From an uncultured Gammaproteobacteria bacterium (GTDB lineage Bacteria; Patescibacteriota; Patescibacteriia; UBA11705; JABHMO01), in the NCBI GenBank assembly GCA_964590105.1, contig CAZPYM010000002.1:90697-154696 (forward strand): a stretch of 64,000 bases of DNA. The letters are read 5' to 3'. A program made the translations under genes and the position numbers. Positions 1 through 64,000 of this stretch are shown piece after piece; positions within the stretch are counted from its first letter, which is position 1, and each line of letters opens with the position of its first letter. The notes below the pieces were generated by a model, which saw only the letters and a list, made by a program, of their open reading frames with translations, did not search any database and had not been told where the DNA came from.

Positions 1-220
1 GGCCGAGAAATCATCTGCACGGTAGTAAGAGTCAAACCAAAGTCCGCCAAAATTCCAAAAAACTGCAAAAAGGCCGTAACCGTAATATAGTAACCAAAAC
101 CTTCTTTGCCCAAATAGCGCGTCATCATGGCCACTGCCACTAAACTCAAAATTAAACTGATAAATTTACCGGTCAAATGAATAATCGTGTTATGAGCGAT
201 TTTTTTATTCAAAGTCATAT
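1..220 (-). CDS. Partial CDS, N-terminus only; runs off the window start. Polysaccharide/oligosaccharide flippase-like (MOP/Wzx family) membrane protein.
   Basis: The reverse complement of 1-220 begins ATG and translates to MTLNKKIAHNTIIHLTGKFISLILSLVAVAMMTRYLGKEGFGYYITVTAFLQFFGILADFGLTLTTVQMISR. This N-terminal pattern (hydrophobic TM helices, R/K-YLG) is typical of Wzx/MOP flippases. It is truncated by the window edge, so it is absent from the ORF track. Confidence 0.4.
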
Positions 221-460
221 TTCATTAATCATTAAACATGGGACATTATTCATAGAGAGTAGGGCTACCCTTCTTTTCTAATCTTGTGTAGGAGGGATTC
301 CCGAATCCCGCCGCCCTTTTCCACGTTCTCCATTCCATGTTCCGTGTTATGTATTATGTTTCCCGTATTCCTCATTCACTACAATTCTATCACCAAATTA
401 TTGTTACAGCAAAGATATTTTTTGTTTTTCCGCTAAAATTAAGCGCAAACAATTTAACCC

Positions 461-488
461 TTGACAAATAATAGATATCTGCTAAACT
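461..488 (+). promoter_or_regulatory. Sigma70-like promoter (TTGACA-16-TAAACT) upstream of the nfeD-flotillin pair.
   Basis: TTGACA at 461-466 and TAAACT at 483-488 with a 16-nt spacer. It lies about 55 nt upstream of the AAAGGAGG RBS and the ATG at 542. Confidence 0.4.
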
Positions 489-541
489 ATTCCATTCTGC
501 AATTACGCAGAATTGGGCTCATTGAAAACAAAGGAGGCACT

Positions 542-1174
542 ATGGAAACATGGTGGGTCGCGCTCAGCGGTTCTGAACAGTTTTTCTGGGTAATTGCCAT
601 CATTTCCACAATCTTTTTGCTCTGCCAGTTTGTCATGCTCCTCGTCGGTCTGGATGACCAGCACGATGGGAGCACTGACACTGACGCAGATTTTGACGGA
701 CACGTTGATGGCCACGATCATGACTCTGATTCTGATCATGACCATGACGCCGGCCATCACGGCCTGGCACTCAAGAGTTTCTTTTCCATTCGCAGTTTGG
801 TGGCTTTTTTTCTCGGATTTTCATGGGGGGGACTTGGTTGTTTGGAATCAGGACTGTCACTTTCAGCGGCAGTCGCTATCAGTATCGTTATCGGAATTGT
901 GATGGCCAGTGTGGTTTTGCTGATTTTCCGGGCCCTTGTAGGCCTCCGGAGCAACGGCACGCTATCTGTCAAAAATGCGATCGGCCAGAAGGGCGTTGTG
1001 CTCATCCTGGTCCCGGCTAATAAAAACGGTTACGGAAAAGTGCATGTCACGGTCCAGGGGCGACTCTGCGACCTGACGGCGGTGACGGACGGCGACATCA
1101 GTCTGCCGAGAGGAACCTCCATCACTGTGAAAGACGTGAAAGGCGATTCTCTCGTAGTTGTCAAGGATCAGTAA
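542..1174 (+). CDS. NfeD-like membrane protein (flotillin-associated, C-terminal OB-fold) with a His/Asp-rich loop.
   Basis: The ORF-track frame is 461..1174, but the ATG at 542 follows a strong RBS AAAGGAGG. There are two hydrophobic segments and an acidic/His-rich stretch DDQHDGSTDTDADFDGHVDGHDHDSDSDHDHDAGHH. The C-terminal beta-rich tail GKVHVTVQG...GTSITVKDVKGDSLVVVKD is typical of the NfeD OB-fold. It sits immediately upstream of a flotillin gene, the canonical NfeD-flotillin operon arrangement. Visibly GC-rich. Confidence 0.6.
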   Translation: METWWVALSGSEQFFWVIAIISTIFLLCQFVMLLVGLDDQHDGSTDTDADFDGHVDGHDHDSDSDHDHDAGHHGLALKSFFSIRSLVAFFLGFSWGGLGCLESGLSLSAAVAISIVIGIVMASVVLLIFRALVGLRSNGTLSVKNAIGQKGVVLILVPANKNGYGKVHVTVQGRLCDLTAVTDGDISLPRGTSITVKDVKGDSLVVVKDQ

Positions 1175-1206
1175 CCACCACACAACAACCCAAGAAGGAG
1201 GCTATC

Positions 1207-2907
1207 ATGGTGGCAGGAATCTCAATGTGGGTGATCCTGAGCGCGATTTTCGGGCTCATGGTCTTCATTCTTCTCATCTCGGCGGCGGCGCGCTACAAGC
1301 GCTGTCCGTCCAACAAAATCCTGGTCAAGTACGGCAAGGTCGGCAAGGACAAGTCCGCCGAGTGCATCCATGGCGGCGCCACCTTTGTGTGGCCGCTACT
1401 CCAGTCGTACGAGTATCTTGACCTCATCCCCATGACCATCGAGGTCAGCCTGAAGAGCGCGCTGTCCAAGCAGAACATCAGGATCAACGTGCCTTCCAGA
1501 TTCACCATCGGCGTATCCACCGAACCGCATGTCATGCAGTCGGCTGCAGAGCGCTTGCTCGGCCTGAGCCTCAAGGAAATCGAAACCCGGGCAGAGGACA
1601 TCATCCTCGGCCAGCTTCGCGCCACGATCGCCACGATGAAGATCGAGGAGATCAACAGCGACCGAGAGGGCTTCGAGAAGAAAGTCCAGGACAACGTCGA
1701 ATCCGAGCTGAACAAGATCGGCCTCAAGCTGATCAACGTGAACATCACGGACATCACTGACGAGTCCGGGTACATCGAGGCGCTCGGCAAGCAGGCCGCG
1801 GCCGAAGCCATCAACAACGCCAAAGTGCAGGTCGCCGAGCAGGACAAGGCTGGCGCCAGTGGAGAGGCAGAGGCTCGCAAGGACCAGACCATCAACGTCA
1901 CCGGCGCGGACCGGGAAGGCGCGGTGGTCAGAGCCCAAAACGAAGCCAAGATCTCCGAGGCGGACAAGGAACGCGACGTCAAGCGCGCCCAGTACACCGC
2001 GGAAACCCAGGCCGAAGAAGCCCGCCGCGACCAGGCCAAGCCGAAGGCAGACGCCGTGGCTCGGCAGGCGGTCGTGGTCGAGGAAGTCAAGGTCGAGGAA
2101 CGTCGCCAGCAGGCGCTGGTGGCGGTGAAGGAACGGGAGATCGAAGTAGCCGAGAAATCCCAGCAGGCTACGGTCGTCGTACCGGCGCTGAAGCTGGCAG
2201 ACGCGGCCGAAGCCAAGGCGGACGGCGATCGCCGAGCGGCGGTGAAGACCGCCGAAGGCCAGAAGCAATCGCAGATCCTCGCCGCGGAAGCTGAGAAGCA
2301 GAAGCGGGAACTCGAGGGTCAGGGCGAAGCGGCCCAGATCAAGGCGGTCGGGCTGGCCGAAGCGGCCAGAGTGCAGGCAATCGGCGAAGCCGAGGGCGCG
2401 GCCATCAAAGCCAAGCTCCTGGCCGAGGCCGAAGGTGTACTCAAGAAGGCAGAGGCCTATGCCAAGCTTGACAAAGCCGGAGCACTGCAGATGGTCCTGG
2501 AGAAGTTGCCCGAAATCATCGGCGCACTCGCGCCGGTCATGGCGGCAATCGCCAAGCCCATGGAGGCCATCGACAAGGTGGTAGTCATCGAACAGGGCAA
2601 CGGCGGCGGCGGCTCCGGACAGACCGGGGTATCCCGTTTCACCGGCAATGTGCCGGGAATCCTCTTCTCCTTCCTCCAGAAGGCAGGGGAAATGGGCATC
2701 GACGTCGGTCCCATGCTGAAGAAGGTCGGCATCGATGTCGAGGATCTGTTCAAGGCCGAGGCTCACAAGCCGACCGCCGAGGAACACGTCGACCAGCCGG
2801 CAGTTGAGGCGGCGCCCCCGGCCGCGGAAGCGACCAAGGGGACTCCGCCGGCCATTCCGGCAGATGCCAAACAGGGTGACAAGCACCCGCCCAAGGACGG
2901 CAAGTAA
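1207..2907 (+). CDS. Flotillin-like SPFH/band-7 protein (FloT/YqiK-like).
   Basis: 566 aa with an AGGAGG RBS 6 nt upstream. It has an N-terminal TM segment. An SPFH-like region (KRCPSNKILVKYGKVG...) is followed by a long Ala/Glu/Lys-rich coiled-coil with the EA-repeat flavour of flotillins (AEAEKQKRELEGQGEAAQIKAVGLAEAARVQAIGEAEGAAIKAKLLAEAEG). It pairs with the upstream NfeD-like gene. Very GC-rich relative to the rest of the window. Confidence 0.8.
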   Translation: MVAGISMWVILSAIFGLMVFILLISAAARYKRCPSNKILVKYGKVGKDKSAECIHGGATFVWPLLQSYEYLDLIPMTIEVSLKSALSKQNIRINVPSRFTIGVSTEPHVMQSAAERLLGLSLKEIETRAEDIILGQLRATIATMKIEEINSDREGFEKKVQDNVESELNKIGLKLINVNITDITDESGYIEALGKQAAAEAINNAKVQVAEQDKAGASGEAEARKDQTINVTGADREGAVVRAQNEAKISEADKERDVKRAQYTAETQAEEARRDQAKPKADAVARQAVVVEEVKVEERRQQALVAVKEREIEVAEKSQQATVVVPALKLADAAEAKADGDRRAAVKTAEGQKQSQILAAEAEKQKRELEGQGEAAQIKAVGLAEAARVQAIGEAEGAAIKAKLLAEAEGVLKKAEAYAKLDKAGALQMVLEKLPEIIGALAPVMAAIAKPMEAIDKVVVIEQGNGGGGSGQTGVSRFTGNVPGILFSFLQKAGEMGIDVGPMLKKVGIDVEDLFKAEAHKPTAEEHVDQPAVEAAPPAAEATKGTPPAIPADAKQGDKHPPKDGK

Positions 2908-2925
2908 GCGTCCATTGTAATCGAT

Positions 2926-2963
2926 CTCCCGTTACCACCAAGTTGGTATCGGGAGTTTTTTTT
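2926..2963 (+). terminator. Rho-independent terminator after the flotillin gene.
   Basis: CTCCCG...CGGGAG stem followed by TTTTTTTT. Confidence 0.6.
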
Positions 2964-3040
2964 GACCGCTTATTGACAATTACTAAATTTACCGTCATAC
3001 TTGGACGAAACAACTGTCCTTTTAAATGGAGGTCTCAATC

Positions 3041-3292
3041 ATGCAATTCGTCTGGTGGAACATCGCGATTGCTTGGGCAATCATTTTTGCAATTTTCTTT
3101 GTAATCCTCAAAATCAAAGCATCCAAGAATCCTACCATCTCCGCTCTTACTTCGTCCGTAATGTCGATTGCAGCTTGCCTTGTTTTTCTCTGTACTCTCC
3201 ATTGGATATGCACTCATATCCTTGTAATTTCGATTGTTGCGTTCTCTGTTGCGGTTCTGACAGTAATATTCCTGCGGTTAAAAAACCAATAA
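3041..3292 (+). CDS. Small hypothetical membrane protein (about 83 aa, 3 TM).
   Basis: ORF-track frame is 3026..3292. The ATG at 3041 is preceded by GGAGG. The protein is strongly hydrophobic: MQFVWWNIAIAWAIIFAIFFVILKI... A hairpin terminator follows. Confidence 0.4.
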   Translation: MQFVWWNIAIAWAIIFAIFFVILKIKASKNPTISALTSSVMSIAACLVFLCTLHWICTHILVISIVAFSVAVLTVIFLRLKNQ

Positions 3293-3298
3293 ACGTCA

Positions 3299-3329
3299 AA
3301 ACCAGCCCCTTACCGAGCTGGTTTTTTTA
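3299..3329 (+). terminator. Rho-independent terminator.
   Basis: ACCAGC-10 nt-GCTGGT stem followed by TTTTTTT. Confidence 0.45.
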
Positions 3330-3485
3330 TTCTTGAACTCTAATCTTTTATTTTTATTCTTCTCCCTACACTCCGCGCCCCACGTTATGCGTTATATATG
3401 GAAATTGAGATGTAACCACGCTCCTCGCAAAAAAAAGGGGTGGTAGACCTGTAAATTTTAGATTTTTAGTTTCAAATTTCCTTTT

Positions 3486-3540
3486 GCGCCAGAGGCGCAT
3501 CCACCTTTGGCGGAGGATTTTGTCCCGCCATGGCGGGATG
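3486..3540. repeat. GC-rich hairpin-pair intergenic repeat, copy A. Family members also at 11269-11298 and 20142-20186, with a related patch at 9080-9160.
   Basis: GCGCCAGAGGCGC, then ATCCACCTTTGGCGGAGGA, then TCCCGCCATGGCGGGA. The reverse complement reads CCGCCAAAGGTGGATGCGCCTCTGGCGCAAAAGG, which closely matches copies B and C. Confidence 0.5.
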
Positions 3541-3551
3541 GGCTTTGGGCT

Positions 3552-3815
3552 TTATTTCACTGGATCATTCCCACCTTTTGAAAACGGGTTACATCGCAAA
3601 ACACGCCAAATCGCCTTAGAGCCGCCCTTGAATACGCCATACTTTTCAACAGCTTCATAACCATACTGCGAACAAGTCGGATGAAACCGGCAATAACCAC
3701 CCGGAAACATATGTTTCAGCGGACCATGGTCAAAAGACAAAGTGTTCTGATATATTCTAATCATTTTAAGCAAAACAATCCGAGGATAATATTTAAATAT
3801 TGAGATCTTCGTCAT
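3552..3815 (-). CDS. yidD: Membrane protein insertion efficiency factor YidD.
   Basis: The C-terminal half, [47 protein letters not shown], matches the conserved YidD/DUF37 motif (CRF.PTCS.Y..EA...G...G..L...R.LRC.P...GG.DPV). It lies directly downstream of rnpA as in the canonical rpmH-rnpA-yidD cluster. The start is uncertain; M at 3815 or 3764 are both possible, and the ORF-track start at 3863 is an unlikely upstream extension. Confidence 0.8.
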
Positions 3816-3849
3816 AAAATAAAAAGTGGGGGGGGAAAGGTGACACCAA

Positions 3850-4206
3850 TTATAACAGGCCAACTTGTTTAAGTAAATAAATCAGTTCTTTTTCGATGAC
3901 TAAATATTCTTTGTCTTTAATTGCCGACTTAACAATAATCAAACAATCATTTTTGATTTTTAATTTATCTAATTTAAGTCTGATTATTTCGCGCAACTGC
4001 CTTTTGATTTTATTCCTACCGGTAGCTCGCTTGTCAATTTTATTACTAATAATAAACCCAAACCGCGGATTATCAATTCCATTATTAAAACACTTGACAA
4101 TCAAAAGCTGCCCGGCCGTATTTCTACCTTTCTTTTGCTTGAATTCCCGACCAAAAAAAGCATCAAATTCTTTTTGTTTGGTAATTCTATTTTTTTTGTC
4201 CAACAT
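3850..4206 (-). CDS. rnpA: Ribonuclease P protein component.
   Basis: 118 aa, basic. [31 protein letters not shown]...[28 protein letters not shown] is typical of RnpA. It lies between rpmH and yidD. Confidence 0.85.
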
Positions 4207-4311
4207 ATATTATATAGGTAATGCAACGAACGCTTCCCGTTTCCTATGTTAAAACAAAAAGCTTCACCTTTTCAAGTGTAGCTTTTTTGCATGAAAAAAT
4301 CCAGGTTAGTT

Positions 4312-4458
4312 TTATCGATCTGAAGAAGTTAGACTCTTCCTGGCGCGCTGTCTTCGCCTTTTCAATATTTTCCTTCCGTCTTTAGATTTCATCCTGCTCC
4401 TAAAACCGTGCTTTTTTAGCTTTTTTCTGGTATTTGGCTGGAATGTTCTTTTGGGCAT
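4312..4458 (-). CDS. rpmH: 50S ribosomal protein L34.
   Basis: Not in the ORF track because it is under 60 aa. The reverse complement of 4312-4458 translates to [48 protein letters not shown], a textbook L34. It is divergent from dnaA. Confidence 0.85.
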
Positions 4459-4772
4459 ATACTAGGTTAGATGATTAAAAGAAAAAACTAAGAAATTAAT
4501 AAATTAAGAAAACAAGAAAAAAGGACCTTCTAATAAACTTAGCTTTGAAAAGTATAGCTCAAAATTAAATGTCTGTCAATGATTTTTTCTCTTGCAATTT
4601 TTTAGATAGTAATATAAAATTTTTACAAGAACTAACTTATCAACAGATTACTAACAGTTTAGACGCCTTTGGGGACATTTCAACAGCTTGTCCACATCTG
4701 CTTGCAGTGCTAAAATACAATCGTTAACAAGAATCTCGCTTCAGCAGGCTAACAAAAATAAAAATCCTTACT

Positions 4773-6152
4773 ATGGAAGATCAAAATCTACAACTTTGGC
4801 AAGCAGTGCTGGGCGAACTCGAGCTAACGCTGAGTAAGGCAAGCTTTACCACTTGGCTGAAAAATACTTTTATTATTGAAAATGAAGACGGCCGGATTGT
4901 TATCGGCGTGCCGAATACTTTTTCCCAAGCCTGGCTAAAACAAAAATATCATCAGAAAATTTACAACCTAATACAATCAAAAACCAAAGACCGAATTAAA
5001 GAAATCCACTATAAAGTCCAAAGCGTAAAAAATTATCAGGAAGAAATTAAAACACTGAAAAAACAAATTGTTGAAACAGCTCAAAATCAAGTAATACCCA
5101 CCAACCCTTCTTCCCCGACAAAAGTTCTGGGGCTCAATCCCAAGTATATATTTAACAATTTTATTGTTGGTAAAGGCAATGAACTGGCGCACGCCGCTTC
5201 CATTGCCGTGTCAGAACGACCGGGATTAACTTATAATCCTCTTTTTATTTACGGCGGCGTTGGTCTCGGAAAAACTCACTTATTGCATGCCGTTGGCAAT
5301 ACTATTTCTGCAAAAGATCCGAGTAAAAAAATTCTTTACGTTACTTGTGAGCAATTTACAAATGATTTCATAAGCGCCATCTCTTCCGGCCGAGCGGAAA
5401 AATTTAATATTGCCTACCGCACAGTGGATGTCCTCCTGATCGACGATATTCAATTTCTAACCGGCAAAGAAGGAACACAGGAAGCGTTTTTTCATACTTT
5501 TAATGACCTTCACCAGCGGGACAAACAAATTGTTTTGACTTCCGACCGACCGCCAAAAGCGATCGCCACGCTGGAAGACCGGCTTCTCTCAAGGTTTGAA
5601 TGGGGGATGATCGCTGATATTTCTCAGCCTGATCTTGAGACCAGAATTGCCATTTTAGAAGCAAAATGCCAGGAAAAAGAATTTGAATTGGAACGGGACA
5701 TCATTCAATATATTACCCTGAATATTCAAAACAACATTCGGGAGCTCGAAGGCGCTCTAAATAAAATAATAGCTTATCATCAACTGAACAAAATCACTCC
5801 CACCCTTGAAAACGTTAAAAAGATACTTTTTTCCATTTCCACTTCCAGCAAAAAAACCGGCGCTGTGTCCGCTCGTCAGCTGATTGAACTGGTTTGCGAT
5901 TTTTATGATTTGACAATTGACGATATGCTCGGCAAGAGCCGGGAAAAAAGACTGGCTTTCCCTCGCCAAATCATTATGTTTCTTCTTCGGGAAGAACTTC
6001 AATGCTCTTATCCAATGATTGGCAATGAACTCGGCGGCCGTGACCACACCACGGCTATGCACGCCCACGAAAAAATTTCCAGAGTCATGGAGTCGGATGA
6101 AAAAACCAGGCAGGAAATAAATTTAATCAAGCAAAGAGTTTACGCGCACTGA
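4773..6152 (+). CDS. dnaA: Chromosomal replication initiator protein DnaA.
   Basis: 459 aa. Walker A GGVGLGKTHLLHA, the AAA+ box LLIDDIQFL, sensor motifs and the C-terminal DNA-binding domain (LGKSREKRLAFPRQIIMFLLRE...GGRDHTTAMHAHEKI) are all present. Confidence 0.97.
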   Translation: MEDQNLQLWQAVLGELELTLSKASFTTWLKNTFIIENEDGRIVIGVPNTFSQAWLKQKYHQKIYNLIQSKTKDRIKEIHYKVQSVKNYQEEIKTLKKQIVETAQNQVIPTNPSSPTKVLGLNPKYIFNNFIVGKGNELAHAASIAVSERPGLTYNPLFIYGGVGLGKTHLLHAVGNTISAKDPSKKILYVTCEQFTNDFISAISSGRAEKFNIAYRTVDVLLIDDIQFLTGKEGTQEAFFHTFNDLHQRDKQIVLTSDRPPKAIATLEDRLLSRFEWGMIADISQPDLETRIAILEAKCQEKEFELERDIIQYITLNIQNNIRELEGALNKIIAYHQLNKITPTLENVKKILFSISTSSKKTGAVSARQLIELVCDFYDLTIDDMLGKSREKRLAFPRQIIMFLLREELQCSYPMIGNELGGRDHTTAMHAHEKISRVMESDEKTRQEINLIKQRVYAH

Positions 6153-6457
6153 TATCCTGTGGAAAACTCCCCGGTTTCAAGGGATAAAATAAGTGGATAA
6201 AAACAAGTCCAATCTGTTCATAAATATCTACCTCGCGGTTTTCCTTCAATAGTCTGTTTTTGTCCCCTGCTCTGATACAGGCATATCAACAATTCATCCA
6301 TAGACCTGTTTGCATAAAATTAAATTAAACAAAGGCTTATCCACCGCTATCCACAGCATTATTATTATTATTATTTTTATATATATATAATTTCTTATAA
6401 TAAGAAGAAGAGCAAATCAATTAAATAGAAAAAAATAAGTCATAAAAAAACTGGGAT
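6153..6457. promoter_or_regulatory. Likely oriC: a DnaA-box cluster plus an AT-rich DNA unwinding element between dnaA and dnaN.
   Basis: DnaA-box matches: TGTGGAAAA at 6158-6166 (reverse complement TTTTCCACA), AGTGGATAA at 6192-6200 (reverse complement TTATCCACT), TTATCCACC at 6337-6345 and CTATCCACA at 6347-6355. A nearly pure AT tract ATTATTATTATTATTTTTATATATATATAATTT follows at 6357-6400. Confidence 0.75.
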
Positions 6458-7585
6458 ATGAAATTAACTTGCTTGCAAGAAAATTTAAACTTCGGACTGC
6501 AGTCAACAGGACATTTGGTAAATAAAAATATTAATTTACCGATTCTTAGTAATGTACTTCTAGAAGCCAAGGAAGGAACCTTAAAACTCTCAAGCACGAA
6601 TCTTGAAATCGGCATCAGCTGTGTGGTTCGTTGCAAAGTTGAAACAGAAGGGTCTTTTACTGTTGACGCCAGGCTTTTGTCTGAATATATAAATTTATTG
6701 CCCAATGAACAAGTAAATATAAATTTAGCTAGTGATGATTTTTTGAAAGTAGCCTGTCGAAATTCAGAAACCAAAATAAAGGGCATCGTGGCGGATGACT
6801 TCCCTGTCATTCCAAAAATCGACAAGCAAAATCCGTATCGTGTAAAAATAGATGAATTTAAAAAAGCAATTTCGCAAGTAATTTTTACGGTCGCCTCATC
6901 AGAAAACAGACCGGAGATTAGTGGAGTATTGCTTAGTTTTAATAAGTTTAAGAAAAATGAATTATTTTTAGCTGGCACGGACAGCTACCGTTTGGCGGAA
7001 AAAAGTGTCGCCCTGGTTGAAGGTCAACAAGAGCAAGACGTGATAGTTCCACTAAAAACAATGCAGGAAGTTTTGCGAATATTGAATAATTTGAAAGATC
7101 AGGCCAATAATGTTGAACAGCTGGACATTTATATTTCAGAAAATCAAATTCTATTTAATTGCGATTCGATTGAATTAATTTCCCGACTGCTTGAAGGGCA
7201 GTATCCTGATTATAAACAAATAATTCCGCAAGAAACAAAAACCAAGATCATAACTTCGGTTGCCGAGCTAAGCAAAGCCATAAAAAAAGTGGCGTTATTT
7301 TCCAAAGCCGGAATTTTTGATATTAATTTAGTATTTGAAGCTCAAAAAGGACTGACAGTCAGCGCAGTGAATACTCAAGTCGGAGAAAGTAAAACTGATC
7401 TTGATGTAGAATTTACCGGCGAAACAAATGATACAACTTTGAACTTTCGATATTTATTGGACGGCTTGAATAATCTAGACTCAAGCGAAGTTGAAATTAG
7501 CCTAGTGGACAATAATCTCCCCTGTATTATGAAAGCAAAAGGAAAAGATGATTATTTGTATATTGTAATGCCGATTAAACAATGA
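6458..7585 (+). CDS. dnaN: DNA polymerase III beta sliding clamp.
   Basis: 375 aa. MKLTCLQENLNFGLQ...LPILSNVLLEAKEGTLKLSSTNLEIGI and the C-terminal LVDNNLPCIMKAKGKDDYLYIVMPI are typical DnaN. It lies downstream of dnaA. Confidence 0.95.
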   Translation: MKLTCLQENLNFGLQSTGHLVNKNINLPILSNVLLEAKEGTLKLSSTNLEIGISCVVRCKVETEGSFTVDARLLSEYINLLPNEQVNINLASDDFLKVACRNSETKIKGIVADDFPVIPKIDKQNPYRVKIDEFKKAISQVIFTVASSENRPEISGVLLSFNKFKKNELFLAGTDSYRLAEKSVALVEGQQEQDVIVPLKTMQEVLRILNNLKDQANNVEQLDIYISENQILFNCDSIELISRLLEGQYPDYKQIIPQETKTKIITSVAELSKAIKKVALFSKAGIFDINLVFEAQKGLTVSAVNTQVGESKTDLDVEFTGETNDTTLNFRYLLDGLNNLDSSEVEISLVDNNLPCIMKAKGKDDYLYIVMPIKQ

Positions 7586-7752
7586 CGCGGATTTAACTAA
7601 TTGCATGAGAATAATGTGGTAAGCGTTGACCAAGCATGTACACATATAATAATTAGAAAATAAAAAATACGCTTCTGATTTGGGGCGTGTTTTTGTCTAG
7701 CGCGGGGCGCTATCATGCCTTAGAGCATGATAGTGAAAACTAGGTAATATAG

Positions 7753-7780
7753 TTGACATTGCGATTATTTTTGATATATT
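7753..7780 (+). promoter_or_regulatory. Sigma70-like promoter (TTGACA-16-TATATT) for the tRNA-Gly/tRNA-Leu pair.
   Basis: TTGACA at 7753-7758 and TATATT about 16 nt downstream, about 20 nt before tRNA-Gly. Confidence 0.4.
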
Positions 7781-7800
7781 ATATCAAAGTTGATAATTAT

Positions 7801-7873
7801 GCGGGAGTAGCTTAGTTGGTAGAGCGCAACCTTGCCAAGGTTGAGGTCGCGGGTTCGAGTCCCGTCTCCCGCT
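7801..7873 (+). tRNA. tRNA-Gly (anticodon GCC).
   Basis: Cloverleaf: acceptor GCGGGAG/CTCCCGC, D-arm GCTTAGTTGGTAGAGC, anticodon stem CAACC/GGTTG with loop TTGCCAA, T-arm GCGGGTTCGAGTCCCGT. CCA is encoded after it. Confidence 0.9.
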
Positions 7874-7923
7874 CCAGAAGTAGGGATAATTCATGAATTG
7901 TCCCTACTTCTGGAAATACGCTA

Positions 7924-8008
7924 GCCCCGGTGGCGGAATTGGTAGACGCGCAGGACTTAAAATCCTGTGGTTGTATAAACCGTGCCGGTTCGATTCCGGC
8001 CCGGGGCA
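7924..8008 (+). tRNA. tRNA-Leu (anticodon TAA), class II with a long variable arm.
   Basis: Acceptor GCCCCGG/CCGGGGC, anticodon stem CAGGA/TCCTG with loop CTTAAAA, long variable arm, T-arm CCGGTTCGATTCCGG. CCA is encoded. The ORF-track entries overlapping these two tRNAs are spurious. Confidence 0.9.
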
Positions 8009-8136
8009 CCACGGAGGAAAAGTCAAAGAGTTTTGGTTCGCCTTGCTTCGCTCGGCGACCAATTGGTATTCAATTTTGGGGGTAAAAACGAATTTACGAT
8101 TTCGCATTTTGGAGGAAGAAAAAAATTTTAATCCTT

Positions 8137-8712
8137 ATGGAACAAAAAGAAATATTAAATTTTGCCAAAAATTCAGAAACCGTTATTTCTGGTAGTTTTC
8201 GAAAGCACATGGAACAAATTGGCAAAGCATTGGACGGTTTTGGAAAAGCTAATGTAAAAGTTCTTGCGCCAACTACAAGAGAAGCCATTAACCAAGATGA
8301 AGATTTTATTATTCTTGCCACTGATGACCCTAGTAAACCGCCACACAAATTGGAAATGGATTTTATGCGAGAAATACGTAAGGCGGATTTTCTGTATGTA
8401 GCTGATGTTGATGGGTATGTCGGACAAAGTGTTGCGACCGAGATGGCATATGCTCGGCTCAAAAATTTACCTGTTGTCGTTGCTGAAGTAATAAAAACTT
8501 TTTCTAGTGAAATTTCCGAGGAAGCACAAGAACTTTTGAAAAAAACTGTTGCTGGGACTCTCGGAATCTCAGACATATCAAAAGAGAAAATAGTGGAACT
8601 CAAACAAAGTTTTTCAAGTTTAGACATGCCGAATTTAACAGAGGAAGAAACTAGAATTTTGCAAACGCTCATTAAGAAATTACTTAAAGATTTAAAATCT
8701 CTACAAAAATGA
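8137..8712 (+). CDS. Nucleoside 2-deoxyribosyltransferase / DNPH1(Rcl)-like protein (nucleotide salvage).
   Basis: 191 aa. The segment DFLYVADVDGYVGQSVATEMAYARLKNLPVVV resembles the NDT/Rcl-family active-site region (D.G...E.G.A.A..KP). Identified by eye only. Confidence 0.4.
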   Translation: MEQKEILNFAKNSETVISGSFRKHMEQIGKALDGFGKANVKVLAPTTREAINQDEDFIILATDDPSKPPHKLEMDFMREIRKADFLYVADVDGYVGQSVATEMAYARLKNLPVVVAEVIKTFSSEISEEAQELLKKTVAGTLGISDISKEKIVELKQSFSSLDMPNLTEEETRILQTLIKKLLKDLKSLQK

Positions 8713-9038
8713 ATAAAAGTAATTTGATTCTTAAAAACAACCCAACCCTCCGCGATTTTCAGGATTACATTGCTGTAATGGTAAAAGAGCGGGGGTTTGA
8801 TAAGGAAAGTATTTCTGAAATTTTTATGTTGTTTCTTGAAGAATGCGGAGAGATGGCCAAGGCCGCGCGAAAAATTCAAAACATAAAATCTGATAAAAAC
8901 TCCGAGCAATTTCATCTTGACTATGAAATTGCCGATGTGTTCATTTATTTGTTGGATATTTGTAATCATTACAATATTGATTTAGAAAAATCTTTTCGGG
9001 ATAAAGAAGAAGTTAACAAGAAAAGATTTTGGGAATAA
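8709..9038 (+). CDS. MazG-like nucleotide pyrophosphohydrolase (small all-alpha NTP-PPase).
   Basis: 109 aa. The EE.GE..KA.RK motif (LEECGEMAKAARK) and the EIADVFIYLLDICNHYNIDLEKSF helix are typical of the MazG/NTP-PPase fold. It overlaps the upstream gene by 4 nt (ATGA). Confidence 0.7.
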   Translation: MNKSNLILKNNPTLRDFQDYIAVMVKERGFDKESISEIFMLFLEECGEMAKAARKIQNIKSDKNSEQFHLDYEIADVFIYLLDICNHYNIDLEKSFRDKEEVNKKRFWE

Positions 9039-9276
9039 TTATTATTAATTAATGCTGCCAAAGAAAAACTTAAAATTGTCAGCGGTGCGGCTCCGCCACC
9101 TTTCCGAATTTTTGCGGGGGGAATTCCTCGCCGCCTGCGGCGGCGAAATGCGTTCGGACTAATTCAAGAATACTGCGCCATGAAGTATATTTATAAAGCA
9201 GGAATAAGCCCCTGTTTTTTTGTTAGGTATATATTTGATTAATAAAAAAACCGACCGCGAGGGGCCGGAATTTTGT

Positions 9277-9555
9277 TTAGTGAATCGTGCTGTTTGGCGG
9301 AATAGTGTCCGTCGCTTCAGCAGCTTCTTTTTCCTTATCACCGATTTGAATTTTGCGCTGTTTTTCTTTGAACAGATCATCTGCCAAGTTGAGCAGGCAG
9401 AGAAGAAGTCGGGTTGTTTCCGGTAAAGTCTTGCCAGGATTAAGTTGCTCCATTTTAGTCCTTATGCACTCTATCAGCTTGCCGATATGATCTTCTGATT
9501 CCTCTGTTTTTATTGAGAGTTTGTGTCCTAGGAGTTCAATCGTAAAGCTATTCAT
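9277..9555 (-). CDS. zapA: Cell division protein ZapA-like.
   Basis: ATG at 9555 is preceded by AGGAGGAAG. MNSFTIELLGHKLSIKTEESEDHIGKLIECIRTKMEQL...LLLCLLNLADDLFKEKQR matches the ZapA N-terminal beta and coiled-coil pattern. The ORF-track extension to 9576 is unlikely. Confidence 0.55.
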   Translation of the reverse strand: MNSFTIELLGHKLSIKTEESEDHIGKLIECIRTKMEQLNPGKTLPETTRLLLCLLNLADDLFKEKQRKIQIGDKEKEAAEATDTIPPNSTIH

Positions 9556-9629
9556 GGACTTCCTCCTTGTTAACATTAATTATTAATGTTCGCATCACAA
9601 TACTCAATTTGAAATAAATTGTCAATTAG

Positions 9630-10100
9630 TTACGCTTTGGAAATAATATAATACCCAATTGCGCCAAAAGCCACGGAAACGTTTAAGCTTTCTTTGTCGC
9701 CGAGCATGGGAAGGTGAATTATTTTGTCACAACTTTTTTGAATATGAGCAGATATTCCCCTGACTTCATTGCCGAGGATAATGGCGACTTTATCTTTCGG
9801 GCGCCACTTTCTGAAATCCATGCTGGTTGTTTTGGTTTTTTCGAGGCCGATAATTTCGTAGCCCTGTTTTTTTAGTTCGTGCAATGTTGGCGCGAGTATG
9901 ATTTTCTTTTCCCACGGTACAGCCATCTCAGCGCCGAGCGCGGTTTTTGCCAGCCGGAGCGGTTGTTCTTTTGGCGACGCGGTATAGCCGGCTAAATAAA
10001 GTTTTTCCGCGCCGATCGCGTCGCAGGTGCGAAAAATTGAGCCGACATTATAAAGGCTACGGATATTATGGGCGATGATGATTATATTTGGTTTTTTCAT
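9630..10100 (-). CDS. SpoU/TrmH-family RNA 2'-O-methyltransferase (SPOUT).
   Basis: 156 aa. IIAHNIRSLYNVGSIFRTCDAIG...ILGNEVRGIS...IHLPMLG...SLNVSVAFGAIGYY carries the SpoU motifs. Confidence 0.8.
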   Translation of the reverse strand: MKKPNIIIIAHNIRSLYNVGSIFRTCDAIGAEKLYLAGYTASPKEQPLRLAKTALGAEMAVPWEKKIILAPTLHELKKQGYEIIGLEKTKTTSMDFRKWRPKDKVAIILGNEVRGISAHIQKSCDKIIHLPMLGDKESLNVSVAFGAIGYYIISKA

Positions 10101-10178
10101 GAGATTAAGGTAAAATGTTATTAATGCGAAAGCCGGAATAAAGGCTGAAACGGCCTTCTATTTTCTAACATAGCAAAT

Positions 10179-11198
10179 ATGATTGAGGATAACAATAATC
10201 GAATTGTCTCTGCTAAGCTTGATGAAAATGACGGAAGCATTGATTTGAGTTTGCGGCCGAAAAAACTCGATGACTTTGTCGGCCAGCAAAAAATAAAAGC
10301 CAATTTGAATATATTTATGGAGGCGGCTAGGAAAAGGGGCGAACCGATAGAGCATGTTCTGCTCTACGGGCCGCCAGGGCTCGGAAAAACGACGCTGGCG
10401 CACATTATAGCCAATGAGATGGGTGCAAACATGCGAGTGACCACGGGGCCCGCAATTGAGAAGAGCGGGGACCTGGCGGCGATCCTTACAAATCTTGAAC
10501 CGGGAGACGTTTTATTTATCGATGAAATTCACCGGCTGAACCGGGTGGTAGAAGAAGTTTTGTATTCAGCAATGGAAGATTTTGTTTTGGATATTGTTAT
10601 TGGCAAGGGACCGTCGGCCAGAACATTGAGATTGGACATTCCTCACTTTACACTGATCGGCGCGACCACCAAGCTTTCTAAATTATCGTCACCTCTTCGC
10701 GATCGCTTTGGCAATACGTATCATTTGGAATTTTACGAAAATGAAGATATTGATAAAATAATAAATCGCTCAGCCGGAATATTAAATGTGAATTTTGTCG
10801 AGCCTTGTTCTCTTGAAATTGCCAAAAGAGCCAGGAAAACTCCGCGCATTGCCAATCGTCTTTTGAAAAGGATCCGCGATTTTGCCGAAGTGAAGAATCA
10901 AGGACAAATTAACCGTGAAATAGTGGAGCAAACAGTGCAGATGCTGGCAGTGGATCAGCATGGTCTTGATGATATTGACAGGAAAATTCTTTTGACGATA
11001 ATTGAAAAATTCGGCGGCGGACCGGTTGGCTTGAATACTATTGCCGCGGCTACTTCTGAGGAAATGGAGGCCATTGAAGACGTGTATGAACCGTATTTAT
11101 TGCAGTTGGGCTTTATCAATCGTACAAATCGTGGTAGAATAGTAACAGATGAAGCTTACAAACATTTAGGAATTGAAAAACGTAATTTGCTTTTGTAA
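10179..11198 (+). CDS. ruvB: Holliday junction branch migration helicase RuvB.
   Basis: 339 aa. [12 protein letters not shown], Walker [12 protein letters not shown], Walker [11 protein letters not shown] and the C-terminal winged helix are present. Confidence 0.95.
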
Positions 11199-11250
11199 AT
11201 TTTTGAATTCCCCAGTTTTCCAGTTTCCTAATTACCTGATTTCTTGTTTT

Positions 11251-11313
11251 CTTGTAATTTGTTATTTGTCCGCCATAGGCGGATGCGCCTTGGGCGCATA
11301 ATTTGTAATTTTT
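11251..11313. repeat. TTGTAATTTGTT-type AT-rich dispersed repeat, flanking GC hairpin-pair repeat copy B.
   Basis: CTTGTAATTTGTTATTTGT at 11251-11269 and AATTTGTAATTTTT at 11300-11313. Related copies lie at 14225-14269 (opposite orientation) and 60072-60108. Confidence 0.5.
11269..11298. repeat. GC hairpin-pair repeat, copy B.
   Basis: TCCGCCATAGGCGGA immediately followed by TGCGCCTTGGGCGCA, two adjacent 5-6 bp GC hairpins. Same architecture as copies A and C. Confidence 0.55.
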
Positions 11314-11322
11314 CGCTATTGT

Positions 11323-11568
11323 ATGGCAATTCCACTTTCAACATTTTTGTTTGTTTACCTGCTCTATATTCTAGTTTTTTTGTTTTTTAGTTTTTTTAAT
11401 TTGTATCACATGCTAAGGTACGGGTTTGTCAGTTTTCTCGCCTATGTGGTTACTGTCGGATACATTATTATTACCCTGTTGGCCTTATTTGTTTCCTATT
11501 ATTATTTGGCGCAGGTCGACTGGAGTCAGACAATTGATATTTATAAGGCATCTGGGGGAATTTATTAA
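11323..11568 (+). CDS. Small hypothetical membrane protein (81 aa).
   Basis: Hydrophobic throughout (2-3 TM). No clear RBS, so low confidence. Confidence 0.3.
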   Translation: MAIPLSTFLFVYLLYILVFLFFSFFNLYHMLRYGFVSFLAYVVTVGYIIITLLALFVSYYYLAQVDWSQTIDIYKASGGIY

Positions 11569-11570
11569 AT

Positions 11571-12128
11571 ATGTACAGCCATCATCATTTTCCAAATCAA
11601 AAACCAAACGAGCATGTGCTCATGTTTTTGCGCCGGCATTGGATCGTGGTTTTGAAACTTTTAGGCATTAGTTTGTGCTTGGTTTTAATCCCGGTTTTTT
11701 TCTTTATCATTTATATTAATTACACGGATTATTTTGAAAATGAAATTGTTACCGCTATCATAATTCTTTTAACCAGCGCTTTTTATTTATTTATAATTTT
11801 ATATACGTTTAGTAGTTTTGTTGACTATTACTTGGACGTCTGGATTGTTACAAATCAGCGAATAATTAATATTGAACAAAAGGGTTTATTCGCCAGGGTT
11901 GTTTCAGAAAAAGATTTAGGCAGGATGCAGGATATCACTTCTGATATTGAAGGATTTTGGGCCACGGTATTAAACTACGGGGATGTCCATATTCAGACTG
12001 CCGGAGAAAAAGAAAGATTTATTTTCAAACAGGTGCCTTTTGCTGATGAAGTTTCCCGCAGGATCAGCAATCTGGTTTCTGAATATCAAAAGATAAACAA
12101 AGATACGCCGCTCGATAAAGTAGGTTAA
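11571..12128 (+). CDS. Hypothetical membrane protein with a bacterial PH-like (YdbT/DUF304-like) domain.
   Basis: 185 aa. Two TM helices, then a soluble domain with the alternating beta-pattern seen in bPH_2 domains. Hedged. Confidence 0.45.
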   Translation: MYSHHHFPNQKPNEHVLMFLRRHWIVVLKLLGISLCLVLIPVFFFIIYINYTDYFENEIVTAIIILLTSAFYLFIILYTFSSFVDYYLDVWIVTNQRIINIEQKGLFARVVSEKDLGRMQDITSDIEGFWATVLNYGDVHIQTAGEKERFIFKQVPFADEVSRRISNLVSEYQKINKDTPLDKVG

Positions 12129-12147
12129 AACATACAAAAACAAAAAA

Positions 12148-12183
12148 TACCCCGCCGCTCGTAAAAGGCAGGGTATTTTTTTT
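12148..12183 (+). terminator. Rho-independent terminator.
   Basis: TACCCCGCC...GGCAGGGTA stem (one mismatch) followed by TTTTTTTT. Confidence 0.5.
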
Positions 12184-12390
12184 GTGGAAAATTGTAGTGT
12201 CCGTTGCGAAGCGACAAACAAACGCGCCTCGCCACTGTGAAGAATTTTGATTTTAGCAAAAGAACAGAGTTGCTTTTTTGTTTTTTCCCAATAAAGACCT
12301 TATTGGGCTTGACTGGACCGCGTGTTTCAGCGGCCTGATTTTGTTTTGATTGTAGATTTGTCCCGATTAGGGAGGTTTATTGCTTAATTA

Positions 12391-14040
12391 TTAATATATT
12401 TTTTCTATATTAATTCCTGAATAATAATATTTCAGAATCTGGTCATATGTCCAGCCCAATTTTTCCGCTCTGGCTTTGGCGTCCTGCTGGTCAATGCCCA
12501 CGCCGTGACCCCATTTAGCCAAGTCTTTTGTGTATGGAGTTTCAACTGATTTTAAATACGGATATTTACTGCTGGTCAAGGTTTGGCCACCACTTCTGGC
12601 CGAATAAAATGCAATAATTACTTCGTCGGAGTGAGTGAGCACAGTTCCCGCTGTTTCCGCCACAATATTTGCCTGATTGGGCATTATAGTTTCCGCTATG
12701 TATCCTTTGTAAACTTGATCTCTTTCATCGGGATAAAGGTCAAATGGGCTGTCTTCGACTTTAAATTTGTTCACATGATAAAGAGCATAGGTTCTAGCGG
12801 CGATCGTCATAGCTTTCTGATATTCAGCTGGATCTGGGTTTGACGTTTCTTTCATTCCTTTTAGGTAATCAGCCAGTGGTAAAGTATTTACCACCCAGAC
12901 TCTCTCGGTTGGTTGATAAAAAATTAAACTCAGGTTGCCGCGAAATTGATTGTAATTAATTGATTTATTCCAATCTGCCAGATCAGTCAGACTTAAGATG
13001 GTAAAAATGCCGTCGTTGAAATTTTTTAAATATAAACTCGAACTCGTTCGTACGGTTGTATTGATAAAATCAAAAGTATATTCTTTTTTTGCTTCGCTAT
13101 AGTTAAATAGAATTTCCACATCTGCGGGGACAGAGGCAAGCAGCGTGTCATTTTTGTCGTAAACTTGCCAAGCTTGATTATTTTTGATTAGCACGGATTT
13201 GTCTGTGTGAAATAACCCCACTCTTACATCGGGACCTTTTTCCGGCAATGAAAAAGCGCTGACGCAGGTTAAATTGTCAATGCCGCTGGTAAGCGCGGCA
13301 ATATTTAATCTTAGTGTGCAGATATTTAATTTTGGTACCGGCGCGCTGACAACGGCAGTCGCGGTTGTTGTGACTATTTGCGCCGAAGGGATTTGAACTG
13401 TTTGTTTTTCTGAAGCAAACTCTTCCGGATGTTCGACTACATTCATCCCTACTGAGACATCGCCGCCTTTTATCATCGTGTTGTCGGAAACCAGAACAAA
13501 ATCTCCTGAATACAAATTAAGATTTTTTGGCGCTTGCAGGGCGAATTTAAAAGTGCCGGTTTCGCCGGGATTAACTATTTTTTCTTGAAGTTGAGCCGGC
13601 AGATAGGGGTCGGGCCAGAACGAGTGTCTAAATTTAAGCGCTGTGGTGAGCGATTTTAAATATACTTTTTCTTTTGTCCAAATTGCCGTGCCTGTGTTCT
13701 TGAAACTAAGATTAAAAGTAAAAGCTTGCTCTGGCTGGATGTTGATCTGCTTGTGCGATTGAAAAATTGATTCAGCTTCATATGTTACCTCAGCGGCCAG
13801 CGCCACTTTGGCAAAAATTGGAATATTTTTATTTTGAGTCTCTGGAATAAGCGTTGATTCAAATGACCGGAGTCCAAAAGCCGCAACCATGACAATGACT
13901 AAAGAAAATAAAATATGGCCAAAAACATTAAGGCCGGAAGTTTCATCTTTGGCTTTTTGATATAGTTTATTTTCTTTAATCCTTGTCTTTTCGAGCGTGG
14001 AGTTCCAAAAATAAGACAAGTATTTGTGTCTGGATTGCAT
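12391..14040 (-). CDS. SpoIID/LytB-domain protein (peptidoglycan lytic transglycosylase/amidase enhancer) with an N-terminal TM anchor.
   Basis: 549 aa. The C-terminal region AFYSARSGGQTLTSSKYPYLKSVETPY...WGHGVGIDQQDAKARAEKLGWTYDQILKYYYSG matches the SpoIID/LytB signature (S.SGG.T...E.W....PYL..V.D......GHGVG.SQ.GA...A..G..Y..IL..YY.G). Confidence 0.8.
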   Translation of the reverse strand: MQSRHKYLSYFWNSTLEKTRIKENKLYQKAKDETSGLNVFGHILFSLVIVMVAAFGLRSFESTLIPETQNKNIPIFAKVALAAEVTYEAESIFQSHKQINIQPEQAFTFNLSFKNTGTAIWTKEKVYLKSLTTALKFRHSFWPDPYLPAQLQEKIVNPGETGTFKFALQAPKNLNLYSGDFVLVSDNTMIKGGDVSVGMNVVEHPEEFASEKQTVQIPSAQIVTTTATAVVSAPVPKLNICTLRLNIAALTSGIDNLTCVSAFSLPEKGPDVRVGLFHTDKSVLIKNNQAWQVYDKNDTLLASVPADVEILFNYSEAKKEYTFDFINTTVRTSSSLYLKNFNDGIFTILSLTDLADWNKSINYNQFRGNLSLIFYQPTERVWVVNTLPLADYLKGMKETSNPDPAEYQKAMTIAARTYALYHVNKFKVEDSPFDLYPDERDQVYKGYIAETIMPNQANIVAETAGTVLTHSDEVIIAFYSARSGGQTLTSSKYPYLKSVETPYTKDLAKWGHGVGIDQQDAKARAEKLGWTYDQILKYYYSGINIEKIY

Positions 14041-14224
14041 AAAATTAAAGCTGCCTTAAGCTTTAAGGAAAGTCTTTGACAGCACGTTAAAAGTCCGTCG
14101 ATCAGCAAATTCTGATTTTTTGCCGTTATTCCAACGATGCACCGGGCTTAGGTAGCCGACAACTCTGGAATAAACTTCACACTTCTGCCGTTTTGATTGT
14201 GTTTGTAGTGGGGACATATGTGTA

Positions 14225-14269
14225 AATAAATTACAAATAATAAATAACAAATTACAAGTAACAAATTGA
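14225..14269. repeat. AAATTACAA/TTGTAATTT repeat cluster (same family as 11251 and 60072).
   Basis: AAATAAATTACAAATAATAAATAACAAATTACAAGTAACAAATTG. The reverse complement contains CTTGTAATTTGTTATTT, a 17/17 match to 11251-11267. Confidence 0.5.
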
Positions 14270-14452
14270 TTTAAAATAAACGAGCGCTCATAGAAAAAGC
14301 ACTCGTTTTACATCTCCACATTATAATTATAGCAAAGTTTTTTGGGTTTGTCAATGCATTGGCTAAAGTTAGTGCTTAAGGTTGGCGGAGGCGGAAGTTG
14401 TTTTTATCGTTTGTTTCTAAATTTACAGCAAGAAAACCAAAAATCAATCGGA

Positions 14453-15061
14453 TTAAAGTGATTTTTTGATTTTTTCCGCTAATTTAAGAAAATCTTTTTC
14501 ATTATATTTGAAATCATTTTGATCGCCGTTAGCAATTATTATTGGACAATCCTTGAAATCTCGGCTCCATTCTTCGTAAAGATGATTTAAATCTGAGATA
14601 TAGGTGTTATTCAGGTGAAATTCTACGTTTCGGTTCCTTTTAGTGATGTTTTTAATACAGCGGTCAGTTGAGGATTTTGCATAAATGATTAATTCCGGTG
14701 GAGTCAGTGTTTTCTTTATAGCTTTGTAAAGATTATTGTAAGTCTGCCAATCAGCTTCGTCCAAAAGTCTGTTTTGGTAAAGGTTTTTTACAAAGACTTC
14801 AGCGCCCTCGTATATACAACGGTCCTGCACTGTCGGCAGATTGCTTTCAATTATCTGCAAATGATCTTGCAATCGGCGGCCGAGAAAAAACACTTCGCAT
14901 TTGAAAGCCCATTTGCCCATATCCTGATAATATTTTTCAAGGTAAGGGTTTTCTTCAAACGGTTCCTGAAAATATTCCCAGCCAAAATGATTGGCCAGTT
15001 TTTTTGCCAGATTGGTTTTTCCCGAGCCGATATTGCCGGCAATGGCAATGAATTTTTTCAT
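14453..15061 (-). CDS. Deoxynucleoside kinase (dAK/dCK/dGK family).
   Basis: 202 aa. P-loop IAIAGNIGSGKTNLAKKL, then EPFEENPYLEKYYQDM and DRCIYEGAEVF, typical of deoxynucleoside kinases. Confidence 0.85.
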   Translation of the reverse strand: MKKFIAIAGNIGSGKTNLAKKLANHFGWEYFQEPFEENPYLEKYYQDMGKWAFKCEVFFLGRRLQDHLQIIESNLPTVQDRCIYEGAEVFVKNLYQNRLLDEADWQTYNNLYKAIKKTLTPPELIIYAKSSTDRCIKNITKRNRNVEFHLNNTYISDLNHLYEEWSRDFKDCPIIIANGDQNDFKYNEKDFLKLAEKIKKSL

Positions 15062-15305
15062 AAAAGTTTTTTTGATATCTTTATCTTAGCATTATTTATA
15101 AATTAAAAATATGGCTGAAATTGGGGTGGTTCATCATATAAGGTAAAAAAATAAAAACGCATCAAGGAAATTAATGTGTTTTTGGAAGTTTTTTAAAATT
15201 GTTTTTGCATTATACTCACTGGAAGAATGGCTGCGCCATTCGCCGTGCTTCGCCATAGCGGCTACGCGACGGCAAGTAGCCCCGTTTTAGTAGGGTGAAG
15301 AATGG

Positions 15306-15379
15306 TGGACCCGGCAGGCCTCGAACCTGTGACCTCTTCCATGCCATGGAAGCGCTCTAGCCAACTGAGCTACGGGCCC
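15306..15379 (-). tRNA. tRNA-Ala (anticodon GGC).
   Basis: Minus-strand sequence GGGCCCGTAGCTCAGTTGGCTAGAGCGCTTCCATGGCATGGAAGAGGTCACAGGTTCGAGGCCTGCCGGGTCCA. The G3:U70 Ala identity pair is present. Anticodon loop ATGGCAT. One weak T-stem pair. CCA is encoded. Confidence 0.75.
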
Positions 15380-15407
15380 TGAACCTGAGTGAACGAATGG
15401 TACATGG

Positions 15408-15480
15408 TGGGCGCAGGAGGACTCGAACCTCCGACCAATTGGTTAAGAGCCAACTGCTCTACCAGCTGAGCTATGCGCCC
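15408..15480 (-). tRNA. tRNA-Lys (anticodon CTT).
   Basis: Minus-strand GGGCGCATAGCTCAGCTGGTAGAGCAGTTGGCTCTTAACCAATTGGTCGGAGGTTCGAGTCCTCCTGCGCCCA. Anticodon loop CTCTTAA. CCA is encoded. Confidence 0.8.
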
Positions 15481-15558
15481 CCGGATGAAAGCAAAAAAAT
15501 AATACCGCAATATTATTGTTTTGTAAAGAAAAATTTTCAATAAAGGTCCCGCACAAAG

Positions 15559-15631
15559 TGCACCCGGCACGATTCGAACGTGCAACTCCTTGGTCCGAAG
15601 CCAAGTACTCTATCCATTGAGCTACGGGTGC
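15559..15631 (-). tRNA. tRNA-Arg (anticodon TCG).
   Basis: Minus-strand GCACCCGTAGCTCAATGGATAGAGTACTTGGCTTCGGACCAAGGAGTTGCACGTTCGAATCGTGCCGGGTGCA. Perfect acceptor and T stems. Anticodon loop CTTCGGA. No CCA is encoded. It is flanked by a 13-nt complementary leader/trailer extension. Confidence 0.85.
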
Positions 15632-15651
15632 ACTTTATACGGGACGATATT

Positions 15652-16344
15652 TTAGTTCCAGCCTTTTTCTTCAAGAGCATTTCTGGCTGCGTCTTCCTGC
15701 GCTTCTTGTTTGCTTGAACCAGTACCCGTGGCGACCAGCTCGGTTTTTAGATAAATGCCGATTTCAAATTCTTTGTCATGGTCAGGGCCGCTTTCGGATA
15801 GAACTTTATAACTGGGAGTAATGCCGGCTTTTTCCTGAGCCATTTCCTGAAAGCTGCTTTTGGGATCAAGATATAATTTTTTGTCCAGTATTTCCGGCAA
15901 TTCAGACAAAATAAATTTAGTAATGAATGTTTTTGCCGCATCCCAGCCTTGATCTAGATAAATTGCGCCGATCAAAGATTCCATGGCATTAGCTAAAATA
16001 AATTGTCTGGCCTTTCCTGTGTCTTTTTGTTCTCCTTTGCTTAAAAAGAGGCAGTTTTCAAAATCAATGTCGCTGGCGATCTTTGAAAGAATTTTACTGT
16101 TTACCAAGCTTGCCCGCCAATTGGTCAGTTCGCCTTCAGGATTTGGATATTTGTTATATAAGTATTCAGTTACAACTAATTCCAATACCGCATCGCCTAG
16201 AAATTCCAGGCGTTCATTGTGATCAAGTGCAAACCCTGGGTGTTCATTCAAATATGAACGGTGAACAAGGGCTTGTTTCAGTAAATTTTCGTCATTGAAT
16301 TTTGTGCCGATTGTTTTTTCCAAGGATTTTAAGTTCTTTTCCAT
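15652..16344 (-). CDS. rnc: Ribonuclease III.
   Basis: RNase III signature ERLEFLGDAVLELVVTEYLY plus a C-terminal dsRBD. The likely ATG is at 16344 (MEKNLKS...); the ORF-track start at 16365 would be a TTG. Confidence 0.9.
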   Translation of the reverse strand: MEKNLKSLEKTIGTKFNDENLLKQALVHRSYLNEHPGFALDHNERLEFLGDAVLELVVTEYLYNKYPNPEGELTNWRASLVNSKILSKIASDIDFENCLFLSKGEQKDTGKARQFILANAMESLIGAIYLDQGWDAAKTFITKFILSELPEILDKKLYLDPKSSFQEMAQEKAGITPSYKVLSESGPDHDKEFEIGIYLKTELVATGTGSSKQEAQEDAARNALEEKGWN

Positions 16345-16409
16345 AATGCAAAGAACAGAAAACAATAATCAGTAAACATTGAGCTGTTTGCTAATTACTG
16401 CCTTCTGTT

Positions 16410-16898
16410 TTATTTATTTAAATCGTCCGGGGCCGTTTTTTCTTTTTCTTTTGTCGGCGTTTCTTTGTCTTCCGACTTTTTTGTGGGCCCTATGTCTTTG
16501 TATATTGAACCGAGCACGCCATTAACAAACTTACCCGAAGATTCTCCGCCAAAAGTCTTGGCAATTTCAATTGCCTCATTGATGGCGACTTTGGAGGGAA
16601 TATCAGGATTAAAGGCCAGCTCGTAGATGCCGATTCTTAAAATATTACGGTCAACATTGGTAATCTGTTCCAGCGGCCACTCCGGCGCGTATTTCTTGAT
16701 GTAATTGTCAATCGCCAGCAAATTGTCCGTTACTCCCTTGATCAGTTTGTCTGTGAAGGAATTGTCGTGAAATTCCGGCGCGAACGATTGATAATTATAT
16801 TGGATGATTTCATCCAAATCTTGTTTTTTTTGTCCTTTGAAGTCCCACTCAAAGAGTGTCTGAAGGGCAATCGTTCTTGCTAAGTGTCTGTTTGACAT
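16410..16898 (-). CDS. nusB: Transcription antitermination factor NusB, with a C-terminal K/E-rich tail.
   Basis: [14 protein letters not shown]...[49 protein letters not shown] is the classic NusB fold sequence. A low-complexity tail of about 30 aa follows. Confidence 0.85.
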
Positions 16899-17058
16899 AT
16901 AAAGATATAAAGATCAAATTTATTTTTGTTTGTAAATTTTATTATGGTTGTCACTAGTGAGAATACCTGATTTTGTAAAAAAAGGCAAGCCTAGTAAATT
17001 GGTGAGTTGGCTGATTGACGCGCCGGTAAAAATTTGGTATTTTAAATAAGCGCAATAT

Positions 17059-18429
17059 ATGAGTTTTAAAACAGTTTCAGTCAAAATTATTGCAGTTGTT
17101 TTGCGGGCGAGTTCAGCTGCCCTTAAGCGGCTTTTCCAAAGGCTACGTTTTATTCGGAGCTTTTTTGCTTTGTTGGGAAAAATGGGTTTTCGGTTTTTTG
17201 TTTTTCCGTTTTACAGACTGTTGTACTTGTTTAAATATAAAGCGCTGAATGTCTACGCGCCGGCAAAAAATAGAATGTCTTATGTTTTGAATAAAACATA
17301 TTTGATTCATGTGGCGATTGTCTTGATCGGCGTTGTTGTAACCTGGAATAGCATCATGGCCAAGGACTTGAGGGAAGAAAACTTTGGTGAACAAACTGTT
17401 ATTTATTCAGTAATTTCCAAAGAAGAATTGGAGGTCCTGACGGAAGAGACTCAATTGGATTCTTCTAGTGGAAAAATTTTAAGTTATTTGGACAAAAGCG
17501 CGACCATGGAAAGTCAGAAAATAATCACTGACGCTCCTTCTGCGTCGTCTGATCAGCTGGCCACAGAATTTTCTACGGTTACCGAGGGCGGCGCCGCCGT
17601 GGTCAAGCCAAACATTCTCGGAGAGGTCAAGCCTGAAGATTTGCCCGGAGCGGGAGTTCCTTCTCGTCAGGGGATTACTACTTATGTAGTGCAGGCCGGT
17701 GAAACAGTGTCCGCAATTGCCGAGAAATACAACATTAGTGTTGATACAATCCTGTGGCAAAATAATTTAAGCGTCAGGAGTTTAATCCGCGCCGGAGATA
17801 AATTGGAAATATTGCCCACGTCAGGCGTCCTGCATACGGTCACGTCCGGTGAAACGGTCGGCGCGATTGCTAAAAAATATTCTGTCGAAGTGGAAAAAAT
17901 TATTTCATTTAATAATTTATTTGATGTCAATGATATAAAAAAAGGGCAGAAACTGATAGTCCCCGGCGGAAAAATAGTTGCTCCATATATTGCCCCTAGC
18001 CAATACGCGCAGGTACCGCAAGTGTCGCCAATCAGTAAATTATTTATTCCGCCGGCCCAGCAAATCCAGACTAGCGGTATGCTTTGGCCGACCAGCGTGC
18101 GGCGCATTTCCCAGTATTACAGCTGGCGTCATACGGCCATTGATATTGCCGGACCGACCGGCACGCCGATTTATGCTTCAGATTCGGGAACTGTAATTTT
18201 TGCAGGCTGGTCTACCGGATATGGAAATAATATTTTGATTGATCATGGTGGCGGAATGCAGACACGTTACGCTCACGCTTCCAAACTTTATGTGGGCAAG
18301 GGTGACGCAGTTGTCAAAGGTCAGACAATCATGGCTATGGGTTCAACCGGCTGGTCAACTGGTCCCCATGTTCATTTTGAGATTATTGTTAACGGTGTAA
18401 AAAAGAATCCGCTGTCATACGTAAAATAA
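17059..18429 (+). CDS. LysM-domain M23 family metallopeptidase (peptidoglycan hydrolase), N-terminally membrane anchored.
   Basis: 456 aa. Two LysM repeats (YVVQAGETVSAIAEKYNISVDTILWQNNL and HTVTSGETVGAIAKKYSVEVEKIISFNNL). C-terminal M23 motifs HTAIDIAG...GNNILIDHGGG...GSTGWSTGPHVHFEI. Confidence 0.85.
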   Translation: MSFKTVSVKIIAVVLRASSAALKRLFQRLRFIRSFFALLGKMGFRFFVFPFYRLLYLFKYKALNVYAPAKNRMSYVLNKTYLIHVAIVLIGVVVTWNSIMAKDLREENFGEQTVIYSVISKEELEVLTEETQLDSSSGKILSYLDKSATMESQKIITDAPSASSDQLATEFSTVTEGGAAVVKPNILGEVKPEDLPGAGVPSRQGITTYVVQAGETVSAIAEKYNISVDTILWQNNLSVRSLIRAGDKLEILPTSGVLHTVTSGETVGAIAKKYSVEVEKIISFNNLFDVNDIKKGQKLIVPGGKIVAPYIAPSQYAQVPQVSPISKLFIPPAQQIQTSGMLWPTSVRRISQYYSWRHTAIDIAGPTGTPIYASDSGTVIFAGWSTGYGNNILIDHGGGMQTRYAHASKLYVGKGDAVVKGQTIMAMGSTGWSTGPHVHFEIIVNGVKKNPLSYVK

Positions 18430-18444
18430 TAATTTTTAGGATAA

Positions 18445-18472
18445 AAAAACGAGCCTCTTGGGCTCGTTTTTG
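18445..18472 (+). terminator. Rho-independent terminator.
   Basis: AACGAGCC-TCTTG-GGCTCGTT stem followed by TTTTT. Confidence 0.6.
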
Positions 18473-18560
18473 GTGAAAAGAACTGTTGATCGGGACTACT
18501 AATGAATTCCAAGACAAACTTGAGCACCTGCTAGAAGAGTTTTCTTTTGTTCGTTCCTTT

Positions 18561-20081
18561 CTAGCCCTTTGGCCTGTATTGTAACGCCTCGGCAATGTGT
18601 GTTGTTTTGATATCGGCAATGTTTTCCATGTCGGCAATTGTTCTGGAAATTTTTAGAATTCGGTGATATGAACGGGCAGACAAATGAAGTTGATTTACCG
18701 CCGATTTCATCAGGTCGAGCGATGGTTGATCAAGCTGGCAAAATATTTTAATATCCTGCGGCCGCATTTCCGAATTGTATTTAATTGGTGAGTTTTGAAA
18801 TCTTTGTCTTTGAATTTTGTGAACTTGAGTAATGCGCTGTTGAATTATGGCCGAAGATTCGCTTTTTTGAGATTCCTGCAGTTTTTCAAAATTTAATCTT
18901 GGCACTTCCACATGCAAATCAATGCGGTCAATGATCGGGCCGGATATTTTTTTATTGTATTTAATAATCTGGCTAGGCGAGCAAACGCAATTTTTATCAG
19001 GGTCAGAATAATAGCCGCAGGGGCAGGGATTTTGGCTGGCGACGAGAGTGAATCTGGCAGGGAAAGTCAAAGTTCCCTGCGCCCTTGAAACGGTGATAAT
19101 GCCGTCTTCAAGTGGTTGGCGTAGATTTTCCAGAACCGGCCGGGGAAATTCCGGAAATTCATCCAGAAAAAGAATTCCCCGGTGCGCCAGGCTTATTTCG
19201 CCAGGCTTTGGAATTCGTCCGCCGCCAACCAGAGCGGCGCCCGAGCTGGTATGATGAGGCGAGCGAAAAGGGCGGCGGCGGATCACCGGCTCGCCCTGTG
19301 GCAAAAGACCGGCGATGGAATAAATTTTTGTCACCTCGAGAATTTCATCTTCCCCCATCGCCGGCAGAATGGAAGGTAGGGTTCTAGCCAAAAGAGTTTT
19401 TCCGGATCCGGGTGGCCCGCTTAATAAAATATTGTGCGCGCCGGCAGCGGCGATCTCGAGCGCCCTCTTGGCTTGCTCCTGCCCATGGACGAAAGCCATG
19501 TCCGTGTCAAAACAAACCGGCTGCTCGGTTGTTTCTAAAAGAGAATAGTCAAAAGGAATTATCTTTTCAATGCATTGCAAATGATCGACCAGCTGGCGCA
19601 AATTTTTTACCGGATAAATATTCAGGTCAGAAATTAAGCCGGCTTCTGTCGCATTATCTGCCGGGATGTATAAATTTTTGAAGCCTTTTTCTTTGGCGAA
19701 AATAGCAGCCGGCAAAATTCCGTTGGTGTGGCGCAGGTCGCCGCTTAGGGCGAGCTCTCCGATAAACAAACTGTCGTTCAAATCGCCGGCTTCAAGCTGA
19801 TCAGAATTAACTAATACGGATAGAGCAATCGCCAGGTCGTAAGAAGGGCCTTCTTTGCGCAGGTCAGCCGGCGCCAGATTGACAATGCTTTTGTAGCGCG
19901 GAAAAGAAAAGCCGCTGTTTTTTATTGCCAGCCGAACGCGCTCCTTCGCTTCGTTAATAGCCGCGTCGGGTAGACCGACAATTACAAAATAAGTCTGATC
20001 AGTTTTTACTTGATCAGATTCGACTTCCACCAATTCGCAGTTTAGTCCAATATTCGCGCAGGAGTTTATTTTGGCAAACAT
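18561..20081 (-). CDS. comM: YifB/ComM family Mg-chelatase-like AAA+ ATPase.
   Basis: 506 aa. N-terminal Lon-like domain, Walker A LSGPPGSGKTLLAR, MCM-like AAA+ core and C-terminal domain, all typical of ComM/YifB. Confidence 0.9.
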   Translation of the reverse strand: MFAKINSCANIGLNCELVEVESDQVKTDQTYFVIVGLPDAAINEAKERVRLAIKNSGFSFPRYKSIVNLAPADLRKEGPSYDLAIALSVLVNSDQLEAGDLNDSLFIGELALSGDLRHTNGILPAAIFAKEKGFKNLYIPADNATEAGLISDLNIYPVKNLRQLVDHLQCIEKIIPFDYSLLETTEQPVCFDTDMAFVHGQEQAKRALEIAAAGAHNILLSGPPGSGKTLLARTLPSILPAMGEDEILEVTKIYSIAGLLPQGEPVIRRRPFRSPHHTSSGAALVGGGRIPKPGEISLAHRGILFLDEFPEFPRPVLENLRQPLEDGIITVSRAQGTLTFPARFTLVASQNPCPCGYYSDPDKNCVCSPSQIIKYNKKISGPIIDRIDLHVEVPRLNFEKLQESQKSESSAIIQQRITQVHKIQRQRFQNSPIKYNSEMRPQDIKIFCQLDQPSLDLMKSAVNQLHLSARSYHRILKISRTIADMENIADIKTTHIAEALQYRPKG

Positions 20082-20141
20082 AAGAAAAAAGTTAAAAGGG
20101 AAAAGGGAAAAATTAAAAGTAAGAAAATAGTAAAGTGGATT

Positions 20142-20186
20142 TCCGCCAAAGGTGCCTGCCTGTGGCGGGGATGCGCCTTTAGCGCA
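20142..20186. repeat. GC hairpin-pair repeat, copy C.
   Basis: TCCGCCAAAGGTG..CCTGTGGCGGGGATGCGCCTTTAGCGCA. The GGATGCGCC-N4-GGCGCA core is shared with copies A and B, and it is followed by an AT-rich T-run. Confidence 0.5.
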
Positions 20187-20329
20187 AACTTAATTAAATT
20201 TTTTCGTAATCGGCTGAACGCGGAATGCGCGAGCCGGAAGAAAGCCCTTTACATTTTAAGGATAAAGCGCGTAAATGTCAAAAAAAGACCCGCTTCTCGG
20301 CGGGAATTTTTTTATTAAATTTTTTGTAA

Positions 20330-20848
20330 TTAGAATACTTTGTTCACTACAAATATTACTCCGCCGACAATTATTACTCCGATCACTATCCAGCCAATAT
20401 TTTCCTGGCCGGATTGCGGTTGTTCGTTTTCCGGCAAAGGATTGTTTTCCAAGTAGGTCTTCACAAATAGTTGCGGATCCGGATATTCATTTACCGGCAG
20501 ATTGTAAAATTCAACAGCCTGGCTGATTTCATTTTCACTTTCTCCTTCAATCGCTTTGGCACCGATGAAAGTGACGGGAATGCCCTGCGGAGAAATTTTA
20601 TATGCGTAGTTAAACTCATTGAACTTGGTGACATATTTTGGGTCAGCCTTCATGTCAAAGTCATGAATAACTATTTGAGGGTATTCGTTTTGTTTCAGCG
20701 TTTCAAGTTGAGAAAGAATATTAGCGCAATGCGGGCAACCATTTTGTGTAAAAATATAAATGTCCATCGGCGATTCCGCTGCTTGCGTCGCAGAAGAAAT
20801 GGCAAACATGAAGACAAGCAGAAAACCGAAAAAAAATATTTTTTTCAT
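20330..20848 (-). CDS. Thioredoxin-fold protein (CPHC active site) with signal peptide and C-terminal TM anchor.
   Basis: 172 aa. N-terminal hydrophobic signal, CPHC motif (IFTQNGCPHCANI), C-terminal TM IGWIVIGVIIVGGVIFVV. An extracytoplasmic thiol-disulfide oxidoreductase is likely. Confidence 0.6.
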   Translation of the reverse strand: MKKIFFFGFLLVFMFAISSATQAAESPMDIYIFTQNGCPHCANILSQLETLKQNEYPQIVIHDFDMKADPKYVTKFNEFNYAYKISPQGIPVTFIGAKAIEGESENEISQAVEFYNLPVNEYPDPQLFVKTYLENNPLPENEQPQSGQENIGWIVIGVIIVGGVIFVVNKVF

Positions 20849-21318
20849 ATTGTTTTTTTACGTAATTCATTAATTACGAATAAGAACAGACAAACAACGA
20901 TGATGAAATCGGCCAGATTAAAGGCCGGCCATGAAAAATTATAAACGCTGATTGAAAAATAATCAACAACTCCTCGGTGCGCGAACCGGTCCAGTAAATT
21001 TGAAGCGGCAGCGCCGGTGATGAGGGATGTCAGGAGAATATCAAATCGGTCCCCTTTTTTCAATAACTGGTTCTCATAGTAAAGAAGCATGGCAATGGCG
21101 ACCGTGGTAAGTAAAATAATTAAAACCAGCGGGAACTTAATTCCAAAAGCAGCATATTGGTTGATGCTTTTTTCCAGGTGAATTTTTAAAAAATCAAAAT
21201 CAAAAAAAATCATACCTTCCGCGGGGAGCTTTATCATAATCGCGAATTTGATCGCTTGATCAATAAACAATGCGCCCACCTTTAATAAATTGGCGGGCGC
21301 GAAAAACTTACTATTCAT
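20845..21318 (-). CDS. lspA: Lipoprotein signal peptidase II.
   Basis: The conserved LspA segments GAASNLLDR, GVVDYF and FNLADF are present. ATG at 21318 (MNSKFF); the ORF-track extension to 21411 is unlikely. Confidence 0.8.
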   Translation of the reverse strand: MNSKFFAPANLLKVGALFIDQAIKFAIMIKLPAEGMIFFDFDFLKIHLEKSINQYAAFGIKFPLVLIILLTTVAIAMLLYYENQLLKKGDRFDILLTSLITGAAASNLLDRFAHRGVVDYFSISVYNFSWPAFNLADFIIVVCLFLFVINELRKKTI

Positions 21319-21320
21319 TG

Positions 21321-21689
21321 CTATAGAGATTTTAGTTTTGTTTTGCAGCTGATGCAGGCGCCCGAAGTTGGTCTGGCCTTCAGTCTTTTGACGTTTATTT
21401 CCTGTTTGCAATATTTACAAATCCCGTAAGTGCCCTTTTTTAAGCTTTCAATCGCTTTATTCACATCGCGCAAAGATTTTTCCAGGGTTTTTTCCAGAGT
21501 GAGATTAAAACCATATTTCGCAACTTCCGAAGTATTGTCAGTTTCATCGTCGCCAATATCTTCGAATTGAGTCTCATAGTCCTCAGGATTGTGAGGATTT
21601 TTTTTTGCGAATTTCAAAAGTTCCGATTCCAGGTTTTCCTTTTCTTGCAAAAGAATTTGTTTGATTTCTTCAGTGTCTTTTTTGTTCAT
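21321..21689 (-). CDS. DksA/TraR-family C4 zinc-finger protein.
   Basis: 122 aa. N-terminal coiled-coil. C-terminal CKYC...CISC four-Cys finger with the DksA-like spacing. Confidence 0.65.
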   Translation of the reverse strand: MNKKDTEEIKQILLQEKENLESELLKFAKKNPHNPEDYETQFEDIGDDETDNTSEVAKYGFNLTLEKTLEKSLRDVNKAIESLKKGTYGICKYCKQEINVKRLKARPTSGACISCKTKLKSL

Positions 21690-21922
21690 ATAATTCTTTC
21701 TTCAATATAGATAAGCATACACTACTTTAACGCAAAGTACAAGATCGCGAAGACAACAGGACCTCAACATTATTCTATATAATAATGTGCTTGTCAACAG
21801 GCAAAATAGGGCTTGAAACAGAGGAAAGGCTGTGCGATAAAAAGGTGTGATTTATGTGTTGGCTATTAATGCTGGATGATCATGTCATATCATATAGGGG
21901 TTAGTCAACCAGTAATCAGTTA

Positions 21923-22492
21923 TTAATAATTTTCACTTTGAACTTGATAATAGGCGCGCGGATGATCACAGCTCGGACACATTTCCGGCGCTTCTTTTCC
22001 AACGTGCAGATACCCGCATTCGCGGCAAATCCAAACTGTTTCGGTTTGCTTTTTGTGAACCGTGCCAGCTTCGACTTCGGCCAATAGTTTTTTATAACGT
22101 TCTTCGTGATGTTTTTCCGCTACGGCGATTGAGCGCAGTCGGCCGGCGATTTTGCTCAAGCCTTCTTCGTCAGCTATTTTTGCAAAGCCGGGATACATTT
22201 CCGTGTGTTCGTGATTTTCTCCGGCAATTGCAGCTTTCAGGTTTTCAATTGTGCTTCCAAAAACAGTGGGCGCGGTGGCGTCAACCACAAGTTCTGCCAG
22301 ACCTTTTTTAATTTCTTGAATGTGCTCAAATAAACGTTTGGCGTGGGTTTTTTCTTGCTCAGCAGTTTCCAAAAAAATGCCGGCAATTTGTTCATAACCC
22401 TCCTTTTGTGCTACTTTTGCATAATATGCGTAGCGATTGCGCGCTTGAGATTCGCCAATGAAGGCTTTAGTAAGGTTTTGTAGTGTCTTCAT
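21923..22492 (-). CDS. Rubrerythrin.
   Basis: 189 aa. Ferritin-like diiron helices (E..A...[21 protein letters not shown]) plus a C-terminal rubredoxin-like CRECG...CPSC. Confidence 0.9.
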
Positions 22493-22599
22493 AAGGACGA
22501 GGGGGAATTAAGTTTCTAAAGTTTATCAGGTTGAAAGCAGTCAATGTCCGCAATTATCAACTTATTAATAAACCTAGTTCCCTTAATTTATTTTTAAAA

Positions 22600-23577
22600 T
22601 TATTTAATTTGAGCGTCTTCCTGAAATTTATTTAAAAATGTTTCGCTAACTGTTATAACTTGCTCCCAGTTCCAGCCATTATTTATCAAAGCTTGCTCAT
22701 TTATGATATGTTGCTTTGTTTGTTTATTCATCAAATACACCTTATCAGTATTTGCGGAGCGTAGCAAACTGCCCGATTTGAGTTGAAGCTCGGCGACAGT
22801 CGGCGAAAAGCCATTATCAATTTCTTCTTTATCCAAATATCCGTCTTGATCCGTATCGCTGGAAATTAAACTGGTTTTGTATCTCAATTCTTGTGATTTA
22901 GTTAGCCCGTCCAGGTCGCCGTCGAGCGAAGCTGAATTTTTTATTTCAGGGCTGGTGAAGATTGCCACTTTTGCGCCGGTTTTTGTTTTATTGCCGGCCA
23001 CAAAATCGTGCATGGCGTCTATAATTGTTTCATAGGAGTAGCGAAGATTGCGGCCATACTGCGTGCCCGGTTCCTGTGTGATGAATTCCTGATTAATGTC
23101 ATCATAACCAGAAATCACCAGTACATGATAATCAGGTCCGCCGTTCAGAAAATATGGATTTTTCAAATACTTGCCATACGCTGGTAAAATAATGGGATGT
23201 TTTTTTTGAATCTGCTCTTTCATTTGTTCAACCGTGGGACTGGCAACAACATCAGCTTCCCAATTAAAGAAATTATTTATCAATTGGGCAATTTTCCCGG
23301 CTTCTTCATCTTTGCTTTTGCCAAAGTAGGTTTCTTTAATCTGATTAATATTGGCAATACCTTGCTCGGCGGAGTTTAAATTAAGTTCCTGATTATTATA
23401 AAATGCATCTACAATTAAAATAGACGTCTCTTCGCAAGTGTTTTGCCACGACCCTGTCCAATTGCCGATAGGCGCTTGAGAGCTGAAACTGATATTTAGC
23501 GATTCGGCGATTACAGGAAAGGCTAAGATCATTATTATCAGCGCCGAGACAAGAGGAAGGTTTTTGAATGCTTTCAT
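22600..23577 (-). CDS. Secreted protein with a C39-like peptidase/transglutaminase-like core and C-terminal calcium-binding (TSP3/dockerin-like) repeats.
   Basis: 325 aa. Signal peptide. Cys-containing core (QNTCEETSILIV...HVLVISGYDD). C-terminal D-x-D-x-D-G repeats (DGDLDGLTKSQ, SDTDQDGYLDKEEIDNG). Domain call is hedged. Confidence 0.45.
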   Translation of the reverse strand: MKAFKNLPLVSALIIMILAFPVIAESLNISFSSQAPIGNWTGSWQNTCEETSILIVDAFYNNQELNLNSAEQGIANINQIKETYFGKSKDEEAGKIAQLINNFFNWEADVVASPTVEQMKEQIQKKHPIILPAYGKYLKNPYFLNGGPDYHVLVISGYDDINQEFITQEPGTQYGRNLRYSYETIIDAMHDFVAGNKTKTGAKVAIFTSPEIKNSASLDGDLDGLTKSQELRYKTSLISSDTDQDGYLDKEEIDNGFSPTVAELQLKSGSLLRSANTDKVYLMNKQTKQHIINEQALINNGWNWEQVITVSETFLNKFQEDAQIK

Positions 23578-24127
23578 GTGAAAATAATATGTCTGTTGAT
23601 ATTATACAGTTTTACTGGCGAGCCAACAACTCCGGAAAACAAATTAACGGAAGTAAGCTATTTTTTCAAAAAAAAAGCGCGAACTGTACGCCCTATGAAA
23701 TAAATTATATGGCGAGCTCGCGCTCGTGTCTTGTGTAAAGCCGGCCTTCTTAGATAACTTTTAGAAGGTGTCATCCTTAAAAGCACAAAGCTTTCAAGAC
23801 TGTTGTGTGGACATCTGGTGTTTACCCTTCCACGGGAGAGCCGCTAGGGATCCCTGGTGAAATTTTTGTTTTTGTTTTTGATTGATCGAAATAGGAAGAG
23901 TAAGTAGATGTAATGGACCGAATGGCCCTAGAGTGAATTTTCCAAACTCAACTTGGAAAGTTGTGTTCAAAGAGCAAGTTTGCGAAAGAACATGTAGAAA
24001 TTGATGCATGGATCACTTCCTACCTCTATATTATAGCACGTTGAAAATACCCGGTCAAGGGTTTTAGGCAATTTTTGTAAATTTAGTTATTTCTTGTGAG
24101 AATTAAATGAATTGATAGGGTGTGAGC

Positions 24128-24163
24128 TGTGGATAACTCTGTGGATTTATCTACCTTATCCAC
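24128..24163. promoter_or_regulatory. Cluster of DnaA-box consensus sites, two of them perfect TTATCCACA in inverted orientation, about 18 kb from oriC.
   Basis: TGTGGATAA at 24128-24136 (reverse complement TTATCCACA), TGTGGATTT at 24139-24147 and TTATCCACA at 24155-24163. Confidence 0.5.
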
Positions 24164-24176
24164 ATGTTTGTATACA

Positions 24177-25400
24177 CTAGTCTATACAAATCGTATTTTG
24201 ATTGAAAATTCCAGTACGAAGAACAATATGATTGAAGAAGTTACTTAGCTCGGCACTTTGGGGTTTGATATATAGACAATTTTTTGAAAACATGCCGGAA
24301 CAGCTGGTCGTGTTTATGTTGGCCGGCGATGAAACGATTGATTCATGCGGAAAATTATTATTAATAATCAGCTGACCGTCGACTTCGGTTAGTCGAAGGT
24401 CTAAATTTATTTTTGGTTCAGTCAAAATGTATTGTTGTTGGTAGTCACTGACAACAGTTTCAAATTTCCAAGCATTAGGATCAGCTATATATTGAATGGC
24501 CGTGGTTTGATCCGGCAGCAGTTTTGATTTTTCGCTAGGTAATGTTTGGGCTAGAATATTTAGGATGAACGACTGAAGCTGTTCGGTCGGGTTTTCTTTT
24601 TGAGAAGCGATTATCATGAATCCGTCCGGTGTTTGGGCAAATTCCACTGCCCCGTTTAATGATTTAAGCAGATGAAAAATAAAATTCTGCGGCGAATATT
24701 CTGCGTTTTGAACAATTTTTCCTGGAAATATATTGTTGAAGTAGGCACTGGTATCAGCCGGCAGGACAGAAATTTGTGGTTTTTCGTGCCTACCAACTTC
24801 TTGTCCGGTGAGCCCGTGAGTTTTCAAACAAAGAGTGTTTTCGTGCGCACTGCCGGCCAATGCCAGCGGTGAAGATGGCTGATCCGCGACAAAAGGGATT
24901 TTTAAAGTGCGGATGTCTTTTATATAGATGAGAAAATTCGTAAAAGCTATTTTGCGCCGCGTTTGTTTGAACCATTCCGTTTCATGTAGTTTGTCGGCGG
25001 AAACAGTCAGTCGTGGGAAAAACAAGACTTTGCCTTCGCGCGTGAAGGAAGTTTCATTGCGTGAGATTAGTTCGAGCGTTTTCTGCGTGTCCTTGGCTAC
25101 GGCAAACACCTGCCCATTTAAGGAAAAAAAGCCAACTTCTTCATCCAGGTGTTCAAGAATAGATTGCCATCTGCCAGCAGACATGGCGCTTTTGTCTTCA
25201 AGCCAGGAAAGATAAAAGATTCGTTGTTTTTCTGGAATTTTCAAAAGGTTTTGTGTTGTTGTGTGGAAATAGGCCTCTGCCTGCGCCGGAACGTATTTGA
25301 CAAGATGGTCGTTATGATTGAAAAACAAAAATAGCCAACAGCCGACGAAGACGGTTACTGATAAAACAAAAAGCCAGAATTTTAATCGAAAGTAACTCAT
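24177..25400 (-). CDS. Hypothetical N-terminally membrane-anchored protein (407 aa).
   Basis: Long ORF with an N-terminal TM helix and no recognisable motif. Confidence 0.4.
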   Translation of the reverse strand: MSYFRLKFWLFVLSVTVFVGCWLFLFFNHNDHLVKYVPAQAEAYFHTTTQNLLKIPEKQRIFYLSWLEDKSAMSAGRWQSILEHLDEEVGFFSLNGQVFAVAKDTQKTLELISRNETSFTREGKVLFFPRLTVSADKLHETEWFKQTRRKIAFTNFLIYIKDIRTLKIPFVADQPSSPLALAGSAHENTLCLKTHGLTGQEVGRHEKPQISVLPADTSAYFNNIFPGKIVQNAEYSPQNFIFHLLKSLNGAVEFAQTPDGFMIIASQKENPTEQLQSFILNILAQTLPSEKSKLLPDQTTAIQYIADPNAWKFETVVSDYQQQYILTEPKINLDLRLTEVDGQLIINNNFPHESIVSSPANINTTSCSGMFSKNCLYIKPQSAELSNFFNHIVLRTGIFNQNTICID

Positions 25401-25491
25401 ATTAATTTAATTTTAACTTAATACGTGAGAAAAAGCCAGTTTTTTTATTTATTAAAAAAAACAACGCCCTTGAAGGCGTTGAATGTAATGA

Positions 25492-26169
25492 TTATCGGGA
25501 ATACCAACCGTCGACAAATTCAATGCAGTCGTTGAATTTTCCGGCAAAGAGCAGTTTATAGGGACCGCTCTGAAAACCTCCTCCGAGGAGAATAGTTTTT
25601 CCGGAGTTTTGTTTTAGGGTTCTCCAGAACTCGGCGTTGTTGTGAAACCAAGCGGACGAGAGTTGATACGTCACAGTGATGATGTCGACTTTGTCCAGCT
25701 CAGCCCAGGTATGCCAGCGAAAATAGCCTTTGTTTGACTTGAAAAGCAAGCAGCCATTTTTATTTGCCCAAAGCGTGTGAATGCTTAGGGCGCAATTGAA
25801 TCGACGCTTGACCGCCAGGCCGAGAGTCAGATCATAAACGTCAATGTGCGCAATCGAGCGCGGCAGCCTGGGAATTTCTTCGGCTTTGATGTTTTTCAAT
25901 TCCAGAACAATGGGAATTTTATGCTGATTTGAAGCATCAATCAGCGATTGATACGGCCAAGCTTGTTTTTTCCAAAATCTCCAGGTCAGCCAGTACAGGT
26001 AAAACAGGGGCATGACCATGAAAAAGGTAAAAATGCCGCCGGGGTGGAACATATACAGGCCGTGCCAGATATTGACCAGATCGCCCTCAGCATAGTGCCG
26101 CCGGTCGATCGTTTCATACGATTCATAGCGGTTTGCCTTGCGATGGATGATAATTTTCTTTTCGTCCAT
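25492..26169 (-). CDS. Hypothetical membrane protein (225 aa).
   Basis: ORF with central TM helices (IFTFFMVMPLFYLYWLTW). No recognisable motif. Confidence 0.4.
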   Translation of the reverse strand: MDEKKIIIHRKANRYESYETIDRRHYAEGDLVNIWHGLYMFHPGGIFTFFMVMPLFYLYWLTWRFWKKQAWPYQSLIDASNQHKIPIVLELKNIKAEEIPRLPRSIAHIDVYDLTLGLAVKRRFNCALSIHTLWANKNGCLLFKSNKGYFRWHTWAELDKVDIITVTYQLSSAWFHNNAEFWRTLKQNSGKTILLGGGFQSGPYKLLFAGKFNDCIEFVDGWYSR

Positions 26170-26320
26170 TTCCTCCTCCCCCCCATTGATTTGTAATTAT
26201 GAAAGAACCGACATTAAAGAATAGTATAATTTTATTGAATTGTCAATATAGGCGACAAAAACAGCCGCAGGTTATTGTCTGCAACTGTTTTTTATTACAC
26301 ATTGAATCAGTAATTAAGTC

Positions 26321-28471
26321 CTACGCTTTTTTGATTGACAAACTGATTTTGCCGTTTTCCGGATCAAGTTTGATTACTCTGACTTTTACTTCCTGGCCCT
26401 CTTTCAAATATTTATTTACATCCATAACTCTTTCTTTGTCGGTGATTTCCGAAATATGCAAAAGGCCTTCAGTCCCCGGGAAAATTTCTACAAAAGCGCC
26501 GAAATCAGTTATTTTGATAACCTTGCCATTGTATATTTTATCGAGCTCTGGTTCGCGTGTTAAATCTTCAATCCAGGCTTTCGCTTTTTTCATTCCTTCA
26601 GCGGAAACAGAGGTGACGTATACGCTTCCGTCGTCTTCAATATCGATTGCCACGCCGGTTTCATCAATAATTTTATTAATTATTTTGCCACCCGGCCCGA
26701 TTACCATTCGGATTTTATCAGGATTGATTTTAATCGTTTCAATGCGCGGGGCGTGTTCGGAAAGTTCAGCTCTTGGCGCCGGGATATTTTTGATGATCAC
26801 GTCAAGGATTTCGTTTAATGCTTGCCGGCCTTGTGATAATGCTTGGCCAATAATTTCAAGCGTTAAACCGTCAGTCTTTGTGTCCATTTGAATCGCTGTC
26901 AAGCCATCATAGGTTCCGGTCATTTTGAAGTCCATCCCGCCCTCGCCATCTTCAAGATCCTGAATGTCAGTTAGAATTTTAAATTCTTTATGATTTGCCG
27001 AAGAAGCTAGTCCCATGGCAATGCCGGCAACAGGTTTTTTGATTGGAACGCCGGCGTCCATTAACGCCAATGTTGATCCGCAGGTTGAAGCCATTGAGCT
27101 TGAGCCATTTGAGCCAAGCACTTCTGATACAACGCGAATTGTATATGGGAAAGTTTCTTTGTCTGGAATCATTGGTTGGAGCGCTTTTTCTGCGAGAGCG
27201 CCATGTCCGATTTCTCTTCGTCCGGCGCCGCGCATGAAAGCTGCCTCGCCAACTGAGAACGGCGGGAAGTTATAATGATGCATGTATCTTTTTTTGCCGA
27301 CGGTTTCCATTTCATCCAGAACCTGTTCATCGCCTGGCGATCCCAGGGTGACCACTGATAGAACTTGGGTTTCACCGCGATTAAATAGACCGCTGCCATG
27401 TACTCTTGGGATCAGTCCGACCTGGCAACTTAATTCGCGAATGTCAGTCAGTTTTCTACCATCCACGCGTTGTCCTCGTTCAATGAGCGCGCTGGTAATC
27501 TGTTCGTCAATAAAGGGGTCAAAGAATTCCATGATTTTCTTGCGGCGGTCTTTGCCAACCTGCTTTTGTAGTAAATGTTCTTCCAGAAGCTCCTTGACTT
27601 TGCTTAGGGTTTTTTTCCTTTCTCCCTTGCTTCCCTTTGGAATGTTGAACAGATATTTTTCCAATTCTTTTTTAGCTATTTCCCGGCATTCATCCTGCAG
27701 TTTAGTTAATTCGACCAAACCCATTTTTTGATTTTCGTCCAGGTCTTCAAGGTCAACGTCAACTTTTGGCAGGAGCTGTTTTTCCTTGCCAACTTTCTTG
27801 CGGATGTCGTCGATGAAGCTGACTATTTTTTTGCCATGCTTTAGTCCGAATTCAAAAGCGTCCAAAACAGTTTTTTCATCAATTTCATTGGCGCCGGCTT
27901 CAACCATCACTACTTTGTTGGCAGTCATTGAAAAAGTTAAATCAAGGTTTGATTTTTGTCTGGCAACGTAAGTCGGGTTAATCACCCATTCGTTTTCGAT
28001 TTTTCCAATGCGGATGCAAGTCAGGGGGCCATTAAAAGGGATGTCTGAAATGTGCAGTGCGATTGATGCGCCAATTGTGGCCGGAATATCGGCGTCATTT
28101 TCACCGTCAATCGAAAGCACGGTGATAATCACCTGGATCGCCCGGCGGATTGATTGATCAAAAAGCGGACGAAGTCCCCTGTCGATCATTCGTGAAACCA
28201 AAACTGCTTCATCGCTTGGTCTGGTTTCGCGTTTAATAAATCTGGATCCTTTGATTCTGCCGGCGGCGTATAATTTTTCTGAATACTCCACCATCAGAGG
28301 AAAGTAACTCGCGTTTTCATCTACTTCTGAATTCATGACCGCGGTCGCGAGTACCAGCGTGTCTCCGTACTGAACTGTGCAACTGCCATTAGCCTGCAAA
28401 GCAAGATCGCCGGTTTTAACAATGAGTTTTTTGCCGGCAAACTCTGTTTCAAATGTTTGCGTTTTTTCCAT
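26321..28471 (-). CDS. pnp: Polyribonucleotide nucleotidyltransferase (PNPase).
   Basis: 716 aa. Two RNase PH domains, a KH domain and a C-terminal S1 domain (GKVIKITDFGAFVEIFPGTEGLLHISEI). Downstream of rpsO as in the canonical operon. Confidence 0.97.
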   Translation of the reverse strand: MEKTQTFETEFAGKKLIVKTGDLALQANGSCTVQYGDTLVLATAVMNSEVDENASYFPLMVEYSEKLYAAGRIKGSRFIKRETRPSDEAVLVSRMIDRGLRPLFDQSIRRAIQVIITVLSIDGENDADIPATIGASIALHISDIPFNGPLTCIRIGKIENEWVINPTYVARQKSNLDLTFSMTANKVVMVEAGANEIDEKTVLDAFEFGLKHGKKIVSFIDDIRKKVGKEKQLLPKVDVDLEDLDENQKMGLVELTKLQDECREIAKKELEKYLFNIPKGSKGERKKTLSKVKELLEEHLLQKQVGKDRRKKIMEFFDPFIDEQITSALIERGQRVDGRKLTDIRELSCQVGLIPRVHGSGLFNRGETQVLSVVTLGSPGDEQVLDEMETVGKKRYMHHYNFPPFSVGEAAFMRGAGRREIGHGALAEKALQPMIPDKETFPYTIRVVSEVLGSNGSSSMASTCGSTLALMDAGVPIKKPVAGIAMGLASSANHKEFKILTDIQDLEDGEGGMDFKMTGTYDGLTAIQMDTKTDGLTLEIIGQALSQGRQALNEILDVIIKNIPAPRAELSEHAPRIETIKINPDKIRMVIGPGGKIINKIIDETGVAIDIEDDGSVYVTSVSAEGMKKAKAWIEDLTREPELDKIYNGKVIKITDFGAFVEIFPGTEGLLHISEITDKERVMDVNKYLKEGQEVKVRVIKLDPENGKISLSIKKA

Positions 28472-28692
28472 AAATTTTTTCTGGCCGCCAAATTACAGAT
28501 CTCTTTTTGGGTGGAAGTTGGTACTTGGTATATAGATGCGGGATTAGAAAATGGACGCTGGAGGTTGAAATTAGGAATTGAATTTAACTCCAATTTCTTA
28601 CCTCCTTTCTCGTATCCATATACCACGCACCCACTTCCCTTGGTTAAAGAAATCTACTTATCTGACGACCAAGTTAATTATTTTAATAAAAG

Positions 28693-28721
28693 GAAGGCCC
28701 TCAATAGGAGGGCCGCCTTTT
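28693..28721 (-). terminator. Hairpin between rpsO and pnp (terminator/attenuator; candidate RNase III processing site as in other rpsO-pnp operons).
   Basis: GGCCCTCCTATTGAGGGCC on the minus strand followed by a U-rich tract. It sits between the rpsO stop (28722) and the roughly 220-nt pnp leader. Confidence 0.45.
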
Positions 28722-29114
28722 TTATTCGTTTTCGTTATTTTTTTCTTTTTGGTCTTTCTCGATTTGTTCTGCCTCTGATTCTGCGGCCACAGTGGCAATT
28801 TCTTCTTCAAGAAGTTTTTGTATTTCCTGATCTCTTTTCATCCTGGAGGTTGGTTTTAATTTTAATTCCTGAATAAGTTTGGCAAAACTTTCCGGGTTGT
28901 CGATTTCAAGATAGCGGATCAAGCGTCTTCGTTCCCCCACTTTTTTCAATAGACCGCGTCTGGATGAATGGTCGTGCTTGTGGGCTTGGAGATGTTTGGT
29001 TAGCTCCTTGATTTCCTCGGTTAAAATGGCGATTTGCACTTCAGCTGACCCAGTGTCGGTCTCGTGTGTTTTGAATTTGCTGATGATTAATTGCTTTTTC
29101 TTTGGCGATAGCAT
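28722..29114 (-). CDS. rpsO: 30S ribosomal protein S15 with a roughly 45-aa acidic C-terminal extension.
   Basis: MLSPKKKQLIISKFKTHETDTGSAEVQIAILTEEIKELTKHLQAHKHDHSSRRGLLKKVGERRRLIRYL is canonical S15. Extra tail ...EEEIATVAAESEAEQIEKDQKEKNNENE. The ATG (MLSPKK) is preferred over the ORF-track GTG at 29132. Confidence 0.85.
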   Translation of the reverse strand: MLSPKKKQLIISKFKTHETDTGSAEVQIAILTEEIKELTKHLQAHKHDHSSRRGLLKKVGERRRLIRYLEIDNPESFAKLIQELKLKPTSRMKRDQEIQKLLEEEIATVAAESEAEQIEKDQKEKNNENE

Positions 29115-29354
29115 AATTTTGGCGCTTTCCACCGCTCGGCCGAGTATTCTATGAATATTCAGTAGCCGGAGCCGCAGAGGCGGGTGATTTATTTACTGAA
29201 TTTATATTATCACAAGTGGATAGATTTGGCAATAGTGACTGGTACGACTTGCGTTTTTGACTTTAGTGTCGTACAATATTGTCGGATAGATAGCGAGATC
29301 GTTTTTGTAAAAATGAAATATTAGGTCAATTTATTTTGCACCAAATTATTAGAT

Positions 29355-30227
29355 ATGTCGTCAGTAAATAAACTTATAACTGAATTTCTTTTTGACTTGA
29401 GAAAAAGAAAAAGAACCGAGCGCACGGCGCGCAACTATGATTTGTATTTACGCAGATTTTCAGGCTGGCTTGAGCAAAAGCAGATAGAAAACATGGGGCA
29501 AGTAACGCCGGAACTTATTGCCAAGTATAAAATTTGGCTAAAAAAAATAAAAAACCCGATAAAGAAAATTTATTTGAAAGAAAATACTCAGAATTATCAT
29601 TTGATTGCGCTAAGGGAGTTTATCAAGTATTTGGGAAAGAAAAAAATTTTGTCAATTACCAACCCGAAAATCAAATTGCCAAAAACCCTGAAAGTTAAGG
29701 CCGGCTTTCTCAGTAAAGAAGATGTTCAACTTTTATTGGAATCGCCAATGAAAATTTCACAACCCAGATTGATTCAGCTTCGCGATAGAGCGATATTGGA
29801 ATTGTTTTATTCTACCGGAATTCGAGTTTCTGAGGAGGCAAGCCTGCAGGTTAGCGATATAAATTTTCAAAAACAAGAAATTCTTGTTTGTTCCGGGCAG
29901 AAGAAAGAACGCAGAATTAAATTTTCCAATCAAGCCAAGCATTGGCTGGTTCAATATTTGGAAAGAAGAAAAAATAAAAGTAAATATGTTTTTGTGAGTC
30001 ACGACCGAGCAAAAGCAACAAGAGAAGATGCCGGGCTTAGCGCCAGAAGTTTAGAAAGAATAGTTGAAAAATATGCTAGAGGCGCCGGTATTGACAAAAA
30101 AGTCACTCCGCAGATGCTTCGTCATACATATGCATTTCTTTTGGTCGAAAGAACAGCTGATCCGCGGTCAGTTAAACAAAAACTCGGTCACCTTTCTCTA
30201 AATTCAGCGATGAGATACTTTGATTAA
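29355..30227 (+). CDS. Tyrosine site-specific recombinase (XerC/XerD-like).
   Basis: 290 aa. N-terminal core-binding domain. Catalytic region R..(ELFYSTGIRVSE)...H..LRHTYAF...LGH....T..Y, with the Tyr near the C-terminus. Confidence 0.85.
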   Translation: MSSVNKLITEFLFDLRKRKRTERTARNYDLYLRRFSGWLEQKQIENMGQVTPELIAKYKIWLKKIKNPIKKIYLKENTQNYHLIALREFIKYLGKKKILSITNPKIKLPKTLKVKAGFLSKEDVQLLLESPMKISQPRLIQLRDRAILELFYSTGIRVSEEASLQVSDINFQKQEILVCSGQKKERRIKFSNQAKHWLVQYLERRKNKSKYVFVSHDRAKATREDAGLSARSLERIVEKYARGAGIDKKVTPQMLRHTYAFLLVERTADPRSVKQKLGHLSLNSAMRYFD

Positions 30228-30436
30228 TCGTTTTTTTCGTGCTCGTTTCACTCGGTCGGAAACAGGGGGCGAAAGTTAATTGTTCCAAGTGTTGTAATCC
30301 GAACTTCGTGTATTATTGAAAAAAACTATTGTTTATGTTAGCATTACGGCGCCCTTTTACCTTTGCTCGTCCGAGCAAAGGTATTGTTCCTATCCTGCAA
30401 TTGCACATTACGCCTTATTACCCACTATTCGGTTGG

Positions 30437-30470
30437 AGCACTCACCACGAGTGCTCGCTATTTTTTTACT
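30437..30470 (+). terminator. Rho-independent terminator downstream of the xer-like gene.
   Basis: GAGCACTC-ACCAC-GAGTGCTC stem followed by GCTATTTTTTTAC. Confidence 0.5.
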
Positions 30471-30540
30471 TTTAACGCATTTAAATAGGACCCTTTTGCT
30501 ATAAATATTGATTTAGTTTATGTTTTTAGATATGAATTGA

Positions 30541-30568
30541 TTGACTATATATAGTAATCTGCTATAAT
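30541..30568 (+). promoter_or_regulatory. Sigma70-like promoter (TTGACT-16-TATAAT) for tRNA-Arg(TCT).
   Basis: TTGACT at 30541-30546 and TATAAT at 30563-30568, about 20 nt upstream of the tRNA 5' end. Confidence 0.5.
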
Positions 30569-30589
30569 TTTTTCAGAAAACGCACATAC

Positions 30590-30661
30590 GTCCCTATAGT
30601 TCAGTGGATAGAACACCAGCCTTCTAAGCTGGATACGCAGGTTCGATTCCTGCTGGGGACA
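30590..30661 (+). tRNA. tRNA-Arg (anticodon TCT).
   Basis: GTCCCTATAGTTCAGTGGATAGAACACCAGCCTTCTAAGCTGGATACGCAGGTTCGATTCCTGCTGGGGACA. Anticodon loop CTTCTAA. CCA is encoded. Confidence 0.85.
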
Positions 30662-30969
30662 CCATTTCGTTGGTAGTAGAAAGTGAAGAAGGGTTTACGG
30701 GATGTAATTGTAATATTAATTTAATATGACGCAGGTAAGACAGGGTGGATTCAGAATTTAAGTTGTTTAGCAATTAACCCAATTTAATATGAATAAAAAA
30801 AGAAAAGTTGCCATTAAGAAACAGCAAAAAAAGCAGGGAAAAGATGTACGATGCAGGTATAGATAATTTGCTGAAACGCTTGTAATATCAATTTATAATA
30901 ATATTTTACGACACTTTTTTGGTATTAATTTTATTATAATTATTGTTTTATCATGGCATTAATAGGGCT

Positions 30970-30991
30970 AAATGTTCCACGTGGAACATTT
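30970..30991. repeat. Perfect palindrome AAATGTTCCACGTGGAACATTT, copy 1 (core AATGTTCCACGTGGAACATT).
   Basis: Exact 20-22 bp palindrome. An identical copy lies at 31641-31662. The two bracket tRNA-Arg(CCT). Confidence 0.6.
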
Positions 30992-31062
30992 TTATAATCT
31001 GATTCATGCGGGCTGAATTCGTTCAGCGAGTTCATTACCTAACTTACTTAATTTCTTTGCGT

Positions 31063-31134
31063 GCTCCCGTAGTTCAGTGGATAGAACAAGACACTCCTAA
31101 CGTCTAGACGCAGGTTCGATTCCTGCCGGGGGCA
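31063..31134 (+). tRNA. tRNA-Arg (anticodon CCT).
   Basis: GCTCCCGTAGTTCAGTGGATAGAACAAGACACTCCTAACGTCTAGACGCAGGTTCGATTCCTGCCGGGGGCA. D- and T-arms are identical to tRNA-Arg(TCT). Anticodon loop CTCCTAA. One A-C mismatch at the base of the anticodon stem. CCA is encoded. Confidence 0.8.
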
Positions 31135-31230
31135 CCATGAATCACTTGCCCCTTTGGGACTCGGGTTCATGGCAAGCCATGAATATTAGAATATCTGTGG
31201 ATCTCGGGTTCATTCTTCCCGTGCACTTGA
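31135..31230 (+). repeat. Conserved tRNA 3'-trailer element (copy 1), related to the trailer of tRNA-Glu at 47236-47320.
   Basis: CCATGAATCACT ... TCGGGTTCATGGCAAGCCATGAATATTAGAATAT. The copy at 47236 reads CCATGAACCACT ... TCGGGTTCATGGTAAACCATTGAATATAATAC. The core TTCATGG-N4-CCATGAA is an inverted repeat. A third partial CTCGGGTTCATTC lies at 31203. Confidence 0.5.
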
Positions 31231-31640
31231 ACACAGAAAGCAGTACATGGGCAACGGCGTTGATTGTGAAATGAATTTGGAAGCTGTTATCTTTGAGTAA
31301 ACAATACTAATTTGAAGTTAGTATTTTTTGTTTGCTAAAGCAATGTACAAATATCAAGAATCAATGATAAATGGTAATATTGCTCGTATTGCTGGACGGA
31401 TTTTATGAATAATGCAGGATTTGCTCGAATATTAAATAGCCCAATATTTTATAAAACACCAAAAACTGTGGAAAACATGGTGATAACTGTTGATTTTTGG
31501 GCTATTTGTACACACTAGTGTAGCCAAGTGGGGGGGCTTGGGTTTAGTAAATTGGAAATTCGGAATTGGGGTTGATGGGAAATTTAGTAATATTGATAGC
31601 TCAAAAAAAAACTAAAGAAGATTTGCTGGTAAAAAGAAAA

Positions 31641-31662
31641 AAATGTTCCACGTGGAACATTT
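31641..31662. repeat. Perfect palindrome AAATGTTCCACGTGGAACATTT, copy 2.
   Basis: Identical to 30970-30991. Confidence 0.6.
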
Positions 31663-31736
31663 GTACAAACATTCAGAAGGACATTTGATTTTGTTAGTCA
31701 TTTTATATGAATATATGAGTCGCAAAATAATAATTA

Positions 31737-32498
31737 TTAGTATTTCAATGTTTTAGCTGATTTCCATGCTTGTTCGAAAAGTGTTTTATGTGTTTCAGCC
31801 AAATCCTTGTTTTCAATAATGATCACGTAATATTTGTTTTTGTTATAAGGCAGGAAGGCAATTTTATTGCCAAAAATAATATTATCACCGCGACCGCAAC
31901 CAAATTTTTTGTTAAAAAAGCGAATTGTATGATTAGGGTTTTTAATTTTTGTAACAACATTGGCGTATTTTACGTTTGCTTCATCAAGGGGGAGGAGCTC
32001 GCGGGTTTTTACGTCGGGATTTTTTAAAGTGTCTTTATATTCTTCGAATATATCTGAATAAAGATCTACAGGTTCAATAATTGAACCATAAAAAACAGCT
32101 TCTTGGCCGGTTTTCAGAAAATTAAGAACCTCGCGGTAAACCTGCACCACCCCATCCTTTCCTTCAAAAAATTGAACTTCCGGTTTGTTAGGCTGTTGGT
32201 TATATATCGCCATCAAGTTTGGAATAGCCTTTTCTAGGTTCTTCTCTCGCTGCTTTAATTGGGTCAATAGATTCTTTGGTGAAGCGGCGCTATATAGCGT
32301 GGCTTTTTTTGTTTTGCGAAAACTGACAAGTCCGCGTTCTGCTAGGGTTTGAAGGATTACATAGGTTGTCGGGCGTTTAACTCGGGCAATTGTTGAAATA
32401 TTAAAAACCGTGTCTTCGCCCAACTGAAGACAAGTAAGGTAAATGGCGGACTGTTTTTGATCAAAGCCAATTGATTTTAGTGTTTGTGAGAGTTCCAT
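31737..32498 (-). CDS. TrmB-family transcriptional regulator (winged HTH).
   Basis: 253 aa. The N-terminus LKSIGFDQKQSAIYLTCLQLGEDTVFNISTIARVKRPTTYVILQTLAERGLV is a typical TrmB wHTH. A C-terminal sensor-like domain follows. Confidence 0.7.
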   Translation of the reverse strand: MELSQTLKSIGFDQKQSAIYLTCLQLGEDTVFNISTIARVKRPTTYVILQTLAERGLVSFRKTKKATLYSAASPKNLLTQLKQREKNLEKAIPNLMAIYNQQPNKPEVQFFEGKDGVVQVYREVLNFLKTGQEAVFYGSIIEPVDLYSDIFEEYKDTLKNPDVKTRELLPLDEANVKYANVVTKIKNPNHTIRFFNKKFGCGRGDNIIFGNKIAFLPYNKNKYYVIIIENKDLAETHKTLFEQAWKSAKTLKY

Positions 32499-32743
32499 GG
32501 TTGAGGTCTGTCATGCTTTAAGGTTTTTGCGTATTCTCGCAAACACACCTCAGCGCGACAGGCAATAAGCCGTCACCCACCACGACGAGGCGTTTTATTA
32601 GAATACATAAAACCTCGGACTGGGACAGGGTGGGGGCAAGTAAAGTATAACAAACGTTTATTTCACTGTCAATATTTCTGACAACAGTTGCTAATAACTT
32701 GCGTTTTGTTATATAAAATTAGTCAAATAACCTTATATAATGA

Positions 32744-32772
32744 TTGACAGTAGATTTGCTATGTGCTATAAT
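32744..32772 (+). promoter_or_regulatory. Sigma70-like promoter (ATTGACAGTAGATT...TATAAT, 17-nt spacer) for the 32909-33929 gene pair.
   Basis: TTGACA at 32744-32749 and TATAAT at 32767-32772. The extended -35 14-mer ATTGACAGTAGATT is identical to the promoter at 35496. Confidence 0.5.
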
Positions 32773-32908
32773 TCCGTGTTAGTTAAGGTTGGGAATTGTT
32801 CATTTAACTTTCAGTGGAGGGAAGCAGTGAAAAGATTTAACGACGATGATTTTAGCAATTTTATGTGTTGGGAAATGTTCGTTGATAATTTAATCATGGA
32901 GGAATGAA

Positions 32909-33442
32909 ATGGAAATTGCGAAAAAGATTGTCAACGGAAAATTTGAAAGTGCGTACAGGTATTTTATGAATAGACATAAGGGATGCTCTTCGTTAATGAT
33001 TGTTTTTTCTTCTTTTTTATCCCTTTGTCTTAGCGTCTGGACAGTGTTTGGTATTGTCGGCGGAACGGAAAACGAGCTTCAATGTTGCGTTGGTTTTTTT
33101 CTGTCGGGGTTTATGTTTTATGTTTGTCTGCGCCACAGTTTGATTGACGTAAATTCTGTAATTGTGCCGAAGATTTTGCTGAACGAGGTAACAATGTTTT
33201 GTATAGAGAATAAGCAGCTTTCTGTAGTTTTGTCATTGAGAAATAAAACAGAAAAAAGTGATGATGATTGCCTTGAATTGGATCAGCGACTAAATGCTTG
33301 CCAGATTTATCTTCAAAACAAGCGTTATGTAAATTTGGAAAAGAATAGGATTGAGAGATTAAAAAAATTAATTGCCTGCAAGGAAAAAGAAATTAATGAA
33401 TTTGAAAACGAATTTGGGCTTGGAGGTGATGATAATGCCTGA
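32909..33442 (+). CDS. Hypothetical membrane protein (2 TM) with a C-terminal coiled-coil.
   Basis: 177 aa. TM helices SSLMIVFSSFLSLCLSVWTVFGIV and VGFFLSGFMFYV. The C-terminal region is charged and helical. No known motif. Confidence 0.45.
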   Translation: MEIAKKIVNGKFESAYRYFMNRHKGCSSLMIVFSSFLSLCLSVWTVFGIVGGTENELQCCVGFFLSGFMFYVCLRHSLIDVNSVIVPKILLNEVTMFCIENKQLSVVLSLRNKTEKSDDDCLELDQRLNACQIYLQNKRYVNLEKNRIERLKKLIACKEKEINEFENEFGLGGDDNA

Positions 33443-33929
33443 AAAAATCAGACCGATAAAATGGAAATGCAGTTGTTGCCAGCGAGTATATTCAGAAAAG
33501 AATTCAGCGATTGAATGTGAAAAAAGGGATGCATGGTTGATGAGAGTGAAGATTGCCCTGGATCAACATCTGCCAGCTAAAGCAATTTTTTGGCGTGGTG
33601 ATCGCGCAGGCGAATATACGGTCGTAACTTCGGAGCCGAAGTGCATTATGAAAGATTGTTTTCCTCAGAGTGATTGGCAAAACAAACCATTAGAACATTG
33701 GATCCGTTTGACCTTTGTTTTGTATCGCAATCGGGATGTTGGCAAAAAAGGTCGTGGGTTACCGCTCGAATGGGGTCATTCCGAACATTTGGAATTTAGA
33801 ATGTTTGACCCGGCTGTTTTTGAAAAGATCAAGGAAATTATGCGCGGAGAAATTGAAATTTGTGTTGTGTGGCCGAGCGCCGCAGAATTCTATAATGATT
33901 CCGAGCAGTTTGTAATAAAACGGAAGTAG
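33435..33929 (+). CDS. Hypothetical protein with an N-terminal CxxC...CxxC zinc-ribbon-like motif.
   Basis: ATG at 33435 (or 33429) after GGAGGTGATGATA. It overlaps the upstream stop, which suggests translational coupling. KWKCSCCQRVYSEKNSAIECEKRD. No known domain recognised. Confidence 0.45.
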   Translation: MPEKIRPIKWKCSCCQRVYSEKNSAIECEKRDAWLMRVKIALDQHLPAKAIFWRGDRAGEYTVVTSEPKCIMKDCFPQSDWQNKPLEHWIRLTFVLYRNRDVGKKGRGLPLEWGHSEHLEFRMFDPAVFEKIKEIMRGEIEICVVWPSAAEFYNDSEQFVIKRK

Positions 33930-33938
33930 AGTAGAAAA

Positions 33939-33976
33939 TTCCCACCTTGAGCATATTCAAGGTGGGAATTTTATTT
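33939..33976 (+). terminator. Strong hairpin terminator (10-12 bp stem) shared by convergent genes.
   Basis: TTCCCACCTT-GAGCATATTC-AAGGTGGGAA followed by TTTTATTT. Confidence 0.6.
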
Positions 33977-34196
33977 AGACGTTTATCTCGATTATTTTAT
34001 TTTTTTTACTTAGGCCAGATTTAACCGCAATTAATGACTTTGGTATTTTTAAGTATTCGCTTAAAAGATTAACTAGCGCCTTATTGGCTTTTCCTTTTTC
34101 CGGCGCGGCCGTTGTTCTCACATGAAAAAATTTAGATTTAAGTTGAATAACCTCATTGCGGGAGGCTTTGGTTGAGACTTTGACGTTAATTAGCAT
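33975..34196 (-). CDS. DUF167/YggU-family protein.
   Basis: 73 aa. INVKVSTKASRNEV...HVRTTAAPEKGKANKALVNLLSEYLKIPKS...IAVKSGLSKKNK matches the YggU/UPF0235 pattern. Confidence 0.65.
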   Translation of the reverse strand: MLINVKVSTKASRNEVIQLKSKFFHVRTTAAPEKGKANKALVNLLSEYLKIPKSLIAVKSGLSKKNKIIEINV

Positions 34197-34283
34197 AATT
34201 TGATTTGAATAGGGGATATGGGTAGTGAATTCCTATAAATTGTAGCACAAATAAAAAAAGGGGAACATTGTTCCCCCAGCAGA

Positions 34284-34724
34284 CTATTTTTTGATTTTCC
34301 ATTGGGTAACTTGTTTAATCAACATCTTAACATCGCCCGGGCCATAGGGTAGGGTCAATTGGGCGGAGGGGATTTTGTTCGCGTATTGATCTAGCAAGGT
34401 CGGGGCAAATACCAACAGTTGGTAAGAGTCCGAATCCTTTAGGATTTCAGCACGGTGATCCACAAGACAAAGCCGTGGCGACGTTATTCTGCCAATGCAG
34501 GCCAGCGCCGTAATTTCGTTGTCGGGATACTGTTTCAAATCGTTTCTCACGTTGAGAATCAGCATTCCGTGTAAGTTGTCTATTGATTCAATCTCCAGCA
34601 AAATTTCATCTGAATTGGCGACGGGGGCCGGCGGGATGTTTTTTTCGACTGGAGTTGATTTGACTTTCTGCTGACATGCAATTGAAATCAAGCAACTGCA
34701 GATCATTAGTGCCGCATTTCTCAT
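34284..34724 (-). CDS. Hypothetical lipoprotein.
   Basis: 146 aa. N-terminal signal with a lipobox-like LISIAC. Confidence 0.4.
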   Translation of the reverse strand: MRNAALMICSCLISIACQQKVKSTPVEKNIPPAPVANSDEILLEIESIDNLHGMLILNVRNDLKQYPDNEITALACIGRITSPRLCLVDHRAEILKDSDSYQLLVFAPTLLDQYANKIPSAQLTLPYGPGDVKMLIKQVTQWKIKK

Positions 34725-34814
34725 GTGCTCCCTCCACGAATGAACAAAAGCAATAAGCTATAAGTTAGCATTTAAAAATAAATTTGTCAACGTCAAATGT
34801 CAGTTCAAATAAAA

Positions 34815-35420
34815 TTATTCAAACATGGACACATCTCCTTTTCCCCCACGAAGCACAATCGGTTCGTCGCCAGATAGATCAATTACTGATGAAGCTTCGT
34901 TTTTTAGAACGCCGGCGTCAATAATTAAATCAACCTTGTCGCCAAACTGTTTTTCAATTTCCAGTGGATCGGAAAAATTTGGTTCTTGCGTAATGTTCAC
35001 GCTGGTGCTGACGATCGGATTGCCAAGGGCTTTGATCAGTTGCAAACAAACTGAATTATTGGGAATGCGGATTGCCACTGTTTTTTTGTTTGGGATTAAT
35101 TCATTTGGAACAAGTTTGGTTGCTTTGAAAATAAAGGTGTAGGGACCAGGTAAAAGCCGTTTCATTGTTTTGTAAGCATAATCTGAAACAATGGCGTATT
35201 TGGATATTTCAGTTAAATCAGCGCAAATAAAACTAAAGCCAGTTGCTTTCTTTTTTTTAATTTTATAAATTCTCTCAACGGCTTGCTTGCAATATATATC
35301 GCAACCAAAGCCGTAAATCGTGTCGGTAGGGTAAACAATAACGCCGCAGTTTTTTAGAATATCCACGGCTTGTTTGATTTTTGGATATTCCGGGGTTTGA
35401 TTGTTGATTTCTATTAACAT
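34815..35420 (-). CDS. tsaC: L-threonylcarbamoyladenylate synthase (YrdC/TsaC/Sua5 family).
   Basis: 201 aa. IVYPTDTIYGFGCD and the rest of the YrdC fold pattern. Confidence 0.85.
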   Translation of the reverse strand: MLIEINNQTPEYPKIKQAVDILKNCGVIVYPTDTIYGFGCDIYCKQAVERIYKIKKKKATGFSFICADLTEISKYAIVSDYAYKTMKRLLPGPYTFIFKATKLVPNELIPNKKTVAIRIPNNSVCLQLIKALGNPIVSTSVNITQEPNFSDPLEIEKQFGDKVDLIIDAGVLKNEASSVIDLSGDEPIVLRGGKGDVSMFE

Positions 35421-35495
35421 AGGGTTACAGATGTACAGATCTGAATACAGATTATACAGATTTAAGTAAAATTAGTGAAAAGATGGCTAATATAA

Positions 35496-35524
35496 TTGAC
35501 AGTAGATTAAATATATGATATAAT
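35496..35524 (+). promoter_or_regulatory. Sigma70-like promoter (ATTGACAGTAGATT...TATAAT) with the same -35 14-mer as 32744.
   Basis: TTGACA at 35496-35501, 17-nt spacer, TATAAT at 35519-35524. It lies about 30 nt upstream of the 35557 gene. Confidence 0.5.
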
Positions 35525-35556
35525 CCTTTTTGTTATTAATTTCAATGGGGGGTCTA

Positions 35557-35922
35557 ATGAAAAAGCGGTCATTGTTCTTTCGTCTGAAGTGGGGGAGAGT
35601 TCTGCTGATTTTGTTGGTTCCACTCTATGTGATGGGCGCGTCTGCGAATGCCAGAAGAACTGCTGCTGAACTTACTTCGGTTGCGGAGGCGTTCATGAGC
35701 GTTTCCGCCTATTGCAAGGCGGAAACAGAAGACAGCACTGAAAGGATCATGACCGTGCTCGACTGTGGCGGGGCCTATGATCCGCTAGTCCGCGAACGGG
35801 ACGAGATCGCGCACTCGCGCGGTTGCTGGAACGCGGCTAGCTGGAAGGTCTGGCAACAAGGACGTGACATGGTCAAAAGCACACCGATTGAGGTGTGGTG
35901 CCTCTCACCCTGGCCATTCTGA
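35557..35922 (+). CDS. Small secreted Cys/Trp-rich hypothetical protein, GC-rich.
   Basis: ATG at 35557 after an ATGGGGGG RBS. Signal peptide MKKRSLFFRLKWGRVLLILLVPLYVMGASANA. The mature part of about 90 aa has 4 Cys and 5 Trp. Visibly GC-richer than its flanks. No known motif. Confidence 0.45.
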   Translation: MKKRSLFFRLKWGRVLLILLVPLYVMGASANARRTAAELTSVAEAFMSVSAYCKAETEDSTERIMTVLDCGGAYDPLVRERDEIAHSRGCWNAASWKVWQQGRDMVKSTPIEVWCLSPWPF

Positions 35923-36009
35923 AATCTCTCCTGGCCGGTTCAGGCCAAACCAATTCAAATGTTTTGTAAGACTCTCGCCCGTCTCACCGCGCGGGAGTTT
36001 TTGTTTTTT

Positions 36010-36107
36010 GGAAATTAGAAACTTGAAATTAGAAATTGGGGTAGCTGGCAATAATTTAACCTTCATCGTCTAACCCTAGTTTCCAGTTTCAAATTTCCAG
36101 TTTCTCC
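36010..36107. repeat. Inverted pair of GAAATTAGAAA / CAGTTTC-type repeats at the 3' end of the phosphoesterase gene.
   Basis: GGAAATTAGAAACTTGAAATTAGAAATTGGGG at 36010-36041 and CTAGTTTCCAGTTTCAAATTTCCAGTTTCTCC at 36076-36107. The second encodes the last roughly 10 codons (LKLLEKLEI) of the minus-strand gene. Related copies lie at 36731-36761, 11210-11236 and 3465-3481. Confidence 0.5.
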
Positions 36108-36595
36108 AGCAGTTTTAACTCTAGCTTCTTATCTTTGGTATCATAAATAGCAAAGCTTGCCCGGTAGAACATGCCGGCCAGGTTGCCGGGGTTAATAACA
36201 TTCGAATTATTAATTTTTTCTTGCCATGGCTTGTGGTTGTGTCCGTAAAAAACAAGATGGTATTTCCCTGAATTAGCCAAGCGTTTTGCTTTTACCTTTT
36301 CATGGCAGGCGGCTATTTTTATGTTATCGAAATCCAAATCGAGAAAGGGGACTGGGCCGTATTTTATCTTTTGAAAACGATTTGTCCTTTTTTGTTTTTG
36401 TTGTTTGCTTATATCAGCGTTGCCTTCAACAAAATATATTTTGCCTTGAAAATTGTTTATAAAAAAAGTTTTTGTTTCATCCTCGGTTACGTCGCCGCAG
36501 TGGATTATAGTATCAATTTTCCGTTCATGGCAATAAGACAGAAATTTGGAAATGTTTGTTAAATTGTCGTGGGAGTCAGAACAGATGGCGAAGAG
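36089..36595 (-). CDS. Metallophosphoesterase (YfcE/MJ0936-like calcineurin-fold phosphodiesterase).
   Basis: MLFAICSDSHDN (D-x-H), GD, GNAD and GHNH motifs. ATG at 36595. Confidence 0.8.
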   Translation of the reverse strand, partial: LFAICSDSHDNLTNISKFLSYCHERKIDTIIHCGDVTEDETKTFFINNFQGKIYFVEGNADISKQQKQKRTNRFQKIKYGPVPFLDLDFDNIKIAACHEKVKAKRLANSGKYHLVFYGHNHKPWQEKINNSNVINPGNLAGMFYRASFAIYDTKDKKLELKLLEKLEI

Positions 36596-36812
36596 CATAT
36601 TTATGAAAGGTGAGAAGTAAAAAAGCAAGAAAATAAAAAATCAATGAAACAACAAAGCAAAAATAAAATACAAAATTAATTAATAAAACAAAAAATAATA
36701 AAATAATTGGATTAAACTTTTTGCCATTAACTCTAATTTCTAGTTTCCGGTTTCAAGCTCCATTTGTCTTTCTGCTTAGATTATTGCATCTTTCCTAATT
36801 TTGCGCAAATGC

Positions 36813-36840
36813 TTGACATTTTTTTTGTGGCTGTTATAAT
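36813..36840 (+). promoter_or_regulatory. Sigma70-like promoter (TTGACA-16-TATAAT).
   Basis: TTGACA at 36813-36818 and TATAAT at 36835-36840. The GGAGG RBS and ATG at 36875 follow. Confidence 0.5.
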
Positions 36841-36874
36841 GAGGTGTTCTTTGAAAACAGCGGAAGGAGGTGGC

Positions 36875-37240
36875 ATGGAACCAGGAATGAAGATCCTTTT
36901 TGTTGATGATTTAAATATGGCGCTCAGAACGTATCAGCTGATGTGTGCCTCAATTGATGGTGTTCGAACTGACGTTGCCTCGAGTGGGCAAGAGGCACTC
37001 GAATTGCTGGAGCAGAATAACTATGACATTTTGTTCACGGACTACAATATGCCGGGAATGAATGGCGTAGCGCTGATTCGACACGCCCGCGCGCTTGGCC
37101 GCGAGATGAAGATTGTCATGATTTCAGCAACTCCGCCGGACGACCATGGGGCGGATGATGTGCTTGAGAAACCAGTGGGAAAAGGATTGAAGCAATTCAT
37201 TCTGGCCCACCTTCAACAGAGGAAGAAGGTGCAAAAATAA
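36875..37240 (+). CDS. Stand-alone CheY-like response-regulator receiver domain protein.
   Basis: ILFVDD, the phospho-acceptor D in LFTDYNMPGMNG and the conserved T/K positions are present. There is no output domain. It is visibly GC-richer than its flanks. Confidence 0.75.
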   Translation: MEPGMKILFVDDLNMALRTYQLMCASIDGVRTDVASSGQEALELLEQNNYDILFTDYNMPGMNGVALIRHARALGREMKIVMISATPPDDHGADDVLEKPVGKGLKQFILAHLQQRKKVQK

Positions 37241-37261
37241 GCATGGGGAAAGTATTGAAAT

Positions 37262-37290
37262 CCCGTTCGAACATTCGGACGGTTTTTTAT
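37262..37290 (+). terminator. Rho-independent terminator.
   Basis: CCGTTCG-AACATT-CGGACGG stem followed by TTTTTT. Confidence 0.55.
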
Positions 37291-37569
37291 TCCGACCACG
37301 CCGCCAGCGTTCAGGGTTGGTTCCAGCTTGTGTTGATCGCGCAAATCGTTAAATTATAAAATTTTGGTAATAAATAATCAATAAACTTGGCGCGGTTTAA
37401 TTGACGTTCAAGCCGGCACTCATTTGGAAAATTGCGCAAATCAATTTTCATTGTGCGCTCTTTGTCGCCGCTTGGCGAGCAAAACGTTATCCCTGTTCGT
37501 TAAAAAAATTGCCTAATAAAAAATTCCTAGATAAAAACAAGGAATTTTTTGTTGGAACTGGTCGACGTT

Positions 37570-38205
37570 TTATTTTTCCCGTTCTGGTAAATCCGCCACA
37601 ATCCGATCCCAGATTTCTTTGAGTTCGCCCAAAGTGTATTTTGTTCCGCAAAGAAATGAAATTGAAGTTGGTTCTGTCTTTAGTTTGATTTTTTTGTCTT
37701 TGAGCCAGGCGAGTAATTGAGAGGAAGGCTGATAACCGGCCAATTGTGTGGAATCGAAACTGATTTTTTGTAGATTTTCGCCGTAAAAACCGGATTCAAA
37801 TGTGCTGTAACCTTTATCTGATAAATCGATCACCGCCTGCTTTACTTGAGGTTCAATGTGTTCGAGGTAAACACCTCCGCCTTCTCCTTGCGCCATGGAA
37901 CTGTCAATTTGTTTTTCTATTTCAGTAAATTTTGGATTTGTTTTTTTTCTTTCTTCTGCTGCTGTTTCGCTCGCTTGCTTTGTCTGATGGCGGAGGCGTT
38001 CATAATGGCAGATCAGATCAAAATTTTCCGGTGATATGTTGTGAAAGAGTCTTAATTTTTCTCTTTCTTCGTCCGTGCCTTCAATAATTATTCTGCTAAT
38101 GACTTCCTGGTTGCGCAGATCATTGTATTCTTCGTCAGTTTGAAATCTTTGTTTATGCAGTTCGGTAATGGTTTGTTGCGGTGGTTGCGGCGGTTTTTCA
38201 AACAT
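37570..38205 (-). CDS. Hypothetical protein (211 aa).
   Basis: Long ORF, charged/helical, no motif recognised. Confidence 0.4.
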   Translation of the reverse strand: MFEKPPQPPQQTITELHKQRFQTDEEYNDLRNQEVISRIIIEGTDEEREKLRLFHNISPENFDLICHYERLRHQTKQASETAAEERKKTNPKFTEIEKQIDSSMAQGEGGGVYLEHIEPQVKQAVIDLSDKGYSTFESGFYGENLQKISFDSTQLAGYQPSSQLLAWLKDKKIKLKTEPTSISFLCGTKYTLGELKEIWDRIVADLPEREK

Positions 38206-38214
38206 ATTACTGTT

Positions 38215-39522
38215 TTAATTTTTTATACTTTTTTCTTTCAATAGCTCCATTGTTTTCCGGTTGGCAATTACATTGCCGAAGTATTGCTTGGCGTGTTCAG
38301 ATCGTAGATTTTCTTCCAACTTGTTCAGTTGGTCGGCATAGGCGGGGTTCATTTTATAAGTAGCAAGCGTTCGTTCTGTTTCATCATCAATTTCTTTTTC
38401 GGTCGCTTGAATATTTTCTTGCTTGGCGATCTGGCGAATGATCAGGCCGGTTTTAACTCTTTTGATTGCGTCGACTGCAAAGTCCAGCCGCAGATCAGCT
38501 TCGGTTTTTTTGAGGTGAGATAGATAATCATCAAACTTCATTCCCTGGCGCGCGATATTGTCTTCCAATTCGTGAACCATTTTATGTGTTTCCTGGTCGA
38601 TGAGCACTTCTGGGATTTCTTCAAACTCTGATTTTTCGATCAGTTGTTCAATGATTTCTAGCTCAAGCCGTTGTTTTTCTTTTTGTTGTTGCTCTTGCTC
38701 AATGTTTGAACTGATGTTTTTTCTTAGTCCTTCCAGACTCGGTAAACCAAAGCCTTTGGCAAAGTCATCATTGATTTCAGGAAGCTCAACTTTGTACACT
38801 GCTTGTAATTTAATTTTAAACTCGGCTTTTTTTCCAGCTAATTTTTTTTCGTGATATTCTTTTGGAAAAGACAATTCAAACTCTTTTTCCTGGCCGCTTT
38901 TCAGGCCGATAATATTTTCTTCAAAACCGGGAATCATTTGTCCGTCGCCGATTGTTAGTTTGTGTTTTTTTGCTTGTCCGCCGTCAATAGGTACATTATC
39001 CATGAAAGTATCAAAGTCCAATTCTACCCGATTGCCCTTTTCCGCTGTTTTGTCTTCTAATACTTCTTTTGCCCGCATTTTTTGTATGTCATTCAAAACT
39101 TTTTCGATTTGTTTTTCTTCAATTTTTGTTTCAGCAATTGGCTTTACTTTGATTTTTTCAAAATCGCAGATCTTAATTTTTGGCACCAGCGCCACCGTTG
39201 CTTTATAAATAAATGGATTGCCCGGGGCCAGCTTTTGTACTTCGATTTTGGGTTGGTCGACGATTTCAATCTTCTGTTCGTCAATTGCCTGATAAACAGT
39301 TGCCTCAATCGCAATGCCGGCGGCTGTTTGGTAAACAACCATTTCCCCAGCGTTTTTTATAACAATTTCAAGCGGCGCTTTACCTGGCCGAAACCCTGGA
39401 ATTTTTTTGTCTTTGGAAATTTCTTCAGCAGCTTTTACCAGATACGGAGTTAATTCTGCTATTGATAGTTCAATTACTATTTCTGCTTGGCTCTTTGGCA
39501 AATCTTTTTTTGCAACTTGCAT
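38215..39522 (-). CDS. tig: Trigger factor.
   Basis: 435 aa. N-terminal ribosome-binding domain with GFRPGKAP, central FKBP-like domain, C-terminal arm. Confidence 0.95.
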   Translation of the reverse strand: MQVAKKDLPKSQAEIVIELSIAELTPYLVKAAEEISKDKKIPGFRPGKAPLEIVIKNAGEMVVYQTAAGIAIEATVYQAIDEQKIEIVDQPKIEVQKLAPGNPFIYKATVALVPKIKICDFEKIKVKPIAETKIEEKQIEKVLNDIQKMRAKEVLEDKTAEKGNRVELDFDTFMDNVPIDGGQAKKHKLTIGDGQMIPGFEENIIGLKSGQEKEFELSFPKEYHEKKLAGKKAEFKIKLQAVYKVELPEINDDFAKGFGLPSLEGLRKNISSNIEQEQQQKEKQRLELEIIEQLIEKSEFEEIPEVLIDQETHKMVHELEDNIARQGMKFDDYLSHLKKTEADLRLDFAVDAIKRVKTGLIIRQIAKQENIQATEKEIDDETERTLATYKMNPAYADQLNKLEENLRSEHAKQYFGNVIANRKTMELLKEKSIKN

Positions 39523-39630
39523 AATATTATTGATAATTGATAAGATTAGTTAATGATAACATGCTTTTTTGGGTAAATCAAGAAGAAATTGTTTTTATTT
39601 TATCAAATCTGAGAGGTCGTTAATGGTGCT

Positions 39631-39660
39631 TGACAGATTGTTTTCATTATTATAATATAA
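39631..39660 (+). promoter_or_regulatory. Sigma70-like promoter for the GC-rich island operon.
   Basis: TTGACA followed 15-18 nt later by overlapping TATAAT/TAATAT hexamers, about 55 nt upstream of the AAAGGAGG RBS and the ATG at 39715. Confidence 0.4.
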
Positions 39661-39714
39661 TCGGTAAAGTGAATTGCTGGGACATTGACAATTATAGGGC
39701 AAAAGGAGGCAATA

Positions 39715-40719
39715 ATGAACCGAAAATCATTCAAGCCTGGCTATACGCTGGAGAGATTGCAAGAGCTTGAAGTGGCAGTCAGGGCGTGGTACGTCGGACT
39801 TCCAAAGCCGAAAATTCCCAATGCTGTGAGAATTACCGGCATGAGTTCCCGGACTGTTTTTTTGTATTTCCGGGCGGCGGAAAGGGGCAGTGGTCCCCAG
39901 CCATTGGTAATGGAGAGGCTGTTTGAAGCGACCGGAAATCCGGTTTTTCTTTTGAATGAACACGAAAAAGAGGCTTTCCGCGAACGCGGATTTGCCATGC
40001 CGGATGAGGTATTGCTTGGACAGAATGATTTTGCAGAGCCTCCGGCTGTCAAGACCAAAGGTAGGCGGCAAATTTCCATGCCTTTTGCAGAAGACAGGGG
40101 CGCGGCGATGGTCAGAGTGATTGCCGAGTGGTTTGACAGTCTGCCGTCGCCGAAAAGAGACCACGCGCAGAATCTCCTCGGAGTTGACGTCGCCACGGTT
40201 TACCGTTGGATCAAGGGGAAGACATTTCCCAATCTTGATTCTGTGTGCTCTTTGTGGAATACACTAGGAAATCCAGTTTTCCTTTTGCGTGAAAATGAGT
40301 TAAGTATTGCAAAAGCGCTTGGTTATGTGCCGGCGGAGGATTACCCGACACTGGAATCTTTCAGCGGGAAGTCTGTCTCTGACCAGCCGGCGTCCGCGTC
40401 GCTGAAAATTGCTGTCAGGACTGAAGCAGACTCGGTCAACGTGGAAGTAGCTTTTGGCAAAAAGGCGAGCAAGCTCCTGGTTGGCGTGCTGACCAGCGTG
40501 AGCGTGATCAGCGATTTGCTGCAAGAATCTGGTCTTTCCGGCGCGCCGGAGTCGATCAGATACAAGGCGGCAGAAGCAGTGATTAAAATAGTTACAGCTT
40601 TCAATTTGAAAACAGATGATTTTAGAAAAAGAACGCCCGAGGGGGGGGATGATGCGGAAACTCGCAAAAGGATGGAAATTGTTTATGGATTATTTCGACA
40701 ACCAGGAAAGGAGGAATGA
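39715..40719 (+). CDS. Hypothetical protein with two tandem HTH-like repeats (island gene 1).
   Basis: 334 aa. Internal duplication: ITGMSSRTVFLYFRAAERG...RLFEATGNPVFLLNEHEKEAFRERGF aligns with VDVATVYRWIKGKTFPNLDSVCSLWNTLGNPVFLLRENELSIAKALGY. The VATVYRWIKG-type segment resembles MerR/XRE-like HTH helices. GC-rich. Its stop overlaps the ATG of gene 2 (TGAATGA). Confidence 0.5.
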   Translation: MNRKSFKPGYTLERLQELEVAVRAWYVGLPKPKIPNAVRITGMSSRTVFLYFRAAERGSGPQPLVMERLFEATGNPVFLLNEHEKEAFRERGFAMPDEVLLGQNDFAEPPAVKTKGRRQISMPFAEDRGAAMVRVIAEWFDSLPSPKRDHAQNLLGVDVATVYRWIKGKTFPNLDSVCSLWNTLGNPVFLLRENELSIAKALGYVPAEDYPTLESFSGKSVSDQPASASLKIAVRTEADSVNVEVAFGKKASKLLVGVLTSVSVISDLLQESGLSGAPESIRYKAAEAVIKIVTAFNLKTDDFRKRTPEGGDDAETRKRMEIVYGLFRQPGKEE

Positions 40720-42249
40720 ATGACACCAACGAAAAGTCCGATTCAGACATTGCCAATCAAGCATTCACAGTTCCTTTATACTCATTCGCTTGGGATTGAT
40801 ATGTACAAGCCTCTTGACGCACTGTGGGAAGGAATCAAAAACGGCTGGGATGCTGGTATTCGAAAGTTGCGTCGCCCTGGCCAGGGAAAGTTCGACATTT
40901 TTGTGGATTTGATGTTTTACAAGAATCATCCTCTGTCTCCGAGTGGTCCGGCTCTGGTTATTCTGGACAATGGCGAGGGGATGACTTCTCTTTCCTTGAC
41001 CAGATTTACTACCGTCGGTCCAGAAGATGACAAGTTTACCACTTATGGCGTCATGGATCGCAAGCGGATCGGCCGTATTTCCATGTATGCCATGCTCAAG
41101 GAGCCTCTGAAGGGCTTTTGGGCTCTGAGTTCCACTTCGTCGACCGGCCAGGTCCGAGTGGTGCAGATGGATCCTGCCAAGATGGCAAGGGGGGCGATTG
41201 ACACGTATTTTGTTGATCGCGATGATACGATCCTTCATGGGCTTCGACCCGAGGGCACTTTCACTGCCATTGTTTTGCCAAATATCGTGCCGGACATTCA
41301 GAATGAGCAAGCGCTGGTTGAGCATCTTCGCTGGCAGATTCCGCGGCGAGTTGCTAACAATGGTTTCACTCTTCGCTTGAATGGCAATGAAGTGAAGCCG
41401 GCACCTTTGACCGGTAAGAAAGTTGAAGCTGGCGGACTGATCGGCTGGTTCAAAAAGGATGACCGCAAAAAGCCGCAGGGCATCAGGCTCTGCGATGCTG
41501 AAACCAACACTGTGTGCGCCGAAGCAGTTGACATGTCTCGTCATCTGCCATATCCCATGGGCAGGCCGGAATTGACCGGCGACATTTTTATCCCGGGACT
41601 GGCTGCCAATCAAAGGACAGACAGGTCCGGCCTTTCGTCGGTATTCCTCAAGTCCGATGAGTGGATGAGCATCAAGGAGATCTTGTTTACGCATTTTCGT
41701 CCGGTTCTGGTTGAAATCCTGGGTGAGGACGAAACTGGCGGCGGAGTGAATCGCACCATTCGTAGTATTGTTCTGGATTTTAATCAGGTTTGGGGTGAGC
41801 CGCCGGCGGATGTTGTCCCGCCTCCCGGCATCACGCCGAGCGATTTGGATGAAAATCTTTTCATTGACGGGGATCCGGAACCTCCGAATGAGGGACTGGA
41901 TGAGCCGCGTCAGGGGCGGAAGCCTCATCGTCGGCGTAAGCCACAGAAAAAGCCAACATCCTTTGTTTATCGCGGGCAGGTTTATTTCCTGTCTGATTGC
42001 GCCATGGAGCCCGGTAAAACCGCCGAGGTTATGGGCGACAATGTGGTGTATCTGAATAATCATAATCCGCTTTTTGATCGGTTCCGTTCCGCGTCAATGG
42101 CTCTGCGCCTGCATGTGGTGGAGTCGGTCATCGGCGCGATTGAGCGAGCTGACCTAGAAAAGCACAATTACGACATCAATGACTGCTTCAGCGCAGTTCA
42201 CGAAGCCGTTGTTTACCACTTCGGCAAACTGGATGAGCTGAAAAAGTAG
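40720..42249 (+). CDS. GHKL-superfamily (Bergerat-fold) ATPase, MORC/Hsp90/MutL-like N-terminal domain, with a long uncharacterised C-terminal region (island gene 2).
   Basis: 509 aa. Motif I E-x-x-x-N-x-x-D-A is present as EGIKNGWDAG (about residues 37-46). Motif II D-N-G-x-G-M is present as LVILDNGEGMT (about residues 80-90). A glycine-rich segment follows (GVMDRKRIGRISMYA). GC-rich. Confidence 0.6.
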   Translation: MTPTKSPIQTLPIKHSQFLYTHSLGIDMYKPLDALWEGIKNGWDAGIRKLRRPGQGKFDIFVDLMFYKNHPLSPSGPALVILDNGEGMTSLSLTRFTTVGPEDDKFTTYGVMDRKRIGRISMYAMLKEPLKGFWALSSTSSTGQVRVVQMDPAKMARGAIDTYFVDRDDTILHGLRPEGTFTAIVLPNIVPDIQNEQALVEHLRWQIPRRVANNGFTLRLNGNEVKPAPLTGKKVEAGGLIGWFKKDDRKKPQGIRLCDAETNTVCAEAVDMSRHLPYPMGRPELTGDIFIPGLAANQRTDRSGLSSVFLKSDEWMSIKEILFTHFRPVLVEILGEDETGGGVNRTIRSIVLDFNQVWGEPPADVVPPPGITPSDLDENLFIDGDPEPPNEGLDEPRQGRKPHRRRKPQKKPTSFVYRGQVYFLSDCAMEPGKTAEVMGDNVVYLNNHNPLFDRFRSASMALRLHVVESVIGAIERADLEKHNYDINDCFSAVHEAVVYHFGKLDELKK

Positions 42250-42261
42250 TATTAGAAATTA

Positions 42262-42293
42262 GGCGGCCCCGCCAAGTCGGGGCTGCTTTTTTA
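42262..42293 (+). terminator. Rho-independent terminator of the island plus-strand operon.
   Basis: GGCGGCCCCG-CCAAGT-CGGGGCTGCT stem followed by TTTTTTATTTATT. Confidence 0.6.
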
Positions 42294-42340
42294 TTTATTG
42301 AAATAAGATTGATTATTATGTAGGAAAAAGTTAATTTTAA

Positions 42341-42364
42341 AAACGCTCCACTTGGGGAGCGTTT
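42341..42364 (-). terminator. Hairpin terminator immediately downstream of the stop of the convergent 674-aa gene.
   Basis: AACGCTCC-ACTT-GGGGAGCGTT with T-rich flanks on both strands. Confidence 0.5.
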
Positions 42365-42372
42365 TGTTCTGA

Positions 42373-51657: not shown

Positions 51658-52704
51658 TTATTTTTTTTCCATTAATCCTGTGTTTTTCACGCCTAAAATA
51701 AAATATGGATTTTGAGAATCTTTTCTTTGCATAACTACCCAATAAGGTTTATCTAAAATAAAATTCTTGGGTTTTTGGGGAAGCTCTAACCCCATTGTTA
51801 GTGCAATAACGGCTTCATTTTCTACTCTAGCCCCTTTTTCATCCATGTCAAACTTAATATTTTCAAACATTTCAGCAATAAAATAATTTTCAAAACTTTT
51901 ATTAGCTAACTGTTTTCCAAGTAACTCAATATAATCTCGATGGTGATCAAGATGTAATTTGGGAGCTTCAAAATGATCAGAATCACCGATAGTTGCAAGA
52001 CGACCTTGATTATTTTGATTGATTTCCTTAACAATGATTTGCGGATCATTCATATTATAACCCTTTGCCAAAATTAACTGATCACTCTCATCTTTAAGTT
52101 GTAAACTAACGATAAATTTATCATCATTTTCGTATTTAATAATTTTTACATTATTTCTCTGGTCTTTGTCTTTGGCATAAAATCCTTTTACCTTTTGTTC
52201 GTCAAAAGAAACATCTTTTTTTTCAAATACGGTTTTATACTCAACTTCTTTTAGAAAATATGCATAAGAAATGATATCAGTTGGACTTAAACCAAAACTT
52301 AAGTCGGCAAAGCTTTTGCTGGGAAATTTTTCTTTAGATTCTTTGTTGATGGTATTTACGGTTTCTTGCCCATAACCGCTTTTGATGTAATAACTTTTTT
52401 GGTCTAAATCGTTCTTAGTAAATATGGGGTTATTAAATTTTTCTACCATTTCTATGGCAATCTTTTCATCGGTATTAAGTTTTAATTTTTCGTTTAAAAT
52501 ATTATCATTTAATTCGTTCCATGCCAGGTTCATTGCTCCGCCCCAGACATAATTTTCTTTGTAATCACTGCCAAGATAATTGCCGGTAATATTTACTTTG
52601 GTATTCTGAATAACCTGCGGCTGGCTTGGAGTCTGTTGATTAGCGCAACCAGTTAACAAAAATATGATTGCAATAGCCGGTGTAAAAAGTAGTAGTTTTT
52701 TCAT
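51658..52704 (-). CDS. Serpin-like (peptidase inhibitor I4 family) lipoprotein.
   Basis: 348 aa. Signal plus lipobox LLTGC. The C-terminal region ENEAVIALTMGLELPQKPKNFILDKPYWVVMQRKDSQNPYFILGV resembles the serpin hinge/reactive-centre loop and the C-terminal F.F.I......LF.G.V pattern. Hedged; by-eye only. Confidence 0.5.
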   Translation of the reverse strand: MKKLLLFTPAIAIIFLLTGCANQQTPSQPQVIQNTKVNITGNYLGSDYKENYVWGGAMNLAWNELNDNILNEKLKLNTDEKIAIEMVEKFNNPIFTKNDLDQKSYYIKSGYGQETVNTINKESKEKFPSKSFADLSFGLSPTDIISYAYFLKEVEYKTVFEKKDVSFDEQKVKGFYAKDKDQRNNVKIIKYENDDKFIVSLQLKDESDQLILAKGYNMNDPQIIVKEINQNNQGRLATIGDSDHFEAPKLHLDHHRDYIELLGKQLANKSFENYFIAEMFENIKFDMDEKGARVENEAVIALTMGLELPQKPKNFILDKPYWVVMQRKDSQNPYFILGVKNTGLMEKK

Positions 52705-52807
52705 AGTTTTTTATTTTAAAAATTAAAAGTAGTCTCAAAAAAGATAACGTGTAGCTCCGATGAAGGAGGGGCGAGAGTTCAACGTGGTGCGACCGATAGG
52801 GAGCAAG

Positions 52808-53506
52808 TTAAGAAAAGGCTTTTTTAATTTCATCAAAATCAACTTCAATAAACCTGCCAAAAAATTTCGTGATATTTCGTAAATCTCTATCCAGGATTTC
52901 CTCTGCATTAGGATTGGTCCTTTTGTCTAATGCTTGAGGAAAATCAATAACATAAGGCTCGTTATCCCACCAAAGGACATTATATTCTGACAAATCCGCA
53001 TGAACTATGCCAAAATTCCAAAGCACAATCATTGTATCCAATATTTTCTTGAAAGCATTTTTTGCTTCATCTGCCGATAAGTCAACATCGCATAATCTGG
53101 GAGCTGCAATTTCTCGATTGCCTAAAAATTCCATAAATATTGCATCTCCAATATGTAATACGGGTTTTGGAATCTTGGCTCCCGCCGTATATAATTTTTC
53201 AAGTATGAAATATTCTCTTTTTACCCAATTTTGGTGCTTTAATTTTTTGGCAAATTTATTTCCTTTAGCTACAGCTTTTCTGTGAGATGGTTTCTTATAA
53301 TATTTGCCCATCAAGTATTGACCTGTGTTTTTGAATGATCTTTCTTCAGGTTTTTTATAGACTTTCATCGCAACTAATTGATTGTCTAGTATAACTTTAT
53401 AAACAGTTGCTTCTTTCCCAGATTTTATATTAGAAACCATCTTAATTTCATGATTGAGACGTTTTGCTTCATCAATTATATTTTTAACTTCATTGTTTAT
53501 TGTCAT
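52808..53506 (-). CDS. RIO-type serine/threonine protein kinase.
   Basis: 232 aa. GKEATVYK glycine-loop variant, catalytic IVHADLSEYNVLW and metal-binding YVIDFPQA, all typical of RIO1/RIO2. Confidence 0.8.
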   Translation of the reverse strand: MTINNEVKNIIDEAKRLNHEIKMVSNIKSGKEATVYKVILDNQLVAMKVYKKPEERSFKNTGQYLMGKYYKKPSHRKAVAKGNKFAKKLKHQNWVKREYFILEKLYTAGAKIPKPVLHIGDAIFMEFLGNREIAAPRLCDVDLSADEAKNAFKKILDTMIVLWNFGIVHADLSEYNVLWWDNEPYVIDFPQALDKRTNPNAEEILDRDLRNITKFFGRFIEVDFDEIKKAFS

Positions 53507-53800
53507 GTGGTAAAGCTGTGGTTTTAAAAAAGCCTTTTCTTAATTTTGTCCAACGTATCTGACTCTCTGATGTTCCGACGTAGCGTAGCGAAGTACGGAA
53601 TATGGGTGGAGCGACTATTCTATTTGAAAAATCCAATTCATTCGAAAATGAGCGGAACCAGATACTCAGTGTTAGCTGATGTAGCGAAAAACAAACATTC
53701 CTTATTATGAGCCCTATTTTTTTCAAGCCCTTTTGAAATTTTGTCTAATCAAGCAAAGGTGAATAGGCTGGGAGGTTGTGGAATAGCCTTGGAACTTTTA

Positions 53801-54649
53801 TCAATAATTTGTTATAAATTCTAACACATTTTTTGCGGTATCAAACTTTGCTTCATGCAATTCCTTTGCCAGCCTTAACCCCCGATAGTACAAGGCAACT
53901 TTAAATATTGGATCATAGTTTTTTTCGTGTCCGTATAATCGTTTTGCATTCGTCAAAAGTATTTTTGCATCCTCTGTGCGATCAGTATAGCCGATCAACT
54001 GCAGTGCTGTGTAGGCAAAATCATAATATTTTAATGACCAACCCGCCCAGCCAGTATCAATCAATAACAATTCGCCGTCATTCAATCTGCCAATATGCCA
54101 TGGCACGATATCATGATGCTGGAATGCCCAGTTACTACCAAACTCACTCATTACACCAATAGCCTGGTCAACAAAGGTTTTTGAAATTAATTCATTTTCA
54201 AGTAAATAGATAGAATTAGTATGGATGTTTTTTTGAAAATTACCTTTTCTAAACATCCAATCATCTTTAATCGTCTGCGGTAGGTCTTTAAATAATATAT
54301 TTCTCATCACCTTTTGCAATTTCATGTATTTATCCAAATAACATTGAATTGGCTCATTGCTACCGCCCAATTCGCCCAACCACACTACCTGTCCTGTTAT
54401 ATCCGAAAACACTATCATTCCATCATCCAAGGTTGTTGGTAGAAACTTAAATCCGCAATCATTTTTCAGAGCAAGATTATGTAAAAATTTTTGGTTATTA
54501 TATTCACGATCGATCATCTTTTTACCGGCGTCAGTCATTGGAGTCTTAATAAAAACTTTTGACGAATCAATTTTTCGACTAGCTAAAACAACCGAATAGT
54601 CGTTAGTTTTCTTAATCGTTGAATTGTAAATATATTTTTCTAATTTCAT
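53801..54649 (-). CDS. Phosphotransferase enzyme family protein (APH/choline-kinase-like fold).
   Basis: HHDIVPWHIGRLNDGELLLIDTGWAG matches the H.D..p.N.....g.....IDwe.a catalytic/Brenner motif. ATG at 54649 is preferred over the TTG at 54664. Confidence 0.7.
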   Translation of the reverse strand: MKLEKYIYNSTIKKTNDYSVVLASRKIDSSKVFIKTPMTDAGKKMIDREYNNQKFLHNLALKNDCGFKFLPTTLDDGMIVFSDITGQVVWLGELGGSNEPIQCYLDKYMKLQKVMRNILFKDLPQTIKDDWMFRKGNFQKNIHTNSIYLLENELISKTFVDQAIGVMSEFGSNWAFQHHDIVPWHIGRLNDGELLLIDTGWAGWSLKYYDFAYTALQLIGYTDRTEDAKILLTNAKRLYGHEKNYDPIFKVALYYRGLRLAKELHEAKFDTAKNVLEFITNY

Positions 54650-54670
54650 ATAAAGTTTTTCCAAATTTCA

Positions 54671-54960
54671 AAAGGGCTTGAAAAAAAATTAATAAAGAGT
54701 TTGTTTTTTGCTATTTCAGCTAACTGGTTTCTATGCGAAAATAGTTCGCCTTTGATACAAAATTGCGCAGTAAAGGCGAAGTTCGGCAATTTGGATGTTA
54801 CTCCGCCACGCGGAAGACTTCATCCAGCGAAGTGATTCCTTTCAGCGCTTTCATCAGTCCGTCCTGGACCATGGTAATCATGCCGTTCTTGACGGCGAAT
54901 TCCTGCATGTCGTATTCAGAAACTTTGCCGCCGAGAATTATTTTTTCAATTTCCTTGGTC
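54671..54960. repeat. Roughly 290-bp direct repeat, copy 1, of the pilB 3' end plus downstream sequence (copy 2 at 55521-55808).
   Basis: AAAAGGGCTT ... AACTGGTTTCTATGCGAAAATA ... TTTTTTCAATTTCCTTGGTC. Roughly 90% identical to 55521-55808, offset about 850 bp. The copies diverge exactly where copy 2 continues into the pilB body. Confidence 0.8.
54790..54960 (-). pseudogene. Truncated duplicate of the pilB/gspE C-terminal coding region (last roughly 55 codons, no start).
   Basis: The reverse strand translates to ...TKEIEKIILGGKVSEYDMQEFAVKNGMITMVQDGLMKALKGITSLDEVFRVAE*, near-identical to the C-terminus of the intact gene at 55646. Confidence 0.7.
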
Positions 54961-54967
54961 GTCTAGC

Positions 54968-54996
54968 TTGACATAGGCCAGAAGATGTGCTATCCT
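54968..54996 (+). promoter_or_regulatory. Sigma70-like promoter (TTGACA-17-TATCCT) created at the repeat junction, for the 55050 gene.
   Basis: TTGACA at 54968-54973 starts 8 nt after repeat copy 1 ends. The -10-like hexamer lies 17 nt downstream. Confidence 0.4.
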
Positions 54997-55049
54997 GATA
55001 AAAGTCAGTAATGGTATTGATAAGTCAAACCTTAACAAAGGAGGAAGTC

Positions 55050-55442
55050 ATGGCAACAGACGGACCAACCCCTGCATCTTGTGATCAAGAGATTTTTCAG
55101 AAAGGCGAGCCCGTGGCCTTTTTGGACGGTAGTTCAAATGCCGTCGAAAATTGGGTTCAAGAAGTCGCCAAAAAGGCAAATGCTCGTGTCGACTGGCATT
55201 ACAGTGGCGGTATCGCTCAGGTCCTTCATTTTGGAGACATGGAAAGCCGCCGGCGTGTTGAAAAAGCAATCGTGAATATGCAGGAAGTCGACAACCCTAG
55301 CGTTATGCGTCGATTAATAGCAGGCTCGCCTGGTTTGTATCGCAAGGGCGTTACAGAAGCACCAAAAGGCGCAGTCGCTGGGTTCATGGATCCGATTTCC
55401 GGCAAGCAAGCCTATATAGTGGTCGACTCAAGCGAGGATTAG
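55050..55442 (+). CDS. Hypothetical small protein (130 aa), GC-rich, lying between the pilB 3' direct repeats.
   Basis: AAAGGAGGAAG RBS. MATDGPTPASCDQEIFQKGEPVAFLDGSSNAVENW... No motif recognised. Visibly GC-rich against AT-rich flanks. Confidence 0.45.
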   Translation: MATDGPTPASCDQEIFQKGEPVAFLDGSSNAVENWVQEVAKKANARVDWHYSGGIAQVLHFGDMESRRRVEKAIVNMQEVDNPSVMRRLIAGSPGLYRKGVTEAPKGAVAGFMDPISGKQAYIVVDSSED

Positions 55443-55645
55443 TTTACGTATTTTGCGCTCCACTGAATACCGCCAATATACCACAAAGGTTGAGGCGGTT
55501 TTTTTATTTAAAAAATTGAAAAAGGGCTTTTTAAAAAATAAATAATTATTTATTTTTTCTTTTTTACGGAACTGGTTTCTATGCGAAAATATTTCGCTTT
55601 AGCCGGAAAGTCTGGTAACAAAGGCGAAGTTCGGCAATTTGGATG

Positions 55646-57436
55646 TTACTCCGCCACGCGGAAAACTTCATCCAGTGAAGTGATTCCTTTCAGCGCTTTC
55701 ATCAGTCCGTCCTGAACCATGGTGATCATGCCGTTCTTGATGGCGAATTCCTGCATGTCGTATTCAGAAACTTTGCCGCTCAGAATTATTTTTTCAATTT
55801 CCTTGGTCATGATCATAATTTCATAAATGCCGATCCGGCCCTTGTAGCCGATGTTGTGGCAAACTTCACAGCCGGGGCTTTTGAAAAATTTCATATTTGC
55901 CAGATCCGGTCGGTCAGGATGGCCTTCGGGTATTGCTTCTAATATTTTTTTGGCTTTTTCCAGTTTTTCCGGTTCCACTTCTGCTTCCTGGCGGCATTTT
56001 TCACACAGCCGGCGGACTAGCCTCTGTCCCATGATTGCATTAAGAGCCGGCGCCATTAAAAATGGTTGGACTCCCATGGCCAGAAATCTGGGAATTGCTC
56101 CGGCCGCGCTATTTGTATGAATAGTGGATATTACCAAGTGGCCGGTAAGCGCCGCGTTGATAGCCACGTCAGCGGTTTCAAGGTCGCGAAGCTCGCCGAC
56201 CATAACAACATCAGGATCCTGACGCAGGATTGAGCGCAGACCATCGGCGAAAGAATAACCTTTGCTATGATCGATTTGGCTTTGGTTGATTCCTTCAAGT
56301 TTATACTCAACAGGATCTTCGAGCGTGATGACTTTAACTCCTTCAACATTTAATTTATTTAAAATCGCGTACAAAGTGGTTGTTTTACCGGAACCGGTCG
56401 GGCCGGTGGTGACAATCATGCCGTTCGGCCGTTCGGCTTGTTCTTTTAGATTGGCAAATGATTTGCCGATTAAACCAAGATCTTCGAAGCTCAGGCCGAC
56501 AGTGCTGGATTTGAGCAAACGCATAACCACGCTCTCTCCCCAGGTGGTCGGTAGTGTGGAAACACGGACATCGATTTTTTCTTTTGTCAGTGAAATTGTA
56601 AAACGCCCGTCCTGCGGCTTGTCAGTAATATTAATTTTCAAACCAGATAATAATTTAACTCTGGAAATAACTTTTGACCAGCTATCTTTGTCAATCGAGG
56701 CGGTATCATGCAAAATTCCGTCAATGCGGAATCTGACTTTTACGTTTTTATCTTCAGCTTCAATATGGATGTCTGACGACCCGGCCTGAATTGAAGCTGC
56801 AATAATCAGCGTAACCATTTCAGTCATGTTTACTTTTTTAATATGAGCATCCAGCGCCTTTAGATCAGTGGCAATTTTTTTGAATTCTTCTAGCTCTTCT
56901 TCCTTGATCTCAACACCGGCAACCGGTTTTTTGTATTTTGGCAGTTTGGCGTAAATGGCCAGCGCTTTGGCCAAATTTCTTTCAGAAATTAAATATATTT
57001 CCGTGTGGGCGCGCAAAGATTCTTCTAGACTGTGCTGAATTTTTTCAATTTCCGGATTTTCTGGCTCAGTGGTGGCCAGGCGCAGTTGCTCGCCAGTATT
57101 GACGAAGCAGACGATTTTTTGTTCTTGGCAAACATTTTGCGGAATGGTTTGTAGAGCTTCGGCGCTTATTGGGAATTCTGTAAAATCAATGTAGGGGAGA
57201 CCCAAGCCTTGCGCATTGGCTTTTATTTTTCCTTCATTTTCATTAATTGTTATTTGTTCCAGCTTGTCGACAAGCTTTTTCGCCACCGGAATATCGTCGG
57301 TTAGAGAGCCTTTTTTGGTTTTGGGAGCAGTTGACTGGCGGTCGTCAGACGCCTGAGACGCAGCTTGCTTGCCCGTAAGGCTGGTTTTGCCTTTGGCAGT
57401 CAGGAGGTCTTCAATTGAGGAGGTTGCTTTGACCAT
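55646..57436 (-). CDS. pilB: Type II/IV secretion or type IV pilus assembly ATPase (GspE/PilB family).
   Basis: 596 aa. N-terminal GSPII_E_N-like domain, Walker A TGPTGSGKTTTLYA, Asp/His boxes and the C-terminal CxxC...CxxC zinc motif (CEKCRQE...CEVCHNIGYKGR). Confidence 0.95.
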   Translation of the reverse strand: MVKATSSIEDLLTAKGKTSLTGKQAASQASDDRQSTAPKTKKGSLTDDIPVAKKLVDKLEQITINENEGKIKANAQGLGLPYIDFTEFPISAEALQTIPQNVCQEQKIVCFVNTGEQLRLATTEPENPEIEKIQHSLEESLRAHTEIYLISERNLAKALAIYAKLPKYKKPVAGVEIKEEELEEFKKIATDLKALDAHIKKVNMTEMVTLIIAASIQAGSSDIHIEAEDKNVKVRFRIDGILHDTASIDKDSWSKVISRVKLLSGLKINITDKPQDGRFTISLTKEKIDVRVSTLPTTWGESVVMRLLKSSTVGLSFEDLGLIGKSFANLKEQAERPNGMIVTTGPTGSGKTTTLYAILNKLNVEGVKVITLEDPVEYKLEGINQSQIDHSKGYSFADGLRSILRQDPDVVMVGELRDLETADVAINAALTGHLVISTIHTNSAAGAIPRFLAMGVQPFLMAPALNAIMGQRLVRRLCEKCRQEAEVEPEKLEKAKKILEAIPEGHPDRPDLANMKFFKSPGCEVCHNIGYKGRIGIYEIMIMTKEIEKIILSGKVSEYDMQEFAIKNGMITMVQDGLMKALKGITSLDEVFRVAE

Positions 57437-57688
57437 ATGGCTTTAATTTATGGATTATCTTGATATATTATAGCTTTTTTATGTTTTTTACACAATTAAT
57501 GAAATATTTCCAATAATATTGCATGCAATCAAAGAGGAGAGCACTGTGAATATTCAATTTGCTAAATTTTTTAATCGTGCTAAAATAGGGGTGCTTGCGA
57601 ATATCAGTCATCAGCCGGGGGCGCTTCAATAGCTCTGGTTGCGACGGATTTTCCAGAGAAGAATATATAATCCATAAGTACAGACTTT

Positions 57689-58552
57689 ATGCCAGTTGAC
57701 AACATTATCGAAGAATTAGAAAAAGGTGGAGCAAAAAAACCTAAAAAAGCTAAGGAGAAAAAAATTGCGGACAAACCGGTCGTTCAAAAAAAAGAATCAA
57801 AACGCGAAGATAATCAATTGTTTAATTTGGTGATTGCCGTCGTGGTGATTCTCGGCATTATCGGGATCGTCTTTGGCTACACCAAGGATAAAATTTCAGA
57901 AATCAGAAAAGGCGGTACAGATGTAACCAAGGGGCTTGAGCAGCAAGTGCTGGTTTTGAAAGATGATATTAATGCTCTCAAAGAAAAAGCTTCCAGCTTG
58001 GAAAAGGATACTATTTCCAATAAAGACGTGGTGATTGACTTGTTTGAGAAAACCAGAAAAATTCCAACCAAGGTAGATGCCAGCAATTGGAATGTTCTGG
58101 GCGACGAGAAATTAAGCTTTTCCGTTAGTTTCCCAAACACTTGGGAAAAGGTTCAGTCAATTGTTGATCCTACCTCAGAACAAAGCGAAACAGCGAGTGA
58201 GGTCGTTTACCTTCAGCCGATCGGCCAGCCGGATTTCCTAAATTCGGTTACCATTAAAAGCGACTATGCTGATTTTGCCGAGCTATCGCTGAAAGAAAAA
58301 ATGGAAATCTTCCAAGACTTGGATTTATTGGATTCATCCAAATTTGTTAATGGGCAGATGCTTTATTTCATCAATTTGGATAAGGATAACAATGAAGTGC
58401 CGACAATAATTATTTTAACTGATGATAATATTTACCGCGCGACTTTTAATATCAGCAATAAGAAACTTTCCGGATACTTTGGCTTTCGCAAAGATTTTGA
58501 AAGTATAGCGGCGACGTTTGCTCTTGTTCCGAAAGTAATAGAAACAGAATAA
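57689..58552 (+). CDS. Hypothetical N-terminally anchored membrane protein (287 aa).
   Basis: K/E-rich N-terminus, one TM (LFNLVIAVVVILGIIGIVFGY), coiled-coil, then a globular domain. No motif. Confidence 0.4.
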   Translation: MPVDNIIEELEKGGAKKPKKAKEKKIADKPVVQKKESKREDNQLFNLVIAVVVILGIIGIVFGYTKDKISEIRKGGTDVTKGLEQQVLVLKDDINALKEKASSLEKDTISNKDVVIDLFEKTRKIPTKVDASNWNVLGDEKLSFSVSFPNTWEKVQSIVDPTSEQSETASEVVYLQPIGQPDFLNSVTIKSDYADFAELSLKEKMEIFQDLDLLDSSKFVNGQMLYFINLDKDNNEVPTIIILTDDNIYRATFNISNKKLSGYFGFRKDFESIAATFALVPKVIETE

Positions 58553-58648
58553 CGATATTATTTGAATAATGCTATAATGAAAGGCGAGGCCGCGAGCTTC
58601 GTCTTTCGAAGTTTTAGTGGATATTATTAAAAACCAATGTAATTATTT

Positions 58649-59029
58649 ATGCAATTTCACTGGCGTTTATTTATTGCTTTGCTGGTTATCTCTATTTTTG
58701 TATCCGGTGGAGCTGTTTATTTTTGGCAGCAAGGCGTTCTAATGAATGACCAAGTTTCGATACAGCAAGCTGATGAAGTTAATCCAGTTGAACTGCAAAC
58801 TGTTCCGGCGGCAGAATGGCGGGAAACGGTGCGCTATTATTGCGAACAAAGCGGCGGTGCGTTTATTAATGACAACTGCGACTGTCCTTCGGAGTTCGGG
58901 GCTGATATGTATGAGAAACCATCCGGCCAGTGTCAGACTACTTATGGCGGTCCCGGCGGCGAGCTCGGACAAGCAATGAATGCCTGCATCGGTCTGCATT
59001 TGCAGTTGGATGAATGTTTGAATAAGTGA
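58649..59029 (+). CDS. Small secreted Cys-rich hypothetical protein (126 aa).
   Basis: Signal/TM, then CEQSGGAFINDNCDCPSEFG...CQTTYGG...CIGLHLQLDEC, with 6 Cys. Confidence 0.4.
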   Translation: MQFHWRLFIALLVISIFVSGGAVYFWQQGVLMNDQVSIQQADEVNPVELQTVPAAEWRETVRYYCEQSGGAFINDNCDCPSEFGADMYEKPSGQCQTTYGGPGGELGQAMNACIGLHLQLDECLNK

Positions 59030-59041
59030 TTAGCCTGGAAC

Positions 59042-60031
59042 GTGGAGAGTGATAAAGTGAAATTAATTTTATATTATATGGAATCAATTTTTAAACAAAG
59101 AATTGGTTATAAGGGGGATTTGAAGGAAATTGCAAAAGATATTTGTAGAGATTTTAGTTTTGGGCATTTTGTGAATTGTAAAACAGTTCTCATAGGTTAT
59201 GAAGATTTTAACTTCTTTTTAGAAACAACAGAGGGCAAATTTTTCGTAAAAATATTTTCGAATGAAAGAACGCTTGATGATTGCAAACGAAACGTTGAAG
59301 TAATCGTAAAAGCATTGGAAGCCGGCGTTTCTGCTCCGGGGTTACACAAATCACCACAGGGATATTTACATCTTCTGGAGATTGATCAATCAATATTAAG
59401 GATTTGCGTCATGAATTTTATTGATGGGGAAGATTTTTTTACTTCTGGGGCAAAAATTACCCGAGAAGATATGCTTTCATTGGCACGCCAAGCGTCTTTG
59501 ATCAATTTAATAGAAGTTAAACCGCCCAAAATTTATGATCCATGGGCGATTACTAACTTTTCCCTGGAATTTGAAAAGAAGAGCCAATACTTAGAAAAAG
59601 AGGATTTTGATATTATTAAGACACTCGTTGAAAGATTCAATAATTTCAAAATAGAAACATTGCCTTATTGCTTTGTCCATGGGGATATTATTAGAACTAA
59701 TGTAATTAAAGATAAGAATAATAAGATTTGGATCGTGGATTTTTCTGTTTCAAATTACTATCCGCGCATTCAGGAATTGGCAGTGTTGGCTTGCGATATC
59801 TTATTCAATAAGGATAACAAAGAAGAAAGTGAACAAAATTTTAAGGGGGCTTTAGAAGAGTATCAAAAAATAATAAAATTAACCGTAAGAGAAATTGAAG
59901 TTTTACCAAATTATATTAAATTTGCTCATGCCATGCATGTACTATCTGCAATCTATGAGAAGAAGGTTAACGGTAATGGCTCTAACGAAAATGAATATTT
60001 TCTTAGTATTGGAAAAGCTGGATTAAAATAA
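59042..60031 (+). CDS. Phosphotransferase enzyme family protein (APH / homoserine-kinase-II-like).
   Basis: CFVHGDIIRTNVIKDKNNKIWIVDFSVSNY matches the APH catalytic/Brenner motif (H.D....N......IDf). The start is uncertain: GTG at 59042 or ATG at 59078. Confidence 0.7.
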   Translation: MESDKVKLILYYMESIFKQRIGYKGDLKEIAKDICRDFSFGHFVNCKTVLIGYEDFNFFLETTEGKFFVKIFSNERTLDDCKRNVEVIVKALEAGVSAPGLHKSPQGYLHLLEIDQSILRICVMNFIDGEDFFTSGAKITREDMLSLARQASLINLIEVKPPKIYDPWAITNFSLEFEKKSQYLEKEDFDIIKTLVERFNNFKIETLPYCFVHGDIIRTNVIKDKNNKIWIVDFSVSNYYPRIQELAVLACDILFNKDNKEESEQNFKGALEEYQKIIKLTVREIEVLPNYIKFAHAMHVLSAIYEKKVNGNGSNENEYFLSIGKAGLK

Positions 60032-60071
60032 ATTGATTAAGGTCTCTTTACGTCTTTTTCTCGTCTGTACG

Positions 60072-60108
60072 TTTGTAATTTGTTGTTTGTAATTTGTAAT
60101 TTAAATTG
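60072..60108. repeat. TTGTAATTTGTT repeat cluster about 10-45 nt upstream of ychF.
   Basis: TTTGTAATTTGTTGTTTGTAATTTGTAATTTAAATTGTT. Same family as 11251 and 14225. Confidence 0.5.
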
Positions 60109-60116
60109 TTATTATT

Positions 60117-61205
60117 ATGTCTTTTTCAATCGGAATAGTCGGCTTGCCCAATGTTGGCAAATCAACCTTGTTCAAAGCTTTGACTAAAAAACAAATCGAT
60201 ATTGCCAATTATCCTTTTTGCACCATTGAACCGAACAAGGGAATTGTTTTGGTCCCCGATGAACGGCTGGATCAATTGGCAACGTTTTCTAAATCAGAAA
60301 AAATTATTCACACAACCATTGAATTCGTGGATATTGCCGGTTTGGTCAAGGGTGCGCACAAAGGCGAGGGGCTCGGTAATAAATTTTTACATAATATTCG
60401 TGAAGTGGATGCCATCTGTCACGTTGTTCGCAATTTTCATCTGGGCGACATTATCCATGTTGATGGCCGGGTTGATCCGGCGCATGACGCGGAAGTTATT
60501 GACATTGAGCTGGCTTTTGCTGATCTGGAAATAGTTACCAAGCATTTGGTCAAGTTAAAAGATAAATTAAAGGGCGCTTCGGCCAAAGAAGAAAAAGACG
60601 CCAGAAAACTGGTTGAATTTTTGCAAACAAAAATTATCACGGCCTTGGAAAACGGGCAAGGCATTCGAAAGCTTGGCCTGTCAGCAGAAGAATTAGAAGG
60701 AATTAAATATTTAAGCTTACTTACCGCCAAGCCGATGATTTATTTATTAAATGTTGATGAAGATAAAGTAAAAGAAATTCCGCAAATTCCGTTTTTGCAG
60801 GGAGAGGTGGTGATTCCCATCTGCGCAAAGGTAGAAGCTGATTTGGCAGAATTGTCAGAAACAGAGGCAAAGGAATATTTGACAGAACTGGGAGTTTCCA
60901 TGTCCGGACTGGATAATATAATTTTAGAAGCATACAAGGTTTTGGATCTAATTAGCTTTTTGACGACCGGGCCAAAAGAAACCCGCGCCTGGACAATTGA
61001 GCGCGGCACCAAAGCGCCGCAGGCTGCCGGTAAAATTCATGGAGATTTTGAAAGAGGCTTTATTGCTGTGGAAATTATCAATTGGCAGAACTTGATTAAT
61101 GCTGGTTCTGAAGCCCTGGCCAAAGAAGGGGGATTGATTCGTTTGGAAGGAAAAGAATATGTGGTTCAGGACGGCGACTGCTGTAATTTCCGGTTTAATG
61201 TGTAG
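60117..61205 (+). CDS. ychF: Ribosome-binding ATPase YchF (Obg-like ATPase 1).
   Basis: 362 aa. G1 [12 protein letters not shown]2 [10 protein letters not shown]3 DIAGLV, the NxxR variant and the C-terminal TGS domain. Confidence 0.95.
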
Positions 61206-61288
61206 GTTAGTTAAATTTACAGAAAATATTGACAAAAACTAAGGATAGTGTTATCATTAATTATAATTAACAGAGTTCATAATAAATA

Positions 61289-63646
61289 ATGAATGATCAG
61301 CTTATGAAAAAATTCGCTTTTGTATTTTTCATTGTTGGCTTGATGCTTGTTTTGCCGGCTTTTGCCAAGGCCGCGTCACTCAGCAGCACGCTGGCAGGAA
61401 GAATTTTATTGCAAGTGGAACAAAATGGCGAGGCTTGGTACCTTTATCCGAGTGATACTACCAGATATTATCTGGGTAGGCCTGCGGACGCTTTTAGCAT
61501 TATGCGAACGCTTGGACTGGGTATCAGTGAAAGTGATTATGGCCAGTTTAAAGATAAGGCGCCTCTGCGTTTGGCCGGAAAAATTTTACTTCGCGTTCAG
61601 GCCGGCGGAGAAGCGTATTATGTTTATCCTTTGGATTTAAAATTATATTATTTGGGTCGACCAGCCGATGCTTTTGACATAATGAGAAAATTGGGACTGG
61701 GCATTGCTGATAAAAATTTGGAATTAATTGCCGTAAATGAAAAAAGTCAGGCGGTTAGAAAAGTTGAAACGTCAGACACCAGCGCTGATAATGGAAATGT
61801 AAAAAATACCGAAGCCACGCCTGAAGCACAAAGCGGTGGCGGCACATCTGACAAATCAGTAATATTTGAAGTGGCGGTGAATGATTTCACCTCCCACAAA
61901 AATTTCGATAATATCAAGAATCTGCCGAATGCTTACATTAATGTATATAATATTGAAGTTACCAGTGCCAATTACAAGGGAACTCTTAAGGAAACTTTAG
62001 TAACGGGCGCTGACGCTATGGCTGAAACTTCTGTCGGCCTGGGAGAAATGGTTGACTTTGTTGGTTTTCAAACGCTGGAGCAGGCCAAGAGTTATCCAAC
62101 TTGGAATTTTGGCACGCCTTCATACAAGAATTTTGGCGATGCGGACCAGTTGTGCCAGATTAATTTCAAGAACACTAGTCAATATTTAAAAAATGACAAA
62201 AGTTATGCCTGCGCTAATTCACTTAGCGTTCCTTATCAGGATATTTCAACGATAAAACCAGAAACCATAACCACTGAAACAACAACATCAACACCTTCAA
62301 CCACTTTAGTCGCCACTCCAAATTGGGGATGGAAGCTGGCTACAACTGTGGATGATACTTATAATTTCATTAATGGATTTGGTAGTTATGGCGACCCGGT
62401 TTATGTTGGCGATATTGCCTGGACAGAAAAAGGATTTTATATTTTTTATCGGGCGGATAAAACCGGCACAGCTGATTGGGGCTGGAAAATGGCTCCGGAC
62501 AATGATGATTTGTATAATTTTTTGAATCGCAAAGGAGCTTATACCGGATTGCCGAAAGATCAAGCGTTTGTTGTTGACACGGACAGCGGCAAGTATGTAT
62601 TTTATCGCGGTACGGACGCGACTGCCAGCTGGGGTTGGAAAAAATCAACAGCAATTGATGATATGTATAATTATGTCAATGGATTCGGTGGTTATTCCAA
62701 ATCTTATGTCGGCAGTATCAGCGGTCGAGCAACTAATGACATTACCATGTTTTATGACGATAGCCAGATTGGGACAAAAAATTGGGGCTGGAAACTGGCT
62801 GGAACCATTGATGATGCTTACAACTTTTTGAACAATTTGGAAGGCTACACAGCATCTCAATTTGATGTGCATAATGTTAAAGTCCTTACACAGGGATCAT
62901 ACTTTTACATTTTCTACAACACAGCTGAGGACACTACTTCGACAATCCCAGCAACTCCCGCAACTCCAGCAACTCCTGCAACACCAGCAACTCCCGCTAC
63001 GCCGGCTGTTGTCGTGCCGAACTGGGGCTGGAAATTAGCCACGACTGTTGATGATGCGTATAACTTTATCAATGGATTTGGTAGTTATGGCGACCCGGTT
63101 TATGTTGGCGATATTGCCTGGACAGAAAAAGGATTTTACATTTTCTATCGTTCAGACAAAACCGGCACAGCTGATTGGGGCTGGAAACTCGGTTCTGATA
63201 ATGACGATATTTATAATATGCTGAATAGCAATGGCACATATAGCGCGTCATACGGCGGATTGCCGATAGATCGGGCATTGATGGTTGATACAGACAATGG
63301 CAAATATGTATTTTATCGAGGCACGGACGCGACTGCCAGCTGGGGCTGGAAAAAAGCCACGGAAATTAATGACATGTACAATTATGTAAATGGACTCGGC
63401 ACATATTCCAAAGCTTATGCCGGCACGATCAGCGGCCGAGCCACCAATGACATTACTATGTTTTATGATAATAGTCAGACGGGAACAAAAGACTGGGGCT
63501 GGAAACTGGCCACAACAGTGGATGACGCCTACAACTTCATGAACCGATTGTCAGGCTACACAAAGGCGGAGGGGTATGTCTATAATATAGATGTTTTCAC
63601 CACTGCGGAAAATTATTTTTATATTTTTTACAACAAGGCTGAATAA
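61289..63646 (+). CDS. Large secreted repeat protein. An N-terminal module is duplicated twice. Two tandem roughly 230-aa repeats carry WGWK motifs and are joined by a (PAT)n linker. Probable cell-surface/cell-wall-binding protein.
   Basis: 785 aa. Signal peptide MKKFAFVFFIVGLMLVLPAFA. RILLQVEQNGEAWYLYPSDTTRYYLGRPADAFSIMRTLGLGI occurs twice. 62290-62920 and 62990-63640 are near-identical at the nucleotide level; the strongest stretch is over 60 nt exact (GGATTTGGTAGTTATGGCGACCCGGTTTATGTTGGCGATATTGCCTGGACAGAAAAAGGATTTTA). NWGWK occurs 8 times. ATPATPATPATPATPATPA sits at about 62945-63000. Confidence 0.6.
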   Translation: MNDQLMKKFAFVFFIVGLMLVLPAFAKAASLSSTLAGRILLQVEQNGEAWYLYPSDTTRYYLGRPADAFSIMRTLGLGISESDYGQFKDKAPLRLAGKILLRVQAGGEAYYVYPLDLKLYYLGRPADAFDIMRKLGLGIADKNLELIAVNEKSQAVRKVETSDTSADNGNVKNTEATPEAQSGGGTSDKSVIFEVAVNDFTSHKNFDNIKNLPNAYINVYNIEVTSANYKGTLKETLVTGADAMAETSVGLGEMVDFVGFQTLEQAKSYPTWNFGTPSYKNFGDADQLCQINFKNTSQYLKNDKSYACANSLSVPYQDISTIKPETITTETTTSTPSTTLVATPNWGWKLATTVDDTYNFINGFGSYGDPVYVGDIAWTEKGFYIFYRADKTGTADWGWKMAPDNDDLYNFLNRKGAYTGLPKDQAFVVDTDSGKYVFYRGTDATASWGWKKSTAIDDMYNYVNGFGGYSKSYVGSISGRATNDITMFYDDSQIGTKNWGWKLAGTIDDAYNFLNNLEGYTASQFDVHNVKVLTQGSYFYIFYNTAEDTTSTIPATPATPATPATPATPATPAVVVPNWGWKLATTVDDAYNFINGFGSYGDPVYVGDIAWTEKGFYIFYRSDKTGTADWGWKLGSDNDDIYNMLNSNGTYSASYGGLPIDRALMVDTDNGKYVFYRGTDATASWGWKKATEINDMYNYVNGLGTYSKAYAGTISGRATNDITMFYDNSQTGTKDWGWKLATTVDDAYNFMNRLSGYTKAEGYVYNIDVFTTAENYFYIFYNKAE

Positions 63647-63667
63647 AAGTAATTGCCAAAGTTAAAA

Positions 63668-63705
63668 AGCGCCCCGTCCTGATTTTATCAGGCGGGGCGT
63701 TTTGG
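63668..63705 (+). terminator. Rho-independent terminator.
   Basis: CGCCCCGTCCTGA-TTTTA-TCAGGCGGGGCG stem followed by TTTTGG. Confidence 0.6.
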
Positions 63706-64000
63706 ATAAAGAAAAAACAAGCGCCAGGCGCTTGTCTGTGTGTCCTCACGCGGGAGGAGTATCAATTCTAAATACAAAACTAGAGAAAGCTCTCGACAGC
63801 GTGCAGCTGTACTGATTATTGAAATGCCCGGAAATGAATTTCAGGCGAGACGTTTCAGCTTCTTCCATACGTTCCACATGAGCAACACATATTTCATGCG
63901 GCACATTGACTATTTCTCGGATGAATTTTCTGAGATTGATCAGACTGAATTGTGAAGTGGCCGGTACCAAGTAAAACGTGAAAGCAGTTTTGTTTTTTTG

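Follow-up and report, generated by a model that had tools for sequence, protein, structure and literature searches.

The ParABS scheme of chromosome segregation, in which ParB forms a CTP-dependent clamp, has been described in detail; a single parS site may suffice for its function and small clusters of sites are usual (PMC7022226). P. aeruginosa carries a four-site cluster beside oriC and one of these sites is enough for segregation (PMC4368675, PMC7022226). The sequence of its parS2 and parS3 is TGTTCCACGTGGAACA (PMC4368675 Table 1) and the half-site mutation of parS2 used in the same work is TGTTtCAtGTaGAgCA (PMC4368675). The parS site of P. putida also reads TGTTCCACGTGGAACA, and TGTTNCACGTGAAACA has been given as the general parS consensus (PMC7022226). 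For M. xanthus, the consensus is TGTTCCACGTGGAACG (PMC7022226 Table 1). When bound to intergenic parS sites, ParB represses the neighbouring genes in P. aeruginosa (PMC7022226).

Here, we analysed a stretch of 64,000 nucleotides (this whole stretch is called the window throughout), which carries a pair of identical palindromes that we consider predicted parS sites. Comparison with parS2 and parS3 of P. aeruginosa and with the P. putida site indicated the same 16-bp sequence TGTTCCACGTGGAACA, and the sites of the window are likewise intergenic, clustered and origin-proximal. In contrast to Pseudomonas, the DNA originates from an uncultured member of the Patescibacteria (contig of about 0.6 Mb), only two sites are predicted in 64 kb and parAB is not adjacent. 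The parS site of B. subtilis Spo0J shares with our palindromes the half-site GTTNCAC (GTTCCAC in the window) and the dyad centre CACGTG, and its role (ParB nucleation, SMC loading near the origin) corresponds to the role predicted here. However, most B. subtilis-type sites involve a T/A variant or are asymmetric (TGTTCCACGTGAAACA), whereas both half-sites of the window carry C/G and the palindrome extends over 22 bp. Several near-identical parS sites that lie within a few kb of each other in the origin region are also present in M. xanthus and Caulobacter crescentus, but there the clusters adjoin parAB and are far larger (22 sites in M. xanthus), whereas we found a pair of sites and no parAB in the about 80 kb that were covered. 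A related half-site architecture is also known from the Noc-binding site (NBS) of Firmicutes, a palindrome with the sequence ATTTCCCGGGAAAT that is recognized by a ParB-family paralogue. NBS sites are distributed chromosome-wide away from the terminus and function in nucleoid occlusion. The palindrome of the window matches parS and not NBS; ATTTCCCGGGAAAT differs from it at the specificity positions.

Position and identity of the palindrome pair

The palindromes were read directly from the sequence, and their surroundings involve the following features:

29355-30227: tyrosine recombinase gene, 290 aa, 740 bp from the palindromes
30590-30664: tRNA-Arg(TCT)
30970-30991, no strand assigned: parS-1 (predicted), AAATGTTCCACGTGGAACATTT, core TGTTCCACGTGGAACA at 30973-30988, between tRNA-Arg(TCT) and tRNA-Arg(CCT)
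31063-31137: tRNA-Arg(CCT), begins 71 nt after copy 1
31625-31662, minus strand: terminator-like hairpin of parS-2, 9-bp RNA stem followed by UUUUUUUCUUUUU, from the terminator scan
31641-31662, no strand assigned: parS-2 (predicted), AAATGTTCCACGTGGAACATTT, identical with parS-1, core at 31644-31659, 74 nt past the stop of the TrmB-like gene
31737-32498, minus strand: ORF with a TrmB domain, 253 aa, Pfam PF01978, E 2e-10

It can be seen that two copies of AAATGTTCCACGTGGAACATTT, a perfect palindrome of 22 bp, are located at 30970-30991 and 31641-31662; they are 671 bp apart (start to start). The exact 20-mer AATGTTCCACGTGGAACATT was found at 30971-30990 and 31642-31661; these are its two copies in the window, where no further ones were detected even when up to 3 mismatches were allowed. 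In 100 dinucleotide-preserving shuffles of the window, 0 matches of AATGTTCCACGTGGAACATT were obtained. When the palindromes are considered as an inverted repeat, their 24-nt arms (30970-30993 and 31639-31662) are 100% complementary and 645 nt lie between them. From the end of copy 2 to the end of the stop codon of the TrmB-like ORF (31737) we counted 74 nt. Re-reading of the sequence and scans for motifs, tRNAs and ORFs confirmed the palindromes as well as all coordinates and distances given in the preliminary description of this DNA. Between 31138 and 31736 we found neither an ORF of at least 60 aa nor an Rfam match at the gathering score, and Rfam searches over 30.2-32.9 kb, carried out at the gathering score and at permissive E-values, yielded nothing above noise besides the two tRNAs.

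Every letter of the 16-bp core TGTTCCACGTGGAACA agrees with parS2 and parS3 of P. aeruginosa. The core also conforms to the general consensus TGTTNCACGTGAAACA, and both copies match the parS consensus TGTTNCACGTGNAACA with 0 mismatches. The general consensus TGTTNCACGTGAAACA is reportedly that of Lin and Grossman in 1998 and of Livny et al. in 2007. When the full-text literature was searched for the 16-mer, all nine matching papers were work on ParB and parS. We consider both palindromes to be chromosomal parS sites, that is, centromere-like ParB loading sites of a ParABS system, with a probability of about 0.93. To judge from its letters, the palindrome is the recognition site of a dimeric helix-turn-helix protein, ParB/Spo0J. 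The CACGTG core with its GTTCC/GGAAC half-sites had previously been interpreted as a dimeric transcription-factor operator. Here, the idea of a unit recognised by a dimeric DNA-binding protein was retained, but the transcription-factor part was abandoned because the core is canonical parS. Such a parS pair is an ordinary and already known kind of feature, and its interest is low.

To define how widespread the motif is, we searched a species-representative genome collection and found the exact 20-mer in at least 120 loci, the GC content of which ranged from 22 to 69% and the flanks of which were unrelated. By our own estimate, about 0.5 occurrences of a 20-mer palindrome are expected by chance in 596 Gb. 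The phyla listed include Bacteroidota, Firmicutes, Acidobacteriota, Planctomycetota, Nitrospirota, Patescibacteria, Proteobacteria, Actinobacteria and others, and among the hosts listed there are Bacteroidales, Ruminococcus, Bdellovibrionota, Akkermansia, Sphingomonas, Streptosporangium and several Patescibacteria. In many of these loci there are 2-4 copies at distances of a few hundred bp, or additional degenerate copies close by. The same perfect sites, often clustered, are present in other Patescibacteria (L038, L072, L133).

For 40 of the 120 matches listed, tblastn detected a Spo0J/ParB homologue and for 42 of them a Soj/ParA homologue in the 8-kb loci; the best E-values were 1e-67 (Spo0J) and 1e-98 (Soj). 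The B. subtilis Spo0J and Soj queries work since they gave strong matches in 40-42 other loci. In a random 8-kb locus, parB is expected well under 1% of the time. Conversely, when 80 ParB-encoding metagenome loci were inspected, TGTTTCACGTGAAACA was present within 3 kb in 71 of them, with 0.002 expected. Thus, the many copies of the motif in bacteria reflect a conserved binding site for a protein and not mobility. Additional copies of the 20-mer, which the preliminary description proposed to look for as a check on mobility, are abundant (at least 120 loci) but have unrelated interiors and flanks. Its alternative expectation for an immobile sequence, namely only two copies and a colinear region in all relatives, does not bear on a widespread binding site.

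Origin-proximal position, relatives and predicted function

The left part of the window carries genes and motifs that are characteristic for a replication origin:

4637, 4688, 6158, 6192, 6337 and 6347: DnaA boxes, upstream of dnaA and between dnaA and dnaN
4773-6152, plus strand: dnaA, Pfam DnaA
6458-7585, plus strand: dnaN, Pfam beta clamp

Over the 6.7 kb that precede the window on its left (L127), the GC skew has strongly negative values; within the window it is positive from about 7 kb up to the end. This skew switch, together with dnaA, dnaN and the DnaA boxes, therefore places a putative oriC at about 6-7 kb. The parS pair is located about 24-25 kb from this putative oriC, and the contig is at least 594 kb long. 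The parS sites mark the predicted centromere region and, together with dnaA, dnaN and the skew switch, delimit an origin-proximal domain; they can serve to orient the assembly and to predict the places of action of ParB and SMC.

By analogy with the described systems, a ParB dimer would read the two GTTCCAC half-sites of each palindrome via its helix-turn-helix domains. CTP-bound ParB would then close as a clamp at parS and slide to the flanking DNA, and the sliding molecules would cover the origin-proximal region as a partition complex. This complex would be moved by ParA and would in turn load SMC, and the sister origins would be segregated in this way. At a spacing of 671 bp, the two sites would represent a small parS cluster as is found near most origins. 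An effect of copy 1 on tRNA-Arg(CCT), which starts 71 nt downstream, is possible since P. aeruginosa ParB bound at parS dampens adjacent promoters.

To explore the conservation of the pair, we compared the region with its relatives. Among the named relatives, a Ca. Kuenenbacteria bacterium (L130) is closest; its TrmB-like protein is 77% identical. In this genome, the gene order is kept (PNPase, S15, Xer-like recombinase, tRNA-Arg(TCT), tRNA-Arg(CCT), TrmB-like) and one perfect parS site with diverged flanks is located between the tRNA-Arg genes at the orthologous place of copy 1. Copy 2 is absent in L130 and in a second relative with 77% identity (L136), and both carry instead a GC-rich terminator hairpin right after the stop of the TrmB-like gene. 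In L137 (TrmB-like protein 66% identical), a perfect parS core is located 74 nt past the stop, as in the window, but its flanks differ. Hence, what is conserved in the relatives is the 16-bp core and neither the T-runs nor a larger unit. The number of sites varies between close relatives, with two in the window genome and one in L130; neither copy is therefore individually indispensable. Such variation is normal for parS. An alignment with relatives had been proposed earlier as a way to see whether the segment between the palindromes is variably present. The number of palindromes does vary, and the conserved inner block of the segment is kept in L130 with one palindrome.

A search for the cognate ParB covered the window, about 6.7 kb to its left and about 10 kb to its right (about 80 kb), and no ParA or ParB genes were found there. 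For the window, this search involved signature regular expressions, tblastn with Spo0J and Soj, and five Pfam scans over 50 of the larger ORFs. When a ParB alignment was compared by hhalign with three unannotated ORFs of about 290 aa, which are nearest to ParB in length, no match was obtained. The ORF at 39685-40719 was considered as a divergent ParB because of a weak helix-turn-helix match but was rejected since it has no GERR box and no ParB_N domain. Searches with C-terminal and N-terminal ParB fragments retrieved 5 relatives and 1 relative, respectively, none of them from this contig, and a metagenome scan with the ParB alignment gave 80 loci, none from this genome. Nevertheless, a cognate ParB, which we assume to be encoded in this genome, is very likely because the Patescibacteria relative L132 encodes a ParB with PF02195 and PF17762 and because other Patescibacteria carry parS clusters. 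As an extreme and unlikely alternative, the genome would be devoid of ParB and the sites would serve another protein. Our literature search retrieved no paper that names parS and ParB together with Patescibacteria; the perfect canonical parS sites of this group, which are clustered in some of its genomes, are for this reason a modest indication that its reduced members have retained the usual ParABS logic.

Alternative explanations and extended palindromes

The complementary arms of the pair, the tyrosine recombinase gene 740 bp away and the two nearby tRNA genes are also what one would expect if the palindromes were the terminal inverted repeats of a non-autonomous element of about 693 bp, or recombinase sites of an invertible or excisable segment (dif-like). 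However, no target-site duplication was detected when the two window copies were checked for it: the outer flanks (...AGGGCT versus GTACAA...) are not a direct repeat. L130 keeps tRNA-Arg(CCT) and a conserved block of the inner segment and yet has one palindrome. Five contigs from different ENA and JGI samples that span both sites are 100% identical over the 1509-bp intergenic region, and among these five neither an empty site nor an excised or inverted form was found; a sixth contig (Logan) ends inside the region and matches to 100% over its 658 bp. In the genome collection, it is the palindrome alone that the loci have in common, with unrelated flanks and interiors. The recombinase itself is Xer-like (its best NCBIfam matches, XerA, XerD and XerC, do not reach the equivalog cut-offs) and looks like a housekeeping Xer-type enzyme because it is syntenic in the Kuenenbacteria relative. 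Moreover, dif sites are expected in the terminus region and not 25 kb from dnaA. Thus, the probability of such an element or of recombinase sites is close to nil. With these data, the MITE-like element of the preliminary description is not supported, given the missing duplication, the single palindrome of L130 and the five identical contigs. Its integration hotspot is not supported either, since the Xer-like recombinase is part of a conserved synteny (S15, xer, tRNA-Arg, tRNA-Arg, TrmB-like) in the Kuenenbacteria relative.

Symmetric half-sites and the location of copy 1 at 71 nt upstream of tRNA-Arg(CCT) would also suit paired operators of the TrmB-like protein or of another dimeric regulator, which control this tRNA gene or adjacent genes, and an effect on transcription is conceivable since ParB bound to intergenic parS represses the neighbours in P. 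aeruginosa (PMC7022226). On the other hand, the upstream region of the TrmB-like gene (32499-32740) does not carry a copy and copy 2 lies beyond the 3' end of this gene. The TrmB homologues of the relatives are not associated with the site in a fixed manner, as L132 has three TrmB paralogues with no site within 20 kb of them, and across phyla the distribution of the motif tracks parAB and not TrmB. We therefore regard operators as extremely improbable, and the TrmB operator that had been suggested earlier was dismissed for the lack of an upstream copy and of a consistent association in relatives. A false lead is thereby removed, since a MITE, a novel operator and an integration hotspot are not supported at this locus.

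The palindromes might also be primarily intrinsic, rho-independent terminators, with copy 2 serving the mRNA of the TrmB-like gene on the minus strand and copy 1 a plus-strand transcript that comes from tRNA-Arg(TCT) and a small ORF (30789-30866). On the minus strand, copy 2 forms a 9-bp hairpin followed by TTTTTTTCTTTTT (U7CU5), which was reported by the terminator scan, and its RNA fold has a free energy of -9.8 kcal/mol (z-score -2.5). Copy 1 is directly followed by TTTTTATAA on the plus strand, but it fits the pattern of hairpin and U-tract weakly. A terminator function would also agree with the classical GC-rich terminators that L130 and L136 carry in the place of copy 2 and with some instances in other phyla that lie within long terminator-like palindromes (L021, L109). 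However, a terminator needs no exact 20-mer common to many phyla at 22-69% GC, and the stem of copy 2 involves only 3 G-C pairs. The orthologous sites of L130 (...ACATCTCGA) and L137 (...ACAAAACGC) are free of T-runs while their parS core is intact, and when 147 instances of the motif were inspected, 22 had a T-rich tail, 24 an A-rich lead and 4 both. A primary function as terminators is thus very unlikely. For parS-2, an additional function is conceivable: because of the minus-strand hairpin and the U-tract that follows it, this copy may also terminate the TrmB-like gene. Such a role would be secondary and at most a local add-on, as the T-run is missing at the orthologous site of L137.

Combination of the two functions, with parS-2 acting as ParB loading site and as an RNA terminator that replaces the GC-rich one of the relatives, together with an origin of parS sites by hairpin formation or template switching, appears unlikely as a whole. 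As to the extended symmetry of the motif, the bases just outside the 20-mer were complementary in 63% and 56% of the 147 instances, whereas the controls gave 34% and 31%. Moreover, in one member of the Patescibacteria (L072) parS copies are nested within split parS half-sites. These extended and nested palindromes hint that parS sites across phyla tend toward longer palindromes and that they may be created or copied by a hairpin- or template-switch-based mechanism.

Palindrome extension and dense clusters of parS sites

The exact 20-mer of the two window palindromes, which we read as chromosomal parS (ParB loading sites), was examined for palindrome extension in 147 instances among the matches listed (loci L001-L120 of the genome collection), and shuffled partners were used as control. 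Here, we found that the flanks of the 20-mer extend the palindrome above chance. The first two positions outside it were complementary in 63% and 56% of these instances versus 34% and 31% in the shuffled-partner controls, and four or more extra pairs were present in about 19%. A few of the instances listed, for example those of loci L021, L056 and L109, are long terminator-like hairpins.

Dense parS clusters were located in two other Patescibacteria:

L072, 6860-8000: parS cluster, Patescibacteria group bacterium RA.bin89 (JAKLIO010000008.1)
L133, 5507-6390: parS cluster, Patescibacteria (GCA_030837625.1, JAUPKF010000002.1)

In the L072 cluster, exact copies of the 20-mer occur four times at intervals of about 340 bp, together with the variants TGTTCCACGTGAAACA and ATTGTTCCACGTGGAACAAT. 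Several of its sites are composite and nested: two parS half-sites enclose a complete parS with palindromic arms (AATGTTCCAC ... parS ... GTGGAACATT). Between the half-sites of one pair there is a GC-rich hairpin. This arrangement looks as if palindromes had grown within palindromes at the parS dyad. Locus L133 carries four perfect parS sites and two with two mismatches in about 900 bp. All six are located inside an open reading frame of the Wzy_C family (696 aa, 4928-7018), which is an unusual density for sites in coding sequence.

A conserved block in the non-coding stretch and the 3' end of the TrmB-like gene

Within the 600-bp non-coding stretch, a block of about 60 nt (TTTG..ACACTAGTGTGGACAAATAG-N14-CTTTTCAACA-N-GTTATCCACA) is kept across four relatives:

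31467-31527, minus strand: copy in the window
10823-10885: copy in L130, the Ca. Kuenenbacteria relative
about 1890-1955: copy in L136
about 1100-1165: copy in L137

DnaA-box-like 9-mers were found inside this block. L130 and L136 carry a perfect TTATCCACA, and L137 has an inverted pair of TTGTCCACA; in the window copy the 9-mers are degenerate. The block could be a DnaA-box cluster adjoining parS or else a promoter or regulatory site.

Immediately 3' of the TrmB-like gene, L130 (10763-10815) and L136 (1778-1815), both relatives at 77% identity, carry a GC-rich hairpin followed by a T-run, which is a classical terminator. In the window (31641-31736) and in L137 (66% identity), a parS site about 74 nt past the stop takes the place of this terminator.

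The tRNA-Arg pair and its surroundings

The tRNA-Arg(TCT) and tRNA-Arg(CCT) genes share 83% identity over 69 nt (30597-30665 vs 31070-31138), and they are also neighbours in the Kuenenbacteria relative. This identity and the conserved adjacency suggest that the pair arose long ago by tandem duplication and that an anticodon changed afterwards. Directly 3' of tRNA-Arg(CCT), positions 31138-31215 hold an imperfect 19-nt direct repeat (CTTTGGGACTCGGGTTCAT / CTGTGGATCTCGGGTTCAT, spacing 43 nt) with a small hairpin, TTCATGGCAAGCCATGAA, between its copies. The repeat could be a tRNA 3'-processing signal, a terminator signal or a remnant.

Two features lie between tRNA-Arg(TCT) and parS-1 (30970-30991):

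30789-30866, plus strand: small unannotated open reading frame, very basic product MNKKRKVAIKKQQKKQGKDVRCRYR
30900-30916: 17-mer AATATTTTACGACACTT, identical in L130

The 24-nt start region of the small reading frame is identical in L130 and the frame is also preserved there. The 17-mer has an inverted partner, AGTGTCGTACAATATT, at 29265-29280 (94% match), which precedes the gene for the Xer-like recombinase by about 80 nt. The 17-mer and its partner may represent a promoter or operator element common to both places.

GC-rich islands

Two islands (1-4000 and 40000-46000) have a GC content of 46-51% versus about 36-43% elsewhere in the window:

1207-2907: flotillin/SPFH gene, first island
39685-40719, 40720-42249 and 42373-44397: large open reading frames without Pfam domains, second island

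Both islands may have been acquired horizontally. An H+-pyrophosphatase gene lies beside the large reading frames of the second island.

Follow-up and report, generated by a model that had tools for sequence, protein, structure and literature searches.

A small gene cassette between two copies of the pilB 3' end in a Patescibacteria genome: a candidate recombination scar within an apparent nested insertion

The window analysed here is a single stretch of DNA of 64,000 nucleotides whose host is an uncultivated, ultra-small Patescibacteria bacterium. On its minus strand, pilB (55646-57436) encodes a type IV pilus/type II secretion ATPase of 596 aa with a T2SSE domain (Pfam, 1.5e-123) and an MshEN domain, to which PilB proteins of relatives are 51-72% identical. 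The last 54 codons of this intact gene fall within the right-hand member of two direct copies, 54663-54960 and 55513-55808, which align over 298 nt at 87.6% identity with 2 gaps (E ~3e-102 when independent contigs were compared with the window by BLAST). A repeat search resolved the match into a gapless 256-nt core at 89% identity (54705-54960 versus 55553-55808) and a 46-nt extension at 76% identity (54663-54708 versus 55513-55558), the longest run without a mismatch being 44 nt, and a MAFFT alignment placed the right end of both copies at ...CCTTGGTC(G/A)T (54960 and 55808). These values agree with a preliminary description of the locus, which had reported direct repeats of about 90% identity.

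Both copies lie on the minus strand and are built of corresponding segments. The right copy comprises the pilB tail (55646-55808), an intergenic segment, B1 (55573-55645), and an arm, A-right (55513-55572), that ends in CGGAAC; the left copy comprises a second pilB tail (54798-54960), its own intergenic segment, B1' (54725-54797), and an arm, A-left (54663-54724), that ends in AGCTAAC. The left copy retains the last 54 pilB codons and the stop, and 51/53 of its residues match PilB; it lacks a start codon and has an in-frame TAG just upstream. Thus, as first described, the left copy is a dead, start-less tail, while the right copy is the genuine, working 3' end of pilB.

Nine independent metagenome contigs match the window at 99.8-100% over one or both copies. 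Four of these, each from a different sample, span both copies at 100% identity, one covering 54449-55894 (L001) and three extending several kb to either side (L186-L188). An assembly artefact, about which the preliminary description had been cautious, is ruled out by these nine near-identical contigs. A further 17 contigs from at least 10 samples were all 100% identical to the window, and no cassette-free or island-free variant was present among them; an exact 24-mer scan of metagenome contigs for such variants found nothing, and look-ups of two neighbouring genes (k287 and the 203-aa gene described below) returned identical arrangements only. The arrangement is therefore real and fixed. Excision or copy-number variation of the cassette, which had been suggested from the repeats, is possible in principle, since recombination between the copies would yield an intact pilB with S->G and I->V as its only changes, but no such variant was seen in the 17 further contigs.

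The unit between the copies (54961-55512, plus strand) has a predicted promoter that starts 8 nt past the repeat (-35 TTGACA at 54968-54973, a 17-nt spacer, and -10 TATCCT at 54991-54996 with an upstream TG), a GGAGG ribosome-binding site (55040-55044), an ORF of 130 aa, ORF130, with its ATG at 55050 (55050-55442), and a terminator hairpin, ACCGCC...GGCGGT, followed by a T-run (55469-55506). These elements were read from the sequence, each lies where it had been reported, and parts of the unit are conserved in homologues. ORF130 is thus shown to be an independent unit with its own predicted promoter, ribosome-binding site, and terminator, bearing out its description as an inserted cassette. 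The label "GC-rich" holds for its overall composition (50.6% versus 41.3% for the window) but not for third codon positions, where its GC content is 47% compared with 46% in pilB.

ORF130 has 134 homologues, found exclusively in Patescibacteria. In the closest of these, L100, L103, and L104 (84-86% identical), a pair of inverted arms flanks the gene, and both the terminator and the TTGACA-17-TAT(C/A)NT promoter are kept; A-right accompanies ORF130 in L100 and L104. The window's ORF130 retains the 3' arm only, with pilB sequence taking the place of the 5' arm. ORF130 was beside pilB in 0 of ~100 loci in other genomes, and no repeats duplicating the end of an adjoining gene were found around its homologues.

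Beyond the left copy lies an older outer layer (50488-54797, minus strand) that is AT-rich (35% GC) and contains genes for a PHP-domain protein (50551-51432), a serpin-like lipoprotein (51658-52704), a RIO kinase (52808-53506), and the kinase-like k287 (53801-54649). It is followed by a third pilB tail remnant, TSGDEVFRVSE* (50452-50487, minus strand), that contains at least the last 27 nt of pilB and sits 26 nt upstream of a conserved 203-aa gene (49814-50425, minus strand). In the relative L007, the counterpart of this gene (62.6% identity over 174 aa by blastx) directly follows pilB on the same strand, beginning ~20 nt past the pilB stop. The location of the remnant, adjacent to what is the next gene after pilB in L007, indicates that 50488-55645 is a two-layer, 5.2-kb insertion inside the pilB tail, with the 203-aa gene at its far edge. 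The preliminary description had covered the repeat pair, which is the inner layer only, and had missed the third tail and the 5.2-kb two-layer structure.

The window contains just three pilB tails by tblastn and a six-frame motif scan: the working tail (copy 1), the dead tail in the left repeat (copy 2), and the remnant (copy 3). The start of copy 2 lies at codon -54 and that of copy 3 at about codon -12 to -9, so their lengths are unequal: copy 2 has 163 nt together with 135 nt of flank, whereas copy 3 has 27-36 nt. A sensitive blastn search for a third long copy at the island's far end yielded none, the 27-36-nt remnant having been found at the protein level. The last residues are RVAE* in copies 1 and 2 but RVSE* in copy 3, as in the PilB proteins of relatives, which also read ...EVFRVSE* and whose pilB ends the remnant resembles at the nucleotide level. 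Copy 3 is thus most likely the native pilB tail. Among 80 related genomes, including other species, none carries an insertion in the pilB tail; the outer layer is absent 3' of pilB in all of them, and none shares the repeat arrangement that the preliminary description had proposed to look for in relatives. No recombinase or transposase gene was detected in 50488-55645 by ORF and domain searches, and a tblastn search of the window with an Xer-like recombinase gave a sole match at 29667-30218, with none near the pilB locus.

Two structured repeats of a ~125-nt type lie on the plus strand of the older layer. The first, which is attC-like (53546-53686, between the k287 and RIO kinase genes), has end boxes GTCCAAC...GTTAGCT and a three-way junction with ATGGGTGGAG; it scored 34.5 bits with covariance model R1 (E 5e-7) and 55.7 bits with model R2, whose training alignment included this copy. 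The second (51522-51600, between the PHP and serpin-like genes) is shortened, reads CGTAACGTTCGCATATATCTGAT ... ATATGGGCGGAG ... GTTAGGC, and scored 18 bits with R1 (E 0.013) and 33.6 bits with R2. In addition, 54663-54732 has an inverted partner at 53653-53741 (25 nt at 100% plus 26 nt at 88%), so that the two arms bracket k287. The k287 unit begins at TTAGCT, and the complementary AGCTAAC box is present in its own repeat. Inversion models for the arms around k287 were considered, and none reproduced the present order.

The two long pilB tails differ in a manner that bears on their origin. Their coding parts (54798-54960 versus 55646-55808) are 95.7% identical, with 7/163 nt differing, of which five changes are synonymous and two are conservative non-synonymous (dN/dS ~0.11; binomial probability of so few non-synonymous changes under neutrality, 0.006). 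The downstream intergenic segments (54725-54797 versus 55573-55645) are 80.8% identical, and overall the coding divergence of 4.3% contrasts with 19-24% in non-coding DNA (Fisher p = 1.6e-5). The homology extends 135 nt beyond the pilB stop at falling identity, which fits orthologous flanks from a related genome. Such allele-like divergence, with few non-synonymous changes and far less change in coding than in non-coding DNA, suggests that both long tails diverged as working alleles and that one of them came in with foreign DNA as a replacement tail. The proposed duplication of the target was therefore not borne out, since the copies do not differ as a gene and its decaying duplicate would. 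The selection argument involves 7 substitutions only, and gene conversion confined to the coding part could mimic this pattern. No mosaic signal was seen along PilB in comparison with relatives, which are too distant for this purpose.

The end of the repeat also coincides with a short match to the missing 5' arm. In the ORF130 homologues, the inner end of this arm reads TTTTTCAATTTTCGTGG and adjoins the -35 box. Its best alignment over all 1791 nt of pilB is at 55790-55806, at the end of the repeat, with 11 nt exact and 15/17 matching; the corresponding sequence, TTTTTCAATTTCCTTGG, is present at both 54942-54958 and 55790-55806. Between this microhomology and the -35 box are 4-6 extra pilB-type bases followed by CTAGC, five bases of no known source, so that the joint falls 4-6 nt past the match between arm and pilB and not cleanly within it, with L100 and L104 serving as the model for the donor flank. 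We considered whether the arm sequence could be a generic intergenic motif and rejected this idea, as AAAAGGGCTT occurs in the 64 kb at three arm copies only.

Taken together, these observations lead us to favor, with a probability of about one half, the view that the repeat pair is a recombination scar produced by DNA from a related strain through one homologous crossover and one ectopic crossover at a microhomology, rather than a transposon-style target duplication. Transposons and insertion sequences are marked by an identical target duplication of 2-14 bp, terminal inverted repeats, and a transposase; the repeat here is 298 nt long at 87.6% identity, and the insert has neither terminal inverted repeats nor a transposase. 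The suggestion that recombination at the pilB 3' end placed the unit is supported by this analysis. We infer from the features described above in what order the events took place, how the donor was arranged, and that recombination rather than a dedicated integrase was involved. In the ancestor, the 203-aa gene would have come straight after a pilB ending in ...EVFRVSE*. Foreign DNA would then have entered the pilB tail on two occasions, each time with its own pilB tail, so that pilB would have stayed intact while the earlier tail was displaced outward; copy 3 would be the oldest tail, copy 2 intermediate, and copy 1 the one now working. In the latest event, a segment from a related strain carrying the ORF130 unit just 3' of pilB, in convergent orientation, would have recombined with the resident gene through an ordinary homologous crossover within pilB and an ectopic crossover between the inner end of the promoter-side arm and its chance 11-17-nt match at pilB codons 541-547. 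With the ectopic crossover inside pilB and not beyond it, the resident tail and the 135 nt downstream of it would have remained on the left side of the insert. Since copy 3 is much shorter (27-36 nt), the older event would need its own junction, for which this history gives no account. A search for a contig uniting pilB, B1, and a complete ORF130 element, as in the proposed donor, found none.

This outcome would be expected from homology-facilitated illegitimate recombination, for instance following DNA uptake; natural competence of the host is an assumption of the proposed history. The process was reportedly treated by de Vries and Wackernagel in 2002 for naturally transformable bacteria. The term is used in PMC5312590 and PMC8116780. 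Like its products, the pilB locus would have a long homologous anchor (pilB itself), a joint at microhomology (11 nt exact, 15/17), and foreign cargo in between. In contrast with the textbook outcome, in which recipient DNA is replaced or deleted, the ectopic joint at pilB would lie inside the anchor gene, with the resident tail kept, and the donor is an inferred one.

A comparable architecture is known from E. coli, where the e14 element sits in the 3' end of icd, provides a replacement tail, and is accompanied by the C-terminal pseudogene icdC (PMC13626634; Hill et al. 1989 as cited there). It is conceivable, though unlikely, that two site-specific integrative elements of the e14/phage 21 type entered the pilB 3' end in tandem with surrogate tails, their integrase having been lost or acting in trans, as a repeat-associated Xer-like enzyme might. 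At both loci, the insert occupies the 3' end of an essential-type gene, direct repeats of that end comprise an intact copy and a fragment, the incoming tail replaces an old one that is left as a C-terminal pseudogene with mostly synonymous or conservative changes, and tail-to-tail recombination would give a chimeric intact gene. The three nested pilB tails, the recombination-site-like structured repeats of the older layer, and the shared point, ...AAC|TGGTTTC, where the two repeat copies each join different cargo are also consistent with such elements. However, no integrase is encoded within the 5.2 kb, the ORF130 insert being just 552 bp long without one of its own, and the three nested tails are unequal in length, so the crossover point was not fixed. 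Furthermore, the homology running 135 nt past the stop at falling identity is unlike a short shared att core, no excision variants were seen, and the absence of pilB-tail insertions from the 80 related genomes also argues against a site-specific element. Tandem islands at the 3' ends of tRNA and tmRNA genes are similar in that successive inserts restore the 3' end and push older partial copies outward, generating a series of direct partial repeats, but the target at our locus is protein-coding, integrases are absent, and the repeats are unequal.

A Campbell-type event is quite unlikely in our estimation. Here, the ORF130 unit and a 298-bp pilB-tail segment would together have formed an 848-bp circle, released in a related genome when a deletion joined direct TTTTTCAATTT... 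microhomologies, and this circle would have undergone one crossover with the resident tail. A circle with a single homology segment would explain why both copies have identical end points, and the arm and its pilB match would be direct repeats ~850 bp apart in the proposed donor. This route adds a step, in that a circle would first have to form and then be transferred, and neither a circle junction nor a tandem multimer was present in any contig. On the present sequence it is indistinguishable from the two-crossover reading, as a single crossover of the 848-bp circle would give the same final structure.

Elsewhere in Patescibacteria, structured repeats like those of the older layer form integron-like arrays beside an Xer-like recombinase. 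In L122, one structured repeat follows each ORF, and the repeats of both L122 and L094 adjoin a tyrosine recombinase whose best scores are with XerA/integron-integrase models. Co-oriented repeats carry attC-like RYYYAAC...GTTRRRY boxes, such as GCCTAAC...GTTAGGC, and in their fold standard pairs occupy 92% of cells compared with 30-50% in slid controls, and 24/37 pairs have changed on both sides, a level reached in 0/500 shuffles. Rfam searches yielded only tRNAs above threshold in the window and nothing significant in 53300-55900 or in L094, L095, L100, L101, L103, and L104. A dif-type (11-6-11) reading of CGGAACCAGATAC...GTGTTAG was dropped, since some copies are dif-like but the arms are not consistently palindromic.

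Chromosomal integrons and CALINs (attC clusters that lack an integrase) resemble these surroundings, as distinct from the repeat pair itself, in their ~125-nt AAC...GTT-boxed repeats between co-oriented genes, in the tyrosine recombinase beside the repeats of L122 and L094, and in a gene content that varies by strain. PMC9668308 gives, after Messier and Roy 2001, an extra domain near patch III as a mark of the IntI integrase. This domain is absent from the recombinases of L094 (270 aa) and L122 (278 aa); the L094 enzyme matches TIGR02249 at model positions 1-178 only and PRK15417 at 253-327, and thus its middle is missing. The arrays further differ from integrons in that their repeats form three-way junctions, a whole gene can sit in one hairpin, and the breakpoints seen are not at G|TT.

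In pdif modules of Acinetobacter plasmids, genes are bracketed by inverted XerC/D sites. Likewise, inverted repeats with Xer-site-like outer ends flank k287 in the window and ORF130 in L100, L103, and L104, and an Xer-like recombinase accompanies the structured repeats. Unlike pdif sites, the arms measure 60-90 nt and belong to a larger folded element; the arrays lie on chromosomes, and no dif-type 11-6-11 site has been established.

Integron-like capture, in which the Xer-like recombinase acting on the structured repeats would have put the ORF130 unit 3' of pilB with the duplicated tail as a by-product, nevertheless appears improbable. In its favor, ORF130 homologues are cassettes in, or lie inside, structured repeats in L122, L100, L103, L104, and L101, the two older-layer repeats have the polarity of arrays, and the cargo changes at ...AAC|TGG beside an 8-nt inverted piece of the repeat. 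On the other hand, neither ORF130 joint is at an AAC/GTT box: this box is missing at the promoter-side joint, and the AAC|TGG joint lies in the helix-forming part of the structured repeat, away from the end box. The L094/L095 breakpoint, the sole strain-to-strain breakpoint examined, is also inside a repeat and off the end box. Moreover, integron-type insertion does not duplicate flanking DNA, and no such recombinase lies near the pilB locus.

Finally, a decayed local tandem duplicate of the pilB tail, or an assembly artefact, is barely credible, having in its favor nothing except two similar sequences 850 bp apart and facing the synonymous bias, the uneven divergence of coding and non-coding DNA, the unrelated DNA between the copies with homologues elsewhere, and the nine independent contigs over the copies, four of which span both at 100%.

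The scar is real but of a familiar kind, while its surroundings suggest integron-like cassette arrays in Patescibacteria. The repeat pair provides a clean, datable case of an accessory gene entering a reduced genome with an important gene left unbroken through the supply of a spare gene end. The pilB tail would have been struck at least twice, and the structured repeat of Patescibacteria cassette arrays is linked both to the older layer and to the nearest homologues of ORF130. We therefore raise, as a tentative idea that is probably incorrect, that Patescibacteria possess a previously undescribed system of integron-like gene capture, with a short recombinase of the Xer type that has no IntI extra domain, ~125-nt three-way-junction elements, and whole genes inside one hairpin, of which the ORF130 unit and the pilB-tail cassette block would be products and ...AAC|TGGTTTC the insertion platform in this lineage. 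No description of such a system in Patescibacteria was found in the searchable literature. If it were a working gene-capture device, integron-type evolution would reach into a large, poorly understood bacterial branch, and a minimal pair of recombinase and site would be on offer.

The possibility that the whole ORF130 family is cassette-borne was rejected, as most members (32-76% identical) have no nearby repeat or inverted arms. ORF130 had no match in Pfam, NCBIfam, PADLOC, PHROGs, or PDB sequences. Its AlphaFold model (pLDDT 91) gave a best Foldseek hit against the PDB at E 0.009 and TM ~0.4, and the predicted fold bears weak resemblances to ferredoxin-like, BMC-shell, and RRM structures.

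The minus-strand ORF at 55646-57436 encodes a PilB/GspE-type ATPase (T2SSE 1.5e-123, plus MshEN), so the right copy of the repeat is the pilB tail with its downstream region, comprising the final 54 codons, the stop codon and 135 nt downstream. In the left copy these 54 codons recur, with no start codon and an in-frame TAG ahead of them. A repeat search returned a gapless direct repeat of 256 nt (54705-54960 vs 55553-55808, 89% identity) and a 46-nt extension (54663-54708 vs 55513-55558, 76% identity). With two small gaps allowed, the whole pair is 298 nt long and 87.6% identical (E about 1e-102), the right end of the alignment being ...CCTTGGTC(G/A)T. Between the copies are a promoter (TTGACA-17-TATCCT, with TG upstream), a GGAGG ribosome-binding site, a 130-aa gene (ORF130, 55050-55442) and a terminator-type hairpin with a T-run. 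A public gene call places a 36-aa ORF in the dead pilB tail (L001 350-460; window 54798-54908, minus strand), which begins at an internal ATG with no visible upstream ribosome-binding site; a weak promoter-like site, also on the minus strand, is at 54965-54937.

The preliminary description was borne out in its account of the locus (repeats, pilB tail, start-less left copy and promoter, ORF and terminator), and the assembly artefact it had asked to be checked was excluded because independent assemblies of other samples gave contigs that match the whole structure at 100% identity. Contig L001 spans 54449-55894, and L186-L188 cover both copies and kilobases either side. Its expectation of cassette excision found no support, since 17 further contigs from at least 10 samples were all identical to the window and none was cassette-free or island-free. 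All contigs recovered from JGI, ENA and Logan (L185-L199) matched window 42814-57057 at 100% identity over up to 8 kb, and the population is effectively clonal across the at least 10 samples. Scanning metagenome contigs for a shared 24-mer gave no match. The longest identical run between the two copies is 44 nt, and a crossover between them would restore an intact pilB.

Across the 54 shared codons, the copies differ by five synonymous and two conservative changes (S/G and I/V), where ~79% of changes would be non-synonymous under neutrality; the probability of two or fewer in seven is then 0.006. Divergence is 4.3% in the coding part vs 19% and 24% in the adjoining non-coding parts (Fisher p = 1.6e-5). 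This contrast would not be expected of a dead copy decaying beside a live one and, together with the synonymous bias, argues against a decaying duplicate. It points instead to alleles that diverged in working pilB genes of separate lineages, one of them imported with the insert. Recombination at the pilB 3' end, as first proposed, stands in outline, while the proposed target duplication does not, the copies differing as alleles.

The comparison with related genomes, also suggested earlier, showed the arrangement to be particular to this locus: across 80 related loci, ORF130 is never near pilB and a second pilB tail never occurs. The best pilB relatives are 51-72% identical in protein sequence and all from Patescibacteria (Kuenenbacteria, Falkowbacteria and Parcubacteria). 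The divergent gene upstream of pilB is conserved in relatives, and their pilB-downstream genes are homologues of 49814-50425, 48994-49440 (TsaE) and 47918-49009 (TsaD); in one locus (L007) the orthologue of 49814-50425 begins ~20 nt past the pilB stop. This lineage therefore has 5.2 kb of extra DNA, at 50426-55645. At the far edge of this DNA, the minus strand reads ...ACTTCGGGGGACGAAGTATTCAGAGTTAGCGAATAA, translating to TSGDEVFRVSE*, and the start of the 203-aa gene is 26 nt past this third tail (50452-50487). A six-frame scan of the 64 kb for the tail motif gave exactly three matches, of which this remnant is one and the working tail and left copy are the others. Since pilB in relatives ends ...EVFRVSE*, with nucleotides nearly identical to the third remnant, and the two long copies end RVAE*, the remnant is most plausibly the native pilB tail. 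The extra DNA therefore sits inside the pilB tail as two layers, a newer one formed by the ORF130 unit (54961-55512) and the working tail, and an older one (50488-54797) encoding a PHP protein, a serpin-like lipoprotein, a RIO kinase and a kinase-like protein (k287). The older layer is AT-rich, with three of its genes at 31-35% GC vs 41.3% for the window, and the third-position GC of k287, RIO and the serpin-like gene (25-34% vs 46% for pilB) fits a foreign origin.

The ORF130 family comprises 134 proteins, every one from Patescibacteria metagenomes, in which a DWHYSGG motif is invariant. ORF130 matched no family, defence, phage or solved-structure set, and its confident AlphaFold model (pLDDT 91) has only weak, ferredoxin-like neighbours. 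Its GC of 50.6% is due to amino-acid content; its third-position GC is 47%, equal to that of pilB. Most family members have unremarkable and diverse gene neighbours; an example is the position between mfd and dprA. In the closest homologues (84-86% identical; L100:620-1400, L103:37-740 and L104:100-830), the gene and the same promoter and terminator lie between two inverted arms of 28-55 nt, which together make up a single hairpin within a larger structured element ordered as end box, helix, hairpin 1, TGGGYGGAG, 5' arm, gene, 3' arm, CGGAACC, helix and end box. Two 79% identical homologues (L101 and L102) have a complete element copy after the gene and short inverted repeats on both sides. 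Five IMG/VR contigs classed as viral (L180-L184, 36-407 kb, some of them thus very large) carry ORF130 homologues at 30-46% identity; these contigs may be phages or misfiled Patescibacteria genomes. In a Kuenenbacteria locus (L090:4550-5017), a 106-nt direct repeat (84%), perhaps a promoter or leader common to the two, precedes both an ORF130 homologue and the neighbouring 70-aa ORF.

In the window, ORF130 has kept its 3' arm (55513-55572, ending CGGAAC), after which the sequence turns to TGGTTTC... and the pilB downstream region, where relatives read CAGATAC...GTGTTAG. The left copy changes cargo at the identical base, ...AGCTAAC meeting TGGTTTC. The promoter side is without the 5' arm and has pilB codons instead. 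When two versions of the arm, the one in relatives and one deduced from the window's 3' arm, were aligned to all 1791 nt of pilB, the best match was TTTTTCAATTTCCTTGG (55790-55806), at the repeat end; in relatives the matching arm segment directly adjoins the -35 box. This joint is not perfectly clean, as TC(G/A)T and then CTAGC precede TTGACA.

Our best reading, with a probability of roughly 0.5, is recombination with DNA of a related strain in which pilB was closely followed by the ORF130 unit. One crossover would have been homologous, within pilB, and the other ectopic, at the arm/pilB microhomology, giving a product of homology-facilitated illegitimate recombination. These two crossovers would account for the loss of the 5' arm and the allele-like divergence, and also for the resident tail having been kept. 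The same divergence pattern is documented for the icd/icdC pair at the e14 prophage (PMC13626634). An integrase-driven event of that type is less likely here because no recombinase lies within the 5.2 kb, the three tails differ in length and homology declines gradually past the stop codon. Integration of an 848-bp circle by one crossover would yield the same product, indistinguishable in the present sequence from that of the two crossovers with donor DNA, and we consider it more doubtful still. Capture by a recombinase associated with the structured repeats seems quite improbable.

The repeat pair is a well-known kind of scar in a new variant form, and the more unusual material is its context. 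An apparent stray repeat motif proved to be part of the ~125-nt structured element, which we modelled from eight copies in L094 and L095; their alignment has compensatory change in 15 of 37 pairs. In an alignment of 17 distinct copies drawn from five lineages, 92% of cells are paired vs 30-50% with slid partners, and double changes occur in 24 pairs, a number reached in 0 of 500 shuffles, although this alignment was fitted to the model, a procedure that favours the structure. In L094, L095 and L109, six or seven copies share one strand, and the small genes between them, HicA among these, are on the other; these arrays adjoin a 270-aa tyrosine recombinase as well as an ORF130 homologue. The strains of L094 and L095 are alike on the recombinase side of a breakpoint that falls within one of the elements, and are completely different past it. 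The 278-aa recombinase of L122 is directed away from a row of ORFs, four of which, an ORF130 homologue among them, each have an element after them. In these arrays (L094:298-4406, L095:693-4061 and L122:3961-6298), the repeats have AAC...GTT end boxes and a three-way junction, covary strongly and lie between co-oriented small genes. The array-associated recombinase (270-278 aa) scores best with XerA and integron-integrase models, and the region defining IntI (as quoted in PMC9668308) is absent. The arrays are an integron-like arrangement in Patescibacteria, differing from the integron family in a recombinase without the IntI extra domain. The key integron surveys consulted do not mention this phylum, and wider literature searches found no description of such arrays.

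The model found two element copies in the window (53546-53686, E 5e-7; 51522-51600, E 0.013), both in the older layer and of the same polarity relative to the genes, and none in control Patescibacteria loci totalling 0.93 Mb. The sole tyrosine-recombinase-like match in the window (29667-30218, 28% identity to the array-associated enzyme) lies 25 kb from the pilB locus, adjoins tRNA-Arg genes and is probably a housekeeping Xer. Three kinase-fold genes occur within 7 kb: RIO, k287 and an APH-type gene (59042-60031). k287 (53801-54649) lies between inverted-repeat arms of 70-90 nt (53653-53741 and 54663-54732; 25 nt at 100% plus 26 nt at 88%) with outer ends GTTAGCT and AGCTAAC; none of the rearrangement models tried for these arms gives the present order. 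The RIO kinase gene is bracketed by a 28-nt inverted repeat (89%; 52800-52827 and 53524-53551), one arm of which overlaps its last codons, and this repeat may be low-complexity sequence (A-run, GCC, T-run).
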